Notes: generated from the sequence alone by a model not told the origin. 64,000 nt of DNA from Candidatus Marinacidobacterales bacterium (GCA_965224085.1 CBDCYI010000004.1:288001-352000); one strand, 5' to 3'; positions 1-64,000 are shown, counted from the first letter of the stretch. Numbers and translations: made by a program.

Positions 1-165
1 CGATGCGAGCGAGAGGGTTGGCGGCACAGAGAGTCGAGGCAAGGATCGGGTGCAAGATTCTCAACACCATGACGGCGCTCGGGATGCCTGATAGCGAGAT
101 GATCGGATGATGGGAGTCGGGGCCAAGCGAGCTCTCGGCCTCTATCGGAGTTGTGCACCAAGGCA
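1..165 (+). mobile_element. 3' end of an IS5-family (IS903-group) insertion sequence
   Basis: Frame 3..110 reads MRARGLAAQRVEARIGCKILNTMTALGMPDSEMIG*, like the IS903-type transposase C-terminus. It is followed by GAGTTGTGCACCAAGGC (148-164), which resembles an IS903-type terminal IR. Confidence 0.75.
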
Positions 166-907
166 GGCTTTCGCCCGTCAGGTCGACGCCTTAGGTGGCC
201 GATATCTCACCGCGGAGGACGTGGGAGTCGGCATCGCGGATGTCGAGGTGATGGCGCGCGTTTCGAAACACGTGTTCGGTCTTCCTTCGACGGGAGACCC
301 TTCTCCCTTCACAGCACGCGGTGCTTTCCACGGTATCCGGGCCGCCGTGCGCTGCAAGCTCGGGCGCGAGGAGCTCGCCGGATTGAGCGTTGCCGTTCAG
401 GGTGTCGGCCGTGTCGGCTTCGAGCTTGCTAGGCTGATACACGACGCGGGCGCTAAGCTTACCGTGACCGATACCGACGCCGCCTCTCTCGAGCGGAGTG
501 TGTCGAGCTTCGGCGCCATCCCCGTCGGCGTCGATGCCATCTATGGGCAAGAGGTGGACGTCTTCGCGCCGTGCGCTCTCGGTGGTGTGCTGAACGACAA
601 CACCATCTCGAAGCTGCAAGCTCCGATCGTCGCCGGCGTCGCGAACAACCAGCTCGCGGCAGATCACCACGGCCAAATCCTGCACGAAAAGGGTGTTCTC
701 TACGCACCCGACTATGTCGTCAACGCCGGCGGTATGCTAAATGGGAGCGGCGATATCTTTGGCCCTTACGACGTGAGCAAAGTCCTGCCGCGCATCGACA
801 AGATCTACGACACGACCCTCACGATACTCGAGCGCTCGCTAGCCGAGGACCGGCCACCGCATCTCATCGCCGACGAGCTCGCGCGGCAAAAAATCGCAAG
901 GGGATGA
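166..907 (+). pseudogene. Leu/Phe/Val dehydrogenase, 3' part, interrupted by the IS
   Basis: LGGRYLTAEDVG, GDPSPFTA, VAVQGVGRVG, APCALGG, ANNQL and YAPDYVVNAGG motifs. The N-terminal ~100 aa are replaced by IS sequence. Confidence 0.85.
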
Positions 908-939
908 CGAAGGCAACCTATTCCCCCATCATTCCCCCA

Positions 940-1032
940 TCGTTCCCAACGAAGCGCTTCGGTAGGTGCCACGCTCGAGGCCCGGCGGGCGGGCACGTAG
1001 CACACGAGGAGCGCGACCCCAGCCAGAACGAC
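940..1032 (-). pseudogene. C-terminal relic of an ABC permease (ADOP/FtsX-like)
   Basis: Reads VVLAGVALLVCYVPARRASSVAPTEALRWE, the typical ADOP C-terminus. CGA sits where the stop is expected. Confidence 0.65.
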
Positions 1033-1046
1033 GGAGTCCTATGTTT

Positions 1047-2321
1047 TTAGCGGGTGTTGCGAAAGAGCGTTTTCGCGATGAAACCGCCCCACAGGAGTCC
1101 CGGCAGCAAGATTAACGAGCTCATTAGGCGCAGAAGGTCGGGGATGGCCGTCGTCGCCTGGTCGAGCGCCCACCCGGAGAGCCCAGCGCTCGTCGCCATC
1201 GCGAGGGTCAGAAAGGCATATTCCGTGGAGAACACCCGTCCGCGGATCTGTTCGGGCAGCTTTCGGAGCAAAAGCTGAGTCGAGAAGATCCAAAGGGTGC
1301 CGCCACCCATCGCCCGGATGAGCGTGCCGATGAGTACCGCGCCGAAGCTCGCGAGCGTCGAGATGATGACGAGCCCTACGCCCATTGCGACGTAGGAGAT
1401 GAAAATCGCGATTTGGAGTGAACTCTCGCGATCGCCGGTGAAATAGCGCGCGGCGATCGGGCCGACGCCGGAGCCCACCCCGATCACGGCATAAAGGATG
1501 CCGAGGCTGATGCCACCGCCTTCGCCGATGACGAAGAAATCCCGCGCGAGTGTCACCTGAATGACCTCGAAAGCCCCCACAACGAAGAGCGTGAGGCTCG
1601 CTTTGTGAAGCGCCACCGCGAGCGTTTCGAGGTTGTGCGCCAAATAACGCAGCCCCTCGACATAGTCGCGGAGAGCGACGCGCAGGCTCTTGTCGTGAGC
1701 GTCTCGGAGCTCCGGCTCATAGCGGATCCGCGTGATGAAATAGGCGGAGAGAAGAAAAGTGGCCGAGTCGATGATGAAGGCCGGATAGACGCCCCATCCG
1801 CCCGCGACGAGGCCGCCCGCCGCCGCGCCCATTGCGAGCATGACCGACCACGTCGTACCAGTGATGGCATTCGCCGTGCCGAGCTCTCGAGAGGACACTA
1901 GATCCGGCAAGATGGCGTTGCGTGTGGGGTAGAAGACACCATGCATGGCGAGCTGGATGGCGGTAAGCGAGTACAAAAGCCACAGAAGCTCCGACGAGCG
2001 TACGAGGAGAAAGCCGAGAACGACGACGGCCCGCACGACGTCCGTGAGAATGAGCAGCTTCTTGCGGTTGTAGCGGTCGGCCGCAACGCCGGCAAGCGGG
2101 CTTATGAGAAACGGCGCTAGCATACGCACGACGAAGAGACCGCCGACGGCCAGGCCCGAGCCGGTGAGCGAAGCGACGAGTGAAGCGGAGGCGATCAGGT
2201 TGAACCAATCGCCGAAGAGGCTGACGATCTGGCCATACCAGAGGTACTTGAAATTGCGGTTTCCGCGGACGAGCGCCAAATATCCGCTGCTATCTTGGCG
2301 CTCGCGGCTTCTCGGGTCCAA
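1047..2321 (-). CDS. MFS transporter
   Basis: 424 aa, about 12 TM segments, motif A (GVAADRYNRKK), GQIVSLFGDWF. Confidence 0.9.
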   Translation of the reverse strand: MDPRSRERQDSSGYLALVRGNRNFKYLWYGQIVSLFGDWFNLIASASLVASLTGSGLAVGGLFVVRMLAPFLISPLAGVAADRYNRKKLLILTDVVRAVVVLGFLLVRSSELLWLLYSLTAIQLAMHGVFYPTRNAILPDLVSSRELGTANAITGTTWSVMLAMGAAAGGLVAGGWGVYPAFIIDSATFLLSAYFITRIRYEPELRDAHDKSLRVALRDYVEGLRYLAHNLETLAVALHKASLTLFVVGAFEVIQVTLARDFFVIGEGGGISLGILYAVIGVGSGVGPIAARYFTGDRESSLQIAIFISYVAMGVGLVIISTLASFGAVLIGTLIRAMGGGTLWIFSTQLLLRKLPEQIRGRVFSTEYAFLTLAMATSAGLSGWALDQATTAIPDLLRLMSSLILLPGLLWGGFIAKTLFRNTR

Positions 2322-2352
2322 GCGCGCGATCTTACCAGCTATTGGCCGCTAG

Positions 2353-3668
2353 CCCATGTTTCCCTTTTAGGTCTCTAAGTCATCATAAACAAAGGACTGA
2401 GATCCGCGGTTTGTCTCTACGCTGACAGCACCTCCTCGGAGAAGGCTGGCGGGTCGCGTTCAACGATTCCGAGTGCAGTCAGGATCGAGTTGGCGCGAGC
2501 GGTGCCGCGCGTGACGACGCGCTTGGTCCGCCCAGAACCCAGCTGTAAGTCGACGAGCCGGACCGAGCGTAGCGCTTGTAGTGCCTCGGTTGCGGACAGG
2601 TCGAGTTCGGCGACCTTGAGCTTTTTCTCAAGAGCCCGATGCACAAGGAAGGCCAGCGTAGCTACGAAAAGATGTGCCTCCACACGCTCATCGGTCTGGT
2701 GGTAAACGGGACGCATCTCAATGACATCCTTAAGGCATGAGAAGGCTCGCTCGACCTCGTTTAGGTCCTTGTAAAGGCGCACGGCGTCGACCGGAGAGAG
2801 GTTTTGCTCCTCGGTTTGAATAACGTACTTACCCTCGTAGGCTTGCTCGCGCTTGAGGTTGACCGGGTGCTCGAAGAAGCGGAAGCGAGCGTTTTTGTAC
2901 TCCCAGTCGTAGTAACGGTGACCGTGGTGGCGTGCCTGTATGCGCGCGGCGGCGGCACCGATTTTCTCGGGGGCTTTCAATCGTCCCTCGCGCACGCGGC
3001 GCTCAAGGGCCTCGAATGCCGCACGGGCACGTCCCATGGCCCGCAGCCTCTGCCCGCGCTCGTAGGCGAGCCTTTCGTCGCTGTGAACGACGAAGATGCG
3101 CACGCCAGACTGCTCGGAGCGGACTTCTTGCACACGAGTCTTAGGTGGCTCGGCTTTTTCGCTCACCGTGATGCCACCAGGGCAGTCGATCCACTCTCCG
3201 CTGGCGCGCTCGATGTAACGATAGACCTCCTCGCGCCGTCGTCTTTGCAGCCCGACGAGATAGCCCTGCTTGCGCGAGCGCACCACCGCCAGGCTGTCGC
3301 TCGTTACCATCCCTCGGTCGCCGACAAAAACCACGCGGTGCAAACCGAATCGTTCGTTGAGATCGTTGAGCACCTGCGGCACCGTTTTCGCGTCACGCCA
3401 GTTGCCGGCGAAAACATGGTGGGCGATCGGCCAACCGTCCACCATCACCAGACCGACAAGCACTTGCCGGTTACGCGGTCTGCGGTCGCGACTGTAGCCG
3501 TGGGCGCCGAGCCCCGGAGGGCCTTGACCTTCGAAGTACGTCGACGTCAGGTCGTAAAACACCATGTCAACCTCAAGCGAAAACAGATCCCGCAAGCGCA
3601 AAAACAGCTCTTTCTCGATCTGTTCTTTGCGGGCATGCAGCTGGTCGAGCGTTCGGTACCATTGCTTG
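2353..3668 (-). mobile_element. IS1634-family element, 5'-truncated copy
   Basis: Reverse complement of the 3' ~1.3 kb of 43589..45591. Terminal CCCATGTTTCCCTTTT follows CTAG (2349-2352). The transposase lacks its N-terminus. Confidence 0.92.
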
Positions 3669-3825
3669 GGGAATTATAAGTAAACCTTGACAAGGCCTGC
3701 CCATTAGAATACCCTTCCCACCGTCACACGAACGCGTGCGGCTCAACTATCGGGTCACTCGCTGAATACAATACCCTCCCCATAGGGAAATAGGCGAGAT
3801 CCTGCATGCTACCGCATGCGTTTCG
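3669..3825. repeat. Orphan copy of the IS1595-element end also at 33384..33540
   Basis: 157 bp, one mismatch to 33384..33540. Begins GGGAATTATAAGTAAAC, an ISNwi1-group-like ggnnatTAT end. Confidence 0.85.
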
Positions 3826-3833
3826 TGTGACGA

Positions 3834-5118
3834 CTAGCCACTGAGCCAGAAGCCGGTGATAGCTGCCGTTTGTAGGCTCTAGCTGTACCGCTCGGGTTAA
3901 TGCTCCGATGGCGTCGAAGTAGTCTCCGCCGTTGTGGAGCCGTTTCGCTTCAAGGAACACGATCTCCGCTTCATCGGCATCGGTACCAGATTTGACGGCG
4001 ACCGGTTGGGAACGGGGATCCAACGTGAGAGCGGCGATCGTCTCGCTGCCCGTGAACCCAACAGCCAGACCCTCGGGTCGACGATCGTAGAGTCGGCGCG
4101 ATTCAGGCACGCTGAGCACTTCATAGGCCTCGCGCACCTTTAGCCGCACCTTCGAAAGGCGCTCTTTCACGTTGCCCAGATAGGCGCTGAAATGTGCTTC
4201 AGGCTCGAGCGATGCCATGACCTCATCATAGGCCTCTCGCACTCTCTTGCCCGACGCACCGAAATCGACGCCGAGGCGATCGTAGAAATCACCGAGCTCG
4301 AGCGCGGAGTGGCGCGCTGCGAGCGAATCGCGGAAGCGGCGTTCTTCATCGGTCATGTCACGCGTTTCGTCGGCTTCGGTCGACGGGCGGCGCTCCCTCT
4401 CTCCGAGCTCTTCGATATCCAAAACGCCAGCGAGCACGAGCGCGTAGATCCGTCGAAGCGACTCTTCTTCGCCGAGAGGTGACGTGGACACGACGTCGCC
4501 AATCGAAGTGCACTCTTTCACACGCGACAAGATGAAGCCATCCTCTCGAGTAACGGGTATGCTCAACCGTTGTCCGTCGGCGAGCTTCAAGCCGTTGCCT
4601 AAAGACCCGATGCCGGCACGAATCGCCGCTATGTTGATGACCCGGCAAGCACCTTCATAGATCACTTCCGCTGTGTGAAGCTCGAGGATGAGCTCGGCTG
4701 GTACGGGGTCGTCGACGGCTTCGAATCGGTAGTCGCCTTCGTTCCAAGTGAAAACCGAATAAATAATGTCCTTGATTTGGGTGGCGACGTAGCGCTGCAT
4801 CTCCATAGGACTCACCCAACCCATTTCGACGATCGTCTTGCCGAAGCGTTCGTCCGAGCGCTCCATGACACGAAACGACAGTTCGAGGACGGAGCGGTCG
4901 ATCTTTCCGGCCTGTACGAGCCGCTCGCCGAGCTTTTCTTTTTCCACGTTGGTGCCGGCGAAGACGATGTGGCCGTCTTTGAAAACGAGACGCTTCGTGG
5001 CGTCGCGGTTCCACAAATGAAGGTTGCCAGTCGCTTTCGCACGCCAAAGATCGCGCACGATGCGGGGGAGTGATGCGATCTCTAGACGTCCTTGATTCGA
5101 GATGTGCTCGGTTTCCAT
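3834..5118 (-). CDS. DUF4388 (PatA-N-like) + degenerate DnaJ-like + TPR protein, 3' end disrupted by an insertion
   Basis: KATGNLHL..KRLVFKDGHIVFA..KLGERLV, FYDRLGV..VREAY..EAYEVLS and a TPR motif. The called ORF runs on into repeat DNA beyond CTAG at 3834. Confidence 0.75.
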
Positions 5119-5213
5119 CGCAGGGCAGTTGCCTGCAAGGAGAACGCCAAACTCTAACTATAGCAAATGAATCAGTTGCGGTTCCAGGGGAACGCGCGAT
5201 CGTAGGGGAATCC

Positions 5214-6689
5214 CTACGCGTCACCTCGTTCAGCGTCGACCACGCGGCCGTCCGGCTCGAGTCGGCCGGGAAGATCGAGCCCTTTTCTGAGCTTCGCAAA
5301 CCCGTCATAGAGCTCGGCACGTTCGCGTCGCAATAGCTCGAGTGCGGCTTTGCGGCGATACCGCGTGAGACGCACGCGAATCGAGCGCACCGTGTGCCGC
5401 GCGAGGCGCTGATAGTTGAGCACGACATAGGCGCCCGCCGCGCTCGAGAAAAAAGCAGCGACTCCCGTCAAAAGGGGCGAGCCCGGTATCGCCGGATAGA
5501 TGGGTTCGAGGAGTCGATTGCCGAGAGCCACGAGCAAGGCGACCACGAACCATGTGACGGGAAAAGCAATTGCACCGGCGACGAGCTTGATCGAAGCTTC
5601 ATCTTTTTGTTTGCGCGCGGCTTTTTTCGACATGAGCCACACGGCGAGCGCGGCGGGCATGTTCGCGATATAGCCGAGGATCAGGATTGGGGGGAGCAGC
5701 AGATAGACGAGCATGACTTGCAGTACGACGAAGGCACCGAGCCAGGGCGAGGCGAGTCGCGGTGAGCTGTCGAGCTCGTGATCGTGAAGCCCGAGCTCCC
5801 GCATGTCCTCGTCATAGTCTCGAACGCGCGCAAATAGCTGCTCGACTTCCTTGGGGTGTGTGCCTATGCGCGTGTTGTAGCCCGTCCACATTCGCGAGAA
5901 AGCGAGGACGCGCTCCTTCATGTCGGGACGCGGGGGCGAAGCGCCGGCGCGATGGGCTCTCTCAGCGCGTAGCAACTTTCGCGCGCGATGCATCGCATGG
6001 TGATGCTGCCAGCTCTCGGTGGCGTGGACGACCTGATGGAGCACCCGTTCGAGCTCTCCGGTCAGCCGTCGATACTGCTCGCGTCTCGATTCTTTCTCAG
6101 CAGGCGGGGCCGATAGTGTCTCGTCGAGCTCGAGCGGCGGGTGGATGGCGACGAGCACGCTCGAGCCCAGAAGACGTTTCTCGTCGTAGTGCAGGCCGAT
6201 GGGGATGATGACGGGAGGCGGGGCATTCTCAGGCGTGAGCTCGCGAGCACGGTAGTAGAGCCTCGCGGCGCCCGTTTTAAGCTCCTGCGGGAAAGGCTCG
6301 TCGTGGCTGTCTCCTTCCGGGAAGAGTGCTGCGAACCTACCCTCCGCGATCGCCACGGCGAGCGCGTCGAGACTCTTCCGGTTGGCTGCGCGCCGCAGCT
6401 CTTCGTCAGAACCGACAAAATCCTGACGCCGATAGACGGGCACAATCCCGAGTGTCCGCATGAGCTGGCCGAGGACCGGCCACGCGAAAAGCCCGTGACG
6501 GGCGCCGAGAACGATCTGCCGCGGAAAATGAACAAGGACGAGCCCGCCATCGATGATCGCATTGGGATGCCACGAGACGACGAGCCCGCCACCGTCTTCG
6601 GGAACGTTCTCGAGGCCGGTGACCTCGATGCGATGAAAGAAGATTCGGAGCAACCCACGCACGATGGAGACCGCGAAACGATAGAGCAT
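5214..6689 (-). CDS. PlsC-like glycerolipid acyltransferase with C-terminal TM region
   Basis: HPNAIID (HX4D) and LFPEG motifs. Confidence 0.85.
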   Translation of the reverse strand: MLYRFAVSIVRGLLRIFFHRIEVTGLENVPEDGGGLVVSWHPNAIIDGGLVLVHFPRQIVLGARHGLFAWPVLGQLMRTLGIVPVYRRQDFVGSDEELRRAANRKSLDALAVAIAEGRFAALFPEGDSHDEPFPQELKTGAARLYYRARELTPENAPPPVIIPIGLHYDEKRLLGSSVLVAIHPPLELDETLSAPPAEKESRREQYRRLTGELERVLHQVVHATESWQHHHAMHRARKLLRAERAHRAGASPPRPDMKERVLAFSRMWTGYNTRIGTHPKEVEQLFARVRDYDEDMRELGLHDHELDSSPRLASPWLGAFVVLQVMLVYLLLPPILILGYIANMPAALAVWLMSKKAARKQKDEASIKLVAGAIAFPVTWFVVALLVALGNRLLEPIYPAIPGSPLLTGVAAFFSSAAGAYVVLNYQRLARHTVRSIRVRLTRYRRKAALELLRRERAELYDGFAKLRKGLDLPGRLEPDGRVVDAERGDA

Positions 6690-6791
6690 GCGAAATCGTA
6701 ATGAGAGATGGCGCCGATGTCGACCTTTCCGGAGGGTGGAAACGACGCTCTCTTGGACTATGATGCTCCCTCATCCGAAAGGAGACCTACG

Positions 6792-8309
6792 ATGTCCGGT
6801 CCGAGCGAGCCCGAAGAGCCCGAGGAAAACGACGAGAACGCCCCTACGGAGGAAGAGGAAGAAGACTTTGCCGCTATGCTCGAGGCGTCTCTACAGCCGT
6901 CATCGTTGCAAGAAGGTGATGCGGTCGAAGGGACGATTGTTGCCCTCGGCTCCGATGTGGCTTTCGTGGACGTGGGCAGCAAAGGCGAGGCGACGATCGA
7001 TCTCGTAGAGCTCACCGAGCCTGGTGAGCCCGGTGAGCTTGGTGAACAAGACTCGGTGAAAGTTGGCGACAAAGTCAAAGCTGTCGTCGTTTCCACTTCC
7101 GGCGGCATCAAGCTTTCGCACAAGCTCGCACGGCAAGCCGCGACGCGCGACGCTCTGGAAGACGCGTATCGGTCGGGGCTCCCGGTCGAAGGGCGCGTCG
7201 AGAAAGCCATCAAAGGTGGTTTCGAAGTTCGTTTTCAAAGCCAGCGCGCGTTCTGCCCCATCTCTCAAATCGATACGCGCTTCACCGAAGATCCTTCGGT
7301 TCACGAGGGCAAGGTCTACACTTTCCGCATCGTCGAGATAAAGCGTGACGGCAAGGACGTCGTCGTGTCGCGTCGATCGCTCCTCGAAGAGGAGCAGCGG
7401 GAGCGCGCCGAGGAGGTCCGCGAACTCATCGTTCCCAACGCCGTTCTTCCGGGCCACGTCGTATCGGTGCGCGAGTACGGCGCCTTCGTCGACCTCGGTG
7501 GAGGCGTCCAAGGATTGCTTCATGTCTCGGAGATGAGCTGGTCGCGTGTGACCGATCCCTCGACCGTCGTCCAGCCGGGCGACGAGATCACGGTGCAAGT
7601 CCTGCGCGTCGACGAGGAGCAAGGGAGGATCTCGCTCGGCTTGAAGCAGCTTCAAGCCGACCCGTGGCTGACGGTGTCGACGACCTATCGCGTCGGTCAA
7701 GTGATGAGCGGCAGCGTCGTGCGCCTCGCCGATTTCGGAGCGTTCATCGAGATCGTGACGGGTATCGAAGCTTTGGCACATGTCTCCACGTTCCCGCCGA
7801 CGGGCAAGGCCGATGGATGGAAAGCGAGCGTTTTGCCGGGTACCGAGGTCGCGGTCGAGATCCTGACGATCGACTCGGAGCGCAAGCGCATGGGGGTGGC
7901 CATCGTCGATGAAGGCTCTGTCCGTGCCGAGAGCGCGCACGCGCAAGCTTCGAAAAAGGTCGAGCTCGGCGCTCGGCTCGTCGGTAAAGTCGAGCGCCAC
8001 GAGAATTATGGCGTCTTCGTATTTCTGAAGCCCGGGACCACGGGTTTGCTTCCGGTCGAAGAGACCGGCCTCGACCATGACGAGGATCTTCGAAGGGCTT
8101 TTCCCGTCGGAAGTGACGTGGAGGTGATCGTGCTTGAAATCGATGCCGAGCGCGGGCGGATCCGCCTGAGTGCGAAAGCCGTCACTGAAGGCCGAGAAAA
8201 GAGCGAAGCGCGCGACTTTGCCGAGCGTCAGGACCGTGCGCAGAGCGAAAGCTTTGGCTCTCTCGCCCAGACGCTCCGCGACGCGTTGAAAGGCGGCGAC
8301 AAGAAGTAG
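6792..8309 (+). CDS. Ribosomal protein S1-like RNA-binding protein (five S1 domains), possibly an rpsA paralog
   Basis: Five S1 repeats (YGAFVDLG, FGAFIEI, YGVFV). RBS GAAAGGAG precedes ATG 6792. Confidence 0.85.
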   Translation: MSGPSEPEEPEENDENAPTEEEEEDFAAMLEASLQPSSLQEGDAVEGTIVALGSDVAFVDVGSKGEATIDLVELTEPGEPGELGEQDSVKVGDKVKAVVVSTSGGIKLSHKLARQAATRDALEDAYRSGLPVEGRVEKAIKGGFEVRFQSQRAFCPISQIDTRFTEDPSVHEGKVYTFRIVEIKRDGKDVVVSRRSLLEEEQRERAEEVRELIVPNAVLPGHVVSVREYGAFVDLGGGVQGLLHVSEMSWSRVTDPSTVVQPGDEITVQVLRVDEEQGRISLGLKQLQADPWLTVSTTYRVGQVMSGSVVRLADFGAFIEIVTGIEALAHVSTFPPTGKADGWKASVLPGTEVAVEILTIDSERKRMGVAIVDEGSVRAESAHAQASKKVELGARLVGKVERHENYGVFVFLKPGTTGLLPVEETGLDHDEDLRRAFPVGSDVEVIVLEIDAERGRIRLSAKAVTEGREKSEARDFAERQDRAQSESFGSLAQTLRDALKGGDKK

Positions 8310-8315
8310 ATCGCG

Positions 8316-8615
8316 CTAGGCGCTAGTAGAGAAAGCTCGCCACATCTCGTCGACACCTTGGCGCTCCCGCCGGTATTCGACCGGAGGCGTATCGAAAGCC
8401 CGCTTGAATACCCTAGCAAAGCCCGCCGGTGACATACCCAGGAGCACTGGCGATGTCTGACAATCGCGCGACGCTGTGTAGCGCGCCCCTCGTCCCGAGT
8501 TGTGCTCCGCGACTCGGCGCTCGAAGTCGGTAGTAATACCGGTATAGAAAATTCCGTCCGCGCAGCGCAGAAGGTAGCAGTAGTAGAGTCGTGCGTCGAT
8601 GGCCGAGCGTAACAG
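8316..8615 (-). pseudogene. Fused relic: GIY-YIG nuclease N-half + AraC-type HTH
   Basis: YYCYLLRCADGIFYTGITTDFERRVAEHNSGRGARYT followed in frame by LLGMSPAGFARVFKRAFDTPPVEYRR. No ATG/GTG/TTG start ahead of the GIY-YIG part (CTG at 8615). Confidence 0.7.
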
Positions 8616-8667
8616 GGATCGGGCGCCCGAGAGTGGTCCGAGAATAGAATGATAAGCTTTTCTTGAT

Positions 8668-10098
8668 ATGGAAGGACCGAGAACGTTCGAATTGGACGCG
8701 CGTGATGTGTTGAGCGCTGATGCTTTAAGACGCTTTGCCCACGACGCGGTGGATTGGATGATCGACTACATGAGCGAGCCCGGCGGCGACGGGCCGATTC
8801 TTTCTCCCGAGCTCACGAAGGACGTCTTCGAGCTCTTTTGCGAAGAGCTACCGACCGAAGGTAGTGCACCCGCCGCCGTGTTCGAGGAGTTTCGCGAGAA
8901 AATCGTGCCCGATGCGACGCACCTTCAGAGCCCAGGGAACTTTGCCTACATCCCGAACTCGACGGGCGTTGTCGGCGTCGTCGCCGACATCTTGGCGGCC
9001 ACGATGAATCAGAACGTCAGTCTCGTTCGAGGAGGACCTACAGCCGCCGCCGTCGAGGCTCAGGTCGTCGGCTGGATACAGTCTCTGCTTGCTTATCCCA
9101 AAAGTGGCGGCGGTGTTCTCACGAGCGGTGGCTCGCTGGCGAACTTGATGGGGCTAGCCCTTGCCCGCCATCGGGCCGGCGCCGGAGACAATCTCACGTT
9201 CTATTTTTCGGAAGAGACGCACAGCTCTATGGACCGAGCGTTGCGATTTCTCGGGCTTCCACCCGAGGCACTCCGAAGGCTTGAGACCGACGACAAGTTC
9301 CGCATGAGCCCCGCGGCCCTGGAGCAGGCTGTCAAAGAAGATCGCGCTCGCGGCAAACGACCCGCCGCCGTCGCCGCGACTGCAGGGACGATTGGCAGCG
9401 GCGCGGTCGATCCGCTCGAGGAGCTCGCAGGCGTCTGCGAGCGCTATGGCCTCTGGCTCCACGTCGATGGCGCCTACGGGGCTTTGGCGGCGGCTGCCGA
9501 AAGCGGCGCATGGATGCGTTCGGGGCTCGCGCTTTGTGACTCCCTCTCCATCGATCCGCACAAATGGCTCTTCGTTCCCGTCGGCACGAGCTGCCTGCTC
9601 GTGCGCGATGTCGACTTTATGCGGCGCTTCTTCACGGTGGTGCCGGAATATCTGAAAGTGAGCGCCTCCGAAGGCCAGATCCGCCAACCCATGGAGCACA
9701 CGATGGAGCTTTCGCGCCGCTTCCGCGCGCTTCGGCTGTGGATGTCGCTCAAAGTCTATGGAGCGCGCGCCGTACGAGAGAAAATCGAAGATCACTTGCG
9801 ATGGACGCAACTTTTTGCGTCTTGGGTTGAGGCGGCCCCGGGTTTCGAGCTCTCCGCGCCGGTGATGACGAGCACTGTGTGCTTTCGTTACGTGCCTTCC
9901 GGGGTCGAGAGCGCGGAGGCGCTCGACCGGTTGAACGAAGAGCTCATGGAGCGAGTAAATCTTGAGCCTGGACTCTTCGTCTCGCGCAATCGGCTGCGTG
10001 ATCGCTTCACGCAGAGAGTGTGCATCACACACCTCCGGACGACGGAAGAGGACATCCGTCGTTTGTGGGAGGCTTATCAGAAGCTGGCGGTGACGTGA
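8668..10098 (+). CDS. Group II PLP-dependent amino-acid decarboxylase
   Basis: WLHVDGAYG, SIDPHKWL (PLP lysine), LSRRFRALRLW. Confidence 0.92.
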   Translation: MEGPRTFELDARDVLSADALRRFAHDAVDWMIDYMSEPGGDGPILSPELTKDVFELFCEELPTEGSAPAAVFEEFREKIVPDATHLQSPGNFAYIPNSTGVVGVVADILAATMNQNVSLVRGGPTAAAVEAQVVGWIQSLLAYPKSGGGVLTSGGSLANLMGLALARHRAGAGDNLTFYFSEETHSSMDRALRFLGLPPEALRRLETDDKFRMSPAALEQAVKEDRARGKRPAAVAATAGTIGSGAVDPLEELAGVCERYGLWLHVDGAYGALAAAAESGAWMRSGLALCDSLSIDPHKWLFVPVGTSCLLVRDVDFMRRFFTVVPEYLKVSASEGQIRQPMEHTMELSRRFRALRLWMSLKVYGARAVREKIEDHLRWTQLFASWVEAAPGFELSAPVMTSTVCFRYVPSGVESAEALDRLNEELMERVNLEPGLFVSRNRLRDRFTQRVCITHLRTTEEDIRRLWEAYQKLAVT

Positions 10099-10140
10099 GC
10101 AGGCCGATGACACACGCGCGACCTTCCTAGTTTGCCGTCG

Positions 10141-10305
10141 ATGATGGTCCATTCAGAGGACGGGACTGCGTTGCTTCGCCTCATCGATCTCGAAATCCAC
10201 GTTACCCTCCAAGGTCATCTCGTGCGTACCGAATAATGTGATGACCTATGAGAACGATCTCGACCGCGAGCTTCGTGCGGAGTTCACGTTCCCGCTTTCC
10301 GGGGT
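10141..10305 (+). pseudogene. VIT-domain relic
   Basis: LEIHVTLQGHLVRTE, then a frameshift, then VMTYENDLDRELRAEFTFPL. Confidence 0.55.
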
Positions 10306-10371
10306 CAGATGTCGGCCTTTACTTCCGCAACCGTTTGCGGCGGGATGCACCAAACGTCACAAGTGCGACCT

Positions 10372-11490
10372 TCAAGTGCATGAGACGATCGCTTGGACGA
10401 GGCGCGCGACCTCTTCCTCGGTGTTGAAGAAATGACAAGCGACCCGGAGGAATCGGTCGTCTTTGACGCTCGCGAGAATCTTGCGGTCTTCCAAACACGC
10501 TTGGATCTCGGACGCACCTCTCATCTCGAAGCTTACGATGCCGGCGCGTTCCTCCCATAGGTCGGGGGTTGCGGCCACGAGGCCCGCGACTCGCGCGCTT
10601 TCGATTAGCTCCGTCGTGAGCTTTTTGACGCGTGCCTCGATATTCTCGAGCCCGAGCTCTCTCAAGAACTCCGAGGAGCGCTTCAGCACCGCGAGGCCGA
10701 GATAGTTCGGGTTGCCATATTCGAAACGGTGCGCATCCGCGGCGAGCTCGAGCGTCTCATCCCATTTATTGGGCGACGCGAAGCTGAACTTCGCGGCATA
10801 GGGCGGCTCCACCCGCGGGATGACCTCTTCGCGCACGTAGAGAAATCCAGCCCCCGCGAGACCGAGAAGGCCTTTGTGGCCGCCGCAAGCAATAGCGTCC
10901 GCCTCGAGGGCGACGAGCGGCGTCGCCAGCACACCCACTCCCTGGATCCCGTCGACGACTAGCAACACGTCGCGCTCGCGGCACGCCCGGCCGAGCGCCG
11001 GCAGATCGAAGCGATATCCCACCCCGTAGGTGACCCAAGAGACCGCGACGACGCGGGTGCGCGCGCTGAGCTTTTGGATCAAGTGGTGTGCTCCGCCGGG
11101 CGCGATCGTGATCGTGACGCCGCGGCCTGCGAGACGCCGCCAAGGCAGCAAGTTGGCCTCGTGCTCGAGATCGCTGACGATCACTTCGTCTCCTTCGCTG
11201 AGGCCGAGGCCGGAGGCGAGGATGTTGATTCCCTCCGAAGTATTCTTGACGAAGGCGAGCATGTGCGCGGGTGCGCCGACGAGCGCCGCCAGCGACGCGC
11301 GGGTTTCTTCGCACCGCTCCATGTCGAAAGCGTTCTTCCCGGCGTTATCATGGAAGTCGCGCAGAAAGCCGGCGATCGCGTCTTCAGCGCAACGCGGCAA
11401 GGGCGCTTTGTGCGCTAGCGCGAAATGAGCCCAGTTCTCGAGCAGCGGGAACTCGCTGCGGATTTCTGCGATCTCGGCGTCAATAAGCAT
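10372..11490 (-). CDS. Class V PLP aminotransferase / cysteine desulfurase-like protein
   Basis: RSEFP, NTSEGIN, EHEAN, VDGIQG, GGHKGLLG, RFEYG, HFFNT. Confidence 0.88.
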   Translation of the reverse strand: MLIDAEIAEIRSEFPLLENWAHFALAHKAPLPRCAEDAIAGFLRDFHDNAGKNAFDMERCEETRASLAALVGAPAHMLAFVKNTSEGINILASGLGLSEGDEVIVSDLEHEANLLPWRRLAGRGVTITIAPGGAHHLIQKLSARTRVVAVSWVTYGVGYRFDLPALGRACRERDVLLVVDGIQGVGVLATPLVALEADAIACGGHKGLLGLAGAGFLYVREEVIPRVEPPYAAKFSFASPNKWDETLELAADAHRFEYGNPNYLGLAVLKRSSEFLRELGLENIEARVKKLTTELIESARVAGLVAATPDLWEERAGIVSFEMRGASEIQACLEDRKILASVKDDRFLRVACHFFNTEEEVARLVQAIVSCT

Positions 11491-12010
11491 CGATAGCATC
11501 CGGAAAACGCGCTTTGTCGGACTGCTCCGGCACGGGCTCGGTCAAACGATACCCCGTCGCCATGACGCTTCCGTCGCCGCCCGGCGCCCACCACGCCCAA
11601 ACCGCGCGCGCGACGTTGTCACCGAGATTCACCATGCGGTGCATCGTGTTGGGAGGCGTGTAGAGCGCGGTACCGGGTTCGGCGATGAAGGTCTCGTCGC
11701 CGACCGTCCACTCGACCCGACCCTCGAGCACGTAATACATCTCTGGCGCCGGGTGAAGGTGGCCGGGATAGATGGCCCGGGGCGCGAGCTCGAGCTCGCC
11801 AAAGGAAAAATCTTGCTGTGGGATGGTGTTGGTTCCGACGAGCGTCTTCCACCGGACCACTTCCTTCATAACATCCGGTAGGTTGGGTTGAGGATCCCAA
11901 GTAACTTGAGACGCGTTCACATGCGTCGAGCTGTCTTGAACCGACGACGTGGCGGACGTAACCGCCAGCACAGCCATTGTCAATGTCGTGATCACTGCGA
12001 TCTTTCTCAT
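11480..12010 (-). CDS. Secreted cupin (DddW/DddK-like metal motif)
   Basis: Signal peptide; VRWKTL; YPGHLHPAPEMYYVLEG...YTPPNTMH. ATGA overlap with the upstream gene. Confidence 0.75.
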   Translation of the reverse strand: MRKIAVITTLTMAVLAVTSATSSVQDSSTHVNASQVTWDPQPNLPDVMKEVVRWKTLVGTNTIPQQDFSFGELELAPRAIYPGHLHPAPEMYYVLEGRVEWTVGDETFIAEPGTALYTPPNTMHRMVNLGDNVARAVWAWWAPGGDGSVMATGYRLTEPVPEQSDKARFPDAIDAY

Positions 12011-12900
12011 AAGCGCTCCTGTCGAGGCCCGCGTCTCGGGGCCGTGACACCGTGCATCCACACAAGACGTATCACACGAAAGCGGTGTCCGCGATAAGGT
12101 TCGAGGAGCTCGACCATGCGCTCTTCGGAAGCCCGCTCTTCGCCCGCCAACAAATAAGCGATCGTGTCAGGGAGATTGTAGTCCCCGAGGAGCACCGCGT
12201 CGGGTGCGCCGAGCGCCGTACCCCGCACATAAGCGATCGTCCAGGGCCCGATGCCGCGTATCGCGGTCAGAACTTGAGAGAAAGTTTCGCCGCTCATTGA
12301 AGTTGACGCGGCCTCTTCGATGCGCGACGCGTATTTGGCGACGCGTCGGATCGTGCGGGCCTGTTTGGGGCGCACGCCAAGTGCTATGAGCACGTAGTCG
12401 GGGGTCGAGGCGAGCGTTCCCGGATCGGGTGGAAGACGGAGCTCGACTGGTCCGGGCGCGGGCACGCCGAGCTTTCGTACGAGCTTGCCCCAGGAGCTTA
12501 CGGCCTCTTGCCAAGTGATGAGCTGGAGCAACGTCACTTGGACGACGCGGTAGACGATGCGCGGGAACGATGGCAAGTGGATCCCCGGATATTGCCGCCA
12601 TAGCTTTCGGACGACGCCGCCGTCCGGCTCGAACGTTTTCGGGTTGTCCTCGAGGCCGAGAAGCTTCGCGGCGTGCGGCATGAGCCAGGAGGCGCCGTCC
12701 CCGAAACCGTGAACGGTGAGCCTCCGGCCTCGTTGCTCTACCACGAGACTCGCTGGCCCTTCGGGCGTTCCGAGTGCGAGGGCCATGGCACCGTCTTCGA
12801 GGCGCAACGTGGGATCGTATTTTCCCATGCGCGAGGCCGCCATCGTTCGTCTCAAGTCGTAGGCTTCGGGTGCTTCGAGCTCGACGGTAATATCGGCCAA
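12007..12900 (-). CDS. AlkA-like HhH-GPD DNA glycosylase
   Basis: HhH motif LTAIRGIGPWT; GAPDAVLLGD; LEPYRGHR. Confidence 0.85.
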   Translation of the reverse strand: MADITVELEAPEAYDLRRTMAASRMGKYDPTLRLEDGAMALALGTPEGPASLVVEQRGRRLTVHGFGDGASWLMPHAAKLLGLEDNPKTFEPDGGVVRKLWRQYPGIHLPSFPRIVYRVVQVTLLQLITWQEAVSSWGKLVRKLGVPAPGPVELRLPPDPGTLASTPDYVLIALGVRPKQARTIRRVAKYASRIEEAASTSMSGETFSQVLTAIRGIGPWTIAYVRGTALGAPDAVLLGDYNLPDTIAYLLAGEERASEERMVELLEPYRGHRFRVIRLVWMHGVTAPRRGPRQERL

Positions 12901-12912
12901 TGTGGAATCCTG

Positions 12913-13251
12913 TCAAAGCACGTCGCGGCGAAGATCGGGGAACACGTGAGATACCTCATTAATAAGGTAGTCTCCGTAGCTCCCCTCGAAGGCATGAACG
13001 CTCGAGCCGTCCCATCGCTCAGCGGCGTTGTCTTCGGCAACACGGCCGGTATCGATGTTGTGGAGAGCACCGATTTCCGCATCTACGAGCCGAGAAAAAA
13101 AATGCAACTCGAGCCCGAGGCTGAGCGCCATGGTTTCCATCACGCGCCGGCCAAGCGCGGTCATGGCATCCATATAGATCTGCATAGGAGCGCTTACGGC
13201 TTGAATGTCGATGACGGGCAGGAAAGTCGTCGGGGTCACATGGGCGATCAT
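12913..13251 (-). pseudogene. Internally deleted IPNS-like 2OG-Fe(II) oxygenase
   Basis: LPVIDI, YMDAMTALGRRVMETMALSLGL and RWDGSSVHAFEGSYGDYL..VFPDL are joined in one frame of 112 codons. The HxD..H catalytic core is absent. Confidence 0.75.
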
Positions 13252-13291
13252 GAGGCTCTTCGGGCGGTGGCGCAAATCACCGGGTTGAGCT

Positions 13292-13320
13292 TTGACACAC
13301 GGTCTGGACCGCGGTAGAGT
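13292..13320 (+). promoter_or_regulatory. Sigma70-type promoter of the cold-shock gene, with a ~150-nt leader
   Basis: TTGACA-N17-TAGAGT. Confidence 0.75.
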
Positions 13321-13476
13321 TTTCTTTGTAGAGTGTAGTTTTTCTCTACCTGTACCAGCAGTGGACCGCAGGGAGAAAAGACTTAGCCCTGTGGTTTTTT
13401 TTGTTGCCAGTGCGAGGTCTACACAATACCCCGGCTTCGGCCGGGTCAAATTTTGAGGAAAGGAGGTAGACCCGCA

Positions 13477-13677
13477 ATGGCAGAAGGCACCGTGAAGTGG
13501 TTCAACGATAGCAAGGGTTTCGGATTCATTCAGCGTGAAGACGGACCTGACGTTTTCGTTCACCACTCGGCTATCGTCGGCACAGGTTTCAAATCGCTCC
13601 AAGAAGGTGAGCGAGTCGAGTTCGAGATCACCCAGGGACCCAAGGGACCCCAGGCCGCGAACGTGAAACCCGTCTAG
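13477..13677 (+). CDS. csp: Cold-shock protein (CspA family)
   Basis: [24 protein letters not shown]; RBS AGGAGGT. Confidence 0.97.
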
Positions 13678-13698
13678 TCGACCTGTATCAAAGTTATT

Positions 13699-13728
13699 AG
13701 CCCCGTCGCCTTTTGGCGGCGGGGCTTT
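13699..13728. terminator. Intrinsic terminator hairpin between convergent genes
   Basis: AGCCCCGTCGCC-TTTT-GGCGGCGGGGCT-TT. Confidence 0.75.
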
Positions 13729-14077
13729 ATTCTTTCAGGGTGGGCCGCTCGGCCTTCGTGATCACTTCACGCAAGAGAATGGCTTCTGGCTCGAGACATT
13801 CTCCGACGCTCGCGCCGGCTTGCTCCGCGGCTTTTTTCTCGGCGAGGATCTCGAGGAAGTGATAAGCGCGCTTCGCGGCCTCGAGGAGCTCGGGCGCCGC
13901 GGCAATCAGAAGGCCGTTGTGCTCATCGAGCACCCCATATTTCAATCCTTCATGGCTTCCGCCGGCGACGACGACCTCTTCGTCTTCGCCGATGATGAAG
14001 CCGCCGTCCTCGTCATCCATCCAGGCGGTACCGTCTTCGAAGCCGATGCGCCACGGCCCCGGTGTGTATTGAGGCAT
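13727..14077 (-). CDS. Hypothetical protein of the phage-associated TPGPW...LIAAAPELLEA type
   Basis: Motifs YTPGPW and NGLLIAAAPELLEA; RBS GGGGAGG. Confidence 0.7.
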   Translation of the reverse strand: MPQYTPGPWRIGFEDGTAWMDDEDGGFIIGEDEEVVVAGGSHEGLKYGVLDEHNGLLIAAAPELLEAAKRAYHFLEILAEKKAAEQAGASVGECLEPEAILLREVITKAERPTLKE

Positions 14078-14149
14078 TGCCCTCCCCTTTCGTCCGTCTA
14101 TCCTTCACGCTAGCAAATTCCGGCGCCTTTTCGCTATGCTGCTCTCACC

Positions 14150-14260
14150 ATGCGAGTACTTCTCTTGATGCTCCTGGCCGCCGTGCAAAATGAACGCTGC
14201 GTGATCTGCGAGCTGAAGGACGGTAAGTTCGTCCCGCTAACCGACTGGCTGGAGCCATAG
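14150..14260 (+). pseudogene. 36-aa mini-ORF, possible collapsed substrate-binding-protein relic
   Basis: Signal-peptide-like start MRVLLLMLLAA joined to KDGKFVPLTDW, which resembles the C-terminus of LivJ-type binding proteins. Confidence 0.35.
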
Positions 14261-14321
14261 ACCGACGACGGCGACGGGCTGCGACACGGTGTGAATAGCG
14301 CGCGTTCGTTCGCGCTTGGAT

Positions 14322-14732
14322 TTATGCAGGCAACGGTTCTTCCCAATCCTCCCAGCTCAATCCGACGATCCTCGAAAACTCGTCCACGTTGCGCGTCACG
14401 AGCGTTAGTTCGTGTGTCACGGCAATCGAAGCGATCATCAAGTCGTTCGCCCCGATGCGTTGCCCAATGCGCTCGAGCTCTGCGCGAATGATGCCGTAGT
14501 TGTTCGTGCAATCGTCATCGAAAGGAATGGCGACGAGTGGGGCGAAAAACGTATGGAGGACGCGAAGGTTTTCCGCGGGCCGCGCGCTTTTGCGTGCGCC
14601 GTAGACGAGCTCGGCCTTCACCACGGAACAGAGCTGTATCTCGGATGGCGGCTTCGATTGGAATCTCTCGATGAGCTCGGTCGATGAGTCATTCAGAATC
14701 TTGATGCACGCGTTTGTGTCCAGAAGATACAT
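14322..14732 (-). CDS. vapC: VapC PIN-domain toxin
   Basis: YLLDTN, AELVYG, IGANDLMIASIA, LVTRN..EF. Confidence 0.93.
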   Translation of the reverse strand: MYLLDTNACIKILNDSSTELIERFQSKPPSEIQLCSVVKAELVYGARKSARPAENLRVLHTFFAPLVAIPFDDDCTNNYGIIRAELERIGQRIGANDLMIASIAVTHELTLVTRNVDEFSRIVGLSWEDWEEPLPA

Positions 14733-14955
14733 CGAGCTCCTCGCGCTCTTCGAGATTCAACGGCTGTGGCCTTACTAGCGGTTCACCTTTGAAGCCTCCG
14801 ACCACCGTCGCGAAATATCCGTCCGGCCAGTCATCGGCCACCTGGCTTCGCACGAGCGCCGCGAGAAAGGCTGAAACACTGAGCCCGCGACGAGCGGCCC
14901 GTCTGCGGACCTCTCGTTCAAGTTCTTCCGGCAGATAGAGATGCAATTGGGCCAT
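14689..14955 (-). CDS. vapB: VapB-like RHH antitoxin
   Basis: MAQLHLYLPEEL..RRAARRGLSVSAF; overlaps the vapC start. Confidence 0.8.
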   Translation of the reverse strand: MAQLHLYLPEELEREVRRRAARRGLSVSAFLAALVRSQVADDWPDGYFATVVGGFKGEPLVRPQPLNLEEREELDVSSGHKRVHQDSE

Positions 14956-14979
14956 AGCAAATATATTCTAGCACATATA

Positions 14980-15258
14980 ACAGGAGGAAAAGAGGCCTTT
15001 GAAGAGATGGAAGGGGGTTTGGTACGCGGGCTGAATCATTGCCAGACCGGCAAGCTCCAGATCTTCAAGTTGCTGGCGGATCGCAAGATGCAGCTCAAGG
15101 AGGATTTCGATCTGAAGCACTTCCACGACCAAATCATCACCCTGGGATCGGTTCCATTGTCCCTCCTCCGGTGGCAAATCACCTGCCTAGACGACGAAAT
15201 GGACAAGTTTTGGAACCCGGTAAGACTCTCCTCCATCTTGGAGCCGGTCTCGAACTGA
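14980..15258 (+). pseudogene. C-terminal relic of a DUF885-family protein
   Basis: LLADRKMQLKEDFDLKHFHDQIITLGSVPLSLLRW is homologous to the C-termini of the genes at 18535 and 31357. Confidence 0.8.
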
Positions 15259-15366
15259 GCTCCGCGTGCGAGCCGTGTTCTTCGCTAGCGCCGCCGTTCG
15301 TCCGTAGACTCTGCCATGATGAAGACCATCGTCGGAGCGGTTCATTGGGACCGTTTGCGAGTACGG

Positions 15367-17106
15367 CTACCTCGCTTCATCCCCGGCAAGCTCTCGAGCC
15401 CGGGTGCGCAGCAGTTCGAGAGAGGGATCGAGCGCGAACGCCGACTCGTACATGGCGGCCGCCTGCTCACCATCTCCCCGGACCTCGAAGATAAGGCCTA
15501 GGTTCGCGTAGGCGGCTGCGAGAGAAGCGTCACGGGCCACCGCCTCCTCCAGCACCGGCTCGGCCTCCAAGTACCGTTGCTGGCGAACGAGCGCCATTCC
15601 CAGATTGACCAGGGCGGGAGCGTAGCTGGGCGCGTCCCGCACCGCTTTTCGAAACTCTTGCTCGGCAGCGGACAAGTCATTACGGGCAAGGAGGATGGTT
15701 CCCAGAAGGTTGTGTGCCTCGGGGTAGGCGGGTGCGATCTGGACCGCTCGCAAAAGAAGCCGTTCCGCCTCGAGGTCCTCACTCCTTTCCAAAAGGAGCG
15801 ACGCGTAGTTGAAATGAGCCTTGGCGCTCGCGGGCGACGTCCGAACGGTGGCGGCGAACAAGGTTTCGTCGCTTTGCCAGTCTCTGTTTCTCAACACCGC
15901 GACCCAGAGATTCGCCACCAGAACAAACACCACCAGTACCAGAGTCGCTGCCCTCCACGGGAGGGCGCGGCTCATGCCTTCTGAAATGGCACATCCGGCA
16001 AGAAGGCAGAGCCCCACCGAGGGGAGGTAGAGCACGCGCTCGGCCATGATCGTCCCGATGGTGAACAACACGTTGGAAACCGGCGCCAGCAAGAGAGAGA
16101 AAGCGATGAGGGCCAGTGCTGCCAAGGGGGCTCGACGCCAAAGCGCCACCACGAGCACGGCGCACGAAGCGGCGATGAGGAGGGCGAGGAGCCGTGGATC
16201 CGTCCAGGACTGAATGAGAGGTATCTGGCGGTAGGAGTAATCCGCCGAAAGAGGATAGGGTACGAGGAAGAGAAGGACGTACTTCGCCGCCACCCACAGC
16301 GTCGTCGCCACCCCCTGGAGGGGAGCGGCTTCCACCAGAGGATTCTCGATGTATCGGGTGACGGCTCCGGAAGCACGGACGCCGCCCACCGCCGCGAAGC
16401 GCAGCAAGGTGTAGCCGGTGAGGGCGAGGCCGAGCGCGACATAGAGGCCGCGCCTCTGGTTCAGAAGATGACCTGGCCGAGAGGAGAAGGATTGCTGTGG
16501 AGCGTTGGCTCTGAGAAGGTCACTCACCACGATAACCGCTAACAAGGCGACGGCGCTTTCCTTGGCGAGAAGGCCGGCCACGAAGAGAAGCGCAATCGTA
16601 AGGGAGCGCCGTAGCGGTAAAGAGGGGCCTTCGAGCGAAAGGCACCACCCGGCCAGCACGAAGAACGCGGACAACAGATCGGCGCGTCCGAAGACGGGAG
16701 TCACCGCTTCGGTGTGGACGGCATGCACGGCGAACAGGGCCGCGCTCGTCACCGTTACCACAGCCGAACAGGAGAGCCGCCAAACGAGAGCCGCCACCAG
16801 GAGGCTGTTGGCGGCGTGAAGGACGATGTTGGTGACATGGTACAGGAAAGGACGGAGTCCGCCGAGGGCGTAGTTCAACGCGAACGAGTAGATGGTGAGC
16901 GGCCGGTACCATTCCACCTGTCCGTGAGTGACCGAGCCCTGACTCAACGAGGGCAAGGGGCTCAACGAGCGCACGAGGTCGTTGCGCACCACCTGGGCGT
17001 AATCGTCGTAAACGAACTCGTTCGAGGTGGTGTTCAAGTAAGGAAGGGTGGCCAGCACCGCGACCCCCGCCGCCATCGCAGCGCCGCGTCGGTTCGGTTT
17101 CGGCAT
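15367..17106 (-). CDS. TMTC-like (DUF1736) GT-C glycosyltransferase with TPRs
   Basis: FVYDD, YRPL, HTEAV..GRADL, LSADY, AERVLYLPS, multiple TM segments, C-terminal TPRs. Confidence 0.85.
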   Translation of the reverse strand: MPKPNRRGAAMAAGVAVLATLPYLNTTSNEFVYDDYAQVVRNDLVRSLSPLPSLSQGSVTHGQVEWYRPLTIYSFALNYALGGLRPFLYHVTNIVLHAANSLLVAALVWRLSCSAVVTVTSAALFAVHAVHTEAVTPVFGRADLLSAFFVLAGWCLSLEGPSLPLRRSLTIALLFVAGLLAKESAVALLAVIVVSDLLRANAPQQSFSSRPGHLLNQRRGLYVALGLALTGYTLLRFAAVGGVRASGAVTRYIENPLVEAAPLQGVATTLWVAAKYVLLFLVPYPLSADYSYRQIPLIQSWTDPRLLALLIAASCAVLVVALWRRAPLAALALIAFSLLLAPVSNVLFTIGTIMAERVLYLPSVGLCLLAGCAISEGMSRALPWRAATLVLVVFVLVANLWVAVLRNRDWQSDETLFAATVRTSPASAKAHFNYASLLLERSEDLEAERLLLRAVQIAPAYPEAHNLLGTILLARNDLSAAEQEFRKAVRDAPSYAPALVNLGMALVRQQRYLEAEPVLEEAVARDASLAAAYANLGLIFEVRGDGEQAAAMYESAFALDPSLELLRTRARELAGDEAR

Positions 17107-17207
17107 TAGAAACCCGAGATGGCCATCTCAGTTTATCACGGTGAGGAGGTAGGGACGGCGTCGTCGGGCCGTTCGACAAAGCCTGTTGCGGCCGATCGCG
17201 TGCCCTT

Positions 17208-18521
17208 TTATTGAAGGACCTCGAGGGCCAGCTCGGCGTAGAGACGGGCCTGCTGGGCGAGTGAGTCGATATCGACCCACTCGTCCGGGGCGTGAGAGTT
17301 GCCGCCCCTGGTGACGCCAAACGAGACCCACTTGGACCCGAGATTCCAAATGTCGGGCCGGCCACCGCCGGCGGACATCCTCCACTCGGGCTTCCGACCG
17401 GTGTAGGAGGGAGCGATCTCGAAAATGGCGGCAATCAAAGGGTCTTTTTCGTTCAGCAGCTCCCAGTAGTGGTCGGGAACCTTCTGTGTTCCGATCGTCT
17501 CGATCTCGACGTGAAGGTCCGGGTCCTCCCGGTTCATCTGCTCCATCAGATTCCCCAGCTCCTTGAGGACACGCTGGGGATCCTGATTAGGGAACAAACG
17601 GATATCGATGTCCGCTTCGGCGTGGTCCGGTACCATGTTGACCTCATAGCCGCCGACCACCTTGTTGACTTCGACGAACGGCTTTCCTTCTCCTTCGCTG
17701 GACACGTAGTTGGCGAAGAGAGGGTCCGCCTCCCACCTCATCCAGCGATCGACGTCCAGTACGACGGGAATGATCTTGGCAAGCTTGTGAATGGCGTTCA
17801 CCGGCGCCCTTCCCTCTTCAACGGTGGCACCGGGATGGGCCATGTGTCCCTTCACGATCAGTTTCAGCCAGATGTGACCACCGGCCCGCTTCACGATGTT
17901 GCCGCTGCCGCCCCCGGCCAGATACCAATCGGCCTGGATGAGCTCGGGACGCTTCTCCACCACCCAGGGTAGGCAGAACTCGGTGCCTCCCTCGCCGGGA
18001 ATGAAGAGCAGGATGAGGTCTCCCTTCAGAGCGACTCCGGACTCCTTGAGAACACGTGCGCTCTCGATCATTGCGGCGACCGAGCCTTTGGAGTTCGTCG
18101 CGCCCCGCCCCCAGATGCGGCCGTCCTTAATCTCCGCACCCAGCGGATCGACCGACCAGAGCGATCGTTTCCCGATGTAGACGGTGTTGTAGAGCTGGGT
18201 CATGCCGAGCGCCGGCTTTCCCTCCGAGCCCTTCAAACGGCCGGTCACCGCCGGGAAGTCCGACTCGGCAGGGCGCACCACTTCGAGCTGAAGCCCAATC
18301 TTGCGGATCTCCTCCGCGATAAACTGGGCGATCTCCTCGTGATTGTGGGTCACGTTGCGTTCGTACTCGCTGTTGATGCGGACCATCTTCTGGGTCATCG
18401 CCACGATCCGGTCTCGATCCACCAGATCCATGGGAGAAGACGTTTGCCCGAGGCACGGCAACGAGGCCAGTGCCAGGATCAGCGTCGAGAACGCGAGACT
18501 CATAGGGAAAAGTCTTGGCAT
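17208..18521 (-). CDS. Secreted M20 (ArgE/DapE) fold protein with a degenerate metal site
   Basis: WSVDP..DGRIWGRGA.., VKGHMAH..VNAI, NMVPD..DIR and SHAPDE are present, but the metal-ligand motifs are altered. Signal peptide. Confidence 0.88.
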   Translation of the reverse strand: MPRLFPMSLAFSTLILALASLPCLGQTSSPMDLVDRDRIVAMTQKMVRINSEYERNVTHNHEEIAQFIAEEIRKIGLQLEVVRPAESDFPAVTGRLKGSEGKPALGMTQLYNTVYIGKRSLWSVDPLGAEIKDGRIWGRGATNSKGSVAAMIESARVLKESGVALKGDLILLFIPGEGGTEFCLPWVVEKRPELIQADWYLAGGGSGNIVKRAGGHIWLKLIVKGHMAHPGATVEEGRAPVNAIHKLAKIIPVVLDVDRWMRWEADPLFANYVSSEGEGKPFVEVNKVVGGYEVNMVPDHAEADIDIRLFPNQDPQRVLKELGNLMEQMNREDPDLHVEIETIGTQKVPDHYWELLNEKDPLIAAIFEIAPSYTGRKPEWRMSAGGGRPDIWNLGSKWVSFGVTRGGNSHAPDEWVDIDSLAQQARLYAELALEVLQ

Positions 18522-18534
18522 GGGGCGTCTCCTT

Positions 18535-20328
18535 TTACGGCTCGTTGCCAGGAGGGTCCGGCAGGGGAAGTGACGCCGCCTGCCAGAGTTTTTCCATCTC
18601 GTCGTCGAGGCCGGTCATCTCCCAACGGGAGAGTGCGATCGGAATCGAGCCTAGCGCCAGGAACTGATCGTGGAACTCCCGGAAATCGAACCGGTCGGCC
18701 AACTGCATCCTCCTGTCGGCGAGCAATCGATAGATCTGGGTCAGACCGAGCATGCAGGTGTCCGTTGTACCCCGCTCGATGACCGGATAGGTCTCCTCGA
18801 AAGCCTCCTCCGGCCGAGCGCCCAGGCTGGGTCCCAGATTCGGAGGCAGTCGATCGGTCAACCACTCGAGCGCCTCCTTCACGGTTAGCTGTCCGTCGAG
18901 GAGGCGGATACCCTGGAGCACGCGCAACGACCGCTGGTACATGTTGACGTAGACCTGCTCTCGAGCTCGCGGACCTCGCACGTACGGGAAATCCAGCATG
19001 AGCGGCATCTCTTCGTTGTAGAAGCACCATCCCTGACTGTGCACCGGGTCCCGATGCCCCCGGCGTACCGGGCAGGGATTGCGCCGGTGAAGCTCACGCT
19101 CAAGGTAGTGCCCCGGATAGTACTCGTGCATGTGAAGCACTCCGGGTGCCGTCCGAAAGCCCATGTTCGAATACTGCCACTTCCAGTGGTCCACGGGGTA
19201 GATGATGATCCGCCTCGCGGGCTCCTCCGGAGTTCCTCCCTGCGCGTCTTCTTGACGCTCCGGGAAGTACATCTCGCCAAAGGGGGGCTGAAAGAGGCCC
19301 ACCGACGACTTCACCGGAAGCGCGTAATCCGGCTCGGTGAGAAGGTCCTTGTAGAAGCGCCGGATGCGAAGCGAGGTCTCGTCGTCCCAGGCCAGGTACT
19401 TCTCCGCGGTCTCGGCCGGTCCAATCTGGGGCAGGTAGCGGTTCTTGAACTGCTCGAACTGGAAGAAGGAGAGAGCGCGAGCGCGCTCCATCGCCGCCAT
19501 AGCGAGAAGCTCATCGGCGCCGTGAGGAACGAGCCGCACGCGGCGAAGATGCCACGTATAGGTGTCCTTACCCAGGACGTAGGAGCCGCTCATCTGCGCT
19601 CGGCTCTCCTCCAGCCACTCGCCGAAAGCGGACAGGGCTTTGGCCGCCCGCGCCGCGGCCGGGCCAAGCTCGCTCGCCTCCGGCTCCGGAAAATGAGGCT
19701 TCATCAACTGGACCCAGTCGGCGTAGTCCCGCTCGATGTCCTTGAGACCGCGCGATTGGTTGAAGTCGATGAGGTAGCCGCCGCCGGGATGGCGGAGGGC
19801 CATGTCGGCGAGCTCGGGAACCGCCTCGGTGAGATTCGCGGGCGCCTGGTTCAGAATCGCTTCGGTTTCGGCCAGAGCCTTCAAAATTGCCTGGACACGC
19901 TCTCTCGGATAGGGAACGGTGCCGGGGCGCACGCGCCGGCCGGCAATCAAATGACGGCGCACGTTTCCGATCGCCGTTTGCGTGTAGAAGACAGGGCTCC
20001 GGCTCCAGGGACGAAGAACGTGCAGGCGAAACACTTCCGCATCCATCTGGGAGCGGAGCAGCAGGTAGTCCACCTGGGCGTGAACCGAGAAGCTCCGGAC
20101 GTCGGGCAGCCGAGACAAACGCTCCTGGAACTCCCGGAGCTCCGCGACCTGTCGGGCGGCGCGATCGGCGTAGTCAGCTATGCCGTCGGGTGGCGCTCGC
20201 CATTCCTGAAAATCCCGGGCGAGCTTCAGAAGTTCGGCCGGGTGCTCGAGCTGGGCCGTCTGCCCGCCGAAGAGCACCGTGACCGGAAGCAGCACCAGAA
20301 GCGCCAGTGGGGTAACGGTCTCTCTCAT
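18535..20328 (-). CDS. Secreted DUF885-family protein
   Basis: Signal peptide; HEYYPGH; QGWCFYNEE; FDFREFHDQFLALGSIP. Confidence 0.82.
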   Translation of the reverse strand: MRETVTPLALLVLLPVTVLFGGQTAQLEHPAELLKLARDFQEWRAPPDGIADYADRAARQVAELREFQERLSRLPDVRSFSVHAQVDYLLLRSQMDAEVFRLHVLRPWSRSPVFYTQTAIGNVRRHLIAGRRVRPGTVPYPRERVQAILKALAETEAILNQAPANLTEAVPELADMALRHPGGGYLIDFNQSRGLKDIERDYADWVQLMKPHFPEPEASELGPAAARAAKALSAFGEWLEESRAQMSGSYVLGKDTYTWHLRRVRLVPHGADELLAMAAMERARALSFFQFEQFKNRYLPQIGPAETAEKYLAWDDETSLRIRRFYKDLLTEPDYALPVKSSVGLFQPPFGEMYFPERQEDAQGGTPEEPARRIIIYPVDHWKWQYSNMGFRTAPGVLHMHEYYPGHYLERELHRRNPCPVRRGHRDPVHSQGWCFYNEEMPLMLDFPYVRGPRAREQVYVNMYQRSLRVLQGIRLLDGQLTVKEALEWLTDRLPPNLGPSLGARPEEAFEETYPVIERGTTDTCMLGLTQIYRLLADRRMQLADRFDFREFHDQFLALGSIPIALSRWEMTGLDDEMEKLWQAASLPLPDPPGNEP

Positions 20329-20389
20329 TCTCGGCACCCTCTCTTACCGCTTGGCCAAAGGGAGACAAAGCAAACCGGTCATGAGCGCT

Positions 20390-23300
20390 CTAGAACAGGA
20401 GTCGAACGCCAAACCGCGCCCGGCGCGGCGGAACGATCGCCTCGGGCTCCAGGAAGTTCGTCAGCCCGAACCGTTGCTCCTGGACGTGGGTCACCGCCCC
20501 CGAGTTGAGAACGTTCAGCACGTCGAGGGTGACACCGATACGCACACCCCGGTCGAACTCGAAGAACTTCTCCACTCTCAAATTGAGGAGGTTCTGGAAG
20601 TCGACGCGGTGAGTTCCGCGAGGCTCGACCGCGACGTCGACCCGAGATTCCCGGTACCTGACTCCGTCGGCGTTGTTTTCCGGAAAGTGGATACCGCGCC
20701 GGAACTGGAAGAACGTCGCCCCCGGCAAACGCGAGCCGAGGAGCAGGTTGGCGGGGAACCCCGTTTGCCCGAGATATTGAGCGGCGAGGTTGATTTCGTA
20801 GGGAGCGACCCAAGAGAAGCTCAGCTTGAGGAGGTGCCGCGCATCGAGGGAGAGAGGACCGTCGCGGTTGATCAGATCGTTCGGGTTCCTCACGTTGAGC
20901 GAGAAACTGTCGTTGAAGTGGGTTCCGAGATTCCCGGTGCTGTCGCCCAGCGTGTAAGAGCCGAACAACTGCCAGCCATCGCGAAATCGCCGCCGGGCGA
21001 CGAACTCGACGCCCTTGTACCGCCGCTCGGCCAGATCCGAGTTCGAGCGAAAGCTGCCCGACGCGGTGAAGTCCGGCCTCACGAGGAAGATGTTCATGGG
21101 CTGGTTGTCCACCGGGTTCACCACCGATACCTCATCATACGCCTGGTCAAAGGGCCGGAGCGGATCGGTGGTCGCATACAGATCGCCGGCTTCCTTGTAC
21201 ATGCCGGTAACGCTGAAGGAGAAGTCGGCTCCCACGCCGAACTCGAATCCCACATTGACGGAATCGACGTACGGCTGTTGGAGATTGGGGTCGTGGGTGA
21301 CGGTGCCAGCAAACTCTTCCGGACTGACGACGCTATTGGAGATGAGGCGTCCCTCTTCGCCAGCCACGAAAAACAAGTCGCCATTCATCTGATCGAGAGG
21401 AAGACCCTGGCAGGAAATGGGGTTTCCGGCCGCGTCCCGGCAATCGTTCCAGTCGAATCGGGTCAAACGAGAGCTGTTGGGATTTCCGCTGCCCGCGCCC
21501 CCGATCCTGTCGTGCCAACGGCCGAAACTTCCCTTGACGATGAACTTGCCCTCGCCGGTGACATCCCAGTTGACCCCGATACGCGGAGCGATCGTGTTCC
21601 AGTTGATGATGTCGCGTCGTTCCGGCCAGAGGAAGTTGGGATGGTAGCAGTCTCTCGGGAAGTCCACGGTGTTGCCGTCATAGTCGGGACTGAAACCGCC
21701 CGGCACCACGTCACATCCGCCACGCTGCTCGGGCGTCCAGCCGTTGGAGTGCTCGAACCGGAGTCCCAGATTCAGAGTCACGTCGCCGGGAAGGCTCCAG
21801 CTGTCCTGAGCATAAAGCGCGATGATCCGATGCTCGTCCTGCGTGTCGGTTGGCTGCTGGTAGATACGGATCTGGTCCGGCACCGCGCAGTCGAGTGAAA
21901 AGCAGTCCGAGGCGCTGTCCAGATACTGTCGCATTCCGTCCGGGATCACCCGCCATCGTTGGCTCCAGAACTTCTGATGGTGGAAACCGAATTTGAAGTC
22001 ATGGTCGCCGGCCAAGTCCTTCTTGAAGTAGCTGAAGGCGCTGCGGATATCCCAGTGGTCCCGCCCATCGAAGCGGCCGCGAAGCTGATTCCACGTCCCG
22101 TAGGCGATCCCACTTCCGCGGTCTTCGTAGCCGCGCACTTCCGCGGGATCGTAGGAGCCGAACGGGAACGTGTTGTCCTCGTTGACTTTGAGCCAACCCC
22201 ACTGGGCATCGAAGATCATGCTGTCGCCGATAACAGAGCTCCATTGGGCGCTGTGGGTTTTCGGCTTCCAGAACTGTTTTCGCCAGGCGCGCTCATCGAA
22301 CCGGAACTTGGATCCGGGGTTGGACGGACGCATCCAGCGATCTTGATTGTTATAGGTGTAGCTAAATCGGCTGTTGGGAAGCGGCTGCCAAGTCCCCTTG
22401 ACCAAGAAAAGCTTCTTTCTCTCATGGATGTTGGCCTCGCTACCCAAACGGTCACGGGTTGATAAGGCGGGATAGTTGGCTTGTGCCAACTCGTTGGTGT
22501 TACGGTTGAAGTCGAAGAAGAACCAGAGCTTTTGTTTGATGACCGGGCCACCGATATTGCCTCCGAAGTTCTGGTCGCGAACGATGGCGTTCTGCTCTTG
22601 GGCGAGTCCCGAGGTGTTATTTGAAGAGACCCCCTCATCGACGATGTAGTAGTAGGTGCTCCCCGCGAAGTCGTCCCCGCCCGACTTGGTGATGAAGGTG
22701 AAAACGCCGCCGCTCGCCATGCCGTACTCCGCGGTAACGCCACTCGTCGACGCCTGCGTCAGCTCCAGCGCCTCGATAGAAAACTCGGTGCCGGAGTAGC
22801 CCGAGGGGTGCTTGGTGCTTTGACCGTCGATTATGTAGTCGTTGTCACGAACGCTGCTCCCGTGCACCGCCTGTGTGAGGGAGTAGGTATAGCGGCTCCC
22901 AGTGGTGACGCCGGGCAAGGTAGTGAGGACATCGGCGTAAGAGCGCTCGATGGGGACGTCCCTGATGAGGTCCTGATCGACAGTGTACGTTGTCACCGAG
23001 CTGCGCACATCGATCACGGGCGTCTCGCTGGTCACCGTCACAGTCTCTTCCACCGTCGTGATCGTGAGGGTTATGGGTACAGCGAATGAAACACCCGAGT
23101 CCATCGTGATCCGCTCCACCGTCAATGTCTGGAACCCCGACAAGCTCGCCTGGACCGCGTACGTGCCCGGTAGTAATCTAGGTACTCTCCACTGGCCGCG
23201 GTCATCGGTCACCGCTGTCCTCGAACCGCCGATGAGTTGAGGGCTGCTGACCGCAAGGGTCACACCAGGCAACACGCCCCCAGTAGAATCTTTCACCGTT

Positions 23301-23428
23301 CCGTAGAGCTCCGCCGTAGTTTCTTGAGCCCCGGCAGTTATCGCGTGGCACATGAATGCCAGAACCGCGGCTGCAGCCACGCCGGTACGGGGACTCCACC
23401 CTGCGGAACGAGTGTTCTCGAACACCAT
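20390..23428 (-). CDS. TonB-dependent receptor with carboxypeptidase-regulatory-like N-domain
   Basis: GTVKDSTGGVLPGVT, AEYG..GG....ITKSG, TLNLGLRFE, NVLN, C-terminal F. RBS AGGGAGGT precedes ATG 23428. Confidence 0.93.
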   Translation of the reverse strand: MVFENTRSAGWSPRTGVAAAAVLAFMCHAITAGAQETTAELYGTVKDSTGGVLPGVTLAVSSPQLIGGSRTAVTDDRGQWRVPRLLPGTYAVQASLSGFQTLTVERITMDSGVSFAVPITLTITTVEETVTVTSETPVIDVRSSVTTYTVDQDLIRDVPIERSYADVLTTLPGVTTGSRYTYSLTQAVHGSSVRDNDYIIDGQSTKHPSGYSGTEFSIEALELTQASTSGVTAEYGMASGGVFTFITKSGGDDFAGSTYYYIVDEGVSSNNTSGLAQEQNAIVRDQNFGGNIGGPVIKQKLWFFFDFNRNTNELAQANYPALSTRDRLGSEANIHERKKLFLVKGTWQPLPNSRFSYTYNNQDRWMRPSNPGSKFRFDERAWRKQFWKPKTHSAQWSSVIGDSMIFDAQWGWLKVNEDNTFPFGSYDPAEVRGYEDRGSGIAYGTWNQLRGRFDGRDHWDIRSAFSYFKKDLAGDHDFKFGFHHQKFWSQRWRVIPDGMRQYLDSASDCFSLDCAVPDQIRIYQQPTDTQDEHRIIALYAQDSWSLPGDVTLNLGLRFEHSNGWTPEQRGGCDVVPGGFSPDYDGNTVDFPRDCYHPNFLWPERRDIINWNTIAPRIGVNWDVTGEGKFIVKGSFGRWHDRIGGAGSGNPNSSRLTRFDWNDCRDAAGNPISCQGLPLDQMNGDLFFVAGEEGRLISNSVVSPEEFAGTVTHDPNLQQPYVDSVNVGFEFGVGADFSFSVTGMYKEAGDLYATTDPLRPFDQAYDEVSVVNPVDNQPMNIFLVRPDFTASGSFRSNSDLAERRYKGVEFVARRRFRDGWQLFGSYTLGDSTGNLGTHFNDSFSLNVRNPNDLINRDGPLSLDARHLLKLSFSWVAPYEINLAAQYLGQTGFPANLLLGSRLPGATFFQFRRGIHFPENNADGVRYRESRVDVAVEPRGTHRVDFQNLLNLRVEKFFEFDRGVRIGVTLDVLNVLNSGAVTHVQEQRFGLTNFLEPEAIVPPRRARFGVRLLF

Positions 23429-23506
23429 AAGTACCTCCCTCTTAAACCCCACCGAAACCCGGCGAAGTAGACTAAGACAATGAATTAAAACTCCTGGGCA
23501 AGCACA

Positions 23507-23522
23507 TGCAAGTTGTATTCCA
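23507..23522 (-). promoter_or_regulatory. Putative sigma54 (-24/-12) promoter
   Basis: TGGAAT-ACAAC-TTGCA (GG-N10-GC) about 80 nt upstream of the receptor start, with AT-rich DNA further upstream. Confidence 0.5.
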
Positions 23523-23694
23523 CTGCCAGCCACGAAAAATAACACAAAAGTCCATAGAAATAAACGTGTTAGATGGTCGTACCCCTGCCCGATACCCTTT
23601 CGTGTTCAAAAATTTGGATTTCATCCGACCGCCCAGACGGTAAGTCCGGACCCTCGATCAGATTAATCTTCTATCTGAGAATAGCTTGGAGGGA

Positions 23695-24865
23695 CTAGCG
23701 ACTGCGAAATCCGTCGTTCAGAACGTTGGATCGGCGCCTTCGGGGGATTGGATATTGACCCAAATAGTCGGAATTCATTCCTCTTCCAGGTGAGACAGTT
23801 TCGTACCGATTCGCGCTTCTGTCGCTTCCGCCCCGAATCTCGCCGCCATCCTCCGAGACATCTAGCGAATCCAGCAAGTTGTGCACGCGGTTCTCATTAG
23901 TGGGGTCCACCGCCACCCGCGCGAAGTAGAACGGCCGCCAGGCGATCGGTCGCCGGGCACCTGTGTCATTCACGACTTCCCACGTATCGCCGCGGTCGTC
24001 AGAGCGCAGCATCACGCTGCGTGTGGCCTCGACCACCGCATAAACCACCTTGGGATTCCCCTTCGCGAAGTCGAGCCCCATGCGACCGAGCTCGCCCTCG
24101 GGAAGACCTTCTTCGGGGCTCAGTTGCTTCCAGTTCTCTCCGCCGTCATACGGCACGTGGAGCCCGCTCCCCGGTCCACCCGAGCGGAAAACCCACGGCC
24201 AGCGACGATGGTCCCACATGGCCGCAATGAGGTGATTCGGGCTCGCGGGATCCATCACGAGGTCGCCGGCACCGGTGGTCTCGTTCACGTAGAGCACCTT
24301 GTCCCAGCTCTTGCCCCCGTCGGTGGTCTTGTACACCCCCCGCTCTGGGTTCTCCGCCCAGGTGTTGCCGAGAGCACCGACATTAGGCAAGCTCCGGATT
24401 GCTCGGGTGGAGCACGACCGAGTCGATCGCGCCGGTCGACTCGAGTCCCACGTGTTGCCAGTTCTTGCCCCCATCCAAAGACTTGTATACCCCGGTGCCA
24501 ACCCCCGCCGAGTTGCGGCGACCCCCTTCGCCAGTACCGATCCAGACGAGATCTGGTACCGCCTGGTTGATGGCAATGGCCCCGATCGAGGTGGCAGGCA
24601 GGCTGTCGGTAAGTGGCGTCCAGGCCACGCCGCCGGAGGTGGACTTCCATAGACCCCCGGTGGCCGACCCCACGTAGATAATGTTGGGGTCCGCGTTCAC
24701 GGCATCAATCGCACTGATACGGCCGCTCATGCCGGAGGGGCCAATGCTCCGCGCTTTCAAACCGGCGAGCCCGGTGATGTCCGTCTGGGACCGCGCCGTT
24801 GACGCCGCGGCAAGGATGGTCACGAGGAAAATCGCCAAAAGGCGGGGGGAAAGATCCGCGTGCAT
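23695..24865 (-). pseudogene. VPS10/BNR-repeat propeller protein, frameshifted and C-terminally truncated
   Basis: RSIGPSGMSGRI..GGLWKS..S.DGG..W repeats. Frameshift near 24385. Homology ends near 23840. Confidence 0.85.
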
Positions 24866-25046
24866 CGTGGCTGACTCCCTGTATTGAATTTTGGTAAATT
24901 TCGTGCGTCCCCCCGGGCGTTGCCGCACGGAATACTACACCATCACCGCGAGGTCACATCACCTTGCTTGTGGCGATCAAAAAAATCGCCGGTTAAATGT
25001 CGCCGTTAACCAGGCTTTACCCCCCTAATCGGGCGGCGTTTGCACG

Positions 25047-28007
25047 TTATCGGGCATCGGGCTGGACGCGCAGCGGACGCGAAAGCTCCTGCCCGTCGAC
25101 CCAGAGCGTGACCTCGTACTCGCCGAGACCCACCAGTGGACCCGGCCGCCCCTGCTGGCTGCCCCGGGTGAGGCGCCGGGAATCGTTGCTGCCCACCCGC
25201 TGCCAAGGCGGGGGGGGAGAGCGCGAAGGTTTCCTCAAGTCCCACACCAACCTGTTGAGACCCTCCCGGGAGGACCCGGAGAGCTCGCGTACCAGCCTCC
25301 CTTCGGCATCTTGAATGGTAATCGTCACCGGTGCCGCCCGCGTCTCGCGGAGAAAGTAGTAGATCGTGGCCCCCGGGGGAGCCAGCTCGCTCCGATCGGT
25401 TTCCGACACCAGCTCGCTGTAGGGGTTTTTAGCGGCGAAACGCCGCGCGCCGCTCGCGCCCTTGTTCCTGGTGATGTCGACGTCGAGGAGCGTCGCGGGC
25501 TCCACCGCGAAGAGATGCGCCGGGCTTTCGAGCACCTCGCGGGTGAGCGCTCGAAGAGGCGCGATGTTCATGATGTAGATGCTTCGACCGTGCGTTCCGG
25601 CGACCAGATCGGCTTCCCGCGGGTGAATCACCATGTCCCTCACCGGGACCGTCGGGAGACCGTTGCGCAGAGCGAGCCAGTGCTCGCCAGCGTCGATGGA
25701 GACGAACGCCCCGTTCTCGGTTCCGACGAACAAGAGGTCCCGGTTGACTCGATCCTCTCTGATGACTCTGACCGGTACCCCGGCAGGAAGACTTCCACCG
25801 ATGGGTTCCCAGGTTCCGCCGTAGTCCCGCGTGCGAAAAAGATAAACGCCGAAATCGTCGTTCCGGTGATCATCGAAGGCCGCATAGACGGTGGCGACAT
25901 CGAAATGAGATGCCTCCAGGGAGCTGACCCACGCACGCGGCGATCCCCCGGTGTCCGCGGGAAGTCCGGCAATCCGTGCGGCTACGTTCGTCCAGGAGCT
26001 GCCGCCGTCACGGCTGATGTGCAGGTTCCCGTCGTCCGTGCCCGCCCAGAGCACGGCGGGCCCGAGGGGCGATGCGGCAATGGCGGTGATCGTGGCTCCC
26101 TCGCCGGTGTCGCGACTGGGCCGGCCCTTGGACAGATCGGGGCTGACCGCCGTCCAGCTCTCGCCTCGGTCGTCCGTCTTCAGGAGCATCTGAGCGCCGA
26201 GGTAAAGCGTCGAGGAATCGTGCGCGGACATGACGAAAGGGGTGTTGAAATTGAATCGGAGTTTTTTATCACCGGCGCGGGGACGGATAGATGTCCTCAC
26301 ACCTTTTTTCATGTCGAGCCGGTGGATGTTGGCGTACTGGGACTCGATGTAGATCGTCGCCGGATCGCCCGGGTCGACCTGGACGTAACCACCGTCGGCG
26401 GTGCCGAGCTTGAACCAGTCCCTGTCGGCGATTCCACTCCGATGGCGGGTTGCGCTCGGCCCGCCCCAGCTGCCGTTGTCTTGAAGTCCGCCATAGACCC
26501 AGTAGGGTTGCTGCATGTCGACCGCTATTCCGACGAACTGTCCGACGGGCATGGGATGATTCTCCCAATGGTCCCCACCGTCGTAGCTGGTGAAGAGCCC
26601 GCCGTCGCTGCCCACGATCAGGTGGTCCGAGTTCTCCGGGTCGATCCACATGGCGTGGAAGTCGCCGTGGATGAAATCGCTGGTCAGCCAGGACGAGAAG
26701 GCCCAGCCCTTTTGTTGCAACCGACGCCCACCGTCCGTGGACTCCCAGGTTCGGACCCAAAGCACATAGACGTGGTCCGCGTCGGCGGGGTCCACCCGGA
26801 TCTGGGAGTAATAGCCTTCCCTTTCGTTCAGCTTGTTGACGCGTCTCCAACTTTCCCCCTTGTCGTCCGATCGAAACAGCCCGCCGCCGGTGTCCAGCTC
26901 ATCGAGGTCCAGAAGAACACGCATCTGCGCCTGCTGGCGGCGGCCCAATCCGGCCACGATGCTGCCCGACAAATCTCCCGGTGGTGCCGCCCCCATCATA
27001 AGCTCGATCCGAGCGAGCTCGGACTGGTCCGGTCTCTCATCCTGCCGCAGGAGCTCGCGTAGCCGGTCGACGCTCGCCTCCGGCGGGTGGATCCAACGCG
27101 GCGCGACCTCCACGATCGCATAGACGATGTCGGGGTTGGCGGGCGCGACAGCGATGCCGATGCGCCCCACGCGCTCGCTCGGCAAACCCGCACGGAGCGG
27201 GCTCCACGTCTCGCCGCCGTCGGTGGTCTTGTAGAGACCGCCGCCGTCGAGCACGTAGATGCCGACGCTGTCGAAGTCATCGAAGCGGTCGCTGCGGCGG
27301 GCGTAGGCGGCGGCATACAGCGTGTTCCGATCCGCGGGATCCATGGCCACGTCGACGAAACCCACGTCTTCGCCGATGAACATGGCCTTGCGCCACGTCT
27401 CGCCGCCGTCCGTCGTCTTGTAGAGGCCTCTTTCCGCGTTGGGACCCCAGAGATGCCCCAAGGCCGCGACGTACACGATGTCGGGATCGACGGGGTCGAT
27501 CACGATCCGGCCGATGTGGTGCGTGTCGGCGAGTCCCATGCGCTTCCAGGTGCTCCCGCCGTCCCCCGACTTGTACACCCCGTCACCCCATGAGCTGTAA
27601 CTGCTCGCGTTCGCTTCTCCGGTTCCCACCCACACCACGTTCGGGTCGGAGTCGGAAACGGCGATGGCTCCGATGGAGCTCGATCCTTGTTCGTCAAAGA
27701 TTGGCAGCCAGGTGGTCCCGTTGTTGATCGTCTTCCACACACCGCCGGTAGCGGTGGCACAGTAGACGGTATAGCTCTCCTTCCTGGGAACGGCGATGTC
27801 GGTCACGCGGCCGCTCATATGAGCGGGCCCGATCAAGCGCCAACGCAAGGGCGTGAGCTCCGCCTCTGTCACGCCGAGCGACTCGGCCCAGCCGAGCAAG
27901 GGGACGGTAAGGGTGGCTGCCAAGGCGCCGGCCAGCCCGAAACGAGATCGGAATGTCGTCCGTCGCGACGAGCGCCGTCCCCTCGAAGAGCGTCCGAACG
28001 CACTCAT
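25047..28007 (-). CDS. VPS10/sortilin-like BNR-repeat beta-propeller protein, secreted
   Basis: WRLIGPAHMSGRV, many T/SxDGGxTW repeats, GGLQDNG, GTHGRS. Start codon uncertain. Confidence 0.9.
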   Translation of the reverse strand: MSAFGRSSRGRRSSRRTTFRSRFGLAGALAATLTVPLLGWAESLGVTEAELTPLRWRLIGPAHMSGRVTDIAVPRKESYTVYCATATGGVWKTINNGTTWLPIFDEQGSSSIGAIAVSDSDPNVVWVGTGEANASSYSSWGDGVYKSGDGGSTWKRMGLADTHHIGRIVIDPVDPDIVYVAALGHLWGPNAERGLYKTTDGGETWRKAMFIGEDVGFVDVAMDPADRNTLYAAAYARRSDRFDDFDSVGIYVLDGGGLYKTTDGGETWSPLRAGLPSERVGRIGIAVAPANPDIVYAIVEVAPRWIHPPEASVDRLRELLRQDERPDQSELARIELMMGAAPPGDLSGSIVAGLGRRQQAQMRVLLDLDELDTGGGLFRSDDKGESWRRVNKLNEREGYYSQIRVDPADADHVYVLWVRTWESTDGGRRLQQKGWAFSSWLTSDFIHGDFHAMWIDPENSDHLIVGSDGGLFTSYDGGDHWENHPMPVGQFVGIAVDMQQPYWVYGGLQDNGSWGGPSATRHRSGIADRDWFKLGTADGGYVQVDPGDPATIYIESQYANIHRLDMKKGVRTSIRPRAGDKKLRFNFNTPFVMSAHDSSTLYLGAQMLLKTDDRGESWTAVSPDLSKGRPSRDTGEGATITAIAASPLGPAVLWAGTDDGNLHISRDGGSSWTNVAARIAGLPADTGGSPRAWVSSLEASHFDVATVYAAFDDHRNDDFGVYLFRTRDYGGTWEPIGGSLPAGVPVRVIREDRVNRDLLFVGTENGAFVSIDAGEHWLALRNGLPTVPVRDMVIHPREADLVAGTHGRSIYIMNIAPLRALTREVLESPAHLFAVEPATLLDVDITRNKGASGARRFAAKNPYSELVSETDRSELAPPGATIYYFLRETRAAPVTITIQDAEGRLVRELSGSSREGLNRLVWDLRKPSRSPPPPWQRVGSNDSRRLTRGSQQGRPGPLVGLGEYEVTLWVDGQELSRPLRVQPDAR

Positions 28008-28412
28008 GCCCCACAGCCTATCCACATGGGCTGGGCACTCCCGGGGAACGGACATCCGAAAAACTCCGTAACGGCGAAATGTTAGACCAAGGGCGACGCA
28101 ATGGGATAGAGACAGAAGCGGCCTCGCCAGGGAAACTGTCTCCCGGGAATGCCCGACAAGACAGATTTGGTAGCACTCTGCTTCTGTCCCCCTCCTTTTG
28201 ATGCCCATTGTCGTATGATTGATGTTGTGGTCCGCAAGAGCGGACTCGAGAAGCTTTCAGGTCCGGCAAAGCGCCTGCGAGCTTCGAGCCCAGCGGCACC
28301 CCAGTACTGGCCGCGGGAGAGTTCGCCTCTTGGAGCGACGCGGGGCCATCGCGAGAGTGTCTGTATCGGCGGCTGGTAAGCTCGTCGACGCTGGCTCGGG
28401 GAGGGTCATATC

Positions 28413-29585
28413 ATGAATCGGAACTCGGCTACAGCGATAAAAGCCCCTCGGTCCGAAGGGGCTAAGCAAGTTACATCCATGGAGGCGCGGACGGTTTCCA
28501 TCCCCTTGCGCAAACCTCTAGCCTTCGCAACCCGGAGGGTAGATCAGCGCCAGTACACGCTGGCACGTGTCGGTACAGCGGATGGCCTCCAAGGATACGG
28601 CTTCTGCTACTCCGGTAACCGGGCCGGCAGTCTCGTGACCGCGTTTGTCCGAGAGTTCTTTCGGGACCACGTTTTGGGGGCGGACCCTGTGGCCTTCGAG
28701 ACGACCTGGGCCAATATGTACGGCGACGCGGTTCTCCTCGGACGCCGGGGCGCCGCGGTGCGGGCGATGAGCGCCATCGATATCGCGCTCTGGGATCTCA
28801 TCGGCAAGGCCACTGCCCAGCCGGTGCATCGCCTTCTCGGCGGACCCAAAGCGAGCCGCGTGCCTTGCTATGCCAGCGGTGGCTACTACTGGGAGGACTC
28901 GGACCCGGAGGAGTACGTCTACCAGGAGCTGAAGGGCTACGTGGAGGCCGGCTTCACGGCCGTCAAGATCAAGGTGGGCCGCTTGCCTCTCGAGCAAGAG
29001 CTCCGTCGGGTCCGCAAGGCGCGAGAGGCCATCGGCCCCGACACCATTCTGATGATGGACGCCAACAACGCCTGGCGCGATGCTGCCGCGGCGATCCCGG
29101 CGATCCGCGCCCTCGCCGAGGTCAACCCGTTCTGGGTCGAAGAGCCCCTCATGCCGGACGACATCCGCGGCCACGCCGCCATCCGGGAAAAGGTGAGCGT
29201 TCCCATTGCCACCGGCGAGATCGAGGCTACCCGTTGGGGCTTCGCTGAGCTGCTCGAACAGGGCTCGGCCGACATGCTTCAGCCGGATGCGACCGTACTG
29301 GGAGGCATCACCGAGTTTCGCAAGGTCGCCGGAATGGCGGCGGGGAGAAACGTTCCCCTTTATCCCCACTGGATGCATCACCTCCACGCGTCGATCGTGG
29401 CCTCTCTTCCCAGCGCGGTCATGGTGGAGTACTTTCCCGACCTCAGCGTGCTGAACCTCGGCGAGGTGCTCGTGGACCCCATCGAGGCGAAAGACGGCAC
29501 TCTGGCAGTGTCGCAAGAGCCCGGGACGGGTGTCGCCTTTGACGAGAGGGCGGTCGATCGGTTTGCGGTGGATTCGTGGAAGTGA
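28413..29585 (+). CDS. Mandelate racemase/muconate lactonizing enzyme family protein
   Basis: SAIDIALWDL, KIKVG, MDAN, EEP, TGE, QPDA. Confidence 0.92.
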   Translation: MNRNSATAIKAPRSEGAKQVTSMEARTVSIPLRKPLAFATRRVDQRQYTLARVGTADGLQGYGFCYSGNRAGSLVTAFVREFFRDHVLGADPVAFETTWANMYGDAVLLGRRGAAVRAMSAIDIALWDLIGKATAQPVHRLLGGPKASRVPCYASGGYYWEDSDPEEYVYQELKGYVEAGFTAVKIKVGRLPLEQELRRVRKAREAIGPDTILMMDANNAWRDAAAAIPAIRALAEVNPFWVEEPLMPDDIRGHAAIREKVSVPIATGEIEATRWGFAELLEQGSADMLQPDATVLGGITEFRKVAGMAAGRNVPLYPHWMHHLHASIVASLPSAVMVEYFPDLSVLNLGEVLVDPIEAKDGTLAVSQEPGTGVAFDERAVDRFAVDSWK

Positions 29586-29654
29586 GAGGCCGACGCCGTC
29601 TTTTTCCCCCAGAACGTTCCGCTTCCGTCAAGGGAGCGAAGGAGCGGTCAGATC

Positions 29655-31337
29655 ATGCGCGGTAGCGAATGTGTGGTCAGAATGTTGCAAGGCCTCGGCG
29701 TGGACGTGGTTTTCGGTCTGTGCGGAGACACCAGCCTGCCGCTCTACGAGGCTCTCTACGATCTCGATCACGGGATACGGCACGTGCTGACGCGAGATGA
29801 GCGCTCCGCCTCCTACATGGCGGATGCCTATTCACGCTTGAGCGGGAAGGTCGGCGTTTGCGAAGGCCCCAGCGGCGGGGGCGCGACCTATATCTTGCCG
29901 GGCGTGGCGGAGGCAAACGGCTCCTCGGTGCCCCTGGTGTGCCTCACCAGCGATATCAGTACCGGCGATGTCGGTCGGGCTGCGCTCACCGAGCTAGACC
30001 AAAGGGGCCTGTTCGCGCCGGTGACGAGGTTCACCGCCGTTGCTGGTCATGCGAGTGAGCTCCCACGAGCGCTGCGACGCGCCTTTCGCACCGCCACAAC
30101 TTCCGAGCTCGGGGCGGCGCACGTGGGACTCCCTTTCGACGTCCAGACGGGAGACGTCGATCCCGAGGACGTGTACATCGATTCGCGTTTCAACTCCTAT
30201 CCGGCGCACCGATCCGCTCCGGAGCCCAAGGTGATCAGGGAGGCTGCCGATCTTCTCGCCCGATCACGTCGTCCGCTGGTGGTTGCCGGTGCCGGCGTGC
30301 TGCGCTCCGCTGCCTGGGACGAGCTCACCTCACTGTCGCGGCTCCTGGGCGCACCGGTGGCGACTTCGGTAAGCGGGAAAGGAAGCATTGCAGAGACCGA
30401 TCCGCTGTCGCTGGGCGTGATTGGTAGCAATGGGGGGTTACCGTACCGACACGAGATCCTGCGGGAGTCCGACGTCATCCTCTACGTTGGCTGCCGCCAG
30501 GGATCCGTTACCACGGAGAAATGGACCCTTCCGGCAAACGGCGAGAAAACGCTCATTCAAATGGACGTCGAGCCGGATCGCATCGGCTCCAACTACGATA
30601 CCGCGGTTGGGATCGTCGCCGACGCCAAGCTGGGGCTCGCGGCACTGGGCCAGGAGCTGGACGAGCGTTTTTCCGGTCGTTCGGCGGAAAAAGTCGATAC
30701 GGAGGACATCGGAAAGCGGAGGGAGGCTTGCTTGTCTCGGATCGACGCTTTCTCCTCCGACGAAGAGCCCATCCGCCCCGAACGGTTTCTGTCCGAGCTG
30801 CTGCCGCTATTGCCAGACAACGCCGTGGTCTGTGCCGATCCCGGAACACCTTGCCCGTATTTCTCCGCCTACTACCGGCTGCCCAAGGCGGGACGTTGGT
30901 TCGTGACCCCGCGGGCCCACGGCGCCTTGGGGTACGCTCTGCCCGCGGTCTGCGGCGCCTATTTTGCGCGGCCCGATGCCGGGCGTATCGTCGGTGTCAT
31001 GGGAGACGGTAGCTTCGGCCTCTCGGTGGGCGAGCTGGAGACGCTGGCGCGGCTCGATCTCCCGGTAACCCTCATCGTTCTCAACAACGCGAATTACGGA
31101 TGGATCAAGGCCGGTCAGAAGGCTCACGGTGGAAAGTACTACAGCGTCGACTTCTCCGATTCCAACCACGCCCGCATCGCGAAAGCATACGGGATTCGGG
31201 GACGCAGGGTGGAAAGCCCCTCGGAGCTTCACGAAGCTTTGCGCGAGGCCCTAATCGGAGAGGGGCCCGCCCTCCTGGATGTTGTCGTCCAGCAACTCCA
31301 GGAAGCGCAGGCACCGGTGTCGAAGTGGGTGGCCTAG
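29655..31337 (+). CDS. ThDP-dependent acetolactate-synthase-like enzyme
   Basis: TRDERSASYMADAY; GDGSF...NN ThDP motif. Confidence 0.92.
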   Translation: MRGSECVVRMLQGLGVDVVFGLCGDTSLPLYEALYDLDHGIRHVLTRDERSASYMADAYSRLSGKVGVCEGPSGGGATYILPGVAEANGSSVPLVCLTSDISTGDVGRAALTELDQRGLFAPVTRFTAVAGHASELPRALRRAFRTATTSELGAAHVGLPFDVQTGDVDPEDVYIDSRFNSYPAHRSAPEPKVIREAADLLARSRRPLVVAGAGVLRSAAWDELTSLSRLLGAPVATSVSGKGSIAETDPLSLGVIGSNGGLPYRHEILRESDVILYVGCRQGSVTTEKWTLPANGEKTLIQMDVEPDRIGSNYDTAVGIVADAKLGLAALGQELDERFSGRSAEKVDTEDIGKRREACLSRIDAFSSDEEPIRPERFLSELLPLLPDNAVVCADPGTPCPYFSAYYRLPKAGRWFVTPRAHGALGYALPAVCGAYFARPDAGRIVGVMGDGSFGLSVGELETLARLDLPVTLIVLNNANYGWIKAGQKAHGGKYYSVDFSDSNHARIAKAYGIRGRRVESPSELHEALREALIGEGPALLDVVVQQLQEAQAPVSKWVA

Positions 31338-31356
31338 CCTAGCGATCGTCCTCCCT

Positions 31357-33096
31357 TCAGTTTTGACCCGAGGCTGCTCCCGCCGGGATGGGTCGGTTCT
31401 CCCACAAATGTTTGACGTCGTCATCGATGCCGGCCATCTCCCACCGAGCGAGAGCGATGGGTATCTGGCCGGTGGCGAGAAGCTCGTCGTGAAACTCTCG
31501 CAGACTGAAATCATCGCCCCGCTGGCGCATTCGGTCGCGGAGGAGCTTGTAGACCTCAAACTTGAAGACTTGATAGTTCAAAACCGACACCGGACGAACG
31601 AACTTCCTCCAAACTTCGTGCTTCTCTGCCACGTGGGGCTCCATCCAAGGGACGGTCTCCATCATGTGCTTCCCTACCTCTTCGGTGGTCATCGAGCCGT
31701 CGGCCATCTTGACCGCGATGTGCACCCGCTCGGCGCGCATGATGGCCAAGCCATACATCCACTCCCGCACCCGGGGGCCTCTAACGAACGGGTAGTCGAG
31801 CTGTAGCTGTGCCTCCTCCATGTAGTAGGTCCACGCGTCTCCGCGCGTGCGGTGGCCCCGCCTCAGGTCGCAGGTCGTTCTTCGGCTGACGGCGCCCTCG
31901 AAAGTGTGACCCGGATAGTCCGAGTGCGCGTGGTTGGTGCCCGGGTCCAGACGATGGCCGATTTCCCAGTAGATCTGAGAGAACCCGTGATCGGGACCAA
32001 CCAGATACTCCGTCTTGCTCCCCCGCGGTTTCCGCTCGGTGGGAAAGGCCATCATGCCGAAGGGCTCGACCCAGATACCCCCCTCCTCACTCCGCATGGA
32101 CCCCAGGTAGTCGGGCCGGGTGAAAAGATCATGCTCCTCCGCCCAGAGGCGGCTCAGAACGTCGGTGGCGTCCTTCCATTCGCTGTACTCGGCATTGGTC
32201 CTCGCCGGTCGCGCCGGCGGTGTGTCGATGCCTCCATAACGAGGCAGCTGGCGGTTCTTCTGTCGCTCGAACTGTAGAAAGGCCCAGTTCCTCAGACGCT
32301 CCATCTCCGCCTGCATCAGCAGCTGTTCACTGTCGTATGGGAGGACGTACACGTTTTGTACGTACCATTCGAAAGCGGGGCGACCGATGGCGTAAGGTGC
32401 GCTCATCTTGTCGCGATTGGACCGGATCCACTGCTGGTACTCCTCGAGCGCCTGACCCGCCTTCTCCGCCGCGGGACCGACTTGCGAGCGGTGGGGCTCC
32501 GGCACGTGGGGGCCAACGATACGGGCGAACTCGGCGTAGTTCTGACGGACGTCGGCAAGCTTCTCGACGGCCATGTCCGCCATCTCCGGGACTCCCTCCG
32601 TCAGTGCTTTCGACGCCTGCTCGATGATGGCGGGGGTCGCCTCGAGCGCTCCGATGATGCCGACCGCCGTCTCGGCATCGTACGGGACGGTGACCCCCGG
32701 CCCCATCTGATAGCGACCACCGATGTGCCGGGTGACACGGTTCACCGCTTCCATGGTGTAGAAATCGGGGTTGCGTGACACCTGACGGACGAGCTCGAGG
32801 TCGAACTCGAGCGCGTTCATCTCCAGCTGGAGAAGCAGATAATCGACCTGCACGTGCACCGACCAGCCGCGCGGGCTGAGGGCCTTCAGTCGCTTCTTGA
32901 AATCCTTCAAACCACGGCGCTGCTCCTGGACTCGCTCGACGTAATCGGGCACTTCCCCTGAGCGCGCCCCCTTCCAAGAACGGAATTCCTTGGCGAGCGA
33001 TACCAGCTCGGGTGGATGTTCCTGCTCAGACGGCGATTGCGCAACTGCCGATGTCGCAAGCAGCAAGAGCGCACAGACACTTGCTGAGATCTTCAT
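31357..33096 (-). CDS. Secreted DUF885-family protein (second paralog)
   Basis: Clear homology to 18535..20328 (EHP.EL..LA..F..W, VDYLLL, VRGPR.RE, REFHD). Motif reads HSDYPGH. Confidence 0.82.
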   Translation of the reverse strand: MKISASVCALLLLATSAVAQSPSEQEHPPELVSLAKEFRSWKGARSGEVPDYVERVQEQRRGLKDFKKRLKALSPRGWSVHVQVDYLLLQLEMNALEFDLELVRQVSRNPDFYTMEAVNRVTRHIGGRYQMGPGVTVPYDAETAVGIIGALEATPAIIEQASKALTEGVPEMADMAVEKLADVRQNYAEFARIVGPHVPEPHRSQVGPAAEKAGQALEEYQQWIRSNRDKMSAPYAIGRPAFEWYVQNVYVLPYDSEQLLMQAEMERLRNWAFLQFERQKNRQLPRYGGIDTPPARPARTNAEYSEWKDATDVLSRLWAEEHDLFTRPDYLGSMRSEEGGIWVEPFGMMAFPTERKPRGSKTEYLVGPDHGFSQIYWEIGHRLDPGTNHAHSDYPGHTFEGAVSRRTTCDLRRGHRTRGDAWTYYMEEAQLQLDYPFVRGPRVREWMYGLAIMRAERVHIAVKMADGSMTTEEVGKHMMETVPWMEPHVAEKHEVWRKFVRPVSVLNYQVFKFEVYKLLRDRMRQRGDDFSLREFHDELLATGQIPIALARWEMAGIDDDVKHLWENRPIPAGAASGQN

Positions 33097-33199
33097 GCGG
33101 TGCCTCCTTTTAGGGATCTAACCCTTTTTGTCCCACCACGCACGGGGTTCTCTCCCGACAAGTCTAATGCCTGACAGATGACTCGGTCCAATTAATTGT

Positions 33200-33320
33200 T
33201 GCGCCACCCCGCCAAAGCTCGGCAGATGGCTGTTCTTCTGTCGCTCGAACTGAAGGAACGCCCAATTCCGATTCCTCTCCATCTCCCCGTGCATGAGCAA
33301 ATCATCGCTATCGAGCTGAC
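33200..33320 (-). pseudogene. Internal relic of a further DUF885 paralog
   Basis: DSDDLLMHGEMERNRNWAFLQFERQKNSHLP matches DSEQLLMQAEMERLRNWAFLQFERQKNRQLP of the adjacent gene. Confidence 0.8.
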
Positions 33321-33730
33321 CACGCAGCAGCTCATGCCTGGAAGCCAGCCGTGGCTCGCCTAGACCGGGACTCCCTTTGCTTGGGGAATTATAAGTAAAC
33401 CTTGACAAGGCCTGCCCATTAGAATACCCTTCCCACCGTCACACGAACGCGTGCGGCTCAACTATCGGGTCACTCGCTGAATACAATACCCTCCCCATAG
33501 GGAAATAGGCGAGATCCTGCATGCTACCGCATACGTTTCGAGAATGCTCATGCGGAGATCAGCATTGTTTCTACTTATAGGTGTATTGGCTGGCTGTGGC
33601 GATGAGGGCGATAGTACACCAACGTCCCCAGCGCCGGCACCAACCACAACTCGTCAACCAACGCCAAGGCCAGCGCCAGCACCCAGACGCCCAGCCGATA
33701 TCAGCTTGGCCGGTGAATACGAATGCACTA

Positions 33731-34356
33731 CTAACCGACCACGCCCATAGGGCGTGGGTTTAGGAAGGCCCCCCCGAGGGGGCCGATGACGTTGGGAAGG
33801 CCCCGTTGGGGCCGTCTCTCGTTAACTCAGGTCGAGATCACCTTGGCGAGACTCAAGCTTTTCTTGCTCCCGGATGTACTTTCTTATTCGCTCCTCGTAA
33901 AGGCCAACCGTACTCACACAGTACCCCTTCGCCCAAAAATGCAAGCCCGTCATACGACGTTCTTTCAGCAATTCTCGGTGGATGCGTACCGCACTCTTCC
34001 CTTTCAGAAAACCGATCGTGTGAGATACGCTGTACTTGGGAGGGATGCTCATACACAGGTGGATGTGGTCCGGTTGCGCGTTGCCTTCTATCAGTTCTAC
34101 TCCTCTCTGCTCACAAAGCTCTCGAAGAATTCGCCCCACGCGACGCCGAAGGTCCCCATATAACACCCTTCTACGATACTTGGGGATGATCACCACGTGG
34201 TACTTGCATTCCCATCGCACTTGCGACAGGCTTTTCCATTCGTGCATGCAGGTTCTCCTTTCGGAGGCCCCACAGGGTCTTCCCGGAGGGGGAACCTAGC
34301 ACACGCCGGATCGCTCGAAGCTCTTCGGGTCACGCCGCCAGAGGCGGCGCGTTTAT
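33731..34356 (-). mobile_element. IS200/IS605-family element, tnpA only
   Basis: Subterminal hairpins CCACGCCC-ATA-GGGCGTGG and CGCCGCC-AGA-GGCGGCG flank tnpA. Ends are approximate. Confidence 0.85.
33822..34247 (-). CDS. tnpA: Y1 HUH transposase
   Basis: YHVVIIPKYR, DHIHL, LKGKS, FWAKGY.VSTVG, YIREQ. Confidence 0.95.
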   Translation of the reverse strand: MHEWKSLSQVRWECKYHVVIIPKYRRRVLYGDLRRRVGRILRELCEQRGVELIEGNAQPDHIHLCMSIPPKYSVSHTIGFLKGKSAVRIHRELLKERRMTGLHFWAKGYCVSTVGLYEERIRKYIREQEKLESRQGDLDLS

Positions 34357-34670
34357 TAGCGGACTAAATTCTGCGACTCTGCCGTGTTCAGTCTTTCGTT
34401 GACGAACACGGGGGGCGTGGGAGCCAATTTGAACTTCATCCGAGGCGAGAATCGAAACTTCGAGCCAATATGGGAGTATGGCGCGGATCATTTTGTCAAT
34501 GCGTTCGGTAACAACAGGCTGGAGGCTTGGCAGCACTAAAAGCTTCACATTCAGCGCACAGCTGGGCTTCTACATCGCTATCGGATATACAGACGACCTC
34601 AGAAACAGAGGGATTGTGAGGTTCTACACCAATCCGCCGAGGTAGTGATAGAGTAGAGCCTGAAAAACAG

Positions 34671-34700
34671 AAGCCCCGGGGAATTACCCCCGGGGCTTTT
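34671..34700 (+). terminator. Intrinsic terminator hairpin
   Basis: AAGCCCCGGGG...CCCCGGGGCTTTT just after the lipoprotein stop. Confidence 0.65.
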
Positions 34701-34742
34701 AAATCATCACCGCGTGACAGCGCGGAGACAGGGAGAACTTCT

Positions 34743-35096
34743 GTGCTGGATTATAATGCAGACGGTCTATCGGATCAAGACATTGAAAGGCTTGCGGCTC
34801 TGATGGCAAAAGACCCTAAGTTCGCGCATGAACTGGCAGACGCAATCGCGACGAGGCTCGACGAGAAGTACGGGTTCAGGCAAGGAGAGATAATCGACGA
34901 CATCGAAAAAGTGTCGGGTAAAATCGACGGGCTGTCGTCAAAGCTCGACGCGATGGGTCACCGGTTCAGCACCCTTGAGCACAATTTTGGAGTATTCGGT
35001 CAGAAGCTAGACCTCATTGGCCGTAGGACCGAGAAGATGGATAAGCGGCTCGAACGCGTAGAGGACCGGGTCGGTAACATCAAGGTGAAGCTATGA
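34743..35096 (+). CDS. Coiled-coil hypothetical passenger protein
   Basis: Heptad pattern (KIDGLSSKLDAM..MDKRLERVEDRV); RBS AGGGAG. Confidence 0.6.
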   Translation: MLDYNADGLSDQDIERLAALMAKDPKFAHELADAIATRLDEKYGFRQGEIIDDIEKVSGKIDGLSSKLDAMGHRFSTLEHNFGVFGQKLDLIGRRTEKMDKRLERVEDRVGNIKVKL

Positions 35097-35284
35097 GACC
35101 ACCGATGATCATCCCCGAGCGCGACCTGGCCGGCGCCACGCCGGAGAGATTGGCCCGCGCGTTGCTGAGTCCCTTACGACCTCGCCATCGAACTGAGCCC
35201 GTTCTTGGCGACGAGGTCACGGTAGAGAAGTCGGTGTCCGACAAGCCGAGCGACGGTGTCGAGCATTTGGTCGAGAGTTCCTAG
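35093..35284 (+). CDS. Small hypothetical protein overlapping the transposase 3' end antisense
   Basis: ATGA-coupled to the upstream ORF; GATPERLARALL helix. Confidence 0.4.
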   Translation: MRPPMIIPERDLAGATPERLARALLSPLRPRHRTEPVLGDEVTVEKSVSDKPSDGVEHLVESS

Positions 35285-35841
35285 GTCGCGGATGTTGTGC
35301 TTCTCAGCGAACTCATTAACGTAGCGTTGTAAGTGCTTGGGGCTCATCTTGTGGAACGCCCCCTTGTGCGCCCGCTTGAGCATCGACCAGAAGCTCTCAA
35401 TCCCGTTGGTGTGCACCATTCCGTTGACGTACTCTTTGACGCTGTGCTTCACCGTCTCGTGATTGGGTAGACCGACATAGCCTCTGTGATCGTCGGTGTA
35501 GAGCTTCGCGCTAGGATCGACATTCTTCGCGACGAAGCCTTGGAGCGTCGGTTGGTCGGTGTTGCCGATGACCTCGGCGCTGACACGGTTCGTCCGGCGG
35601 TCCTTCGCGCCGATGACGGCCGTCTTCCCTGCGGATCCTCGGCCCTTAATAGCCTGCTCGCGCTTGTGGGCGTGCTGCATGTTGCGAGCCTTCCCGCCGA
35701 AGAAGGTTTCGTCTACCTCGACAGGCCCGGCGAACGATTTGCCGTTAGGACCGCTCCACGCTTCTCGAATCCCGATGGAGCATGAACCAAGCCGCGGCCT
35801 GTGAGACGCCGATGTCTCGGTGGAGCTTCATGCTCGAGACG
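35174..35841 (-). pseudogene. IS1595-family DDE transposase, 5'-truncated and frameshifted
   Basis: VSSMKLHRDIGVSQAAAWFMLHR, +1 frameshift near 35771, then IREA..VEVDETFFGG..YTDD..HTNGIESFWSMLKR..HLQRYVNEF. Confidence 0.9.
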
Positions 35842-36038
35842 CGGGTTCGGCGATTTGGCGTGGCCCCACATGACGATCCGCGTGCCCTATCAAGGCCTCC
35901 GCCGCTTTTTCGAAAACGTCGCCACGCACCAGGCGCCCATTAATACTTTCGGCGGCGGTTATGGTTTCCTTCTTGCTTCCAACGCAGTCGAGTTCCACCG
36001 CACCGCCGCAGAAGTCGTCACGGCGCGGGCGGCCGGGC

Positions 36039-36410
36039 TCACAGGCGACCTACGCGCCCTCGTTCCCGAGCACTTCCCCTATTGCTTCGCGATGCCCCGC
36101 TACGTTCGGGATGCGCTCGACGAAGAGTTGGCTCCGCCGAGCGAGGGCAGAGCCCCGTCGCGAGGTCGACCGCGCGCACGGAGCGAGCCGCAAGCCGCGG
36201 CATAGCTAGAAACATCCCGAACCAAAACGCCATCGAAACGGCTGCGATCGCCATGAACATGGCTTTGGAGGACCAACCACCGGCCGCTCCATCCCCACCG
36301 AAGTTCGTGGCCATAGGATCTGGCAGTCGTGGGTAGACGTCGATGCATTCGAGCGCGCTCATTAGGACGATCCCGAAAGCGACGCCCATTTGCCTGTAGT
36401 TGGGCTTCAT
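36039..36410 (-). pseudogene. DUF1648-domain membrane protein, probably truncated
   Basis: YPRLPDPMATNFGGDGAAGGW motif. ATGA overlap with the ATP-grasp stop. Sequence after about residue 72 looks non-homologous. Confidence 0.6.
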
Positions 36411-37411
36411 CGGCCCTTCTCGAATGCCGTCTCCACGATCTGAGAGATGAGCTCCTCGTAAGAGAGCCCACCTTTCTCTGCGGATTCCGCAAAGTCCTCG
36501 CCGTAGGCGAGTTGAGGGTTGGGGTTCGCCTCGAGAAAGTAGACGGCGCCGTCGTCACGCAAGCGGAAATCAATCCGGCCGTACCCGCTCAGTTCTAGTA
36601 GGCGATAGATCATCCCCGCGAGATCGCTAATCTCCTTCGCCTTTGCCTCTGGCAGTTTTGCCTTGGCCGTCCGCACTCCGAGGCGCTTTTGATACTTATC
36701 GCTCCACTTGACCCGCTCAGTCGCGATCAATCGCGTAGACGGCGGCCGTTTTTTGAAGGCAAGCTCCCAGACAGGAAAGCTTCTCAGACGCTTGCCCCCG
36801 AGAATGCCGACATAGAGTTCCCGTCCTTCGATGTAGTGCTCGGCAATGGCGTCGGTCCCAATTTCTTTATGTATGTATCGCACGCGATCGCGAAGTTTGG
36901 CCTCCGTTTTCACCACTGACGCTTGTGAGATACCCACAGAGCCGTCGAAGATCAACGATTTTACGATCGCGGGAAAGGGCACGCGCTCCGCCGCGGACAC
37001 CTTCTCCCCTCGCCGGAACACTGCAAAGCTCGGCACGGCAATTCCCTCATAGGCGAGGATCTTCTTGGAAATCGCTTTGTCGCGCGCGAGCAAGAGTCCG
37101 CGCGCGTTGCATCCCGTATAGGGGATGCCCAATAGCTCGAGATGCGAAACCAGGTGTTGGTCGTTGACGGCCACGCCGTGAAAATCTTCGAGCAAGTTGA
37201 AGAGCACCTGAGGCCGGAAGCGATCGATGCCGGCTGCGAGCACACGGAGATTTGCGTGCAGCCCGACGACCTCGACCTCGTATCCCGACCGCTCGAGCGT
37301 CTCGATGACGTCATATTCCATCTTCCACTCGACATTCGTGTCGTATTGGCCCGGATCCTTCGGCGGCATCAGTTCATGGTGCACGAGCGCGAGAACACGC
37401 AGCTTCCTCAT
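36407..37411 (-). CDS. D-Ala-D-Ala-ligase-like ATP-grasp enzyme
   Basis: LELLGIPYTG, DKAISK, FPAIVK, EHYIEGRE, YGRIDFR, LEANPNP. Lacks the Ddl GGxSxE N-terminal motif. Confidence 0.88.
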   Translation of the reverse strand: MRKLRVLALVHHELMPPKDPGQYDTNVEWKMEYDVIETLERSGYEVEVVGLHANLRVLAAGIDRFRPQVLFNLLEDFHGVAVNDQHLVSHLELLGIPYTGCNARGLLLARDKAISKKILAYEGIAVPSFAVFRRGEKVSAAERVPFPAIVKSLIFDGSVGISQASVVKTEAKLRDRVRYIHKEIGTDAIAEHYIEGRELYVGILGGKRLRSFPVWELAFKKRPPSTRLIATERVKWSDKYQKRLGVRTAKAKLPEAKAKEISDLAGMIYRLLELSGYGRIDFRLRDDGAVYFLEANPNPQLAYGEDFAESAEKGGLSYEELISQIVETAFEKGR

Positions 37412-38415
37412 ACGGGAATCCGGTAGTGCTCCTGGCGCACGTAACGAGCGACATGCACCCGCAACGCCGCCGCGATATCCGCATGCGTTGTTTTCTCGCT
37501 CCGGCACAAGCGAAGCTCGAGGGCGCGGGCGCGCGTGATCCAATCCGCGATCACGCGGTCGACCATATATCGCCGAGTTCCCGTGCTCTCTGCCACCTCG
37601 CTCTGGAGCGTGCCGCGATGTCGACGCAGAAACGCTGCTCCGGGTGCTCTCCCGCGCGTTTCCGCCGTCCCAAAGACGCGGCGAAGGTCTCGATCGTAGC
37701 GACGCGCGAAGTTCACCTTGTGCTTCCTCCTTCGCTCACGATAGTGCTCACCGAGCGTCGCCGACAACGTCGAAAGCGCGTCCGGTTCTCGCCGGTTCGT
37801 CACCTTCGGCCGACTCGCCACCTCCTCCGCCATCAACCCGTCCATATAGACAAGCTTTTCGAGAGCCGGCCACCCAGCGTAGCGCTCGCGCCAGCGTGAG
37901 GCCGGGTCCAGCCAAACGGCAAACGTCTCCGCGAAGTCGTCGTCCGGATGACACTGAGCATACCCGAGCTCGAGATGACGCACGAATTTCCGGCTGTACG
38001 GATGGGGGGCATAGGAGTCCGGATAGTCGATCTCCGAGCTCCCGAAGAGCTCGACGCGACGCTCCCGACCTCGGAGTCGATACGCATTGTCGATGGCGTG
38101 TCCCGTCTCATGTCGCACGAGCCGCAGACAGCTTCGCCGCGTTCCTCCTTCGACTCCCTGCATTCGTCTTCGCTCGAGCGCTTGCAACCGCTCGTGCGCA
38201 AGATAGAAGGGTATCGCGAAGCCCGGCACGCTGTCGGGGCAGAACCACTCGTCCGAAAGCCACACATGCGGTTCGAAGTCGAACCCGCGGGCCCCGAGCT
38301 CGCCGCGGACCACCGCCAGGCACTCGAGCAGCAACTCTCTTTCTATACCAAGTTCGAGGTCTTGGAGGCGAACCCTCATGAGCTCTCGGTCGGAGAGCGC
38401 GAGCCAATGCTTCAT
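37408..38415 (-). CDS. Putative zinc-binding metallopeptidase (zincin, HExxH)
   Basis: RHETGHA and YAQCHPDDDFAETFA. ATGA-coupled to the ATP-grasp gene. Confidence 0.82.
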   Translation of the reverse strand: MKHWLALSDRELMRVRLQDLELGIERELLLECLAVVRGELGARGFDFEPHVWLSDEWFCPDSVPGFAIPFYLAHERLQALERRRMQGVEGGTRRSCLRLVRHETGHAIDNAYRLRGRERRVELFGSSEIDYPDSYAPHPYSRKFVRHLELGYAQCHPDDDFAETFAVWLDPASRWRERYAGWPALEKLVYMDGLMAEEVASRPKVTNRREPDALSTLSATLGEHYRERRRKHKVNFARRYDRDLRRVFGTAETRGRAPGAAFLRRHRGTLQSEVAESTGTRRYMVDRVIADWITRARALELRLCRSEKTTHADIAAALRVHVARYVRQEHYRIPV

Positions 38416-38462
38416 GTTCCAGAGCACGCATTCTAACGCACGTCTGTTACAATCGCGCTCCC

Positions 38463-39206
38463 GTGGAGGTTCGAGACTACCTGGAGCGCATCAATATCAA
38501 TGCCATCGCCGATGGGGCGCCCTCCATCGAAACGCTGACCTATCTCCATGAACAACACCTGTTCTTCGTGCCCTTCGAGAACCTCGATATCCACCAAGGC
38601 GTTGCCATCGTTGTCGACCCGCGCGCCATTCTCGACAAAATCGTCCGCCGCCGCGGCGGGTTCTGCTACGAGCTCAACTCTGCTTTCGCCTGGCTTGTGC
38701 GAGAGCTCCGCTTCGACGTCACGATTTTGAGCGCAGAGGTCGCTCGGCCCGGAGGAGAGTTCGATTTACCGTTTGGCCACGTGACTCTCCGGGTCGACAT
38801 CGACGGTCGGTCCTGGTTGGCCGATGTCGGCTTCGGTGAATCCTTCATTCAGCCTCTCCCTCTCGCTCCCGACCCGCCCTCCGATGACGGCTACCGATTG
38901 ACGCGTCACGAAGCTGCCTGGCACTTGGAAAAAGACGACGAGGCGAAATACCGTTTCACTCTGGAGCCGCGCCGGATTGCCGATTTCGAGCCTGGCTGCC
39001 ATCACCACCAGACATCATCCGAATCCCCTTTCACTCGAAAAGTCGTCACGACGCGCGCGACTCCCAACGGACGCGTGACCCTGACTCCCGAGCTATGCAT
39101 CGTCCACGAGAACGGCAAGCGTAGCGAGACACCCGTGAACGACGAAGCCGAGTGGCGCTCGGCGCTCGAAAGCTACTTCGGCATCGTGCTGGAGCCGCCT
39201 TCATGA
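38463..39206 (+). CDS. Arylamine N-acetyltransferase family protein
   Basis: VPFENL, RRGGFCYELN, GH, ADVGFG (Cys-His-Asp triad). Confidence 0.93.
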   Translation: MEVRDYLERININAIADGAPSIETLTYLHEQHLFFVPFENLDIHQGVAIVVDPRAILDKIVRRRGGFCYELNSAFAWLVRELRFDVTILSAEVARPGGEFDLPFGHVTLRVDIDGRSWLADVGFGESFIQPLPLAPDPPSDDGYRLTRHEAAWHLEKDDEAKYRFTLEPRRIADFEPGCHHHQTSSESPFTRKVVTTRATPNGRVTLTPELCIVHENGKRSETPVNDEAEWRSALESYFGIVLEPPS

Positions 39207-41092
39207 AGCGATCGTTTCTCCTTTTCACATTCTCAATCCTGCCCGCGCTCGCCTCCGCGCAGATTGAGCTTCGTGTCGAGGTTCCGAGCGTCGTTCTGGC
39301 CGGCGTGCCGTTCACGATCACCGTCCAGCCCGTCACTGCGGAAGGTGGCGTCGCCCCTGGATATAGCGCGCAGCTTTCCGTGACCGGTTTGTCCGAGGGC
39401 CGTTTCGACGGTCTCTCGATCGAGCGCGCTGTCGTCGGCACGACCGGTCGTCACACCGTCCGCGTTCAGGACAAAACGCTGTCCGCCGAGGTGGAGCTCC
39501 GCGCGATCCCGGCTGTTTTCAGCATTCTGCCGCCGCTTTTCGCCATCACTTTCGCGCTGATCTTCCGTCAAGTGATCGTGTCGCTGATCGCCGGCATCTG
39601 GCTCGCTGCCACTTTTGTAGCTGACTACAACGTCGTCGCCGGATTTTTCGACGTCCTCACGAAATACGTCATCAATGCTGTTACCACGACGAACCAGGCC
39701 CAAATTCTTGTCTTTAGTCTCCTGTTCGGCGGCATGGTCGGGGTCATCACGAAAAACGGCGGCGCGCGGGGCCTCGCGGATTTGATCACGCGTTTCGCGA
39801 AAGGGGCCAAAGGAGGCCAGCTCTCCGTCATGGTCATGGCGCTCGTTATGTTCTTCGACGACTATGCCAACGTGCTCGTCCGCGGCAACTTGATGCGGCC
39901 CATTACCGACAAGCTGCGCATCTCCCGCGAGAAACTCTCGTTTCTCGTCGATACGGGCGCCGCCTCTGTCGCGAGCACCGCGATCGTATCGACTTGGATC
40001 GGCTACGAGCTCGGTCTCATTGCGCCGGGGCTCGAGCTCATCGGCTCGTCCGAAGACGCGTTCAGCATGTTCATCCGGACGATCCCCTACCGTTTCTATC
40101 CCCTCTTAGCGCTCGTTTTCGCCTTCATGATTTCCGCGACCGACCGTGACTTCGGCCCCATGCTCAAGGCCGAGAGGCGAGCGCGGCTCGAAGGCAAAGT
40201 GATGCGCGACGGGGCGGAGCCCGCGACCGAGATCCTCGAAGACGAAGAGGACGCCGCGCGTCCCTCGAGCTGGGTGAACGGTCTTGCGCCCATCGTCAGT
40301 ATCCTTGTCGTCGCCTTATCCGGTATCTACATCACGGGCGTTCGGGAGCTCGATGGGGCTTCGGGCACGAGTCTCAAAGACATCGTCGGCGCTTCCGATT
40401 CCTACGTTGCTCTTCTCTGGGCCTCGCTTTCGGGCTGCAGCGTCGCGATCGTTCTTGCCGTCGGGCGACGCGTGCTCACGTTGAGCCAGGCCTTTGCCGC
40501 TTGGATCCAAGGCCTGAAGTCTATGATGATGGCCGTCGTCATTCTCGTCCTGGCGTGGTGTATCGGCGCGGCGACGACCGAGCTTCACGCCGCGAGTTAC
40601 CTCGTCCAGGTTTTGGAAGGCGCTCTCCATCCCGCGTGGCTTCCCGTGCTGACCTTCGTAATCGCCGCGGCGATGGCCTTCGCGACCGGGTCGAGCTGGG
40701 CCACGATGGCGATCATGATGCCGCTTGTGATCCCGCTCGCGGACGCTTTGGGCCGGAGTGCGGGGCTTGCTCCGGAGCGGGTCGACACCATCCTTGTCGG
40801 TGTTATCAGCTCCGTCCTCGCGGGAGCTGTTTTCGGCGACCACTGTTCGCCCATCTCGGACACGACCATTCTGAGCTCGATGGCCTCCGCCGCCGATCAC
40901 ATCGACCACGTGCGGACGCAGCTGCCCTACGCTCTCGTGGTCGCGATCGTCGGCATGCTCATCGGCGATATACCTACCGCCTATGGTCTCTCCCCTTGGA
41001 TTTCGATCGTCCTCGGGAGCGGCATTCTGCTGGCGGTCTTGTTCTTCTACGGCAAGCCCGTCGAGATAGCGCCACAAGGAGAGGCAGTATGA
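39203..41092 (+). CDS. NhaC-family Na+/H+ antiporter-like transporter
   Basis: FFDDYAN, ISREKL, FATGSSW, GDHCSPISDTTILSS, DHVRTQLPY. Confidence 0.92.
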   Translation: MKRSFLLFTFSILPALASAQIELRVEVPSVVLAGVPFTITVQPVTAEGGVAPGYSAQLSVTGLSEGRFDGLSIERAVVGTTGRHTVRVQDKTLSAEVELRAIPAVFSILPPLFAITFALIFRQVIVSLIAGIWLAATFVADYNVVAGFFDVLTKYVINAVTTTNQAQILVFSLLFGGMVGVITKNGGARGLADLITRFAKGAKGGQLSVMVMALVMFFDDYANVLVRGNLMRPITDKLRISREKLSFLVDTGAASVASTAIVSTWIGYELGLIAPGLELIGSSEDAFSMFIRTIPYRFYPLLALVFAFMISATDRDFGPMLKAERRARLEGKVMRDGAEPATEILEDEEDAARPSSWVNGLAPIVSILVVALSGIYITGVRELDGASGTSLKDIVGASDSYVALLWASLSGCSVAIVLAVGRRVLTLSQAFAAWIQGLKSMMMAVVILVLAWCIGAATTELHAASYLVQVLEGALHPAWLPVLTFVIAAAMAFATGSSWATMAIMMPLVIPLADALGRSAGLAPERVDTILVGVISSVLAGAVFGDHCSPISDTTILSSMASAADHIDHVRTQLPYALVVAIVGMLIGDIPTAYGLSPWISIVLGSGILLAVLFFYGKPVEIAPQGEAV

Positions 41093-42090
41093 AAACCACG
41101 CGACTCGGGACGACGGGATTGGAGGTCTCCCGACTCTGTCTCGGCTGTATGACTTACGGCGACCCGAATTGGAGGCCTTGGATCCTCGGCGAAGACGAGG
41201 CTCGCACGCACTTCAAGCGCGCGCTAGAGCTCGGATTCAACTTTTTTGATACCGCGGATATGTACTCGAAAGGTGTCAGCGAAGAAGTGACGGGCAAGAT
41301 TCTAAAAGAGCTGGCGCACCGCGAGGACTATGTTCTCGCCTCGAAATGCTTCTTCCCGCTCACCAAAGGTCCCAATCGCAGCGGCCTCTCCCGCAAGCAC
41401 ATTCTCGCGGCTTGCGACGATTCTTTGAAGCGGCTCGGCCACGACTACATCGATCTCTATCAGATCCACCGCCTCGACCATCACACTCCGATGGACGAAA
41501 CTCTCGAGGCGCTCGATTCGCTCGTTCGTGCCGGCAAAGTGCGCTATTTGGGCGCGAGCAGCATGGCGGCGTGGGAGTTCGCAACGATGCTATTCCTCGC
41601 CGACGCCAACGGCTATCACCGCTTCGCCACCATGCAGAACCACTTGAACCTCGTCTACCGCGAAGAGGAGCGCGAGATGATCCCGCTTTGCCTCGAGCAA
41701 GGCGTGGGGCTGATCCCATGGAGCCCGCTCGCCCGCGGATTTCTCGCCGGCAACCGGCGGCGCGAGGCAAAGGCGGAGACGGCGCGCGGTAAAGACGATC
41801 CCTTTGCAGAGGACATGTATTGTCGCGACGAGGACTTCGACGTCGTCGACGCCGTGGTCGACGTGGCAAAGGACATTGGAAAAAAGCCGGCTCAAATAGC
41901 ACTCGCCTGGACGCTCTCCGTTCCGGGCGTGGACGCTCCCATCATCGGTAGCACCAAGATCCCGCAGCTCGAAGAGCTCGTCGAGGCTGTCGCGATCGAG
42001 CTCGACGATGAGCTCATCGAACGGCTCGAAAAGCCCTACCGGCCCCACCCCGTTCTCGGCCACCAACAACGGGGGCCGAGAGAGCTTTGA
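41089..42090 (+). CDS. Aldo/keto reductase
   Basis: LCLGCM, FFDTADMY, DYIDLYQIHR, PWSPLARG. Confidence 0.95.
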   Translation: MKTTRLGTTGLEVSRLCLGCMTYGDPNWRPWILGEDEARTHFKRALELGFNFFDTADMYSKGVSEEVTGKILKELAHREDYVLASKCFFPLTKGPNRSGLSRKHILAACDDSLKRLGHDYIDLYQIHRLDHHTPMDETLEALDSLVRAGKVRYLGASSMAAWEFATMLFLADANGYHRFATMQNHLNLVYREEEREMIPLCLEQGVGLIPWSPLARGFLAGNRRREAKAETARGKDDPFAEDMYCRDEDFDVVDAVVDVAKDIGKKPAQIALAWTLSVPGVDAPIIGSTKIPQLEELVEAVAIELDDELIERLEKPYRPHPVLGHQQRGPREL

Positions 42091-43214
42091 ACCGCGCGAC
42101 GGCGCTTGTCTTCCTGGGGATTGGCCCCGCGCTGGCGGTCGGCTGCGCGCCGCCGCCCGATGTCGACTGGCCTGCCTATCTCGGAGATCTCGCTTCGAGC
42201 CAATACTCGGTGCTCGATCAGATTCACGTCCAAAACGTCGGCTCCCTCGAGCTCGCGTGGCGCTACGACTCCGGTGGCGCCGACCCGGACAACCGCAGCC
42301 AAGTTCAATGCAACCCCATCATCGTGGACGGAGTTCTCTACGGGACGTCACCAGGTCTCGCGCTCTTCGCGCTCGATGCGGCTACCGGTGAAGAGCTGTG
42401 GCGCTTCGACCCTTTTGGAGGCGAGTACAGCTGGTTCGGTCTCGGCGTGAACCGCGGGGTGACGCTCTGGAACGACCGCATCCTCTATACTGCGGGCGAC
42501 AAGCTCTACGCCGTGTCTATAAAGAACGGTCAGGAGATTTTTTCAATCGACCTCCATCTCGGCTTCCCGGAACACGCGCAGCATCTATTCTTGACGTCGA
42601 ACACGCCCGGCATCATCTTCGAAGACCTTCTCATTCTCGGCCACCGTGCGGCGGAAGCGTTGCCCGCCGTTCCGGGCGACATCCGAGCTTTCGACGTCCG
42701 GACCGGCGAGCTCGTGTGGAGTTTCCACACGATCCCGCATCCGGGAGAATTCGGATATGACACGTGGCCCGAAGATGCGTGGCAGCGCTCGGGTGGCGCG
42801 AATGCGTGGGCGGGCCTGAGCCTCGATCTGGACCGCGGTATCGTTTACGTTCCGACCGGATCCGCCGCTTACGATTTCTACGGCGGCGATCGTGTCGGGC
42901 AGAACCTCTTTGCCAACACGCTCCTTGCGCTCGACGCTCGCACGGGCGAGCGGATCTGGCACTATCAATTCGTCCATCACGACATTTGGGATCGGGATCT
43001 TCCTGCACCACCCAACCTGATTCGAGTCAACGGCGTCGACGCTGTTGCGCAAATTACGAAATCCGGCCATGTCTTCGTCTTCGACCGTGAGACCGGCGAC
43101 CCGCTTTTTCCGATCGAAGAGCAACCCGTCGAAGCGTCGGATCTCGAAGGCGAGCAAGCATGGCCGACCCAAGGGCCCGGGCAAGAGGCGCCGACCGAGC
43201 GTTCGTCGGCTTAG
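42087..43214 (+). pseudogene. PQQ-dependent dehydrogenase (lipoprotein), C-terminally truncated
   Basis: PQQ propeller motifs, GGANAW, HHDIWDRD. Homology stops at EQAWPTQ (about 43172), roughly half the usual length. Confidence 0.8.
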
Positions 43215-43588
43215 AATGTCGTAGATGCCGCGGATGCGCGCGTCTCCAGCTTTTGGCCCACGTCGCCCGGGTCCGGCGCATCGAGAATGGCGCGCACGAA
43301 TTGCAACAAGCGCGCTCCAGTAAACGGCTTCTCCAACAGGCGCGTACGATCTACGGGCATCTTGTCGTGCGAGAACGCGTCGTTGACGTAGCCCGAGATG
43401 AACAGGAATTTCAAGGACGCGTGCAAGGGCGTCATGCGCTCCACGAGTTGGGGGCCGCTCACACCTGGCATCACGACGTCTGTGACAAGAAGGTCGATCG
43501 TGGTCGTCTCGGCGATCTCGAGCGCCGTGGCCGCGCGGCTTGCTTCGAGCACCTGATAACCCGCGGATTCCAGGATCGTTCGGGCTAG

Positions 43589-45591
43589 CCCATGTTTACC
43601 CTTTATGGGCACCCTAACGCTCGTAAGTGACTGAATTCAAAGGAACGGGGGTTGAATTTTGCCCAAAACGTAGAGACAGATATTGTGCTTTGAGCGCCAT
43701 TAATACGTTGTAATCGTGGACAATGATATGTAGTATGCGTGAGGACAGGTTATGTTCTTCCGCATCGTTCGGGCCGCAGGCGGCAAAGGGGTTCAACATG
43801 AGTATGTCCGCCTGGTCGAGTCGTATCGGGAGCACGGCAAGCCGAAGCAACGCGTAGTGTGCAACTTGGGGCGCAAGGATCTCCTAGTTGCCAATCTCGA
43901 CTCCCTCAATCGGTTGCTTGGGGCCGGTGAACCGGCCGACACCGAGCGAGCAGCCGAGCAGATCGCGGGGGCAGACGCGTGGGATTGGGGTCCGATGGTG
44001 GTGACGGCGACGCTGTGGCGCGAGCTCGGACTGGAGCAGATTCTCGACCGGCTCGGAGGCCGCGGCAAGCGCGACGGAGTGGCGCTAAGCGAGCGAGCTT
44101 TGGTGCTGGTCGCCAACCGGCTATGTGCTCCGTCAAGCGAGCACGGTCTGGCGCGCTGGCTCGAGACCGACTTCGTCTGCGACCGGCAGGGGCGGCGGTG
44201 GGTGCCGCAGTGGCGCGATGATGGGGAGCGGCGAGCGAGTCGCTCCCCGCGGGTTCGCGTGGAGTTTTGCCAACTCAAGCAATGGTACCGAACGCTCGAC
44301 CAGCTGCATGCCCGCAAAGAACAGATCGAGAAAGAGCTGTTTTTGCGCTTGCGGGATCTGTTTTCGCTTGAGGTTGACATGGTGTTTTACGACCTGACGT
44401 CGACGTACTTCGAAGGTCAAGGCCCTCCGGGGCTCGGCGCCCACGGCTACAGTCGCGACCGCAGACCGCGTAACCGGCAAGTGCTTGTCGGTCTGGTGAT
44501 GGTGGACGGTTGGCCGATCGCCCACCATGTTTTCGCCGGCAACTGGCGTGACGCGAAAACGGTGCCGCAGGTGCTCAACGATCTCAACGAACGATTCGGT
44601 TTGCACCGCGTGGTTTTTGTCGGCGACCGAGGGATGGTAACGAGCGACAGCCTGGCGGTGGTGCGCTCGCGCAAGCAGGGCTATCTCGTCGGGCTGCAAA
44701 GACGACGGCGCGAGGAGGTCTATCGTTACATCGAGCGCGCCAGCGGAGAGTGGATCGACTGCCCTGGTGGCATCACGGTGAGCGAAAAAGCCGAGCCACC
44801 TAAGACTCGTGTGCAAGAAGTCCGCTCCGAGCAGTCTGGCGTGCGCATCTTCGTCGTTCACAGCGACGAAAGGCTCGCCTACGAGCGCGGGCAGAGGCTG
44901 CGGGCCATGGGACGTGCCCGTGCGGCATTCGAGGCCCTTGAGCGCCGCGTGCGCGAGGGACGATTGAAAGCCCCCGAGAAAATCGGTGCCGCCGCCGCGC
45001 GCATACAGGCACGCCACCACGGTCACCGTTACTACGACTGGGAGTACAAAAACGCTCGCTTCCGCTTCTTCGAGCACCCGGTCAACCTCAAGCGCGAGCA
45101 AGCCTACGAGGGTAAGTACGTTATTCAAACCGAGGAGCAAAACCTCTCTCCGGTCGACGCCGTGCGCCTTTACAAGGACCTAAACGAGGTCGAGCGAGCC
45201 TTCTCATGCCTTAAGGATGTCATTGAGATGCGTCCCGTTTACCACCAGACCGATGAGCGTGTGGAGGCACATCTTTTCGTAGCTACGCTGGCCTTCCTTG
45301 TGCATCGGGCTCTTGAGAAAAAGCTCAAGGTCGCCGAACTCGACCTGTCCGCAACCGAGGCACTACAAGCGCTACGCTCGGTCCGGCTCGTCGACTTACA
45401 GCTGGGTTCTGGGCGGACCAAGCGCGTCGTCACGCGCGGCACCGCTCGCGCCAACTCGATCCTGACTGCACTCGGAATCGTTGAACGCGACCCGCCAGCC
45501 TTCTCCGAGGAGGTGCTGTCAGCGTAGAGACAAACCGCGGATCTCAGTCCTTTGTTTATGATGACTTAGAGACCTAAAAGGGAAACATGGG
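43589..45591 (+). mobile_element. Complete IS1634-family element with CTAG target duplication
   Basis: IRs CCCATGTTTACCCTTT / AAAAGGGAAACATGGG. CTAG at 43585-43588 and 45592-45595. Excision restores VRELARTILES. Confidence 0.95.
43752..45527 (+). CDS. IS1634-family DDE transposase
   Basis: YVRLVESYR..KQRVVCNLGR, FYDLTSTYFEG, GYSRD, VGDRGM, Y..L..VERAF..LK. Confidence 0.93.
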   Translation: MFFRIVRAAGGKGVQHEYVRLVESYREHGKPKQRVVCNLGRKDLLVANLDSLNRLLGAGEPADTERAAEQIAGADAWDWGPMVVTATLWRELGLEQILDRLGGRGKRDGVALSERALVLVANRLCAPSSEHGLARWLETDFVCDRQGRRWVPQWRDDGERRASRSPRVRVEFCQLKQWYRTLDQLHARKEQIEKELFLRLRDLFSLEVDMVFYDLTSTYFEGQGPPGLGAHGYSRDRRPRNRQVLVGLVMVDGWPIAHHVFAGNWRDAKTVPQVLNDLNERFGLHRVVFVGDRGMVTSDSLAVVRSRKQGYLVGLQRRRREEVYRYIERASGEWIDCPGGITVSEKAEPPKTRVQEVRSEQSGVRIFVVHSDERLAYERGQRLRAMGRARAAFEALERRVREGRLKAPEKIGAAAARIQARHHGHRYYDWEYKNARFRFFEHPVNLKREQAYEGKYVIQTEEQNLSPVDAVRLYKDLNEVERAFSCLKDVIEMRPVYHQTDERVEAHLFVATLAFLVHRALEKKLKVAELDLSATEALQALRSVRLVDLQLGSGRTKRVVTRGTARANSILTALGIVERDPPAFSEEVLSA

Positions 45592-45716
45592 CTAGCTCTC
45601 GCACCCCGTCGTCGTCTTCCACGAGCAAGATCGTCTCTCGCCCGTCCAAAATCGGCGTCGCGACCGCCGCCTCGTCTGAAAGCTCCGCGACGGTATGTTC
45701 CGCGTGCGGCAAGCGC

Positions 45717-45967
45717 TCCCCCGCCGCTCTGAGTCACGATGCCGTATACGGTCGAAAGGCCCAACCCCGTCCCTGCTCCCGGTGCTTTCGTGGTGAAGAA
45801 CGGGTCGAAGATTTGCGGCAAGCGCACGCGAAACGTCGAGCCCGCAAGCGGTTGACTCGACGCGACGATTCCCCCGCCGCTCTGAGTCACGATGCCGTAT
45901 ACGGTCGAAAGGCCCAACCCCGTCCCTGCTCCCGGTGCTTTCGTGGTGAAGAACGGGTCGAAGATTT
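45717..45967. repeat. 98-bp direct repeat (45717..45814 = 45870..45967)
   Basis: Exact copy of the [31 protein letters not shown]-coding segment. TGCGGCAAGCGC occurs at both 45705-45716 and 45814-45825. Confidence 0.92.
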
Positions 45968-47644
45968 TCTGTAGGGTTTCGGCATCCATGCCGTCCCCGG
46001 TATCACTCACCGCGATCTCCGCCGAGGTCTGCACACTGGACGGCAACGCGTTCTCCCCGTCGACATCCACGCTGCGTGTCGCGATCTTCAACCGTCCACC
46101 GCGTGGCATGGCATCGCGAGCGTTGACGACTAGGTTCATGATGACCTGTTCGATCTGACCCGGGTCCGCCTTGACGGGCTTCAGGTCCGAGGCGAGATCG
46201 ATGACGAGCGTGACATCTTCCGAGATGAGGCGTTCGAGCAAGCCTCTCATTTCGGCGATGACCGCGTTCAGGTCGATGACCCTTGGTTGCAGCACTTGCT
46301 TGCGGCTGAAAGCGAGGAGCTGGCTCGTGAGCGAGGCGGCGCGCCGACCGGCTTTGGCGATTTGCTCTATCTGGCGTTCGGCCGCCTTTCCTTTCCGTGC
46401 CGATAAGAGCTCGCAATAGCCGAGAATGGTGGTCAGGAGATTGTTGAAGTCATGGGCGATACCGCCCGCGAGCTGCCCTATTCCCTCCATTCGCTGGGAC
46501 TGTCGCATGTGTTCTTCGTTCTCACGAAGCGCGATCTCCGCCTTTTCTCGAGCGATCTGGTGCTCACGGCGGTGGTGCTCGGCCTCACGCAAGTCCGTCG
46601 AAAAGGCGGCCACCTCGACCGCGAGCTCACCGAGCTCGTCCCGACGCTCGAGCGGCAGCGAGGTCGAGAGCTCGCGCGTCTCACGCAGATCAACGACCGC
46701 GTGGCGCAACTGCACGAGTGGCCGAACGAGAGCACGGTCGGTGGCGATGCCGATGAGAACCAGCCCTACCGCCATCGCGAGCAAGAAAAAGACGGAGAGC
46801 GCCAGAAAAGCGCGGTTCTATGTATCGGTGATATCGCTGTCTTGAGTCAGCCGGAAACTTGCGACCTGGTCTCCTTCGAAGTTCGTGAGTCGCGCGATGG
46901 TGGCCGAGCGCGTCTGCAGCTGCGGCTCGGCCGAGCGATCCGCCTCTTCGAAAACGAGCTCGACAGTGCCGCCGGGCGTGGCCGTCGCGTCTTTCAGGAA
47001 AGCATCCGTGATCCGCCATCCCAGGATCAGCGCGCCGTGGCCGGGCGGTACGAAACGTCCCGTACCCGAGCGCTCAATAGTGCCTGCCGTGAGCCAGATG
47101 GCGCCTCCGGCGCTAAGCCAGAGCATGTCGGTGTCGGGCCGCTCGAAACCCAGTCTCACGGGCGGCAAATCGCGAACGTTCTTGCCGCGCTCGAACACGC
47201 CTGTGGGAGCCTCCGAGTAGACGACATTACCGTCCCTGTCGACAACCACGAGGACATCGAACACATTCGTGTTAAGGAGCCAATCGAGGTTGCCCTGCTC
47301 CCAACCGGGTTCCGGGTGCTCGATGTAATCCACGAGCTCGTCCCAGAGGGCAAAGTTGACGAGCCAAACGCTTAGCATCGAGCGCCGCTCGTCGAGACGC
47401 TCCTGCGCACGCTGGACTTGGCTCTTCCAGATCGTGTCCGATTGACGGGAAATGGCCCGACTTGCCAACGCGACGAGCATGACGGCGCATCCTGTGACGA
47501 CCACTAGCCCGGGCATCGCCCACGCAAAGAGTCTGCGACGTATCGAACGCGTTGACATCGGATTTGAGGCGGTCGTGAATGAGCAATTCTAACGCGGCTG
47601 AGCTCCCGATGCGAGCGCCCCCGACTCTGATCGAAGTTTAGCTA

Positions 47645-49328
47645 GTTCCTGTCCAGAAACACCATAACTTGTGGTGTACGAGAGGCCTATCGAAGATGTG
47701 GGTATTATACGTTTTCAGCCGGCACCTCGTAGGCTCGGAAGCGAATGAAAATCTTGGACGAAACGAGAGGCGAATCGTCAGCAATCCATGGCTATAAACG
47801 CAGTAAGAGCAATCATTATTATCGTAATAGGTGCCTTGCCATTACCAACAGGTTGCAGGTGATGATGGAACTCCATACGTAGGATTTGAAAGAAGGCAAT
47901 GAGCGCCATGTGCATCGGTCGAGACCAAAGACTCGTTTCAAGAACGAAATGACGCCTTCGATTCCGCAGCGAAATCGCCGTAGGCGTTGATAGACCCAGG
48001 AACTCTTGACCATATCGGTCACCGCGAAGTGAGCCTTGGTAAAGGCAACATCTTCAACTCCCTTGCCTTTGATGGCTTCCAAGTTTGCCTTTGAAGAAAA
48101 CGCGCCATCGTAGGCAACCTGGCGCGGGGCCCGTTCGTAGAGTTCGACTTGACGGTCGATCATGGTTTCCGCGAGAGTTGAATCGGACGGATTCCCATCC
48201 AAGATCACGCAATCCAAAATCATCGAGGACGAGCCACCAGTCAAACACACCTTGTGACCGTAGAGAGTCTCGCGCCGGTCTTTGCGAATAATGTCGGTGT
48301 GTTCTTCGAAGATCGAAACGACCTTTTCCTCCGCAGGCACACGCTCTTCATCAATCACTCTACGCCGAGTTTGGTTGATGACTTTTTCGGTGAGGACGAG
48401 AAAGTGCTTAAAATCCGCGGCGATCTTCTCCGCACTCGCTCGCTTCACCGGCTCGGTCAAGCCGGACTCGTCCAACTGGTCTGCAACGCGTTGAGCGGAG
48501 CGATAGGTTTCTTCCGACACCTTCAGTAGATCTCGATAGACGCGACGCCTTTGTTCCTTATCCTTCGCGTTTAGAACTCCCAGTCGACGTCTCTCCGCTC
48601 GACGCGTTCGATTGCCGAAGACCACTACTGTACCCAGCAGTTCGCGAGTTCGGCACATGAGGCGAGTGAGAACTCGGACGCAGTCATAAAGAAGCTCGGA
48701 GTCCGTAGGAGAATGAATATTCGACTCCACTACCGTGCAGTCCACTCGTACTTTTCTTCCTTTTTCGATCGCGGTCTTCTCGGCAACACTCACCAACTCT
48801 CGGTTGATTTTCTCCAGCGTTTCGAACTTCACGGCTTTGATGTTTGCTGCTAGGGTCGACTTCGACGGGCTCGGCTCTATGATGCCGAGCTGGCAAAACG
48901 TCCGATAGCTTCGAGAGTCTGCCAAGTGAAACGCCAGCTCCCGATAGGTGAACTGATTCAGCTGCTTGACCAACAACGCCCGGAGAACCTGCTCCGCGCT
49001 CATTCCCCCACGACCAACATCGCTCCCTGCCGATGGGGTGACCGACCTCAGGTCTTGCAGTACCAGCTCATTGAGCTTAGGATGGGCATCGAGCACCGAC
49101 GAGATCGCTTCGAGTTCGCGTGCGTGCTCCAGCTCCAGCCAGGGCTCGCATAGGCTTGGTTGTGGAATGATTGTTTTTCGCATTTAGGGCTGGTCTCCTT
49201 TGGAGTTAAGTCGTTTAGAATCTGCGTTTTTGTCGACTCGATACTAAACGACACTCCCTCAGAAGGCTAGCCCTAAATTTGCGATTACCCCTTTTTTCTC
49301 AACCTCTTACACCTGTCAGGACGGGTAC
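47645..49328 (-). mobile_element. ISNCY/IS5-like element, copy 1
   Basis: Ends GTTCCTGTCC / GGACGGGTAC, flanked by TAGCTA. Confidence 0.9.
47819..49183 (-). CDS. DDE transposase (ISNCY/IS5-like)
   Basis: RVDCTVVESNIHSPTD, YGHK, YDGAF, R.GIEGVISFLKR. Confidence 0.92.
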   Translation of the reverse strand: MRKTIIPQPSLCEPWLELEHARELEAISSVLDAHPKLNELVLQDLRSVTPSAGSDVGRGGMSAEQVLRALLVKQLNQFTYRELAFHLADSRSYRTFCQLGIIEPSPSKSTLAANIKAVKFETLEKINRELVSVAEKTAIEKGRKVRVDCTVVESNIHSPTDSELLYDCVRVLTRLMCRTRELLGTVVVFGNRTRRAERRRLGVLNAKDKEQRRRVYRDLLKVSEETYRSAQRVADQLDESGLTEPVKRASAEKIAADFKHFLVLTEKVINQTRRRVIDEERVPAEEKVVSIFEEHTDIIRKDRRETLYGHKVCLTGGSSSMILDCVILDGNPSDSTLAETMIDRQVELYERAPRQVAYDGAFSSKANLEAIKGKGVEDVAFTKAHFAVTDMVKSSWVYQRLRRFRCGIEGVISFLKRVFGLDRCTWRSLPSFKSYVWSSIITCNLLVMARHLLR

Positions 49329-49334
49329 TAGCTA

Positions 49335-51018
49335 GTTCCTGTCCAGAAACACCATAACTTGTGGTGTACGAGAGGCCTATCGAAGATGTGGGTATTATAC
49401 GTTTTCAGCCGGCACCTCGTAGGCTCGGAAGCGAATGAAAATCTTGGACGAAACGAGAGGCGAATCGTCAGCAATCCATGGCTATAAACGCAGTAAGAGT
49501 AATCATTATTATCGTAATAGGTGCCTTGCCATTACCAACAGGTTGCAGGTGATGATGGAACTCCATACGTAGGATTTGAAAGAAGGCAATGAGCGCCATG
49601 TGCATCGGTCGAGACCAAAGACTCGTTTCAAGAACGAAATGACGCCTTCGATTCCGCAGCGAAATCGCCGTAGGCGTTGATAGACCCAGGAACTCTTGAC
49701 CATATCGGTCACCGCGAAGTGAGCCTTGGTAAAGGCAACATCTTCAACTCCCTTGCCTTTGATGGCTTCCAAGTTTGCCTTTGAAGAAAACGCGCCATCG
49801 TAGGCAACCTGGCGCGGGGCCCGTTCGTAGAGTTCGACTTGACGGTCGATCATGGTTTCCGCGAGAGTTGAATCGGACGGATTCCCATCCAAGATCACGC
49901 AATCCAAAATCATCGAGGACGAGCCACCAGTCAAACACACCTTGTGACCGTAGAGAGTCTCGCGCCGGTCTTTGCGAATAATGTCGGTGTGTTCTTCGAA
50001 GATCGAAACGACCTTTTCCTCCGCAGGCACACGCTCTTCATCAATCACTCTACGCCGAGTTTGGTTGATGACTTTTTCGGTGAGGACGAGAAAGTGCTTA
50101 AAATCCGCGGCGATCTTCTCCGCACTCGCTCGCTTCACCGGCTCGGTCAAGCCGGACTCGTCCAACTGGTCTGCAACGCGTTGAGCGGAGCGATAGGTTT
50201 CTTCCGACACCTTCAGTAGATCTCGATAGACGCGACGCCTTTGTTCCTTATCCTTCGCGTTTAGAACTCCCAGTCGACGTCTCTTCGCTCGACGCGTTCG
50301 ATTGCCGAAGACCACTACTGTACCCAGCAGTTCGCGAGTTCGGCACATGAGGCGAGTGAGAACTCGGACGCAGTCATAAAGAAGCTCGGAGTCCGTAGGA
50401 GAATGAATATTCGACTCCACTACCGTGCAGTCCACTCGTACTTTTCTTCCTTTTTCGATCGCGGTCTTCTCGGCAACACTCACCAACTCTCGGTTGATTT
50501 TCTCCAGCGTTTCGAACTTCACGGCTTTGATGTTTGCTGCTAGGGTCGACTTCGACGGGCTCGGCTCTATGATGCCGAGCTGGCAAAACGTCCGATAGCT
50601 TCGAGAGTCTGCCAAGTGAAACGCCAGCTCCCGATAGGTGAACTGATTCAGCTGCTTGACCAACAACGCCCGGAGAACCTGCTCCGCGCTCATTCCCCCA
50701 CGACCAACATCGCTCCCTGCCGATGGGGTGACCGACCTCAGGTCTTGCAGTACCAGCTCATTCAGCTTAGGATGGGCATCGAGCAGCGATGATATCGTTT
50801 CGAGCTCGCGTGCGTGCTCCAGCTCCAGCCAGGGCTCGCGAAGGCTTGGTTGTGGGTTGATCGTTTTTCGCATTTAGGGCTGGTCTCCTTTGGAGTTAAG
50901 TCGTTTAGAATCTGCGTTTTTGTCGACTCGATACTAAACGACACTCCCTCAGAAGGCTAGCCCTAAATTTGCGATTACCCCTTTTTTCTCAACCTCTTAC
51001 ACCTGTCAGGACGGGTAC
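49335..51018 (-). mobile_element. ISNCY/IS5-like element, copy 2 (tandem)
   Basis: 1690-bp period. TAGCTA at 47639, 49329 and 51019. Confidence 0.9.
49509..50873 (-). CDS. DDE transposase (ISNCY/IS5-like)
   Basis: Near-identical to 47819..49183. Confidence 0.92.
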   Translation of the reverse strand: MRKTINPQPSLREPWLELEHARELETISSLLDAHPKLNELVLQDLRSVTPSAGSDVGRGGMSAEQVLRALLVKQLNQFTYRELAFHLADSRSYRTFCQLGIIEPSPSKSTLAANIKAVKFETLEKINRELVSVAEKTAIEKGRKVRVDCTVVESNIHSPTDSELLYDCVRVLTRLMCRTRELLGTVVVFGNRTRRAKRRRLGVLNAKDKEQRRRVYRDLLKVSEETYRSAQRVADQLDESGLTEPVKRASAEKIAADFKHFLVLTEKVINQTRRRVIDEERVPAEEKVVSIFEEHTDIIRKDRRETLYGHKVCLTGGSSSMILDCVILDGNPSDSTLAETMIDRQVELYERAPRQVAYDGAFSSKANLEAIKGKGVEDVAFTKAHFAVTDMVKSSWVYQRLRRFRCGIEGVISFLKRVFGLDRCTWRSLPSFKSYVWSSIITCNLLVMARHLLR

Positions 51019-51021
51019 TAG

Positions 51022-53055
51022 CTAATTCGTGGGCTCTCCCATGAACCGCTTTTTCGGCTCGACCAGCTTGACCACCCATAGGCCGGAGGTAAAGTCAGCG
51101 AGAAAGATGTTGCCCTTGTAAGGCTGCACCCCCCAAACGTTCGGTGCGTTTGGTTTGAAGCTCTTGGGGTCGTAAGGATGCCAGAACGCGATCTCCCGTC
51201 CTTGCCGATAGAGGTCGCCACGGAGCTCGCCGGAAATGTCGACGACACGGAGGCCGCCTCCGTAATAACCGATATAAAGCACGTCGTCCTCGACCCAGAG
51301 ATTATGTGAGCCTGCTTCGGGGACTTGATAACGCGCGACTTCCTTGGGCTCGTTCCATTCGTCCCATTCGAGCACATGAATCCATCCCGCCGCGCGCTGC
51401 GGAGGCGCACCCGGACGCTCGTCACGGGCGTAGGGAAAAGCTTCGTCGCCGGCAAACGCGTAGAACTTGCCTGTCGATTGGCTCTTGTAAGGAAAGGCCG
51501 CATGATTCCAGCCGCTCGGATAGGCGTAGCTCCCGAGCTTCACGGGACTATTGGGCGCGCCTCCCTGGCCGCCGCCGCCGACGTCCACGGCCACTACGCC
51601 GTCGTACCAGTTGGACGAATAGGCAATACCATCGACGACCCAAACGTCGTGGATACCGTGTCCCGGCGTGTCGAGCTCGAAACGTCCCACGCGGTAGGGA
51701 GTCGTGGGGTCCTCGATGCTGATGATGTCGTAGCGACGTCCGTTCGAGAGCGCGTAAACGTGCGCTTCGTGGATGAAGACATTGTGCACGCCGCCGTTCA
51801 ACTGGTCGTCGTATCGCGCGATAACGCGCACGCCGTCCGCCGGGTTCCTGACGTCGAGGATGACGAGACCGTTCTTGCGATTGGACGCGCCCTCGCGGCT
51901 GATGATGGCGGTGGCGCCGTCTTCGGAGATCTTGACGTCGTTGACGGTGCGCGCATCGACGCGTACGGTGTCGACGAGCTGAATAGTGTTGGGCTCGGTG
52001 ACATCCCAGAAATAGGCGTGGCCGTCGGCACTCCAAGTGCCTGTCATGGCGTAGTCGCGCCCGTCCGGTGCCTCCCAGACCCATAAGTCGGAGGTGTGTC
52101 GATCGCGCACCGGCCCCTGGCCCAACACTTCGACCGCCTTGCGCACTTTCCGGGTCCGGGCCTTGATGGTCTTGCGAGCGACGTGGTTGCCCGCGACAGC
52201 GACGATCGTGTGAAGTCCGGAACGCTCGGCGACGAAAGCGCCTTCTTCATCGATCTGCCCCGTGGCGCCAGCCGCGATGATGCCCGCTTCAGGCCGCGCA
52301 TAGGTTGCGAACTGCACCGGATAGTCGAAAACGGCTTTACCGTTTGCATCGAGCGCTCTCGCTTCGAAGAAGACGACGTCACCGGTGCGAACGTCGTCAG
52401 CACTCGCGCTGAGCTCGAACGAGGTGACCGGGTCCGCCGCGACGTCGATGTCGATGTGGCCGCTCACGGATTCCGCGTGCGCTGTGATCCGCACCATGCC
52501 TGCTTTCTTGAAGGAAAGCGAGCCGAGCGCATCGAGGCTCGCGACGCTCTCGTCACTCGTCTCGAGCCTTACTTCCACGTCGGGGCGATTGGCGCCCGCG
52601 CTGTCGGTCACTCGAGTCTCGATAGGTGCTATGGTGCCGGCGTAAAACGCCGATGGAAGGTCGACGAACTCGACAGAGGCTGCGGGCGGATTCGGGATGG
52701 TGACGGGAATCTCTACCGTCAGAAGTGCGTCGGCGCGCCGATCGAGATCCTCGGGATCCTTCGGGAGCATCGCGATGAGCACATGCTCGCCGGGCCGGTA
52801 GGCTTCGACGATCCCCGCGGGATTGATGCCAACGGAACGCCGGCGCCGCGAAAAGAAAACGACGGGGCGCTCGACAATATCGCCGTCCGCTTCGAGCACA
52901 GTGGCCACGAGCGTGGCTTTCTCGCCGACCTTCAGATTGAGCTCGCTCGGCTCGACCTTGAGCGTCAAAGTCAGTGTCGGCTCCGCTGGCTCTTCTTGCG
53001 CCCACACGGCGATGGAGACGAATAGCAGCGTCAGGACGATCGCGGCCTGTTTCAT
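51022..53055 (-). CDS. Secreted Ig-like domain + LVIVD-repeat propeller protein
   Basis: Signal peptide, Big-like domains, LVILDV, GVHN, IHDVWV, GLRVVDIS. Confidence 0.8.
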   Translation of the reverse strand: MKQAAIVLTLLFVSIAVWAQEEPAEPTLTLTLKVEPSELNLKVGEKATLVATVLEADGDIVERPVVFFSRRRRSVGINPAGIVEAYRPGEHVLIAMLPKDPEDLDRRADALLTVEIPVTIPNPPAASVEFVDLPSAFYAGTIAPIETRVTDSAGANRPDVEVRLETSDESVASLDALGSLSFKKAGMVRITAHAESVSGHIDIDVAADPVTSFELSASADDVRTGDVVFFEARALDANGKAVFDYPVQFATYARPEAGIIAAGATGQIDEEGAFVAERSGLHTIVAVAGNHVARKTIKARTRKVRKAVEVLGQGPVRDRHTSDLWVWEAPDGRDYAMTGTWSADGHAYFWDVTEPNTIQLVDTVRVDARTVNDVKISEDGATAIISREGASNRKNGLVILDVRNPADGVRVIARYDDQLNGGVHNVFIHEAHVYALSNGRRYDIISIEDPTTPYRVGRFELDTPGHGIHDVWVVDGIAYSSNWYDGVVAVDVGGGGQGGAPNSPVKLGSYAYPSGWNHAAFPYKSQSTGKFYAFAGDEAFPYARDERPGAPPQRAAGWIHVLEWDEWNEPKEVARYQVPEAGSHNLWVEDDVLYIGYYGGGLRVVDISGELRGDLYRQGREIAFWHPYDPKSFKPNAPNVWGVQPYKGNIFLADFTSGLWVVKLVEPKKRFMGEPTN

Positions 53056-54143
53056 TGTGCTCCCTTCCAAAAAATAATCCCGCCCGCCTGTTTGCCGACA
53101 TCGGCTACGGCGACGCGTTCCTTCGATGTGAGGTCGTAGACCTCGACGGTACCCGGCTCACCGCCGACCCCTTCGAGCGTCACGAAAGCATATTTGTCGT
53201 CGTCCGAAACGGCGACCCCGTGCGGGATGCGGCGTGTCGTCTTGAGGCGGGCGAGCTCCGCGCCCATCGTGAGATCCCAGATGGCAACATACGCGCCCGA
53301 CTTGTAAGTGGCAATTAATAACTTGCCGTCGGAGGTCACTTCGAGGTTGTACGGGCCCATGCCGTCTCCGGCATCGAGCTTGCGCGAGACTTTCCACGCC
53401 TCGAGATCGATTTCGTGAATCAGGTTGTCGCCGTTGCCCGCGACGTAGATACGGTTTTCGGGCGTCGGAGCGGTCGCCCAGGTCGGCTTCACCTTCATCG
53501 ACATACGCCCGAGCAGGTCTTCGCCTGTCCCTGAATCGGAGAGCGACAACGTCCGCGCCACTTCGAACTTGAACGTGTCGAGCTCGACAAGGCTGTCGCT
53601 CATCATGTTCACCGAGTAGAGAAGGGTGCCTTTCGCGTTCATCCGGGAGCCATGGGGCATGATTCCGACGTCGATGCGATCGACCTCTGTCATCGTGCTC
53701 GTCTCGATTACCGAGATGCTGCTCGGCTTCATATCGCCGTGCAGATCGAAGTTGACCGCGAAGAGAAGGCCCGTCGAGGGCGAGATGGATATCGTTGCTG
53801 GAAACATTCCCACGGTGACGTCGCCGAGCCACTCGTCGTTAGCCGTATCGAACTTGTGGATGGAACCAAACGGCATTCCGTGCGCGATCGACAAGAACCA
53901 GTACCGCCCGTCGGGCGAAACGTTGATGCCGTGGGGCCCCTCGGTCTCGGAAGGAAAGGCCCCAACGGGGATCGATTTGACCTCCGCGAGGCCGCCGGGA
54001 CCGTATCGCAATTTGTGTACGGTGTCGTCCGACTCGGCGCAGACATAGACGAAGTAGTTTCGTTGGGGCGGGTCGGCTGCGGTCGCACTGTTGGCGCCGA
54101 CGAATCCAACAACGATGGCAAGCGTCGAGCTCGAAATCTTCAA
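53052..54143 (-). CDS. Secreted YVTN/YncE-type beta-propeller protein
   Basis: PHG..SPDG and V..IDVG..PHG repeats. TTG 54143 follows GGAGG. ATGA overlap with the downstream gene. Confidence 0.8.
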   Translation of the reverse strand: MKISSSTLAIVVGFVGANSATAADPPQRNYFVYVCAESDDTVHKLRYGPGGLAEVKSIPVGAFPSETEGPHGINVSPDGRYWFLSIAHGMPFGSIHKFDTANDEWLGDVTVGMFPATISISPSTGLLFAVNFDLHGDMKPSSISVIETSTMTEVDRIDVGIMPHGSRMNAKGTLLYSVNMMSDSLVELDTFKFEVARTLSLSDSGTGEDLLGRMSMKVKPTWATAPTPENRIYVAGNGDNLIHEIDLEAWKVSRKLDAGDGMGPYNLEVTSDGKLLIATYKSGAYVAIWDLTMGAELARLKTTRRIPHGVAVSDDDKYAFVTLEGVGGEPGTVEVYDLTSKERVAVADVGKQAGGIIFWKGAQ

Positions 54144-54222
54144 TGCGCTTCCTCCAACGCCTATTAGTGTCACAGGCGAGTCCCCGTCGTAATCGGGCGA
54201 TCAGCTGCGCTATCCTGCGCCC

Positions 54223-54750
54223 GTGCTTCCCGATTACCTAGCCTCCGGGCTCGACGTAATCCTCGTTGGTATCAACCCGGGGCTTCGTTCCGTCGAAGCA
54301 GGCCATCACTTCGCCGGCCCAGGCAACAAGTTCTGGGACCTCCTCAAGGACTCCGGCCTGACGCCAAAGAGACTCCATTATAAAGAAGATGGCGACCTTC
54401 TAGGGTATGGGATCGGTCTCACGAATATCGTCCCCCGACCCTCGAGCTCGAGCTCGGACCTGCGCCCGGAAGACTACCAAGCCGGCCGCCGTACTCTCCG
54501 AAGAAAAATAGAACGCTACCACCCAAAAGTCGCCGCTTGCGTCGGGATCACCGTCCTAAGAGAGCTATGGCCCGAAATCTCGAAGAACCCAAAGCCAAAA
54601 AAAATAGAGTGCGGCCACCGCCCCGAAACAATAGGAAAAACCGCCCTGTTCGTGCTACCAAACCCAAGTGGCCGAAACGCATCCTACACATACACCCAAA
54701 TGCTCAATTGCTGGGAAAAACTGAAGAGCTACTTAGAGCAAATAAGATGA
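54223..54750 (+). CDS. mug: Mismatch-specific uracil-DNA glycosylase
   Basis: GINPG, HHFAGPGNKFW, GLTN, LPNPSG. Confidence 0.92.
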   Translation: MLPDYLASGLDVILVGINPGLRSVEAGHHFAGPGNKFWDLLKDSGLTPKRLHYKEDGDLLGYGIGLTNIVPRPSSSSSDLRPEDYQAGRRTLRRKIERYHPKVAACVGITVLRELWPEISKNPKPKKIECGHRPETIGKTALFVLPNPSGRNASYTYTQMLNCWEKLKSYLEQIR

Positions 54751-54790
54751 GTCCGGAGAATTAATATTCCTGAATGTTGAATGCTGACCC

Positions 54791-55624
54791 ATGCCTGAAC
54801 TTCCCGAAGTAGAAATCTGGCGCGAAAATCTGGAGCGCTGGGTGGCCGGCCGCCGCATCCGTGGCGCAAGCGTCGGTGATGCGCTCCTACGCGGCTCGCA
54901 GCCGCGCCGCAAGATCGAGGCCACGCTCGCCGGTGCAACGATCCGGAATATCTCACGACGAGGCAAATTTCTGTTGTTCGACCTCGGCGCGCGCCGCCCC
55001 GAGCTCCTCGTCCACCTCGGGATGACGGGCACCTTCGAGCGCGTTGCTCGCAATGCTCACCTCCCCAAGTTTACGCGCGTTGTCCTTCTGCTTTCCCGCG
55101 GAGAGCGGCTCGCGTTCCTGGATGCGCGCCGACTCGGCAAGTTCCGTCTTGTCAACGAAAAAGAGCAAAAGCGCCTCGACGCGCTCGGCGTCGAACCTTT
55201 GAGCCGGGAGTTCACCGCAAAGCGTCTGCGCGAGCTCATGGAGAAATCGTCACGGCCCATCAAATTGCTTTTGATGGACCAGAAGCGCATCGCCGGCATC
55301 GGCAACATCCAGGCTGCAGAAGCGCTCTTTCGCGCGCGCATTCATCCGGAGCAAGCCGCGAATACGCTCACACGAGACGAAGTCCGCCGCCTCGCGCGCT
55401 CCATCCGGGGCTCGCTCAGAAGTGAGATCGAGCGCTCGCGGTCCGAGACGCTCACCTATCTTCAGGCCGGTGGCGAGAACCTTTTCGTTGTCTATGGCCG
55501 TTGTGGGGAACCGTGCTCACGCTGCAAGACACCCATCGCAAAGCTCCTCCAGGGCGGACGTTCGACTTACTATTGCCCGTCCTGCCAGCCTAAGGGCTCG
55601 CGCAAGAATAACTTCACAATATAG
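54791..55624 (+). CDS. mutM: Formamidopyrimidine-DNA glycosylase
   Basis: MPELPEVE, RRGKF, HLGMTG, DQ..IAGIGN, C4 zinc finger. Confidence 0.96.
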   Translation: MPELPEVEIWRENLERWVAGRRIRGASVGDALLRGSQPRRKIEATLAGATIRNISRRGKFLLFDLGARRPELLVHLGMTGTFERVARNAHLPKFTRVVLLLSRGERLAFLDARRLGKFRLVNEKEQKRLDALGVEPLSREFTAKRLRELMEKSSRPIKLLLMDQKRIAGIGNIQAAEALFRARIHPEQAANTLTRDEVRRLARSIRGSLRSEIERSRSETLTYLQAGGENLFVVYGRCGEPCSRCKTPIAKLLQGGRSTYYCPSCQPKGSRKNNFTI

Positions 55625-55770
55625 GCCGCCATGAACCCGGATGCGTCCCGCCTGGCTTCGTTTCTCGTCGGGCATCTATCTGGTTATTATTCTCCTCGCG
55701 CCTTGCCGCAGGCGCCTCGGCGATCCGAAAATGCAAATTTATTGTTGCGCAGACCCTAAGAGGAAGTGAC

Positions 55771-56949
55771 ATGAAACGCGACGATCTCAGCCCGTCGACC
55801 CGGGCCATTCACACCAACGAAGAGGGGCCGCGAACAAACCGGCCGGTGGCGCCACCGATCTATCTCTCCGCGACTTTCGAGTCCCAAGACATCGACGAGC
55901 AGATCGCGCTCGAAGAAGCGAAAGCGGACACGTTCTACACCCGCTACGGGAACCCGACCCTTTCACTCGCGGAGCGTGTTGTGGCGGAGCTCGAATCCGC
56001 GGAGGCAGCGGCCGTCTTCAGCTCCGGAATGGCCGCCATTACAACGTCGCTGCTCGCGCACTTGAAGCAAGGCGACCACGCGATCGTCCAACGTGAAGTT
56101 TATGGCGGCGCGCATCGATTTGCTTACGAGCTCCTTCCCAGATATGGCGTCGGCGTGAGCTGGTTCGGTGCGACGGAGAGCGATGGTTTCGAAAACGCCA
56201 TTCGGGAAAATACTCGAGTCGTGTATTTGGAATCGCCGACGAACCCAACCTTGAAGCTCGTCGACATCGAGCGGATCGTGAGCGTTGCTCGAGCGCGCGG
56301 CATCGTATCGTTTATCGACTCGACCTTCGCAACCCCGCTCAATACCCGACCGCACGAGCTGGGCGTCGACGGGGTCTTGCACTCGGCGACGAAATATCTC
56401 GGCGGGCACTCCGATTTGCTAGCGGGTGTCGTCGCCGGCTCGCGCGAGCTGATCGATCGCGTGAAGTCTTTTGGGCGCGTGCTCGGCGGCTGCCTGGATC
56501 CTCACGCCGCTTACCTCCTCATCCGGGGAATGAAGACCCTCGGCCTTCGGGTGCGCCAGCACAACGACACCGCCCTCACGATCGCCCACTTTCTGAAGGA
56601 GCACGACAAGGTGGAGGCTGTGCACTATCCGTTTCTTCCATCGCATCCGCAATACGAGCTGGCCAAGCGTCAGATGCGCGGCGGCGGCGGCGTTTTGAGC
56701 TTCGAAGTTCAGGGCGGGCTAGAAGGAGCCAAACGCTTTTCGAACGCGGTTTCGCTCATCCGGGTGGCGCCTAGCCTCGGCGGCGTCGAGTCCTTGCTCT
56801 CCATCCCCTGTTTGACGTCGCATGCGATGCTGACGCCCGAGGAGCGGGAGAGAGCCGGCATCGCGGACGGCCTTGTACGGGTGGCCGTCGGGACGGAAGA
56901 GGCCCGCGATTTGCGAACCGATCTCGAGGAGGCCCTCGGCTCCGTGTAG
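55771..56949 (+). CDS. Cys/Met metabolism PLP enzyme (cystathionine gamma-synthase/lyase family)
   Basis: YTRYGNPT, SGMAAI, ESPTNP, HSATKYLGGHSD, SLGGVES. Confidence 0.95.
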   Translation: MKRDDLSPSTRAIHTNEEGPRTNRPVAPPIYLSATFESQDIDEQIALEEAKADTFYTRYGNPTLSLAERVVAELESAEAAAVFSSGMAAITTSLLAHLKQGDHAIVQREVYGGAHRFAYELLPRYGVGVSWFGATESDGFENAIRENTRVVYLESPTNPTLKLVDIERIVSVARARGIVSFIDSTFATPLNTRPHELGVDGVLHSATKYLGGHSDLLAGVVAGSRELIDRVKSFGRVLGGCLDPHAAYLLIRGMKTLGLRVRQHNDTALTIAHFLKEHDKVEAVHYPFLPSHPQYELAKRQMRGGGGVLSFEVQGGLEGAKRFSNAVSLIRVAPSLGGVESLLSIPCLTSHAMLTPEERERAGIADGLVRVAVGTEEARDLRTDLEEALGSV

Positions 56950-57113
56950 TTGATGGAATTTACTTGACAGAACTGCTATCTTGAGGTTGACTTCAGTTCC
57001 GTAGTCAAGGCCTCGGGGTCGCGCGCCAGGCTCTCCCCCCTGAAGGAAGTCATCTCTCTGAGTTCCACGACCGCTCGGGCTAAAAGCTCATGCTGTTGGA
57101 GGAGGAAACCTTA

Positions 57114-57551
57114 ATGAAATACCGCCAAAGAGGCTACCGGGAAGACGAACATAGCCACGACCGCGAGCAACAGCGCCGGTCGGAGCGTCCTCCCGACCTC
57201 GGTAACCGGGAGCAAACCCGGTCACTGAGACATGCCATCGATCGGGAAACGATCATCGTGACCCGATGTGCGAAATGCGGGCATCAGGTTCCGACGAGCC
57301 AACTCGAGGTGGATCACACCTCCTCTTGCGCGAAATGCGGGACGCCTCTGCACTCGTGCAGGCATTGCAAGCAGTTCGATCCCGACGCGAGGTTCCAGTG
57401 TCGCGAGAAGATCGAAGTGCGGATCGCCGACAAAGGCGCGGCGAATGACTGCGAGCTCTTCAAGCCCGTGCAGTCGCTCGACGCTACCGGGCGTCGGGCC
57501 AATACCGCCGAAGACGCGCGCAGTGCTTTTCACGATCTGTTCAAATCCTGA
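57114..57551 (+). CDS. Cys-rich putative zinc-binding hypothetical protein
   Basis: Three CxxC pairs (CAKC, CAKC..LHSCRHC) plus NDCELF; RBS GGAGGAGG. Confidence 0.8.
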   Translation: MKYRQRGYREDEHSHDREQQRRSERPPDLGNREQTRSLRHAIDRETIIVTRCAKCGHQVPTSQLEVDHTSSCAKCGTPLHSCRHCKQFDPDARFQCREKIEVRIADKGAANDCELFKPVQSLDATGRRANTAEDARSAFHDLFKS

Positions 57552-57565
57552 GCGGAGCTTCGCGG

Positions 57566-58255
57566 GTGCTCAATCGGGTGCTCGTCCCCGAGGGCGCCTT
57601 TCTCATGGGCTCGATGGGGCGATTCGACAACGAGGAGCCGCAGCACCACGTCTTGGTCGCCGCCGTCGAGATGGCGACGACACCCGTCACGAACGCGGAT
57701 TATCGCGCCTATCTGAAGGAAACGGCCTTGGACAGCGCCGCGCCAGCTTGGCTCGACACGCCAGGTTTCGACCACCCGGACCAACCTGTCGTCGGGGTCA
57801 ACTGGCACGAAGCTCGCGCCTATTGCGACTGGCTCGCCGAGAGAAGCGGCCTCGCAATTCGCCTTCCCACTGAAGCCGAACGTGAGAAAGCTTCGCTAGG
57901 CGGTGTCGAGGACCAGCTATTCCCGTGGGGCGACGCGATCGATGGCGGCGGTCACGCTTGTCTCGACGGACCTCTCGAAGCTCCGGAGCGCGTCGCCACG
58001 ACCCCGCCCAACGGATATGGCTTGCACAACGTCGCCGACACCGTTCACGAGTGGTGTCTCGACGCCTATCATGCCGACTTCTACCACGTCTCGCCGTCCA
58101 AAAACCCGTGCGCCTTCGGCGGCGGGCGGCGCGCCGCCCGCGGCGGCTCCTGGCGGCATCAGATCGTCGTCACCGCTTGCGCGGCGTGCGCCAGCCTGCC
58201 GCCGGATTTCCACTATGCGGATTTCGGCTTTCGCTGGGTGAGAGACCTGACGTGA
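57566..58255 (+). CDS. FGE-sulfatase (SUMF1) domain protein
   Basis: FLMGS, VTNADY, PVVGVNW, RLPTEAE, PNGYGL, RGGSW, GFR. Confidence 0.9.
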   Translation: MLNRVLVPEGAFLMGSMGRFDNEEPQHHVLVAAVEMATTPVTNADYRAYLKETALDSAAPAWLDTPGFDHPDQPVVGVNWHEARAYCDWLAERSGLAIRLPTEAEREKASLGGVEDQLFPWGDAIDGGGHACLDGPLEAPERVATTPPNGYGLHNVADTVHEWCLDAYHADFYHVSPSKNPCAFGGGRRAARGGSWRHQIVVTACAACASLPPDFHYADFGFRWVRDLT

Positions 58256-58947
58256 TCTACGCGGGCTGCTCCGGCTACAGCTTCAAGGAATGGGTCGGCT
58301 ATTTCTATCCGCCGAAGACAAAGTCGAAAGACTATCTCGAGCACTATGCGACGAAGCTCAACAGCGTCGAGATCAACCACACGTTTCGCCGCTTTCCGAG
58401 ACTCGAGGTCATCGACGCGTGGGCGGAGAAAACGCCGGAGCATTTTCGTTTCTCGTTCACGATGCATCAGAGCGTCACGCACATGGCGCGCCTCAAAGAT
58501 GTCACCCGCTCGGTCTCGGACTTCCTCGACGCGCTCATCCCGCTCAAGAAGCGCCTCGGCGTCGTGCTCTTTCAACTCCCTCCTTTCTTCAAGCTCAACC
58601 ACGAGCGTCTCGACACCTTTGTCGAGGAGCTCCCGCTGGGTTTTCGCTACGCGATGGAGTTTCGCCATGCGTCGTGGAACGAGCGTGCAGTCGTCAAGAA
58701 ATTGGAAGCTGCTGGCATCGCGCTCTGCGCTGCCGAGCTCGAGATCGACGCCGAGGAGATCGTGCAGACAGCGCCGTTCATCTATCTGCGCCTCAGAAAA
58801 CCGCCGCCATATACGGACGCGGAGATCGAGAGCCTGCGCTCGCTCGTCCGCAAAGCAGCTTCTGACGCGGAAGACATATACGTTTACGTGAAACACGACG
58901 ATGTGGGTATCGCTCCGGAGCAAGTGGAGCGCATTGTTGTAACCTGA
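58252..58947 (+). CDS. DUF72 protein
   Basis: GCSGYS..W...FYP, VEINHTF, LFQLPP, EFRH.SW. GTGA overlap. Confidence 0.9.
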   Translation: MIYAGCSGYSFKEWVGYFYPPKTKSKDYLEHYATKLNSVEINHTFRRFPRLEVIDAWAEKTPEHFRFSFTMHQSVTHMARLKDVTRSVSDFLDALIPLKKRLGVVLFQLPPFFKLNHERLDTFVEELPLGFRYAMEFRHASWNERAVVKKLEAAGIALCAAELEIDAEEIVQTAPFIYLRLRKPPPYTDAEIESLRSLVRKAASDAEDIYVYVKHDDVGIAPEQVERIVVT

Positions 58948-58994
58948 AGGTGGGTTTCTTGTTAAACTTCCAACGTCAAGCCGAAGGAGGGTCT

Positions 58995-59690
58995 ATGTAT
59001 CCGGAACAGTCCATGACCATGCCCGTGGCGGCGCTCGACACCGACCGCCGGGCGACGTTTCTAACCCGCACTTATTCGCATTTGCTGGGCGCGATTCTCG
59101 GGTTCACCGTGCTCGAAGTCATGCTGTTCACGAACGGCTTGGCCGAGCCCATTGCGCGCACCATGCTCGGCGGGAGCTGGCTCGTCGTTCTCGGGGCTTT
59201 CATGCTCGTGAGCTGGCTTGCGAGCCGGGCCGCGATGGGCGTCACCTCCTTGAGCACGCAGTACGCAGCGCTCGCTGGTTTCGTCGTCGCCTGGGCTATC
59301 CTTTTTGTGCCCCTTCTCTATATCGCGAACACCACGGCTCCTGGCACAATCCAGAGTGCGGCGCTCGTGACGATGATGGGCTTCGTCGGTTTGACCGCGG
59401 TCGCCTTCTCGACACGGAAAGATTTCAGCTTCCTCGGCGGCATGCTGCGCTGGATTGGCGTCATGGCGATCGTCCTCATCGTCGCCTCCGTGATCTTCGG
59501 GTTCGAGCTCGGCACATGGTTTTCGATCGCGATGGTGACGTTTGCCGGAGCGGCCGTGCTTTACGATACGTCGAACGTGCTGCATCACTTCCCTGAGGAC
59601 CGCTACGTGGGCGCCGCGATGCAGCTATTCGCTTCTATCGCGCTGATGTTCTGGTATGTGTTGAGGATTTTTCTGGGGAGCCGCGATTAG
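58995..59690 (+). CDS. Bax inhibitor-1/YccA membrane protein
   Basis: FL..TY.HL, KDFSFLG, YDTS, seven TM segments; RBS AAGGAGG. Confidence 0.9.
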   Translation: MYPEQSMTMPVAALDTDRRATFLTRTYSHLLGAILGFTVLEVMLFTNGLAEPIARTMLGGSWLVVLGAFMLVSWLASRAAMGVTSLSTQYAALAGFVVAWAILFVPLLYIANTTAPGTIQSAALVTMMGFVGLTAVAFSTRKDFSFLGGMLRWIGVMAIVLIVASVIFGFELGTWFSIAMVTFAGAAVLYDTSNVLHHFPEDRYVGAAMQLFASIALMFWYVLRIFLGSRD

Positions 59691-59824
59691 GAGCCCGCAA
59701 CTGCTTTCAAAAGCGTGACGCAAAAGCGCAAGGTAGCGCCAAGCGCAACGAGGGAAAAAGACAAGAAGATAAGGCGCGGTTCGAGGGCGTTACACTTTTA
59801 AGAACAGCGGATTCCTGGACCTTC

Positions 59825-60979
59825 CTACGGTCTGATTTTGATTTGATCGAGGAGGTCCTTGTTGCTCTTCGTTTTTTTCATCTTGTCGAGGAGGAGCGAC
59901 ATGGCCTCGGTTGGTTTGAGGCCGGCTAGAGCGCGGCGTAATAGATGGACCTTCGGGAGCTCTTCCTCGTCGAGAAGAAGTTCTTCGCGACGCGTGCCGG
60001 AGCCTGAGATGTCGATTGCGGGGAAGATGCGGGACTCGGCGAGCTTGCGGTCGAGCACGAGCTCCATGTTGCCGGTGCCCTTGAACTCCTGAAAGATCAC
60101 TTCGTCCATCTGGCTTCCCGTATCGACGAGAGCGGTGCCGAGAATGGTGAGGCTTCCGCCGTCCTCGACGTTGCGCGCAGCGCCGAAGAACTGGCGCGGG
60201 AACTCGAGCGCCCGGGAGTCGATGCCGCCGCTCATCGTTTTGCCTCGGCCCTTTTGCTCGCGGTTCGAGGCGCGTCCGAGTCGGGTGATCGAGTCGAGCA
60301 GGACCACAACGTCGGCGCCCATCTCGACTTGACGGCGCGCGCGCTCGAGCACGAGGCGCGCGATCCGCAAGTGGTTGGCGCTCGTGCCGTCCGACGTCGA
60401 GGCGATGACTTGCCCGTTGACCGTGCGGCGCATGTGCGTGACTTCTTCAGGGCGCTCGTCGATGAGGAGCACGTAGAGATGGCTCTCGGGGTAGTACTCG
60501 GCGACGGCACAGCCGATCTGTTCGAGAAGGATCGTCTTGCCCGTCTTCGGGGACGCCACGATAAGCCCGCGCTGGCCACGGCCGATGGGTGTGATGAGAT
60601 CCACCACCCTCATCGAGATCGGGTCTTCCGGCTTCTGGGAGAGCCGCAGCCGGTCGTCCGGGTGCTCGCTCACGAGCTCCGAGTATGGGCGCACTTCGGG
60701 GAGCTCCCTCAGCTTGAAGCCGTTCACACTGTCGACGGCCGTTAGCTCACGATGCGGTGGACCGCCGCGGCGGTTGTTCCGCCGGCGGGCCATTCCCGAT
60801 GGACCCTGGATGAACTGGCCCTCTTTCAGGAAGTACTTATTGACTAGGCGGTTAGGGACGCGAACGTCCTGGGGACCAGGGAGAAAATTCTTTTCTAGTT
60901 GCCGGAGATGTCCGTTACCTTGCGGTTCCAGCTCCAGCACACCTTCAGCTGCAATGGGAGGCGCAATTTGACGAGTCAT
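59825..60979 (-). CDS. rho: Transcription termination factor Rho (short form)
   Basis: PIGRGQRGLI..PKTGKT, LIDERPEEVT, LDSITRL, FFGAARN, EFKGTGNME, SGTRREE. Confidence 0.95.
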   Translation of the reverse strand: MTRQIAPPIAAEGVLELEPQGNGHLRQLEKNFLPGPQDVRVPNRLVNKYFLKEGQFIQGPSGMARRRNNRRGGPPHRELTAVDSVNGFKLRELPEVRPYSELVSEHPDDRLRLSQKPEDPISMRVVDLITPIGRGQRGLIVASPKTGKTILLEQIGCAVAEYYPESHLYVLLIDERPEEVTHMRRTVNGQVIASTSDGTSANHLRIARLVLERARRQVEMGADVVVLLDSITRLGRASNREQKGRGKTMSGGIDSRALEFPRQFFGAARNVEDGGSLTILGTALVDTGSQMDEVIFQEFKGTGNMELVLDRKLAESRIFPAIDISGSGTRREELLLDEEELPKVHLLRRALAGLKPTEAMSLLLDKMKKTKSNKDLLDQIKIRP

Positions 60980-61186
60980 AGACCTTTTTTTTCTTACTTT
61001 TGGCTCATTGCGGCCAACAGCGTCTATCATTAGGAAGCTATTGCGTCGCAACTGTTGTCCCGCCAGAACGGCCGGGACGTGGAGTTCCAATTGAAACTCT
61101 CACCGCACATGGTAGCAGATTCCGAGTGCAAGTGAAAGTGCGAAGTCTGAACGTTGTCGAAGGCCCAACGGTATGGGGTGCCACAC

Positions 61187-61472
61187 ATGACACGAGCTCG
61201 AGTAACCAAGTCGAGAAAGTCTTCATCGTTTGCTGCGAAACAAAAACTACGCGCCTACGTTCTGATTCAAACCGTGCCGGGACGCGTCGAGGCGAATCAT
61301 CCGCTCACTCGAGCGAATGCCCACCGTCGGGACGGTCGACCCAGTTACGGGCCCTTACGACATCGTCGCGCTGCTTGAGGTCGACGACATCCGCGAGATC
61401 TCCCACCACGTCGCCGGTACCATCGGTGGCATGCGGGGCGTGACCCACACGACCACGCTGATCTGTACCTGA
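61187..61472 (+). pseudogene. Stand-alone Lrp/AsnC ligand-binding (RAM) domain protein, frameshifted
   Basis: RAYVLIQTVPGRVEA, +1 frameshift near 61295, then IIRSLERMPTV..VTGPYDIVALLEVDD..GVTHTTTLICT*. Confidence 0.8.
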
Positions 61473-62300
61473 GCGCGTCCGCGCATCTTCGAGGTACGTC
61501 GTCGTCAAACGTGGCCGGCGCCCAGGCCATAGGCGGCTCGCCAAGTGGCCCGCAGCTGCAAAGCTCATCATACTCGATTTCGCGAGCAAACTGATCTCGG
61601 AAAATGGCGCATTCAGAATTCCCAGCCGTTCCAGCCGAAGCTCCGTCGTCCGGTGCACGTGGAGTAGAAAGTCCGGGAATTGTCTCAGCACGGGATGCTC
61701 GTCACTCGCGCGCCGTTCGACCGCCCGCGCCAGAAGGTCTATGGCAAAGAGTGACCAAAGCGAGAGCCCGAGAAGACGGCCTCGGTCGCGCGGTTTCTCC
61801 TGAAGCGCCTTGATCGTCTCCGATTCACCGAAGGCGACGTGGCGCTCTTCTTGCCGCGTGGCCCGCTGAAGAATCGATCGAATCTCCCGATGCTCGAGCG
61901 TATCGATGAGCCCGTAGAGCACCGTGAGCACATAACCTTCGCCGAGCGCCATCTCGAGGCACACATGCTCGTTCCAGTCATCACCCATCATGCCCGTCGA
62001 AAGAAAACGCACCGCAGGATGAGCAGCGCTAGGAGTAGCGGAGAGAATCTCGAAGATCTCGAGAAACCGATCGACGTGCTGCAACTCTTCCATCGCCTGG
62101 CGCGCAAGGAAATTCGCCGCATCCAGACTAGGCGCCCGATAAAGCCAATGCCCAACTTGGATCCCCGTCACCTCACCGTAAAGAAACTGATCGAAGATCC
62201 AGATGAGTAGCTCCCGATCCCGCTCCACATCGAATCGCCCCCCCCCAAAATCAAACGACATCTCTTCCCGCGTAAGAACCATCGGCGGCGGTGCACTCAT
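61305..62300 (-). CDS. Ferritin-like di-iron protein
   Basis: Two ExxH motifs (EELQH, EERH) plus GE sites. The C-terminal tail overlaps the Lrp gene antisense. Confidence 0.75.
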   Translation of the reverse strand: MSAPPPMVLTREEMSFDFGGGRFDVERDRELLIWIFDQFLYGEVTGIQVGHWLYRAPSLDAANFLARQAMEELQHVDRFLEIFEILSATPSAAHPAVRFLSTGMMGDDWNEHVCLEMALGEGYVLTVLYGLIDTLEHREIRSILQRATRQEERHVAFGESETIKALQEKPRDRGRLLGLSLWSLFAIDLLARAVERRASDEHPVLRQFPDFLLHVHRTTELRLERLGILNAPFSEISLLAKSSMMSFAAAGHLASRLWPGRRPRLTTTYLEDARTRSGTDQRGRVGHAPHATDGTGDVVGDLADVVDLKQRDDVVRARNWVDRPDGGHSLE

Positions 62301-62377
62301 AAGGGGATTGTCCCGAAGCGAGCGAACCCGGTCAAGCCCGAGCCCGGAATGCTGAATGCTGCTACGATGCACGGACA

Positions 62378-63064
62378 ATGCCCAACCTCAACGGAACCAT
62401 GGTGGAGTTCGCCGCCAATGGCGGCACCGCAAGCGGCTATTTGACGAAACCCGAGAGCGGCGAGGGCCCCGGCGTCGTCGTGATTCAAGAGTGGTGGGGA
62501 CTCGTCGGCCACATCAAGACGGTGGCGGACCGGATCGCGTCGGTGGGCTATATAGCACTCGCTCCGGACATGTATCACGGTGAAGCGACGAAATCCCCGG
62601 ACGCCGCCGGAAAGCTCATGATGGCTTTGAACATCGACGGCGCGGAGAAGGATTTACGCGGCGCGGTGGATTACCTCGCGAGCGAATCCACCCGCGAGAA
62701 GATCGGGGTCATAGGCTTCTGTATGGGCGGCCAGCTCGCGCTCTTTGCGGCTAGCAAGAACGACCGGATCGGCGCCTGCGTCGACTTCTACGGCATCCAC
62801 CCGAACGTGCTGCCGGATTACGCGCAGATGAAAGCGCCGGTGCTGGGCCTATTTGCCGAGAACGACGGCTTCGTCAACCCGGATGTCGTGAAGGAGCTCG
62901 AAGGGAAGCTGAAGGCTTTCGATGTGTCCACGGATTTTCACATCTATCCGGGTGTCGACCACGCGTTCTACAATGACGAGCGGGAGGTCTACAATCTTCC
63001 GGCGGCGACGGACGCGTGGAACCGCGTCCAGGACTTCTTCGGCAAGCACCTCAAGGCTTCTTAG
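62378..63064 (+). CDS. Dienelactone hydrolase family protein
   Basis: IQEWWGL, GFCMGG, YPGVDHAF. Confidence 0.94.
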   Translation: MPNLNGTMVEFAANGGTASGYLTKPESGEGPGVVVIQEWWGLVGHIKTVADRIASVGYIALAPDMYHGEATKSPDAAGKLMMALNIDGAEKDLRGAVDYLASESTREKIGVIGFCMGGQLALFAASKNDRIGACVDFYGIHPNVLPDYAQMKAPVLGLFAENDGFVNPDVVKELEGKLKAFDVSTDFHIYPGVDHAFYNDEREVYNLPAATDAWNRVQDFFGKHLKAS

Positions 63065-63770
63065 ATTTCTGCGCCATCCGACCGAGGTTTCGCACTTTGC
63101 GCGCAAGCGCGAGCACGAGCTTTACCTCGCGGGGCGTCAGCCCAGCGCGTCCGAAGAGTTCGCGCCATTCCGCGAAGCGTGGTCCCACGTTGTCTCGCGT
63201 AAAGAAGTTGACCTCGAGGAGCGCTTCTTCGAGCTTCGCGAGCGCGGGCTCGGCGTCTTTGAAGGGAGCTCTGTGCGGCGTTGTCTGTTCGGGTGCTTGC
63301 ACCTGATAGACCTCGTAGCAAGTGACCATCACGGACTGGGCCAGGTTGAGCGAAGGCTGCCGTGGATGAGACGGGATTCCGACTCGGCGCTGGCAGTGCC
63401 TCAGATCGTTCTCCATGAGACCTTGGGACTCGCATCCGAAGACGAGCGCAACGGGCGCGCTACCGTCGAGCGCGGCGATCTCGGCGGCCATCGCACGAGG
63501 CGTTATCGGCTTCACGCGCATTCCGGAACGTCCTGACAAGCCCGCGACGTAGACTGCGCCTTCGAGCGCTTCATCGAGGCTCGCGAATTCGCGCGTCGCC
63601 TCCAAGATATCCTCGGAGCGCCACGCCATGCGCCAAGCTTCGACGGTACGCCAATCGCACGGAGCGACGAGGTCGATGCCGTCGAGGCCGGTGTTCGCGA
63701 CAACACGCGCGACCGCGCCGACGTTGGCGGCGTTTTCGGGGCGAACTAGAACGACGCGGACTTTTGGCAT
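63051..63770 (-). CDS. TrmJ/LasT-family SPOUT RNA methyltransferase
   Basis: VVLVRP....NVGAVAR, VFGCESQGL, SLNLAQSV. Confidence 0.9.
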   Translation of the reverse strand: MPKVRVVLVRPENAANVGAVARVVANTGLDGIDLVAPCDWRTVEAWRMAWRSEDILEATREFASLDEALEGAVYVAGLSGRSGMRVKPITPRAMAAEIAALDGSAPVALVFGCESQGLMENDLRHCQRRVGIPSHPRQPSLNLAQSVMVTCYEVYQVQAPEQTTPHRAPFKDAEPALAKLEEALLEVNFFTRDNVGPRFAEWRELFGRAGLTPREVKLVLALARKVRNLGRMAQKSKKP

Positions 63771-63785
63771 ATATGAAGCTCTATT

Positions 63786-64000
63786 ATGGTGGATGAGCGA
63801 CCGTTCGAGAACGTGAAGCGTCGAGCGGACGCTTTTTGGCTTCCTAGGCGCAAGTGGCGCGAGCTCGTTTTCATCGGCGCCCTCGTTCCCGACGGAGATT
63901 TCTTCGTACGGGCGCCCACCCGGCCCATGCCGGCCTTTCGCGACCCCGATCTCTTTCCCGAGGGCGGGCGGTTTCGCGTGTATTTCGAAGACAACGAGCA
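63786..64000 (+). CDS. Hypothetical protein, runs off the window
   Basis: Open frame MVDERPFENV...FEDNE with host-like codons, divergent from the methyltransferase gene. Confidence 0.5.
   Translation, partial: MVDERPFENVKRRADAFWLPRRKWRELVFIGALVPDGDFFVRAPTRPMPAFRDPDLFPEGGRFRVYFEDNE

Follow-up and report, generated by a model that had tools for sequence, protein, structure and literature searches.

The window, by which we mean the whole stretch of 64,000 nucleotides that was analysed, carries on its minus strand an open reading frame whose product has the fold of the M20 peptidases, which include DapE, ArgE, carboxypeptidase G2, the carnosinases and the aminoacylases. This frame, whose product we call the M20-like protein, lies between a DUF885 gene and a gene for a TMTC_DUF1736/TPR membrane protein, with a gene for a TonB-dependent receptor-like barrel further upstream (Table 1). 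Given that orthologues of the receptor are 1011-1012 residues long, its true start is probably internal to the open reading frame listed.

Table 1. Features of the M20-like gene and its neighbours, with positions counted from the first nucleotide of the window
Feature	Position	Strand	Basis or remark
M20-fold ORF (P0001), 437 aa + stop	17208..18521	minus	Ligand-poor 'LNGGH' member of the YN/GEG family; HMMER, Pfam, AF2, Foldseek, hhalign
Shine-Dalgarno AAGGAG	18529..18534	minus	7 nt before ATG, within the 13-nt gap after the DUF885 stop
Signal-peptide-like N-terminus, residues 1-25 (MPRLF..ASLPCLG)	18447..18521	minus	Sequence, pLDDT, orthologue conservation
Catalytic domain, first part, residues 31-214	17880..18431	minus	Alignments; holds the L110-G204 site positions
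Dimerisation (lid) domain, residues 215-333	17523..17879	minus	Pfam M20_dimer; H229, N242, R308 conserved
Catalytic domain, second part, residues 334-437	17211..17522	minus	GGGRPD loop (R388, D390), H410, E414
L110 codon	18192-18194	minus
N112 codon	18186-18188	minus
N143 codon	18093-18095	minus
E177 codon	17991-17993	minus
G178 codon	17988-17990	minus
F182 codon	17976-17978	minus
G204 codon	17910-17912	minus
H229 codon	17835-17837	minus
N242 codon	17796-17798	minus
R308 codon	17598-17600	minus
H410 codon	17292-17294	minus
DUF885 gene, 600 aa, directly upstream	18535..20337	minus	Signal-peptide-like N-terminus; stop TAA 18535-18537
TonB-dependent receptor-like outer-membrane barrel with CarboxypepD_reg domain, upstream	20390..23545	minus	Pfam
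TMTC_DUF1736/TPR membrane protein, downstream	15367..17106	minus	Same position in 5/5 clade-A loci

Linkage to DUF885 and RNA-library coverage

The linkage of the M20-like gene to DUF885 is tight. The order receptor, DUF885, M20-like gene and TMTC gene was found in all five loci of the subclade to which the window protein belongs (clade A), four of them about 95% identical and one 66% identical. In a wider tblastn survey of 47 regions, 13 had DUF885 as the immediate upstream neighbour of the M20-like gene; several of these are closely related to one another, and many contigs do not extend far enough for a judgement. Eight of the 13 are low-GC metagenome contigs carrying a member of the family with more of its metal ligands (type HDGEH, in the notation given below), and on four distant low-GC contigs (L126, L127, L133 and L144) the start codon of the M20-like gene overlaps the end of the DUF885 reading frame. 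The M20-like gene adjoins a mandelate-racemase-type gene of the enolase superfamily (MR_MLE) in 11 regions, often together with TAXI-TRAP genes. These MR_MLE neighbours resemble acid-sugar dehydratases with scores below the curated cut-offs, and NCBIfam equivalogs for the neighbours fell below their cut-offs apart from a TAXI subfamily model and two marginal dapA scores. Genes for large Sortilin/BNR-repeat proteins are another repeated neighbour of M20-like genes.

The DUF885 protein carries an HExxPGH-type motif in which H404, H410 and E442 (DUF885 numbering) are invariant and E405 nearly so, and the DUF885 copies found beside M20-like genes have an invariant H..PGH...E set. DUF885 has been placed in the clan Peptidase_MA of zinc peptidases (PMC12572635), and we regard the neighbour as a putative zinc peptidase of clan MA. 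About 20 genes of this genome encode DUF885 proteins (25 matches). A limited literature search returned no functional study of DUF885 among its titles, and the M20-like family is the first concrete functional lead for these neighbouring proteins. Residues 30-437 of the M20-like protein (alignment A1) and residues 25-600 of DUF885 (alignment A3), modelled together as a complex, scored 0.00 in both runs; made without controls, these runs weigh neither for nor against binding.

At least part of the window is contained in 20 runs, six of which are recorded as RNA. In all four of the RNA-library runs examined, contigs cover both the DUF885 gene and the M20-like gene, with one contig per run spanning the junction; the libraries are labelled as sponge metagenome, as seawater metagenome and, in one case, as a coded organism. 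These contigs give moderate support for expression of the M20-like gene, with the qualification that such libraries can contain DNA and that a single transcript is unproven.

Fold, N-terminus and metal-ligand positions

Two Pfam profiles matched the M20-like protein above their cut-offs, Peptidase_M20 (PF01546) across residues 115-433 (E = 1.7e-21, 77.5 bits against a cut-off of 24.6) and M20_dimer (PF07687) across residues 215-333 (E = 3.1e-14, 53.3 bits against 21), and at the level of fold, with a catalytic domain and an inserted lid, the protein is a member of the M20 family. Its closest solved relatives are DapE enzymes (7uoi, E = 4.8e-19 with HMMER), among 18 distinct PDB sequences that match at E ≤ 0.001. 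An AlphaFold2 model made from a 103-sequence alignment reached a mean pLDDT of 93.5 and a pTM of 0.90, and a Foldseek search with this model ranked DapE structures first (7uoi, E = 3.0e-29), with target-normalised TM scores of 0.85 (rmsd 3.3) for product-bound DapE 5vo3 and 0.66 (rmsd 7.2) for zinc-bound DapE 3ic1. The profile and the model thus bear out the original prediction, made from the DNA sequence, of a DapE/ArgE-like protein with its dimerisation domain preserved. That the protein is a true DapE or ArgE was considered and rejected, since the NCBIfam equivalog scores lie far under their cut-offs (TIGR01246, 62.8 against 361.8; NF009557, 73.5 against 284; TIGR01892, 78.1 against 297.7); the best NCBIfam model, TIGR01910 (ArgE/DapE deacylase), scored 157.7 against a cut-off of 217.6.

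Approximately 25 residues at the N-terminus look like a Sec signal peptide, with a basic n-region and a hydrophobic core at residues 8-22, and export is predicted; similarity to mature M20 proteins begins at about residue 31, and pLDDT is 55-70 across residues 1-30. The original prediction had named a signal peptide outright, and the sequence is consistent with one. A lipoprotein signal was rejected for this copy, in which S-L-P precedes Cys23 and does not fit the lipobox consensus. A paralogue in the same genome (C9:404166-405451) carries LLSGC, unlike the window copy.

The M20 family is described as using two co-catalytic zinc ions held at conserved binding sites (PMC11511702). We located the corresponding positions in the M20-like protein by two methods, ungapped HMMER alignments to the DapE chains 7uoi, 4h2k and 5vo3, and an hhalign comparison of 43 family members (A1) with 46 canonical M20 sequences (A4; probability 100, E = 5.1e-84). 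The residue roles and the DapE numbering (H67, D100, E134, E135, E163, H349) are those that we take to be usual for DapE. In both mappings L110 occupies the position of the first ligand His and N112 that of the Asp of HxD (motif QLYNTV, residues 109-114), N143 that of the bridging Asp (GRGATNSKG, 138-146), and G204 that of the Glu of GEP (AGGGSG, 202-207); in PGEGG (175-179) E177 corresponds to the first Glu of DEE, the general base, and G178 to the second Glu, a ligand; and H410 is the C-terminal His (NSHAPDE, 408-414). One of the five ligand positions is therefore filled, by H410, and L110, N143, G178 and G204 are substitutions, in agreement with the motif-by-motif description originally given.

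In one MAFFT alignment E177 is displaced to the position of the second Glu, so that two of the five positions would be filled and the general base would be lost. This shifted reading is contradicted by the HMMER and hhalign alignments, and even under it the dinuclear site is not intact. When 130 M20 representatives longer than 300 residues from outside the family were scored, in a count that depends on a MAFFT alignment, all five positions were filled in 107, four in 19, three in 2, two in 2 and one in none; the loss of ligands in the window protein exceeds chance.

Judged by these residues, the protein falls outside the functional definition of the M20 family by its five metal ligands, and with four of the five substituted it has lost residues essential to the family chemistry, as is expected of a pseudoenzyme. 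The general-base Glu that precedes the ligand Glu is present as E177, with the one MAFFT alignment dissenting. In the window's subclade the alignments show that neither the ligand positions nor the residues beside them have gained a His, Asp, Glu or Cys. Conserved across M20 and described as completing its active site, the lid residues H229, N242 and R308 reach 90% conservation or more in alignment A2 (103 sequences), and both family clades keep them. The likeness to DapE (7uoi, 5vo3 and 3ic1) thus extends to the two-domain fold, the general-base Glu position, the C-terminal His and the lid His, Asn and Arg, whereas the four substituted ligand positions and the export-signal-like N-terminus set the window protein apart from DapE and ArgE, as do residues invariant in its own family (Y111, N112, W218, W260, R388, P389, D390 and W392).

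Family tree, order of loss and constraint

A word-indexed search recovered 57 clusters at 90% identity (P0002-P0058), 43-95% identical to the window protein (E ≤ 1.1e-56), followed by a gap and then by canonical M20 proteins at 27-31% identity. The motifs xYNTV and GEG are present in all family members that cover the region. A phmmer search over 1.84 billion representatives added shorter proteins of about 405-417 residues, 34-36% identical, that have no N-terminal extension and keep HY[NSH]T and GEG; the ESM Atlas returned generic M20 clusters only. Substitutions confined to this genome would have told against the original prediction, by its own account, but the same substituted residues recur in orthologues from three further genomes or contigs as well as in remoter relatives.

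We placed these sequences in a tree of 90 rows (IQ-TREE quick search, LG+G4, SH-aLRT support only), in which the GEG family forms a single clade (support 97) with cytosolic and Bathyarchaeota forms at its base. An exported group of 67 rows consists of two ligand-rich clades, HDGEH and HDGDH in five-letter signatures that read positions 110/143/178/204/410, and one ligand-poor clade (43 of the 90 rows, support 100), within which there is an unresolved polytomy. The earliest changes are HxD Asp to Asn and second Glu to Gly, which trace back to the ancestor of a far broader family, among whose members are cytosolic and archaeal ones that retain the remaining ligands. The next are bridging Asp to Asn, the family-specific His182 to Phe, and the third carboxylate to Gly, Ser or Cys, and the final loss is that of the first His, which occurred within the ligand-poor clade at least three times. 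The smallest number of events that the tree requires is one loss for the acid at 204, two changes for D143 and three losses for H110. Repeated loss of the first His, the last to go, is what would be expected once no metal needs holding. In parts of the ligand-poor clade, some subclades have acquired His145 (NSHA) or two adjacent Cys residues at 204-205.

The window protein is accordingly the extreme end-member of a conserved family whose metal site has been taken apart stepwise, and the single focused loss that the original prediction had read in this protein gives way to two changes ancestral to the wider family and others that came later. Ranked by the ligand positions that they fill, family members form a natural series that runs in steps from four in a modified site to a single ligand, in a pocket that is otherwise invariant, and given that one genome often encodes several types the question of function after metal loss can be tested by comparing paralogues. 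Ligand-rich members (HDGDH and HDGEH, for example C11:135857-137110) are 43-50% identical to the window protein, have the invariant pocket residues in common with it, and lie among like neighbours (DUF885, MR_MLE, TAXI-TRAP and Sortilin/BNR). They keep His110, Asp143, an acid at 204 and His182, where the window protein has Leu, Asn, Gly and Phe, and are thus plausible single-metal or modified two-metal hydrolases. In the exported ligand-rich clades His182 never varies, and there it may stand in as a ligand for the lost second Glu.

By residue frequencies, overall conservation is not relaxed in the ligand-poor clade, with a mean top-residue fraction of 0.711 against 0.703 in its ligand-rich sister clades. 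At 55 positions the same residue is at least 95% conserved in ligand-poor and ligand-rich clades alike, among them Y111, N112, E177, H229, N242, R308, G386, G387, R388, P389, D390, W392, H410 and E414; none of the 43 ligand-poor rows departs from E177 or H410, and Y111 and N112 are invariant across the family. Only two positions, D143N and H182F, are fixed switches between the clades, and those relaxed in the ligand-poor clade include H110. Between orthologues, three pairs gave dN/dS of 0.26-0.47 at very low divergence (dS 0.05-0.10), similar to the 0.26-0.37 of DUF885 (dS 0.05-0.13 with both genes counted). The orthologues in the related genomes G003 and G012 are 94.5-95.7% identical to the window protein, and the 437-residue frame is open and full-length, with three orthologues of equal length.

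These data bear directly on whether the gene is a decaying pseudogene, or an ordinary DapE or ArgE misread through alignment error, a reading that is scarcely credible. The two frame changes in the C9 paralogue and the shifted Glu column of one MAFFT alignment would fit it; against it stand the intact frame and its equal length in the orthologues, dN/dS below 0.5, residues conserved across relatives of 43-95% identity, the Shine-Dalgarno site and the RNA-library coverage, as well as the low equivalog scores and the agreement of HMMER and hhalign on the substitutions. An assembly artefact was rejected too, in view of the orthologues, the Shine-Dalgarno site and the RNA-library contigs. The original prediction had argued against random decay, and that judgement is upheld by the fixation of the substitutions in a clade of 43 among 90 rows together with the constraint, ribosome-binding site and RNA-library contigs just described. 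We consider it very probable that the canonical metal site is gone and that the gene is under selection.

The genome in which the gene lies (6.87 Mb, 12 contigs) has four family copies of three types, including the C9 paralogue. Among 41 genomes, comprising this one and 40 relatives, family-level matches were found in four (G000, G003, G004 and G012), with the most copies, six, in G003 and three in G012. Three of the seven genomes with matches at E ≤ 1e-40 (G019, G025 and G033) were rejected as carriers, their scores being just ~1e-41 to 1e-42. A phylum-wide sample of 400 other genomes, in which no more than four candidates per genome were scored, yielded no match at E ≤ 1e-60, and among the 80 contig loci listed by a single-protein search two (L001 and L002) belong to the family, the rest being canonical M20 at 22-33% identity. 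Other occurrences are in a Vicinamibacterales MAG, in a record named Planctomycetes bacterium and, as a basal form without the N-terminal extension, in a Bathyarchaeota MAG. These counts indicate a family that is patchy in distribution and multi-copy where present. One 26.9-kb metagenome contig carries four family types (L110 and L134), and ligand-poor and ligand-rich genes are adjacent in L110 and L136.

Possible roles of the M20-like protein

On the evidence above the M20-like protein would hold no co-catalytic metal and would carry out no catalysis; were no such metals held, the chemistry of the family would not be possible. Given that the pocket and lid are conserved as they are in the ligand-rich paralogues, non-hydrolytic binding is the most likely role, although we put it forward tentatively. 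We envisage an exported two-domain protein of M20 fold that would have abandoned metal-dependent amide hydrolysis and whose domains would still close around a small, probably acidic, ligand of the kind bound by its paralogues. Such a protein might work in the periplasm by binding a ligand without hydrolysis or by handing it over, and might share its transcript with a putative DUF885 zinc peptidase, behind a TonB-dependent receptor, in what may be a nutrient-scavenging locus that would also hold acid-sugar-dehydratase-like and TAXI-TRAP genes. As to the original prediction, its observation is confirmed, and its interpretation of a selected metal-free pseudoenzyme is partly supported.

On the other hand, the invariance of E177 and H410 throughout the ligand-poor rows is also what would be expected of an active enzyme, and it is conceivable, if rather unlikely, that the protein is one still, with E177, H410, Y111, N112, N143/S144, R388 and the lid residue H229 catalysing amide or ester hydrolysis or another reaction. 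Such an enzyme might work without the dinuclear centre, or might hold a single metal weakly through E177, H410 and N143. The family-wide invariance of Y111 and N112 and the unrelaxed overall constraint are compatible with catalysis, N143 and F182 are fixed rather than variable, which suggests retuning, and the His145 or Cys-Cys 204-205 gained in some ligand-poor subclades also speaks for it. Nevertheless, only one of the five ligands is left, independent losses of the first His number at least three, the window's subclade has acquired no new His, Asp, Glu or Cys by the ligand positions, and a limited literature search found neither an M20 pseudoenzyme nor a metal-independent M20 enzyme. Nor did the same limited search turn up any account of a conserved M20 lineage that lacks the metal site, and in a review of pseudopeptidases (PMC11266112) 'M20' occurs only inside reference DOIs.

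In other metallopeptidase families there are pseudopeptidases that keep the fold, have lost metal ligands and are presumed to play a non-catalytic role beside an active enzyme (PMC5053510, PMC11266112); for instance, the inactive M23B protein Csd2 pairs with Csd1 (PMC5053510). By analogy with such inactive/active subunit pairs, the M20-like protein could be an obligate heterodimer partner, whose lid residues H229, N242 and R308 would complete the active site of a ligand-rich paralogue. Wherever the family occurs in a genome or on a long contig, several subclades are present together, as the three types in this genome, the four on the 26.9-kb contig and the adjacent ligand-poor and ligand-rich genes of L110 and L136 illustrate, and the lid residues are invariant. 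We nevertheless think this pairing distinctly improbable: the catalytic-domain pocket is conserved like the lid and a pure lid donor would not need it, and the window's subclade adjoins DUF885, not a paralogue. Csd2 itself is of another fold and family.

A broader proposal, improbable as it stands, is that the exported YN/GEG branch is an undescribed protein class in which a dinuclear zinc amidohydrolase has been turned stepwise into a metal-free clamp whose pocket has a new task. That task might be metal-independent catalysis by Glu177, His410 and Tyr111, or that of a periplasmic receptor acting with DUF885 and the TonB-dependent receptor in nutrient-scavenging loci of marine and sponge-associated bacteria. 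If true, the intermediates HDGDH, HNGGH, HNGSH, LNGCH and LNGGH would provide a ready evolutionary path of metal shedding.

Automatic annotation names relatives of the window protein succinyl-diaminopimelate desuccinylase or acetylornithine deacetylase, and for the ligand-poor clade these names are almost certainly wrong.

Divergence and gene remnants at the locus

The block comprising the TonB-dependent receptor (TBDR), DUF885 and M20-like genes (window 17208-23545) was compared with the corresponding regions of two related genomes, L107 of G003 and L108 of G012. Protein identity across the block is 91-96%, and dS is just 0.03-0.13 between genomes placed in two different genera of one family, which suggests either that the locus was transferred recently or that the genera are very finely divided. 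Among the three genomes the TBDR gene gives dN/dS values of 0.79-1.44, which are noisy because its divergence is very low (dS 0.03-0.05), and the two genes downstream of it give lower values of 0.26-0.47. Even so, the values could reflect diversifying or relaxed selection on the receptor.

Beside the TMTC gene lies a short ORF whose match to the DUF885 profile (E 1.5e-08) is confined to the last 44 profile positions, and which we therefore regard as a C-terminal remnant. Directly adjoining it are a small overlapping ORF and a PIN-domain gene, a possible toxin-antitoxin pair. Given that G012 carries a full-length DUF885 gene (631 aa) at the equivalent site upstream of its TMTC gene, the window's copy looks to have been truncated by an insertion. 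DUF885 is strongly expanded across the window's own genome (G000), with 25 profile matches in the whole genome representing roughly 20 genes, among them a tandem array and a further cluster.

Coordinates of the genes, gene clusters and subclade members discussed
Feature	Location	Strand	Remarks
TBDR gene	window 20390-23545; L107 12221-15256; L108 12029-15061	- (window)
DUF885 C-terminal remnant	window 14941-15258	+	105-aa ORF; DUF885 profile match
PIN-domain gene and small overlapping ORF	window 14322-14732 and 14689-14955	both -
Full-length DUF885 gene, G012	L108 2993-4885
Three tandem DUF885 copies	e.g. G000 C9:397300-401818		upstream of C9 M20-like gene
DUF885 cluster on C5	e.g. G000 C5:2018353-2032269
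Ligand-poor paralogue	L090 9196-10668 (G000:C9:782246-783607)		491 aa; HNGGH; NSHA motif
Ligand-rich paralogue	G000:C9:404166-405451 (= L092 9167-10452)		HDGDH type
Near-identical metagenome copy	L125 8729-9955		460 aa
Cys-Cys subclade members	P0015, P0017, P0036, P0043, P0051; L110 14793-16148; L111

Paralogues in the same genome and in archaea

The ligand-poor paralogue on contig C9 begins with a lipobox-like LLSGC, and its original context has been disrupted, as it now sits among genes for transposases and integrases (DDE_Tnp_IS240, DDE_Tnp_1, rve, DUF772) and a fragment of a TonB receptor. The ligand-rich paralogue on the same contig, flanked by TRAP DctM and MR_MLE genes, is read through three successive frames and hence contains two frame changes; a near-identical copy on a metagenome contig has an intact frame, and the C9 gene either became a pseudogene recently or reflects a mistake in the assembly.

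Three archaeal contigs, L001 (1658-9871, from a Bathyarchaeota MAG), L138 and L141, each encode two members of the YN/GEG family roughly 1.3 kb apart, one of HDGEH and one of HDGDH type, and in L001 and L141 a third, more distant M20 gene lies a few kb upstream of the pair. Both members are of the basal form that lacks the N-terminal extension, so the pairing of paralogues arose before the family became exported.

Ligand changes elsewhere in M20

One ligand-poor subclade combines Cys-Cys at positions 204-205 (WYLMGCCGP) with His145 (NSHA) and Leu110, a combination that might represent a metal-binding or redox site newly assembled once the old one was gone. Outside the family, the M20 representative P0146 (signature HNEMES) carries Asn in place of the bridging Asp and has no His at the C-terminal ligand position, changes indicating that ligand loss may have arisen independently elsewhere in M20.
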